Shown here piece after piece: positions 1 through 18,364 of a stretch of DNA of 18,364 bases. Source of the stretch: Planctomycetota bacterium (GTDB lineage Bacteria > Planctomycetota > UBA1135 > UBA2386). The notes under the pieces are model-generated. The model was not told the DNA's origin and searched no databases. It was given only the letters and a program-made list of their open reading frames with translations. Both the position numbers and the translations under genes were made by a program. How positions within the stretch are numbered: position 1 is the stretch's first letter; each line of letters opens with the position of its first letter. The stretch covers positions 1 through 18,364 of the forward strand of contig CANMWZ010000052.1 in NCBI GenBank assembly GCA_947501605.1. Reading direction: 5' to 3'.

Positions 1-2
1 AG

Positions 3-359
3 TTCTCGCACCACGAGAACGACGAGAAGAAGCAGGAGCCGTATCGCCGCATCAATCGCTGGCACGTGGCGCAGTTCGCGAGCTTGCTCGAACGGCTTTC
101 GGCGCAGCGGGAGGGGGAGGGGACGACCCTCGATGCCTCGATGCTGGTGTTGGCGTCGGCGATGTCGGACGGCAATGCGCACGACCCGCACGATCTGCCC
201 GTCGTCGTGGCTGGCGGCTTCGGCGGCGCGATCCAGCAGGGGCGCCTCGTAGCGAGCCCGCGCGACACGCCGCTGTGTTCGCTCTGGCTGTCGATGCTGC
301 GGACGATGGGTGTCGAGGCGGCGCGGTTCGGCGATGCTGAGCGCGGCTTGTTGGATTGA
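3..359 (+). CDS. DUF1552 domain protein, C-terminal part (5' truncated by window)
   Basis: The frame is open from base 3: FSHHENDEKKQEPYRRINRWHVAQFASLLERL...TTLDASMLVLASAMSDGNAHDPHDLPVVVAGG...PLCSLWLSMLRTMGV..RFGD. This matches my recollection of the DUF1552 C-terminus (SHH, SDGN.H, LP....GG, FGD motifs). Confidence 0.85.
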   Translation, partial: FSHHENDEKKQEPYRRINRWHVAQFASLLERLSAQREGEGTTLDASMLVLASAMSDGNAHDPHDLPVVVAGGFGGAIQQGRLVASPRDTPLCSLWLSMLRTMGVEAARFGDAERGLLD

Positions 360-522
360 CAGGAAGCGCAGTATAGTCTTTTTGGCAAGCGACTTAGGTC
401 GTTCGATCGTCGGGATTGCGGCCGCCACCCGCAGCGCAATTCCCGGTGCCGAAAGGGCGGTCGCGCCGCCATCGCGCCATCGCCGTTGAGTCGCACCCCT
501 TCGGCCGCTCCACTTCGCCGCC

Positions 523-846
523 ATGCAACTCGATACCGCCGCCAAGTTGAGGCTCCTGGAGTTCGTCTGCTCCTTCGCCTGGACCGACCTCAAGGTCCAG
601 CAAGCAGAACGCGACCTCATCATGCGCGTCGTCGGGCGGATGGGGCTCGGCGACAAGGAGGCCAACATGGTGAAGGGCTGGCTCGCATCGCCACCGCCGG
701 CCGAGGATGTCGACCCGACGGCGATCCCAAAGGCGCACCGGCAGGCCTTCTTCGACGCCGCGATCGCGGTGGCGCGGGCCGACGGGCGCATCGTGCCGGC
801 CGAGCGCGATCAGCTCGTTCTGTTCCGCGACCTGCTGCAGGACTGA
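523..846 (+). CDS. TerB-family (tellurite resistance TerB-like) protein, 107 aa
   Basis: FAWTDLKVQQAERDLI and AIAVARADGRIVPAERDQL are the two A(D)G...E helical motifs typical of TerB-like domains; codon usage looks host-like. Confidence 0.8.
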   Translation: MQLDTAAKLRLLEFVCSFAWTDLKVQQAERDLIMRVVGRMGLGDKEANMVKGWLASPPPAEDVDPTAIPKAHRQAFFDAAIAVARADGRIVPAERDQLVLFRDLLQD

Positions 847-889
847 CGCGCGGCGATGGGGGCAGCTTCGTTCGGCGGCTGGATATCGT

Positions 890-1139
890 GCGGGGTAGGA
901 CTTCCAAAGGGGCTCCCGGACAACCCGGAAGGCAAGCAGTGTGGCAGCCTTTGCTGTCCCGGCGGCGAAGTGGGCACGCTCGATGGTCGGCGCCAGGCAC
1001 ATTCGATGTGAGACTCCTCAGTTGGTCGCGGTGCGAACGCAGGACTGCCGGCCGACCTGCCGAGGCTGCAGTTCGGGGTTGCTGGGCGCCTGCGCGAACC
1101 GGTCGGCGAACCCGCGATCACCAGGGGCGTCGTGTCTGC
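890..1139. repeat. ~250-bp direct repeat, copy A (copy B at 3827-4076; partial copy C at 6095-6202)
   Basis: Ungapped alignment at offset 2937, with about 11 mismatches counted by eye. The transposase stop codons fall at 1118 and 4055. Confidence 0.95.
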
Positions 1140-1240
1140 GGCGGCGGCTTTGCGTGTGCAACCGACGGCGGTTCGATGAGGAGGCCGAGGTGCCTGAGGA
1201 TTGCGCGAATGCTCTCTGGGTCGTGGATCGAGGCGAGCAG
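890..1240 (-). mobile_element. IS91/ISCR-family remnant 1: transposase C-terminal tail plus ~230-bp 3' region ending in an oriIS-like sequence
   Basis: Minus strand 1240-1118 encodes LLASIHDPESIRAILRHLGLLIEPPSVAHAKPPPQTRRPW*, a typical IS91/ISCR transposase C-terminus. The downstream region ends in CCTTTGGAAGTCCTACCCCGC, resembling the TTT.AA.TTCCTATACC-type oriIS. It is repeated at 3827. Confidence 0.8.
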
Positions 1241-1319
1241 AGTTTTCGGACAGGATGGGCCAGACACCGAGGAGAAGACCATAGACGTATGGGAGAGGGG
1301 GGGGGTACCGTTCTGAATC

Positions 1320-1748
1320 ATGGTGAGGATGCTCCTTGTGGTGTTCTTGGTGTTGCTGGCTACAGCTGCTGTGGAGGATGAGCGAGGCAGCGTTGGGCTT
1401 TGCCTGCTCGAGGTGCGAGATGGGCCGTTCCAGATGCGCTGCACAGGTACCTGCGGTGTCACCGGGGATTGCCCGAACGTTCCGTACCAAGACACCACGA
1501 CATGGGCTCCGACCGTGCTCAATTTCTGCAACTGCGAAGGAGGAGAGACCATCTGGTGCAGTGGCGGGGTTCCTAGTGCCGTCCCGTGTCAGACCTTCGT
1601 AGCGGACTACGGCAACGGAATCCTTATCGCGGCATGCATGGACTGCGGTTGCGGAGCTGCGTTCCCCGAGCCGCCCGGAAGTGGAGCTTGCAAGCGAAGG
1701 ACGGAGCCGAGCGAGGAGTGGCACACGATGTGTGACTGCCCGCAGTGA
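1320..1748 (+). CDS. Secreted cysteine-rich (14 Cys) hypothetical protein, 142 aa
   Basis: Signal-peptide-like N-terminus (MVRMLLVVFLVLLATAA), then two modules each ending in CxC (FCNC, MCDC). First gene of a co-oriented three-gene cassette. Confidence 0.75.
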   Translation: MVRMLLVVFLVLLATAAVEDERGSVGLCLLEVRDGPFQMRCTGTCGVTGDCPNVPYQDTTTWAPTVLNFCNCEGGETIWCSGGVPSAVPCQTFVADYGNGILIAACMDCGCGAAFPEPPGSGACKRRTEPSEEWHTMCDCPQ

Positions 1749-1788
1749 GGGTCTCAGAGATTTGCACGTTTCCCTCGGAGATGGATCG

Positions 1789-3393
1789 GTGAACAGACTC
1801 GTCGCATCGTCCCTGATCGTCCTAATGAGTCTCATTTGGCTCGTGTTCCTGATCGGACGGTCGGATGCGGTAGCCGTGGGTGCGGCGAATTCGCACGAGG
1901 TCGGGGATCCCCTTGCTCGTTCCGGGCCAGAAGCGGTTGGCGCCAATCCGCAAACAGTGCGGCAGCAAGTCGCGTCGCCCGGCGTGCAGATCGAAGTGCA
2001 GGACTCTTCGTCGCGGGCCATCTCCGGCGTAGAGGTCTATGTCGGAGGCGTGGGTCGCAGGTGGATGGATGTGGCTACGGTCCGGGCGCGAGCTAGGACC
2101 GGTGAGGATGGCAGGTGTTCGATCGAAGGTAGTGTAGTCACGCCCCCAAACTCGAGCCGCATGGTCCTGCAGAAAGCTGGCTATGTGACCGCTGTTATTG
2201 AGGCAACACAGCCCGGAGAGCAGTATCTGGTCAGGCTCGAATCTGCAGTCAGGGCAGAGTTGCGATTTGTGGACCAGGGTGGGAATGCAGTCGCTGGGAT
2301 CCGAGCATGGCTGTCGCAGTCCGCAATTCCCTCTAACTGCATCGGCATCGCCAGCGAGGTCATGTGCATTACCGGAGATGGCGGCGATCGCGCAGTCCAT
2401 GCCTCGATCTCGGATTCTCGTGGGGTGGCAGCGTTCGAGAGCCTTGAGCCAGGGGAGTACGTGCTCATGGTTGATCCAGGGATGTGGGCGATCACTCGCG
2501 GCAGTCCTCACCAGAAGCTGGAAATCACAAATGGTGGCGTGGTGCTCGACTTCACTCTGGCGTCTCCCTGGGCCTGCTTCGCCACGGTCACCGGGGATTC
2601 GATCCTGCGACACAAGGTCGTCTTGCCTAAGGGTGCCGCGCTCTCGAACTCGCTGACGGGTCAGAGCTTGGACTACTTGACACGAAGGCTTCGCTCCACA
2701 TATCCGGACTCTATTGTTGATCTATTCGTGCTCAACTCCGGGGCTAGTCCCGATGTCGAACTGGAGTTGATTGCTGGCAAGAAGGGGCGTTTGCGCGTTC
2801 CGCTGAAGCTGGTCCAAGTCGATTCGTTGCGTGATGCTGTTGCCGTCGACCTGTCTGGCTACCCAGACGTAGTCACATCCGCTCTCGTGCTTCCGCGCAT
2901 CGTTTGCCCAGATGGAACCGCGCTGGATGGTCTGCCCATGCTCCTACGTAGCAAGGACGGGGCGATTGCGATGACTACGACGAGCGGCAAGTCCCTGTTG
3001 CTGCCCCCAGGATCTTATGAGGTGCGCAGCTTTGAGCCAGTGCTGTTCAAGGTCGCTCCCGTGGGCACGAGCTTCGAAGTCAACTCGGCAACGCAGTCCT
3101 CGGGGCCCCTGCATGTGGATCTGAAAGCGACAATCCAATTGGTTGTGTTCGAGATCGAGATCGTTGGTTCGGGCGAGAACATCCCAGCGGAGTGCCGCGT
3201 TGTCATTGACAGCCAGTGCGGTGAGTCTGCCTTCGTACTTCGCAGCCAAGTGCGCCTCAAGACTGTCGTTCAACCAGGTCCGGTGAAGGTCAGCATTCAA
3301 GCGGTCGGTGTCCCAACACACGTGATCGAAAAGACCGTGGAGTCAAAAGCGGGGGGTGAGGTGGAGCGTTTGGTCGTAGATCTGGGGACGTAG
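1789..3393 (+). CDS. Membrane-anchored protein with carboxypeptidase-regulatory-like (prealbumin/beta-sandwich) repeats, ~534 aa
   Basis: Likely GTG start at 1789 with GGAG at 1777-1780. N-terminal TM segment (LIVLMSLIWLVFLI). Repeats IEVQDSSSRAISGVEV...TGEDGR...KAGY and RFVDQGGNAVAGIRA...SDSRGVAAFESLEPGEYVL; later LLLPPGSYEV and VQPGPVKVSI. Confidence 0.75.
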   Translation: MNRLVASSLIVLMSLIWLVFLIGRSDAVAVGAANSHEVGDPLARSGPEAVGANPQTVRQQVASPGVQIEVQDSSSRAISGVEVYVGGVGRRWMDVATVRARARTGEDGRCSIEGSVVTPPNSSRMVLQKAGYVTAVIEATQPGEQYLVRLESAVRAELRFVDQGGNAVAGIRAWLSQSAIPSNCIGIASEVMCITGDGGDRAVHASISDSRGVAAFESLEPGEYVLMVDPGMWAITRGSPHQKLEITNGGVVLDFTLASPWACFATVTGDSILRHKVVLPKGAALSNSLTGQSLDYLTRRLRSTYPDSIVDLFVLNSGASPDVELELIAGKKGRLRVPLKLVQVDSLRDAVAVDLSGYPDVVTSALVLPRIVCPDGTALDGLPMLLRSKDGAIAMTTTSGKSLLLPPGSYEVRSFEPVLFKVAPVGTSFEVNSATQSSGPLHVDLKATIQLVVFEIEIVGSGENIPAECRVVIDSQCGESAFVLRSQVRLKTVVQPGPVKVSIQAVGVPTHVIEKTVESKAGGEVERLVVDLGT

Positions 3394-3396
3394 ATC

Positions 3397-3795
3397 GTGG
3401 CGCTCCTTCTCCGTATCCTCGTCTGTGCCTGCCTGATGCTCTCGGGAGTTACCAAGTTGTTTGGCGGGGTGACCAGCGATGCTCTGCTGTCTCCGCTTGC
3501 TTCTTCTGCTCTTGCCTGTGCAGAGTGCTTGGTCGCGGTGTGCATCGCTATTGGCGCCTTCACGCGTCCGTGCGCTTGGTTTGCGGTGGCGCTCGCTCTC
3601 GGTGGTGTCGTGCTTGCACTGTTCTTCCCACGTGTGAAGTGTGGCTGCTTCGGGCCAGTGCTCCTCGATCCGAGGCACCGGCTGGCATTGGCGGCGACTC
3701 TCGGCGTGTGTGCTGTGCTGCTGCTCGAGTCCGATAGGGATCGCGTCAAGCTGCATCGAGACTCGTCCCACGGTCGTAAGGGTGAGTCGGCCTGA
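3397..3795 (+). CDS. MauE/DoxX family redox-associated membrane protein
   Basis: About four hydrophobic segments, SGVTKL near the N-terminus, a conserved-type Glu (CAECLVA) and the CGCFG motif characteristic of MauE-like proteins. It starts 3 nt after the upstream stop. Confidence 0.8.
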   Translation: MALLLRILVCACLMLSGVTKLFGGVTSDALLSPLASSALACAECLVAVCIAIGAFTRPCAWFAVALALGGVVLALFFPRVKCGCFGPVLLDPRHRLALAATLGVCAVLLLESDRDRVKLHRDSSHGRKGESA

Positions 3796-3826
3796 ACCGG
3801 AATCGTTACATTGAATGCCCGCGAGG

Positions 3827-4402
3827 GCGGGGTAGGACTTCCAAAGGGGCTCCCGGACAACCCGGAAGGCAAGCAGTATGCGAGCCGTGGCTGTCCCGGC
3901 GGCGAAGTGGGCACGCTCGATGGTCGGCGCGAGGCTCATTCGAGGTGAGACTCCTCAGTTGGTCGCGGTGCGAACGCAGGACTGCCGGCCGACCTGCCGA
4001 GGCTGCAGTTCGGGGTTGCTGGGCGCCTGCGCGAACCGGTCGGCGAACCTGCGATCACCAGGGGAGTCGTGCCTGCTGCGGCCCTGGCAGTGGGGGCAGG
4101 TCCGCACCTCGATGAGGTAGGCGCGGCAGCGACAGCACCCATTGGCGCACCGGCACGTGGGGCAACACCGAGTCGACGAGATGCGCCGCGAGATCGTTCC
4201 TGCGACGACTGCCGCACGACGGGCACATGCCGCGACGCTTGCACGAGAACGCGACCAACTCATCCTCACCGCATTGCGCGCAGTGCACGCGGCAGAAACC
4301 GTGCGCGAGGATGCCGCAGCGCAGGTGGTCGTTGAGTTCGCGGCGGACGAAGCCGGACAGCGAACGTTCGCCGCCGTCGACCTCGAGGCGTGCGAGGTAG
4401 AT
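3827..4402 (-). mobile_element. IS91/ISCR-family remnant 2: oriIS-like end plus internally deleted transposase
   Basis: Second copy of the 250-bp end (3827-4076), directly followed by transposase fragments on the minus strand. Confidence 0.85.
4055..4402 (-). pseudogene. IS91-family transposase pseudogene (Zn-binding N-domain spliced to C-terminal pieces; catalytic core deleted)
   Basis: FVRRELNDHLRCGILAHGFCRVHCAQCGEDELVAFSCKRRGMCPSCGSRR...VLPHVPVRQWVLSLP (transposase zinc-binding domain), then RAYLIEVRTCPHCQGR in another frame, then QQARLPW*. Confidence 0.9.
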
Positions 4403-4615
4403 CTCGGCAGCGGCAACATCCTGATGAGACCTGACGACCAGTATCTGTGCATCGTCACCGACAGCCGTAGCCAGCTCGATGGCGAGCCGATCTTCCTGCC
4501 GTCCGAGGGCGACCGCACGCTGTCGTTGATCCTGTCGAAGGCGATGGTGCTGGCTGCAGATCGTGAGATCACGGATCCGACGATCACGCGGCAGATCCGG
4601 CGGCGCGGCGGCTGA
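4403..4615 (+). pseudogene. 3' fragment of a DUF4132-associated (DUF7737-like) gene
   Basis: LGSGNILMRPDDQYLCIVTD...IFLPSEGDRTLSLILSKAMVLAADREITDPTITRQI* matches my recollection of the C-terminal domain of DUF4132 proteins. The 5' part is replaced by transposase sequence on the opposite strand. Confidence 0.7.
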
Positions 4616-4682
4616 GCTGAGTGCGAGGGCGGCGGGTGTTTCCAAGAGGCCGAGTCGCCGACGAGAACAGCCGAGCGCGAAA

Positions 4683-4994
4683 TCAGAGATCCGCGAAGCC
4701 CGGGTCGCAGAGCGGCGATCGCGACCAATCGACGGCCTCGCCAAGGCTCTTCAACGCGGCAAGCCAGAACCAAGGCCGTCCGGTCGGCACGCTATAGAGG
4801 ATGGCGTGCGCGCGGTGGCGAAGGTCTGCTGCCACGGCTGCGTCGCCGCCACTCATCAAGCAGTAGAGGGCGCGCCAATCCTCGGTGGAGCCGCGGTCGA
4901 GGATCTGGGCGAGGATCTCGTCACTGCGGAGATCGAGATGCGAACGGTTCCACAGCGCACGCGAACGGGCCAGCACCTGCATGGGGTCGTTCAT
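4683..4994 (-). CDS. Small hypothetical protein, putative antitoxin partner (DUF6922-like), 103 aa
   Basis: ATG at 4994 with strong GGAGGGAGG upstream, 5 nt after the nucleotidyltransferase stop. The sequence ALWNRSHLDL...ILAQILDRGSTEDWRAL resembles the W.....LD...I..VL.RG...DW pattern of small proteins found beside AbiEii toxins. Confidence 0.7.
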   Translation of the reverse strand: MNDPMQVLARSRALWNRSHLDLRSDEILAQILDRGSTEDWRALYCLMSGGDAAVAADLRHRAHAILYSVPTGRPWFWLAALKSLGEAVDWSRSPLCDPGFADL

Positions 4995-4999
4995 GACGC

Positions 5000-5689
5000 C
5001 TAGCCTCCCTCCGACAACTGCAACCAGATCGCCGCGATCACCGGCCCCAGCGCGCGACCTCGCCGCCGCAGTTCTTCGAGATCGCGCCACGGCGCGAGCA
5101 CCTGCCGGTAGCTCGTCAGGTCGACGCGATCCAGATCCTGCGGTGCGGCCGTGCCCAGCTTCTCGATCAACTCCTCGACCACCGAACCACCGCCCGGCCC
5201 ACGTTCGTAGCAGGCAGTGAAGGAACGCACGAACTCGGGCATGGATGACGCGGCCAGGTGCTCCAGCAGAGCCACCGTGTCGAGGTAATCGCGCACCGTG
5301 TTGCGGCTGATCAGCATCCAGGCCTTGATCCGGGCCGTCTCGATCAGGCTCGGGGTCCGAAGCCCATCGATGGCGACCGTTTCGAGCGGGCGCTTGCGAC
5401 GCAGTTGGCGAACGCCGGTCGGGATGCCATCCATGGCACCAAGGATCAGCACGGGGGGCTGGATGCGGGCGGTGGTCCAACCCGGGGTAGCTTCGAGTTT
5501 CTGCAGGGTCTCGTCGAAGTGTGCCTGCAGGTCGGTGAGCACGTGGTCGCCATCGAGGCTGGTGCGATGGTGCAGATGCAGGGCCGCAGCAGTACCACCG
5601 ACGAGTACGGCATCGGGCAGCACGGCCTGCAGACGGCGCTGCGCAGCGAGAAGGTGCTGCCAGTCCTTGGTGTGCTCGCCGTTGGTCAT
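5000..5689 (-). CDS. AbiEii/AbiGii-like nucleotidyltransferase toxin, 229 aa
   Basis: VLVGGTAAALHLHHRTSLDGDH (GG.A...HR.S.D.D NTase motif) and IKAWMLISRNTVRDYLD (K......R...RD..D motif). Start chosen at ATG 5689. Confidence 0.85.
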   Translation of the reverse strand: MTNGEHTKDWQHLLAAQRRLQAVLPDAVLVGGTAAALHLHHRTSLDGDHVLTDLQAHFDETLQKLEATPGWTTARIQPPVLILGAMDGIPTGVRQLRRKRPLETVAIDGLRTPSLIETARIKAWMLISRNTVRDYLDTVALLEHLAASSMPEFVRSFTACYERGPGGGSVVEELIEKLGTAAPQDLDRVDLTSYRQVLAPWRDLEELRRRGRALGPVIAAIWLQLSEGG

Positions 5690-5989
5690 TGCGATCGTGG
5701 GAACGTGCGAGGGAGTATCGGCAGCAAGGGGAACGTCGGCAAGGCGACTTGGCTCGTTCCGCGGACGCAGCACAAGGGGCAGTGCATCACCGCACCGTGA
5801 AACTCGTCGCGCTCGCGGCGAACGTCTGCACGCCGCCCTGCTGCGGGTCGAGTTCCACCGACCTCACCGGCTCGTGTCTTCACCCGGAACTGCACGGGCA
5901 GACAAGGTCGCGCCGCCGGCCGATGTCGCCGCGTGCGTCGCCATGCTGAAGGACGGCCCGGCGCCGGCGCGCGATGCGGCGACCTTGGC

Positions 5990-6100
5990 GGCCCGCTCTG
6001 CAGTGACCTCGATGGATTCTCGCTCCAGGCCGCAGTCCGCATTCCTGCTGACTGCCGCGAGCGGCTCGAGGAGCTTTGCCGCTACGCCGCGCGGCCTGCC
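5990..6100 (+). pseudogene. IS91-family transposase internal fragment, inverted relative to the other remnants
   Basis: GPLCSDLDGFSLQAAVRIPADCRERLEELCRYAARPA corresponds to the GFSLHA...R..LE.LCRY..RP segment carrying the catalytic Tyr of ISCR/IS91 transposases. Confidence 0.8.
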
Positions 6101-6202
6101 GAGGCTGCAGTTCGGAGTTGCTGGGCGCCTGCGCGAACCGGTCGGCGAACCCTCGAGCACCAGGGGAATCGTGCCTGCAGCGGCGGTCTTGCGGGGGCGA
6201 CG
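6095..6202 (-). repeat. Partial third copy of the IS91 3' region (transposase tail VAPARPPLQARFPW, stop mutated to TGC; oriIS missing)
   Basis: Aligns ungapped to about 1056-1163 at offset 5039. Confidence 0.85.
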
Positions 6203-6436
6203 GTTCTCTTGTGGAGCGTGGGGGACCGACGGCTTGCTCTGGCGGCGCAGTGGGTCGTTGTCGAGCGGTTGGTCCGGTGGCGCGTCGGCGTGGGACGAAC
6301 CCGAAGTCTGCGGGCGGTGGTGTTCGTGGTGGCCATCGTGATCGCAGCCCCTGCCGCGGCGTTCGCCGAGTGCGGTCCGGCCGGCCATTGCAGCGGCGCG
6401 GAAGTGGAGCAGCAGGGATGGTTCGTCGTCCGCTGA

Positions 6437-6658
6437 CTCATCCTCACCGCATTACGCGCAGTGCACGCGGCAGAAACTGTGCGCGAGCATGCCGCAGCGC
6501 AGGTGGTCGTTGAGTTCGCGGCGGACGAAGCCGGGTAGCAAACGATCGCCGACGTCGACCCCGACGCGTGCGAGGAAGGTGTCCAGGTGCTCGGCGACGA
6601 TATGGAAGAGCACGCCCTGCTCCGGCCGTCGCCGCTCTCGGCGCGGTGCGATCCCCAC
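6437..6658 (-). pseudogene. IS91-family transposase N-terminal fragment with premature stop
   Basis: RRRPEQGVLFHIVAEHLDTFLAR...LPGFVRRELNDHLRCGMLAHSFCRVHCA*CGEDE. TAA at 6452-6454 replaces the CAA seen in the 4259-4356 copy. Confidence 0.88.
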
Positions 6659-6958
6659 GCAGGTTCAGTACCTGGTGGGCGTCGTCGGTAACGCGGAGTT
6701 GCGGAAGAGCAGGATCGCAGGTCGGCTCCGCAGGCTGCACCTTGGCCCGACAGTCCCGGCCGAGCGTTGACGCCGCCGCACGGTAGCGCGCCCCTTCTTC
6801 CAGCAGCCGACCCGATGGTCGTCGACCATGCCGATCGCCTTGGAAGGCGATCAACTGGCGGTGTCCTGCGACCTGCTGGAGAGCTGAGTTCGGGTTCTGG
6901 CGCCGCTGCGGCAGGCGCGTCGCTTCCGCATAGGCCACTGGCTATCGTGCTGCCCCCG

Positions 6959-8565
<1,607 letters not shown>

Positions 8566-8569
<4 letters not shown>

Positions 8570-9066
8570 CTGGATTGCCTCCAATGACTGAACCTGACAC
8601 TGGCGCTGCGTCTCGAGGCCGCGAGTTCCTCGCCGACATCGAGCAGAACGGAATCCAAATCGTCTACGACGAAGATGAGTCGGCGCAGTCGAGCCGGGCC
8701 TTCACGCTCGGTCTCTGGCACACGCAGAAGCAGCCCGAAATCGTGGTCCTCGGCCTGCCGGAGGAGCTTGCCGAGCGCGTGCTCGAACTGGTCATCGACG
8801 ATGTCGAGGATGGCGTCTTCTGCGCAGCGGATCAGAAGCGCGAAGGCCTCGTGCACGGCTACCCCGTGTGGTTCGGCAGGGTCACCAGAGCCCAGGTCCA
8901 GGCCCTGCTGCCCGAGATCGTGCACACCTACGGCAGCGCCGATGTGCCGGTGCTGCAGCTCGTCTATCCCGACAAGCAGGGCCGCTGGCCGTGGGATGAA
9001 GGTGTGCGCGATGGGTTCCGCGACACCCAGCCGGTGCTGGCGCGTCTTGGCGACGGCGGCGCGTGA
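8566..9066 (+). CDS. DUF4262 domain protein
   Basis: [21 protein letters not shown] and [17 protein letters not shown]...TQPVL. The GTG start overlaps the upstream stop; ATG 8584 is an alternative. Confidence 0.8.
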
Positions 9067-9107
9067 CAGCAGTCGCAGCGGCCCGATGCGCTCCCCGCAA
9101 CGCGCGA

Positions 9108-11318
9108 TCAGTCGACCGGCTTCTGCGCCATGGCGACGAGGTTCTGCAGAGCGGCGACTCGCGGGTTGCGCGTGTCGGCGCCGGCCGACAGTGCATTGAT
9201 GAGGCTGGCCTGCGCCAACTCGACGTGGCCGGCCTGCAGCTCGGCGAACGCGAGGTTTGCGTGCAACTCTGGCGGCGCGTCGGCACCAGCCGAGGCGCGC
9301 ATCAGTTCGAGCGCTTGCTGCTGCTCGCCCAGAGCGAGCAGTGCACCGCCCAGGTTCGCGGCCGTCATCGGCGTGTTCGCGATTTCGTGGGCCCGTTGCA
9401 AGAACCGGCGAGCCGCGTGGGGCGTTCCGTCCGTGAGTTCGAGGGCGCCACGGGCAGTCAGAGCGAGTACGTCATCAGCACCGGTGACGATCGCGCGTTC
9501 CAGCAGTTGCCGCGCGCGACCTGGGTTGCCGTTGCGTGAGTGCATCGTGCCCGCCGCGACGAGTGCTTCGTGGTTGTCTGGTTCCAGATCGAGCGCCTTC
9601 TCGATGGTCGCAATTGCCTGTCGTTGGTGACCCTGATCGAGCTCCATCTGGGCCTTCGCGAGCATGTGTGAGGCCAGCCCCTTCCGCGTGACCGTCAGGC
9701 CCGCGTCCTTTGGCATCGCCAGCGGACCACTGTCGCGAAGGTGCGCTTCGGGCCCGGGCGCGGCCATCGCGCGTCCCTGGAGCGAACCCGACGACCAGTC
9801 CTCCGGCCGATAGCTGTCCAGTTGGATCGAGTTCCATTGGAAGCCGCGACGCAGTTGCACGAGGCGGTGCGAGCCGCGGCGAATCTCTTCGTCGATCCAG
9901 GTGTCGTCGAGGATGCGCGGTGACAACAGGATGATCAGCTCGACCTCGACACGGTTCTGCACCGTGCTCGAGAACAGCTGACCGAGATACGGAAGGTCCA
10001 TGAAGAACGGAACGCCCTGTCGCGTCTCGTTCTTGCGCGTGCTGCGCAAGCCGCCCAACGCAATCGCCTGGCCACTGGCGACGCGGACGATGGTCGTCGT
10101 CTCGCGTTGGCTGATGATCGGGACCTGCACGAGGCCGTCCGGCGTGATCACGGTGCCAGTCTGCTCGCGGACCTGCGGCGTGAGCGAGACGGACAAGACG
10201 CCGTCTTCGCCAATGACCGGATGAACCTGCAGGGTCACGCCCGCTTCGACAAAGTCGACGCCGTACTCGGTGCGTGCCACACCCTGATCGTCGATGACCT
10301 GACGGGTGATGACGGGGATCTGGTCGGTGACGCCGATGGACGCCGACTGATTGTTCATCGCAGAGACGCGCGGGCTGCTGAGCACTCGCAGCTGGCCTTG
10401 CGACTGGAGCGCATCCACGAACACCGAGAAGTCGCCGGTGTCGAGGACGCCGAAGCGGAAGGCGGTTCCACCCGACGCCGCCGTCTGTGCGGCAATAGCG
10501 CCACCACCCGCGAGCCCGCCCTTGTTGCTGTTGAACAAGTTCGGCAAGACCGACCAATTGACGCCCAAGCTGTGTTGGTCGTCGAGTCGGACTTCGAGGA
10601 TGCGGGCTTCGAGCGAGACTTGTTTGTTGGCGCGACGCACCGTCGTGTCGACGAGTTCGCGGAGTCGCGCGATGCCACTTGGACGCGCTTCGACATGGAT
10701 CGTCGAGACGGAGCGATTGATGACACTGGTCGCGTTCTCGCCGAGCAACGTCGGCAGCGCGGCCTGAATGTCCTGCCAGAAGCCAATCGCCTGGCCGCCA
10801 CCGCCACCGCTAGCGCCAGCGCCGCCGGCGCCACCAGCACCACCGCCGCCGCCACCGCCCTGCTGCGTGCTCCCCGCATCGATCAGGTCGATGTGCAGAG
10901 TCGCGCGCACGCGGTCGCGAACACGCAGGTAGTTACCGTCCCATTCATAGCCAAGGTCGAGGCTCGTAAGCAGCGCTTCAAACGCCTCCTCGACCGTCGA
11001 CTTCTTGATGTCAAAGGTGCACTCGGTGGGCTGAACGGACGGATCGATCATCAGGTTGATGTCGGAGTCCTTGAACAAGGCCAGCAGTACATCGCCGATC
11101 GGGGTTCTGCGAGCTTGCAGCGCGTCCATCGGTCGACCGCCGGCGGCCTCGCTGCGCTGCAGCGATGGCATCGGTACGACCAGCATCGGCTGGTAGACCG
11201 GCTTGCCGCCGCCGTCCTCCTGATCGTGGTGCGGCGGTGTCGGGCCGGTGAGGCTCTGACAACCGGAGAACGCGACAACGGCGGCCGCGAACGTGAGCAA
11301 CTTCGAGAACGTCATCAC
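9108..11318 (-). CDS. Lipoprotein secretin (MshL/GspD-like) with C-terminal TPR extension
   Basis: Lipobox AFSGC; STN-like domain; Gly-rich insert; QVSLEARILEVRLDD...LGVNW, VLSSPRVSAMNNQSASI, GVTLQVHP, GVPFFMDLPYLGQLF, ELIILLSPRI. Followed by TPR-like helices (AIATIEKALDLEPDNHEAL...). Start is GTG 11318 or ATG 11315. Confidence 0.92.
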   Translation of the reverse strand: MMTFSKLLTFAAAVVAFSGCQSLTGPTPPHHDQEDGGGKPVYQPMLVVPMPSLQRSEAAGGRPMDALQARRTPIGDVLLALFKDSDINLMIDPSVQPTECTFDIKKSTVEEAFEALLTSLDLGYEWDGNYLRVRDRVRATLHIDLIDAGSTQQGGGGGGGAGGAGGAGASGGGGGQAIGFWQDIQAALPTLLGENATSVINRSVSTIHVEARPSGIARLRELVDTTVRRANKQVSLEARILEVRLDDQHSLGVNWSVLPNLFNSNKGGLAGGGAIAAQTAASGGTAFRFGVLDTGDFSVFVDALQSQGQLRVLSSPRVSAMNNQSASIGVTDQIPVITRQVIDDQGVARTEYGVDFVEAGVTLQVHPVIGEDGVLSVSLTPQVREQTGTVITPDGLVQVPIISQRETTTIVRVASGQAIALGGLRSTRKNETRQGVPFFMDLPYLGQLFSSTVQNRVEVELIILLSPRILDDTWIDEEIRRGSHRLVQLRRGFQWNSIQLDSYRPEDWSSGSLQGRAMAAPGPEAHLRDSGPLAMPKDAGLTVTRKGLASHMLAKAQMELDQGHQRQAIATIEKALDLEPDNHEALVAAGTMHSRNGNPGRARQLLERAIVTGADDVLALTARGALELTDGTPHAARRFLQRAHEIANTPMTAANLGGALLALGEQQQALELMRASAGADAPPELHANLAFAELQAGHVELAQASLINALSAGADTRNPRVAALQNLVAMAQKPVD

Positions 11319-11974
11319 TTGGTTACCTCTGGCGGTGTGCTTCGCGGCGCGCCCGTGTTCGTCGGTGCGGCCGAAGTCGCTTGCTGCGCGGCTACTTGCT
11401 TCGCAGCGAGCCGGCGTTGGACTTCGGATCGGAACTCTCGGGGGTTCGGGTCCTCGAGGTCATACGTCAGGATCTTCCCGTTCCACGACAGCACGATCTG
11501 GCCGCGCTCGATGGCGACGACCTTGCCGTTGCTGATGGAGTCGTTGATCCCGAGAACGCTGCCACCCAGAACCGCTCGCCGCGACGCCGCGCTGATCATG
11601 ATGACGCCGAGCGACAAGGACGGTGGATCGGCGCCGATCCACGCCTCGCTCATGAGGAGGCCACTCTCACCGCCGGGCGCCGAAAACGCGGAGGCATCCG
11701 CGGCTTGCACGAATGCCATTCGCACGCTTTGGCTGCCGGCGTAGGAGCCGTGGACGGCAAGGAGGTCGCGCCACGCGATCTGGCTCTCCGACTCTGCGTC
11801 GCTGGCTTCCGCTTCCGCCAGCATGGGGTCTTCGCCAAGCGCATCGCCGATGGCCGCGAGCCCGTTGTCGAACTTCGAGCCGAAGATCTGGCGCGCTGCG
11901 ACCGTCGCACTGATCACGAAGATCAGCGCGGCCAGTGCTGGGTGCATCCCCTTCTTCTTCTTTGCCTTTCTCAT
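11315..11974 (-). CDS. MshK/PilP/GspC-like assembly protein, 219 aa
   Basis: ATG at 11974 overlaps the upstream stop (ATGA). One TM helix, then LSLGVIMISAASRRAVLGGSVLGINDSISNGKVVAIERGQIVL, typical of the HR-like beta domain. Located just before the secretin. Confidence 0.7.
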   Translation of the reverse strand: MRKAKKKKGMHPALAALIFVISATVAARQIFGSKFDNGLAAIGDALGEDPMLAEAEASDAESESQIAWRDLLAVHGSYAGSQSVRMAFVQAADASAFSAPGGESGLLMSEAWIGADPPSLSLGVIMISAASRRAVLGGSVLGINDSISNGKVVAIERGQIVLSWNGKILTYDLEDPNPREFRSEVQRRLAAKQVAAQQATSAAPTNTGAPRSTPPEVTK

Positions 11975-12477
11975 TGGCCAGTGCCCTCGTGGTAGGTGGC
12001 GAGCGCTAGCTCGAATGCAATCTCGGCTGCTGTCCCCGGCGACACTCGTCCCGACTCGGCGATCACGAGGCGGGCGCTGTCCTCGATCCCGGCGAGGAAC
12101 TTGCAGACCTCGTCCGGAGTACCGATGCCGCTGATCTGGAAGGTCTGCTTGCCGGCGGTCGCGGACTGCGCTGCCTTGACGCTGCCGAGTTGGATCTTGC
12201 AAGCGTCCGCGATGCCCTGGATGAGTTGCAGCGTGCCGGCGACGTCTGGCGTCTTCAGGAGTTGCTGTTCGACGGCGATGATCTTGGGTGGTGGTTCCGC
12301 CGCTCGTCGTCGGGCGTTCTCGATCATCTGGCCGACGAAGTCGAGCTGGCTCTGTTGCGAGGCCAGGTCGCGCTCCGCGGCTTTGCGCGACCACTTGGCG
12401 AGCCCCGCCAAGCCCAGTTGCAGCAACGTGACGGCGCCCACGATGGCGAGAACTACAGTCTTCTTGTCGAGGCGCAT
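11971..12477 (-). CDS. PilO/MshJ/GspM-like inner-membrane protein, 168 aa
   Basis: ATG at 12477 (TGATG coupling). TM helix, coiled coil, then a ferredoxin-like tail FQISGIGTPDEVCKFLAGIEDSARLV. Confidence 0.75.
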   Translation of the reverse strand: MRLDKKTVVLAIVGAVTLLQLGLAGLAKWSRKAAERDLASQQSQLDFVGQMIENARRRAAEPPPKIIAVEQQLLKTPDVAGTLQLIQGIADACKIQLGSVKAAQSATAGKQTFQISGIGTPDEVCKFLAGIEDSARLVIAESGRVSPGTAAEIAFELALATYHEGTGQ

Positions 12478-13901
12478 CAGGAGTTCCTCCAGGCGAGGCT
12501 CAGACGGAAGCGGAAGCGTCCGGGCTGCCCGGCGACTTCGTTGATCTCTTCTTGGCCGGCCTCCTCGAGGTAAGGCAAACCGTGGATCAGATGTGTGAAG
12601 TCCGCGAAGGCGTCCAGCGCTTCCTTGCGCGTTTGGCTGTCGATCAAACCACTGACGATGATGCGCTCCGTGCTGGCGAACCGGAGCTCTTCCAAGCGCA
12701 GCTGTGCGTTCGTGCTGTTGCTGATCTCCGCCAGCAGTCGACTCAGCGGACGACGCATCGACAGCGCACTGCGGAGGCTCGCTTCGGTGGCCGTGGTGTC
12801 CGGCGGCAACGCGAAGGTCGATTGAATCTCGCCCAACTGCTGCTGCAGCTCCATGTGCTGTTGCGCGGACTGCGTGACTTGCAGACGAACTTCCGTTGTC
12901 GACTGGAGATCGGTAACAGCGCTGAAGGTGCACGCGAAACCGAATGCCGCAGTGCCAATCAGCGAGGCCCAGCGAGTCGCGCCCCATGGCAGCGAGAGGC
13001 GTGGCGGTTGCAGCAGTGATGGCGGCTCGGTGCCGGCGCCAAGGCACTCGATGAGCTTCATCACGCCGAGCCCGGGGTTCGCTTGCGAAGTCGCAACCGA
13101 AGTGGTCACGAGTGCGCGTTCGACCGACTCGAGGTCGCCACGGATCATTGCGATCGTGGCATCGTCGATCGCGACGCGCGTGCCCAGGACCAGGCGATGT
13201 GGTACTGGGCATCCCGTCTCGCGCAACCACTCGATGGTGCGTGGGAGCTCCATCATCAATTGTCCGGCGAACGCCTCGGCTCCGGCTTCGTTGCCGCCGC
13301 CGACCAAGAACCGGCGCACCCGAACTGGCGCGTTGCTGTCGCAGAGCACGAAGCGCGCTCGTCCCGAGTTGAGCTCGACGACGGCGGTTTGCTTGCCCGT
13401 CGACGGCTGAGCCGCGGTCGCAGCAAGCGCAAGACACGACTCCATGGAGTGCAGCGACAGAACTTCGATGCCCGCCTGACGGAAGGCCTCCTGGATCGGC
13501 TCCCAGACGTTGCGGGCCAGAGCTGTCGCTGCCGCGACAATCCGCTTGCCCGCCAGCGTGCGGAGCAGTCGAGTCGACACCAGCACGTCGGCGGCTGCTG
13601 GCATGCCCGTCAGACGAAGTGCCTCGCGGACGACGAAGGCGGTGGTGTCTGCAGGTGTGAGCTGGGGCGCGGTGGTGACGAAGTGCTGCACGCGGCGATC
13701 GCCGAGCACGACGTGGACACCCTTGCTGCCCTCGAAGAGCGCACCGTCGGCGCCTCGCAGCGCCTTGGCCACACTGTCGCGTCCTAGGTCGGCGAGCGGC
13801 AAGCGCACAGCACGCAGCACTTCGCCCTTGCGGCCGTCGTGCTTCGCTGCCGTGATCGAGAGCGCTCCCTCTTCGAGTTCGACAATGGTGAGGTAAGTCA
13901 T
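12477..13901 (-). CDS. PilM-PilN-like fusion (GspL/MshI-type architecture), 474 aa
   Basis: Actin-like N-part (LTIVELEEGAL; AVVELNSGRARFVL), TM helix, coiled coil, and PilN-like tail LLAEISNSTNAQLRLEEL...IIVSG...FRFRL. Confidence 0.75.
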   Translation of the reverse strand: MTYLTIVELEEGALSITAAKHDGRKGEVLRAVRLPLADLGRDSVAKALRGADGALFEGSKGVHVVLGDRRVQHFVTTAPQLTPADTTAFVVREALRLTGMPAAADVLVSTRLLRTLAGKRIVAAATALARNVWEPIQEAFRQAGIEVLSLHSMESCLALAATAAQPSTGKQTAVVELNSGRARFVLCDSNAPVRVRRFLVGGGNEAGAEAFAGQLMMELPRTIEWLRETGCPVPHRLVLGTRVAIDDATIAMIRGDLESVERALVTTSVATSQANPGLGVMKLIECLGAGTEPPSLLQPPRLSLPWGATRWASLIGTAAFGFACTFSAVTDLQSTTEVRLQVTQSAQQHMELQQQLGEIQSTFALPPDTTATEASLRSALSMRRPLSRLLAEISNSTNAQLRLEELRFASTERIIVSGLIDSQTRKEALDAFADFTHLIHGLPYLEEAGQEEINEVAGQPGRFRFRLSLAWRNS

Positions 13902-13908
13902 GAGAGCT

Positions 13909-14559
13909 TCAGATCGTGATGTCGTCCGCTGTGCCGAAGGTGCGATCAGGGCCAGCGCTGGAGAGCGTGTGAGCGGTTTCGTTCCACGACAGAACGACGC
14001 CGAAGCCGTCCTGGTCGTAGATGGACCCGAGGCCCATTGCCGTGCGAACGGTCGGCCAAGTGCCGACGATCGAACCGCCGGACTCGATGTGGTTGGCCAA
14101 GACCTCGATGGCGATGCGCAGCTTCATCCAGGTCTTGCGCGATCCGGGAACGCCGCCAAAAACCTGCACCCCGAGTTGCTCGCGGGCGAAGCCGTCGTTG
14201 CGACCATTCTCGCCGATGCTGTGCACCGTGGCGAAGTTCTGCGCAGCGTTGACTGCGTAAATGTAGGAGACGTTCTGACCGAACGCGTCAACCGTCGCGG
14301 TGCTGGCGAACCCCGGCTGCAGATGCACGCCGAAGAAATCAGTGGCTGTCAGAGTCGCTGGAAAGCTGGCATGCTCGAAGTAGTACGAGTCGAGCGCTGA
14401 TGCGAGCGTGTCCAGCTCTTGCTGGGCTTCGGTGCGGCGCTTGTTGACGATGACGGCGCTGGCCAGCGGCATCGCCGAACCGAGCAGCAGGCCGAGAACG
14501 CCGAGTACCACGACTACTTCGATCAGCGTGAAGCCCGCTTGCCGTTCACATGTCGTCAT
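13909..14559 (-). CDS. Prepilin-type (pseudo)pilin, 216 aa
   Basis: Class III signal QAG|FTLIEVVVVLGVLGLL; ALDSYYFEHASFP; C-terminal SAGPDRTFGTADDI. Confidence 0.9.
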   Translation of the reverse strand: MTTCERQAGFTLIEVVVVLGVLGLLLGSAMPLASAVIVNKRRTEAQQELDTLASALDSYYFEHASFPATLTATDFFGVHLQPGFASTATVDAFGQNVSYIYAVNAAQNFATVHSIGENGRNDGFAREQLGVQVFGGVPGSRKTWMKLRIAIEVLANHIESGGSIVGTWPTVRTAMGLGSIYDQDGFGVVLSWNETAHTLSSAGPDRTFGTADDITI

Positions 14560-15358
14560 CGGTTCCCCCTCTGCGATCCCAACCGATCGCGATCACGCCG
14601 AGCGATGGATCCAAGATCAGCCTGCGACCGCTGCCGTCGAGCGCGAGATTGTCTGGGCGACCTAGTGCCGCCATCAGGCCACCGGCGCCAGTGAGCGCGG
14701 TTGGCATGGTCAGGAGGCCGTGCAGGAAGCGAAGGTCACCGATCGTGTCTTCGGCCGCGGTGATCGCGGTGGTCAGTGCGGTCCGTTCCGGGTCCGTTGC
14801 TTCGCGCCAAGTCCGGCGAGCCGAGGCGATGGTCCGCGTCGCGTCGCGCATCGCCGTGACTTCTGCGGGCGACATGGTCGTTGCATGCCGGTACGGGCTC
14901 GCGAGCAAGAGTGCTCGCAGCAGTCGAAGACGAGCCCGTTGACGAGCGCGCAGTAGGTCCTCGCCCGGGACGGCGAAGACGAAGTCGTCGGCAGTGTTGA
15001 GACGCTGGTCTGGACCACGGCTGCGAACTTGCGCTCCGGTCGCAGTGCGCGCGTAGGTCAGGTCCTGTGCTGCCCCGTAGGGATCCAGGCGCCAAGCTCC
15101 AGCGGCTGGAAGTCCGCTCGCGGTCACCAGCGCGTTCAAGTTGGCCGGGAACGCACCGTTTCTTGCGAAGGCAGTGCGCGCAGCCGCTGCCGCAGTGCCG
15201 AGGTTGGCTTCCACCCTGCGGGCTCGACCAGCGAGCGGTGGCAGGAAGTTCTCGACCGCGAGCAAAATGCTCATCGAGCCGAAGCCGATGACACCCAAGA
15301 GTAGCAGCAGGGCGAGACCGCCTTCGCGATGTCGGACGTGGGTAGCGGGGTGCTTCAT
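14546..15358 (-). CDS. Atypical pilin-like protein lacking Glu+5, 270 aa
   Basis: REGG|LALLLLLGVIGFG; FARNGAFPANL; LDPYG; SRGPDQRLNTADD; C-terminal IGWDRRGGTDDD. Overlaps both neighbours. Confidence 0.75.
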   Translation of the reverse strand: MKHPATHVRHREGGLALLLLLGVIGFGSMSILLAVENFLPPLAGRARRVEANLGTAAAAARTAFARNGAFPANLNALVTASGLPAAGAWRLDPYGAAQDLTYARTATGAQVRSRGPDQRLNTADDFVFAVPGEDLLRARQRARLRLLRALLLASPYRHATTMSPAEVTAMRDATRTIASARRTWREATDPERTALTTAITAAEDTIGDLRFLHGLLTMPTALTGAGGLMAALGRPDNLALDGSGRRLILDPSLGVIAIGWDRRGGTDDDM

Positions 15359-16560
15359 TTGCCGATTCCCTTCATCGCTGAGTAGATGGTCCCGACAACG
15401 AGCACCGCGACTCCGCCGACGATCAACCCGAGTGCAACCGTGACGATTGGCTCCAGCAGTGCGAGGGCCCGCTTCACCGCTTCCTTGACCTCGCGATCGT
15501 ACAGCCGGCTGAGGCGGCCGAAGGTGATCGGGAGTCGGCCGGCTTCTTCGCCGACCTTGATCATGCTGAGGGCGACCGGCGGTAGCGCCTCGGTCTCTGC
15601 AAACGCCTCGCCGAGTCTGGCGCCGCTGATGATGCGATCCCGAGCATCTTCGACCTGATCGCGAAAGCGCGGCGAGGTGACGGCCGCGCCGCCGAGTTCG
15701 AGGGTGGTCGTCATCGTCAATCCAGCTTCGAGCAGCACACTGCAGGTGCGGCAGAATTGGGCGATGGCGAGCGTGCCGATCACATTGCGTGCAACCGGCA
15801 TCGCCGAGAGCGCGTTGGTTGCCATGCGTTGGAACGCAGCGGTGCGCAGCATCATGGCTACGGCAGCCATCGCGGCGACGGAGCCGAGCGAGATCGCCAG
15901 GATGTTCTCAGCGACGAACCCGGAGCAGGAGATCAGCAGGCGGCTGGCCGGCGGCAGATCGGTGCCGATCTTGCTGATGACCGAGGCCAGGCGCGGCAGC
16001 ACGAACGCCAGCAAGAACAACATCATCGAGTAGCCGGCGACGGCGACGACGATGGGGTAGACGAGTGCCTGCTTGACCACGCCAGCGATCTCGATCTTCC
16101 ATTCGAGGAACCCGGCGATCGATTGCAGGACGCTTGGCAAGCTGCCGGACTGTTCGCCGGCACGGACCAAAGCGCAGTACATCGACGGAAAGGCTCGCGG
16201 ATGCGCCGCGAACGAATCGGACAGACTCTGGCCAGCGGCTACGCGCCGTTCGACATCGGCGAGCAGCGCGGCGATTCGAGGATCCTCCTCTTGTTCGCCA
16301 ACGGCCCGAAAGGTCGAGAGCATTGGCACGCCGGCGTCGAGCGCCTCGTGCAGTGCTTGCGTCAGCAGCAGCAGACGGCGCGGCGTCAGCCGGACGGTGG
16401 ATGTCGTGGCGGCTTCCGCGGGCGGATCGAGTTCTCGGACCTTGACGAGAACGCGGCCCTCGCGGTGCAGCGTTTCGTGCAGTGACTGCGCATCGGGGGC
16501 GTCCAGCTCCATGGTTGCCGTGGAGCCGTCCTGTTCGAGGATGGTCGAGCGGAAGCGCAC
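15355..16560 (-). CDS. Type II secretion system F / PilC / MshG platform protein
   Basis: AGVPMLSTF, GQSLSDSFAAHPRAFPSMYCALVRAGEQSGSL, ALVYP, MIKVGEEAGRL, LLEPIVTV. Confidence 0.93.
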   Translation of the reverse strand: MRFRSTILEQDGSTATMELDAPDAQSLHETLHREGRVLVKVRELDPPAEAATTSTVRLTPRRLLLLTQALHEALDAGVPMLSTFRAVGEQEEDPRIAALLADVERRVAAGQSLSDSFAAHPRAFPSMYCALVRAGEQSGSLPSVLQSIAGFLEWKIEIAGVVKQALVYPIVVAVAGYSMMLFLLAFVLPRLASVISKIGTDLPPASRLLISCSGFVAENILAISLGSVAAMAAVAMMLRTAAFQRMATNALSAMPVARNVIGTLAIAQFCRTCSVLLEAGLTMTTTLELGGAAVTSPRFRDQVEDARDRIISGARLGEAFAETEALPPVALSMIKVGEEAGRLPITFGRLSRLYDREVKEAVKRALALLEPIVTVALGLIVGGVAVLVVGTIYSAMKGIGK

Positions 16561-16639
16561 GGGGACATCCAGTGGGGGCAGAGGGGGTGGATCGGGCGCG
16601 GCGCTGGGAGGTGAGGCCCTCAGGGCGCGACCGGTTCGA

Positions 16640-17293
16640 TCACTGGCGCTGCGTCATCAGCACACCGAGGTCGTCACCGGTGATGTCAGTCGTCGCCGTG
16701 GCGTTGGCGTTGGTGTCGAAGCGGCCGTTCGGACCGGCCGACAGGACGTAGAGACGCTTGTAGGTCGTGGTGCTCACCGAGTGGCCGGAGATCACGTTGA
16801 CGATGTATGGGCGACCCCAGGGATCGAGCGGCGAGCTGCCAGCGATGTAGGGGCCGCGCCACTGGCTCGTGCCCGTGACCGGATAGGCGGCGCCAGCCGT
16901 TCTCTGCGGCGTGTTCGTCAGCAGGTGGTTGTTGAGCAGGTCGCCACGCGCACCGCTCATGCCCCACGTGACCCAGTTGTGTCCCGCAGAGTAGGGGTTG
17001 GTGGTCGGCATCGTCGGGCCACTCAGCAGCGTGTAGACCTGGTTGTTGGTGCCAGAGCTATTGCGCGCGGGGTAGACACCGGCATGGCTGTAGAACTGCA
17101 TTACGGCCGCTCCCAAGACCTTTGCTTCGGCTTCGGCGCGAGCGCGACGGCCGTCCTCCATGTAGCTGCTCAGCATGGGGACTGCGATTCCCGTCAGCAG
17201 CAGAACGACAGACAGCACGACGATGACCTCGACGAGCGTGAATCCGTCAGGGCGCGCGCGGCGAGGTGAGAGTGCGGCGACTACATGGGCCAT
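16640..17293 (-). CDS. GspG-like major (pseudo)pilin, ~217 aa
   Basis: Likely ATG at 17293. DG|FTLVEVIVVLSVVLLL; FYSHAGVYP; WRGPY; LDPWGRPY; LSAGPNGRFDT...GDD. Confidence 0.9.
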   Translation of the reverse strand: MAHVVAALSPRRARPDGFTLVEVIVVLSVVLLLTGIAVPMLSSYMEDGRRARAEAEAKVLGAAVMQFYSHAGVYPARNSSGTNNQVYTLLSGPTMPTTNPYSAGHNWVTWGMSGARGDLLNNHLLTNTPQRTAGAAYPVTGTSQWRGPYIAGSSPLDPWGRPYIVNVISGHSVSTTTYKRLYVLSAGPNGRFDTNANATATTDITGDDLGVLMTQRQ

Positions 17294-17393
17294 GCGATGG
17301 GTATCGGATCGGGATTGATGCCAACGTGTGCGAGGTACGGAGTTGTTCGCCGGCGCCTCAGGTCGGCCAGTCGTCTTGGTCGATTGACTCGAG

Positions 17394-18364
17394 GTGGCAG
17401 AAACCAAGAACGACCTCCTCTCGGCCCTGGCCGCCACTCTCGACGAGGAGCGCTCGTTTCTCGAAGTGCAGCTCGGCGAGTGCCCTTCCGGAGAGGCCGC
17501 CCAGATCGAGAAGCTGGTGAGCTTGGGGGCGATTTCCGAGGAGCAGGGGTATCGGGCATGGGCCGAACTGCTCGGGCTCGAGTTTCACACGCTCGATGAC
17601 CGCTCGCTCGACTCGAAGATGCGGCACAAGTTGCCGGTCGACGTGGCGCTGCGGCACCAGGCCGTCGTAGTCGCCCAGGCGACGGACATCCTCTCGGTGG
17701 CATTGAAGAACCCGTTCGACCTACTGGCGGTCGACGAGATCCAAGAAGCCACGGGCCTGTCGGTGCAGGTGGTGCTGGCGACGCCGAAGTCCATCACCAC
17801 GGCGCTTGAGCGTCAGCAACGAGGTTCCTCGGGCATCGAGGGTCTGATCCAGCGCCTGATGAAGTCGGAGATCGGCATCGACAGCGTGTCCGACGCCGAC
17901 AAGCTGCGTCGCATCGTCGGCGACGATGCCGTCGTCAAGCTCGTCGACCATCTGGTGGAAGAAGGGATGCGCGCCCGCGCGTCAGACATCCACGTCGAGC
18001 CACAGCGCGACGGGTTGCGCGTGCGCATCCGCGTCGACGGCGAGATGGACACGCTCTACACCCTGCCAGCGGGTCTACACCGCGCCGTGGTCGCGCGCAT
18101 CAAGGTGGCGAGCAACATGGACATCGGCGAGAGCCGCAAACCGCAGGACGGGCGCATCGCGGTTTCGGCCAAGGTCGAGTTGCGTGTGTCGGTGCTGCCG
18201 AGCGTGCTCGGCGAGAAGGCCGTCATGCGCGTGCTCGATCGAACGGGCGTGCGTCTCGATCCCGAGCGCCTCGAGATGTCGCCACACAATCTCGCGCTGT
18301 TCCGTCGCGGCTACACCGCACCAAACGGCATGTGTCTTCTCACCGGGCCGACCGGCTCGGGCAA
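17394..18364 (+). CDS. GspE/PilB/MshE secretion ATPase (3' truncated by window; absent from the ORF track)
   Basis: GTG at 17394 after an in-frame TGA at 17385, open to the window end. VALKNPFDLLAVDEI, VVKLVDHLVEEGMRARASDIHVEP, RIRVDG, RIKVASNMDIGESRKPQDGRI, ELRVSVLP..GEKAVMRVL, Walker A start LLTGPTGSG at the window edge. Confidence 0.95.
   Translation, partial: MAETKNDLLSALAATLDEERSFLEVQLGECPSGEAAQIEKLVSLGAISEEQGYRAWAELLGLEFHTLDDRSLDSKMRHKLPVDVALRHQAVVVAQATDILSVALKNPFDLLAVDEIQEATGLSVQVVLATPKSITTALERQQRGSSGIEGLIQRLMKSEIGIDSVSDADKLRRIVGDDAVVKLVDHLVEEGMRARASDIHVEPQRDGLRVRIRVDGEMDTLYTLPAGLHRAVVARIKVASNMDIGESRKPQDGRIAVSAKVELRVSVLPSVLGEKAVMRVLDRTGVRLDPERLEMSPHNLALFRRGYTAPNGMCLLTGPTGSG

Follow-up and report, generated by a model that had tools for sequence, protein, structure and literature searches.

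A recurrent planctomycetal gene cassette combining a putative twin cystine-knot protein, a MauE-like protein and an anchored beta-sandwich protein

Introduction

Growth-factor cystine knots (GFCK), among them the TGF-beta/BMP/GDNF, PDGF/VEGF and DAN families and the glycoprotein hormones, are recognized by a signature in which CXGXC is combined with CXC, and the ring glycine leaves room for the threading disulfide (PMC12203953); the knot connectivity is also given elsewhere (PMC3328748). A miniature example is conotoxin sigma-S-GVIIIA (PDB 9EBE). According to a 2025 report on Chlamydiota, all cystine knots described until then were eukaryotic, the sole exception being the report's own candidate, Wcw_0502, in which a cystine knot-like domain was proposed for a bacterial secreted protein (PMC12038028). 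Wcw_0502 is a type III effector with cysteines at positions 108, 110, 113, 153, 155 and 161 and without CXGXC, and the available portion of that report mentions no oxidase or partner gene.

MauE proteins share a CXC motif followed by Phe-Gly, a lysine in helix 1, a glutamate in helix 2 and a multi-pass membrane topology (bioRxiv 10.64898/2026.03.05.709764). The same preprint describes two MauE proteins that replace DsbB in Escherichia coli, for which the CXC is needed, presents MauE as a generalist working via thioredoxin, and cites a report that MauE may be a reductase. Outside the mau cluster, mauE occurs in candidate RiPP clusters of Streptomyces, where it is proposed to modify the small product (PMC7794033). 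Here we describe a planctomycetal gene cassette in which a MauE-like protein is linked to a likely exported Cys-rich protein that appears to resemble the animal growth-factor knots and to a large protein with the CarboxypepD_reg repeats (PF13620) otherwise seen in ECF sigma fusions and NOMO.

Results and discussion

Three co-oriented genes form a compact locus

The window, by which we mean the whole 18,364-nucleotide stretch of DNA that was analyzed (contig CANMWZ010000052.1 of assembly GCA_947501605.1), belongs to a 4.65-Mb, 91%-complete genome with a GC content of 66.2%. A first-pass annotation had noted three tightly spaced, co-oriented genes, and this arrangement was confirmed (Table 1), with gaps of 40 bases between the small- and large-protein genes and 3 bases between the large-protein and MauE-like genes. 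It had also described the first product as a signal peptide followed by 14 cysteines. The hydrophobic N terminus and the cysteine count hold, but a two-module structure and a growth-factor cystine-knot signature had been overlooked.

Table 1. Coordinates of the cassette genes, the modules of the small protein and the flanking elements within the window.
Feature	Position	Strand	Description
Direct repeat, left copy, 256 nt	890..1145		likely IS91-type remnant end; local context
Small-protein gene	1320..1748	+	142 aa, 14 Cys; hydrophobic residues 1-20 (likely signal peptide)
Module 1 (C28-C72)	1401..1535	+	C-x12-C-x-G-x-C-x5-C-x18-C-x-C; eight-residue-ring signature; four strands, two hairpins predicted
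Module 2 (C90-C140)	1587..1739	+	same six-Cys layout; four-residue gap between second and third Cys
Large-protein gene	1789..3393	+	534 aa; GTG start; hydrophobic N terminus
MauE-like gene	3397..3795	+	132 aa; CGCFG; likely disulfide-forming enzyme, judged from sequence
Direct repeat, right copy, 256 nt	3827..4082		95% alike to left copy
IS91-type transposase zinc-binding domain fragment	4127..4366	-	PF14319, E 2.7e-18, residues 127-206 of ORF 4055-4744

DNA from other runs backs the assembly, in that a contig of run X10 covers positions 1084-3477 with one difference, a contig of run X11 joins 3128-3856, and the gene junctions are confirmed by such contigs. As to expression, 29 of 30 bins over 12 kb are covered in runs X9 and X11, a pattern expected of DNA carry-over; the coverage in run X13 is patchy, over the cassette as well as over other genes, and contigs cannot rank genes. 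Neither a sigma-70 promoter nor a terminator was found at the cassette. The small protein had no Pfam match, even below the cut-offs, and NCBIfam returned nothing for two of the proteins and a weak match to BT_3928 for the MauE-like protein.

The three genes recur together in other genomes

An alignment of 51 MauE-like proteins (49 matches plus the genome's own two copies) was used as a search profile, which located 80 places in 40 of 91 family genomes, with up to 9 places per genome, and gave matches in 22 of 401 genomes sampled across the phylum; 51 of the 91 family genomes gave none. Neighborhoods were taken for each of the 78 family places outside the own genome, which lie in 76 regions, and for 20 of the 23 new places in the phylum, the three weakest being omitted. 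A gene was scored as Cys-rich if a same-strand frame ended in at least 11 cysteines within 150 residues and lay no more than 3.6 kb from the MauE-like gene. Such a gene was present at 62 of the 78 family places and at 15 of the 20 places outside the family; at random positions of the window's own genome the rate was 286 in 5000 (5.7%). A profile search placed the large gene at 65 of the 78 family places and 14 of the 20 others. This count carries some circularity, since 46 of these loci had gone into the profile; the Cys count is free of it. All three genes were present at 56 of 78 family places and at 13 of 20 others.

The 16 misses comprise six places near a contig end, with under 1.9 kb of sequence to one side (L047, L059, one place of L092, L095, L107 and L109), two lone MauE-like genes (L043 and L045), and a remainder in other contexts. 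Gene orders assigned by HMM were small-large-MauE at 36 loci, small-MauE-large at 5, MauE-small-large at 2 and large-MauE-small at 1. MauE is fused ahead of the large protein at L040, L041 and L109, as judged by sequence inspection, and at L124 by an HMM flag; L105 and L110 were also flagged as MauE-large fusions, and these may be read-through or broken. The first-pass annotation had made its proposal depend on recurrence of the three genes elsewhere, and the trio does recur, in shuffled orders and with such fusions. The window's own genome carries a second full trio (contig C66) and a third small-large pair that is truncated by the end of contig C69.

A reverse search with a small-protein profile, itself built from MauE loci, returned 38 places, of which 31 were MauE loci already found. 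Six other non-self places emerged, five with the large gene and one with MauE, and two of the six are cut by contig ends. At L136, L137 and L140 the small and large genes are present and a MauE-like gene was not detected in the 2.2-2.4 kb downstream; genome G043 has no MauE-like match at all. Single-protein scans of genome and metagenome contigs and of plasmids found nothing, and word-index protein searches yielded only 3 proteins each.

The small protein carries a growth-factor knot signature

The small protein consists of two six-cysteine modules plus an extra cysteine pair, C80 and C109. These two residues appear together in the closer relatives of the window's protein and likely form a seventh disulfide. 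A strict two-module pattern fits 50 proteins, with a median module of C-x15-C-x3or4-C-x5-C-x14-C-x-C, and outside the cysteines the median identity is only 10.5%. The ring signature, CXGXC plus CXC within a six-cysteine set, is present in module 1 of the window's protein, and the one-module signature has a single occurrence among the genome's 43,704 six-frame segments, which is the cassette itself. Where the second and third cysteines are separated by three residues, the central residue is glycine in 29 of 30 cases for module 1 and in 3 of 4 for module 2; glycine occupies the center of other three-residue gaps in 3 of 26 cases, against a background of 12%, although these are related sequences and not independent. 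In module 2 the CXC is found in 50 of 50 proteins, and the gap has four residues in 30 of 50 and three residues in only 4 of 50 (with glycine in 3). The four-residue gap differs from that of the classical ring.

Pfam matched no knot family and no toxin family among 44 members, and two profiles run against PDB sequences matched no knot family, so that sequence homology to the animal families was not detected. The only sequence matches were weak and EGF-like (1 of the 44 members at E 0.036 in Pfam; the profiles at E 0.029 and E 4.6). The mature proteins are acidic, with a net charge of zero or below in 43 of 44.

Predicted fold of the small protein

AlphaFold2 gave a pLDDT of 82 for the mature two-module protein and a pLDDT of 83 with a pTM of 0.55 for module 1 alone, in which strands span residues 3-8, 13-18, 28-33 and 40-45. 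In this model, which comes from AlphaFold2 only, the four antiparallel strands form two hairpins. When the module 1 model was compared with 48,161 solved chains, ranks 1-13 were all occupied by growth-factor knots (Z 2.2-2.7, rmsd 3.0-5.4 A), which for the most part aligned over nearly the whole module and included activin A, GDF15, TGF-beta2, NBL1, PDGF, artemin, GDNF, glycoprotein hormones and the 41-residue conotoxin 9ebe (Z 2.6, rmsd 3.0, 40 aligned residues). Knots of this type made up 14 of the 22 chains with Z of at least 2. Next after the first 13 came plant EPF2 (rank 14), and an EGF domain stood at rank 22 (Z 2.0). By the DSSP strand limits, Cys I lies opposite the ring glycine in both models, and in the one-module model Cys IV lies opposite Cys VI, not Cys V.

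Other comparisons were negative. Foldseek matched neither the two-module nor the module 1 model, the two-module model retrieved no knot protein among the solved chains but only gamma-glutamyl transpeptidases (Z 2.4-2.7), and the ESM Atlas gave no usable match for two members. Note also that the motif by itself may lead AlphaFold to build a knot. That the fold scores are low is to be expected for 50 residues, and the case for a knot therefore rests on the ranking, the signature and the strand register together. From these predictions we consider it likely that the small protein folds as a growth-factor-type cystine knot.

The cassette protein is thus like the GFCK in its six cysteines, its CXGXC and CXC motifs, its two predicted hairpins and its likely signal peptide. 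It differs in being bacterial, in the small size of each knot, which has only about 45-50 residues and short fingers, and in lacking detected sequence homology to the animal families. Unlike the GFCK dimers, it would hold two knots in one chain, and the ring of its second module is usually longer.

The MauE-like protein and the disulfide machinery of the host

In the 51 MauE-like sequences, K20, C82, C84 and G86 are invariant and E43 is present in at least 90%; the window's protein has F85. All of the features listed in the MauE preprint (CXC, Phe-Gly, Lys and Glu) are therefore found in the cassette protein. Nevertheless, the Pfam MauE model (PF07291) scored 19.6 and 18.7 bits against a cut-off of 27, which was not reached, and Pfam DoxX scored 22.9 bits for the window's protein and 24.2 bits against a cut-off of 23.6.

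Profiles for DsbB, VKOR, DSBA and Thioredoxin_4 found nothing in the window's own 91%-complete genome, whereas between 3 and 9 of 14 control genomes were positive. A host without detected DsbB, VKOR or DsbA would explain an oxidase borne by the cassette, which has no thioredoxin gene. A MauA profile matched neither the own genome nor any of the 14 control genomes. The cassette enzyme resembles the MauE of the mau pathway in its CXC-F-G motif and conserved lysine and glutamate; it departs from the mau cluster in falling below the Pfam cut-off, in that neither MauA nor MauD was detected and the cassette has no thioredoxin, and in its linkage, and at some loci its fusion, to a beta-sandwich protein.

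By analogy with MauE biochemistry, it is likely that the CXC of the MauE-like protein hands disulfides to the small protein, and the enzyme appears to be dedicated to this client rather than a generalist. The idea in the first-pass annotation that a MauE-like protein here serves a different disulfide-rich client is supported by the recurrent linkage and by the active-site residues of disulfide-forming MauE.

The large protein and its possible pairing with the small protein

The large protein comprises one N-terminal hydrophobic helix, a low-complexity linker and a series of prealbumin-like beta-sandwich repeats of the CarboxypepD_reg type, with no cytoplasmic domain. Because the helix is internal in the MauE-large fusions, it is likely an uncleaved membrane anchor. 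The window's protein scored 29.1 bits with Pfam CarboxypepD_reg against a cut-off of 32.3, and PF13620 was matched by 33 of 47 members; with the hydrophobic helix, this agrees with the earlier description of a membrane-anchored protein of several beta-sandwiches. If anchored in the inner membrane, the protein would be exposed to the periplasm, an arrangement compatible with a carrier and a receptor alike. The family has a median identity of 18%, its cassette form is about 520-590 residues long, and among proteins of solved structure its best sequence match is NOMO2, a component of the BOS complex (E 2.8e-14). The large-protein profile has 28 matches in the own genome, of which 4 have a Cys-rich neighbor. 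Among 16 paralogues examined with the same repeat type, 3 are ECF sigma fusions, which suggests that such ectodomains can sense. Compared with other CarboxypepD_reg proteins, the cassette form shares the repeat type but is very divergent, lacks a cytoplasmic domain and mostly lies beside a Cys-rich gene. A role of the large protein as a redox relay was rejected because it has no conserved cysteine (best column 18 of 47).

Complex modeling of the small and large proteins, which the first-pass annotation had put forward as a check, gave weak support for the pairing, with a score of 0.55 against 0.01 for the best control. The mark used in these predictions was reached by 116 of 157 solved pairs and 2 of 215 mismatched pairs, and it was reached at 0.60 or below by only 18 of the 157 solved pairs and by both of the mismatched pairs. 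Contact agreement across the runs was at least 59%, and partner pLDDT was at least 52. Over 30 loci the small and large proteins co-varied (Mantel r 0.195, p 0.001), although shared descent alone can give such a value; for the large and MauE-like proteins r was 0.079 (p 0.12). On the strength of the modeling, we lean slightly toward a contact between the small and large proteins.

Proposed role of the cassette and competing explanations

We favor, tentatively and at somewhat less than even confidence, an explanation in which the cassette encodes a twin-knot ligand together with its own MauE-type oxidase and its own anchored binder, the pair being probably a strain-variable recognition ligand and binder. 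The small protein would cross the inner membrane, as its N terminus suggests, and would then be oxidized by the cassette MauE, possibly without a thioredoxin relay. The anchored large protein may hold the client at the membrane beside MauE, the folded small protein would be bound by its cognate large protein, and variation in both could yield strain-specific ligand-binder pairs. A recognition or signaling role is the least supported part of this explanation, and any signal would need another protein because the large protein lacks a cytoplasmic domain. A bolder version, which we regard as rather unlikely, is that a diversifying family of single-chain twin knots, with cognate anchored binders and private disulfide enzymes, amounts to a bacterial ligand-receptor code that uses the fold known from TGF-beta, PDGF and hormone signals in animals, either as a convergent twin or as a relic of the fold's origin.

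The cassette might instead serve maturation only, with the large protein taking the part of MauD or DsbA beside MauE, as a carrier for folding or export that then releases the knot protein to a target elsewhere. The fusion of MauE to the large protein, and not to the small one, favors such a carrier, as do the missing thioredoxin, the failure to find either of two DsbA-type families in the genome and the NOMO2 match, and the weak complex result is equally compatible with it. We nevertheless judge it unlikely, since the large protein has no conserved cysteine with which to relay electrons, its divergence is that expected of a specific binder, and small-large pairs exist with no MauE nearby (L136, L137 and L140). 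Improbable in our view is a polymorphic toxin, in which the knot protein would be a venom-like effector against microbes or protists and the large protein an immunity factor or decoy that shields the producer. Very variable loops, the many MauE-like places in some genomes and their patchy distribution, the low GC of the cassettes (see below) and the likeness to the conotoxin knot all fit a toxin. The mature small proteins are acidic, however, unlike cationic antimicrobial peptides; no toxin family was matched by the 44 members, and a 530-residue, anchored, multi-domain protein would be unusual as an immunity protein.

The remaining alternatives concern single components. The small protein may be unknotted, being EGF-like with a shifted cysteine register or a new two-hairpin fold, which would leave the logic of the cassette unchanged. 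This is suggested by the weak matches to EGF-repeat proteins and by the ranks of EPF2 and the EGF domain in a comparison in which all Z values were below 3, but the rule of glycine at the ring position, the predicted strand register (Cys I facing glycine and Cys IV facing Cys VI, not Cys V) and the 13 knot proteins ranked above both make it quite improbable. Finally, MauE might be a general disulfide enzyme of the cell that lies by chance beside secreted Cys-rich genes. The preprint's term for MauE, a generalist, agrees with this (bioRxiv 10.64898/2026.03.05.709764), and no other oxidases were detected in the host. The linkage seen at 62 of the 78 places, with its varied gene orders, the fusions, the multiple copies per genome and the lack of any match in 51 of 91 related genomes speak strongly against it; we consider it extremely improbable, and its chance-neighbor version is largely refuted.

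Relation to described systems

We found no description of the cassette, or of a bacterial growth-factor knot family, in open-licence PMC and bioRxiv texts, in agreement with the first-pass annotation, which knew of no named system with this composition. Judged from sequence, the parts appear to have known folds, and the whole seems to fit no named kind of system that we found. The Streptomyces RiPP clusters, as far as the available part of that report shows, belong to a different phylum, have different precursors and are described with no twin-knot protein or anchored beta-sandwich partner (PMC7794033). The small proteins probably represent the first family in bacteria to bear the growth-factor knot signature. 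Such a family would bear on whether this signaling fold had a single or multiple origins, and either common descent with the animal knots or convergence on them could account for it. The cassette also provides dozens of natural, small and variable scaffolds, a genetically encoded route to such knots in bacteria, and a direct test of whether MauE folds a client with six to seven disulfides without a thioredoxin relay.

Base composition and flanking repeats

The first-pass annotation had called the system mobile. In part this holds, because the cassette is GC-poor (58-62% in the 500-base bins that cover 1501-3500, compared with a genome value of 66.2%) and sits between two 256-nt direct repeats, the right copy of which adjoins the IS91 zinc-finger fragment. 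Contigs from other runs diverge from the window at the repeat edges (887-889 and 3825-3827), as would be seen if a mobile end occurred at many sites. However, the IS91-type flanks are a local feature and lie outside the system; they were rejected as a part of it because, of 102 other loci, the repeat occurs at only 2 by blastn and 3 by tblastx. Across the cassettes, the GC content was below that of the flanks in 24 of 28 testable cases.

An apparent second cysteine-rich client type

Secreted Cys-rich proteins of a second kind, which have CxxC close to each end and lack CXGXC, are each encoded ahead of an N-anchored partner of 250-290 aa in the genome from which the window derives and in others (see table). 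In other genomes a MauE-like gene accompanies the pair, and it seems that this second client family is also served by the same MauE-like maturase. The MauE-like gene is absent at all three places where the pair occurs in the window's own genome. Contig C56 of that genome has a further low-GC gene set, in which no MauE was seen; its products are a secreted protein with 14 Cys, a protein of 210 aa and an anchored beta-sandwich protein of 782 aa.

Variant small proteins and other MauE-like genes

In several loci the small twin-module protein carries a CC pair in module 2 and is without the final CXC; these variants represent a rearranged module 2. One locus, L138, has a single large gene preceded by two twin-module small genes in tandem. 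On C42, an apparent truncated MauE-like remnant without CXC lies at the contig end, upstream of a large-protein gene, and on C39 a short MauE-like fragment with CNCFG adjoins a transposase-like gene. In L074, the MauE-like gene follows two others, one for an anchored protein of 644 aa that belongs to a different type, the other small and Cys-poor.

IS91-type repeats and other genes of the window

In L001, on C55 of the same genome, the IS91-type end repeat occurs in five diverged copies, 2.5-5.6 kb apart, that separate unrelated gene sets in an arrangement like that of a cassette array. Within the window, a Pfam match to DUF7737 (E 2.3e-22) lies on the strand opposite to the IS91 fragment that it overlaps. 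IS91-type remnants flank an AbiEii-like nucleotidyltransferase gene (Pfam, E 3e-4, under the cut-off) and the small gene overlapping it downstream (together 4683-5773), possibly a toxin-antitoxin pair. Farther along is a cluster resembling type II secretion or type IV pilus genes, in which Pfam identifies a secretin with a TPR tail and two N-methyl pseudopilins, and which likely also holds PilC-like and PilM-like genes.

Features of the window, its source genome (C, contigs; L001 on C55) and loci of other genomes (other L-numbers)
Feature	Location	Position	Strand
Second-type Cys-rich protein	L001	16536-17045	
Its partner	L001	15675-16529	
Second-type pair	C56	6001-7380	
Second-type pair	C6	77048-78523	
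Second-type pair	L072, L076, L079, L095, L103		
Low-GC set	C56	2337-5769	
Module-2 variants	L078, L085, L093, L100, L101, L126, L134		
Tandem small genes ahead of large gene	L138	1267-2061	
Large-protein gene with MauE-like remnant	C42	33841-36012	
MauE-like fragment	C39	42641-42865	
IS91-type end repeats	L001	1864, 7323-7533, 10442, 14690, 17202	
DUF7737 match	window	4142-4615	
AbiEii-like gene	window	5000-5773	-
Small downstream gene	window	4683-5020	-
Secretion/pilus-like cluster	window	9108-17437	-
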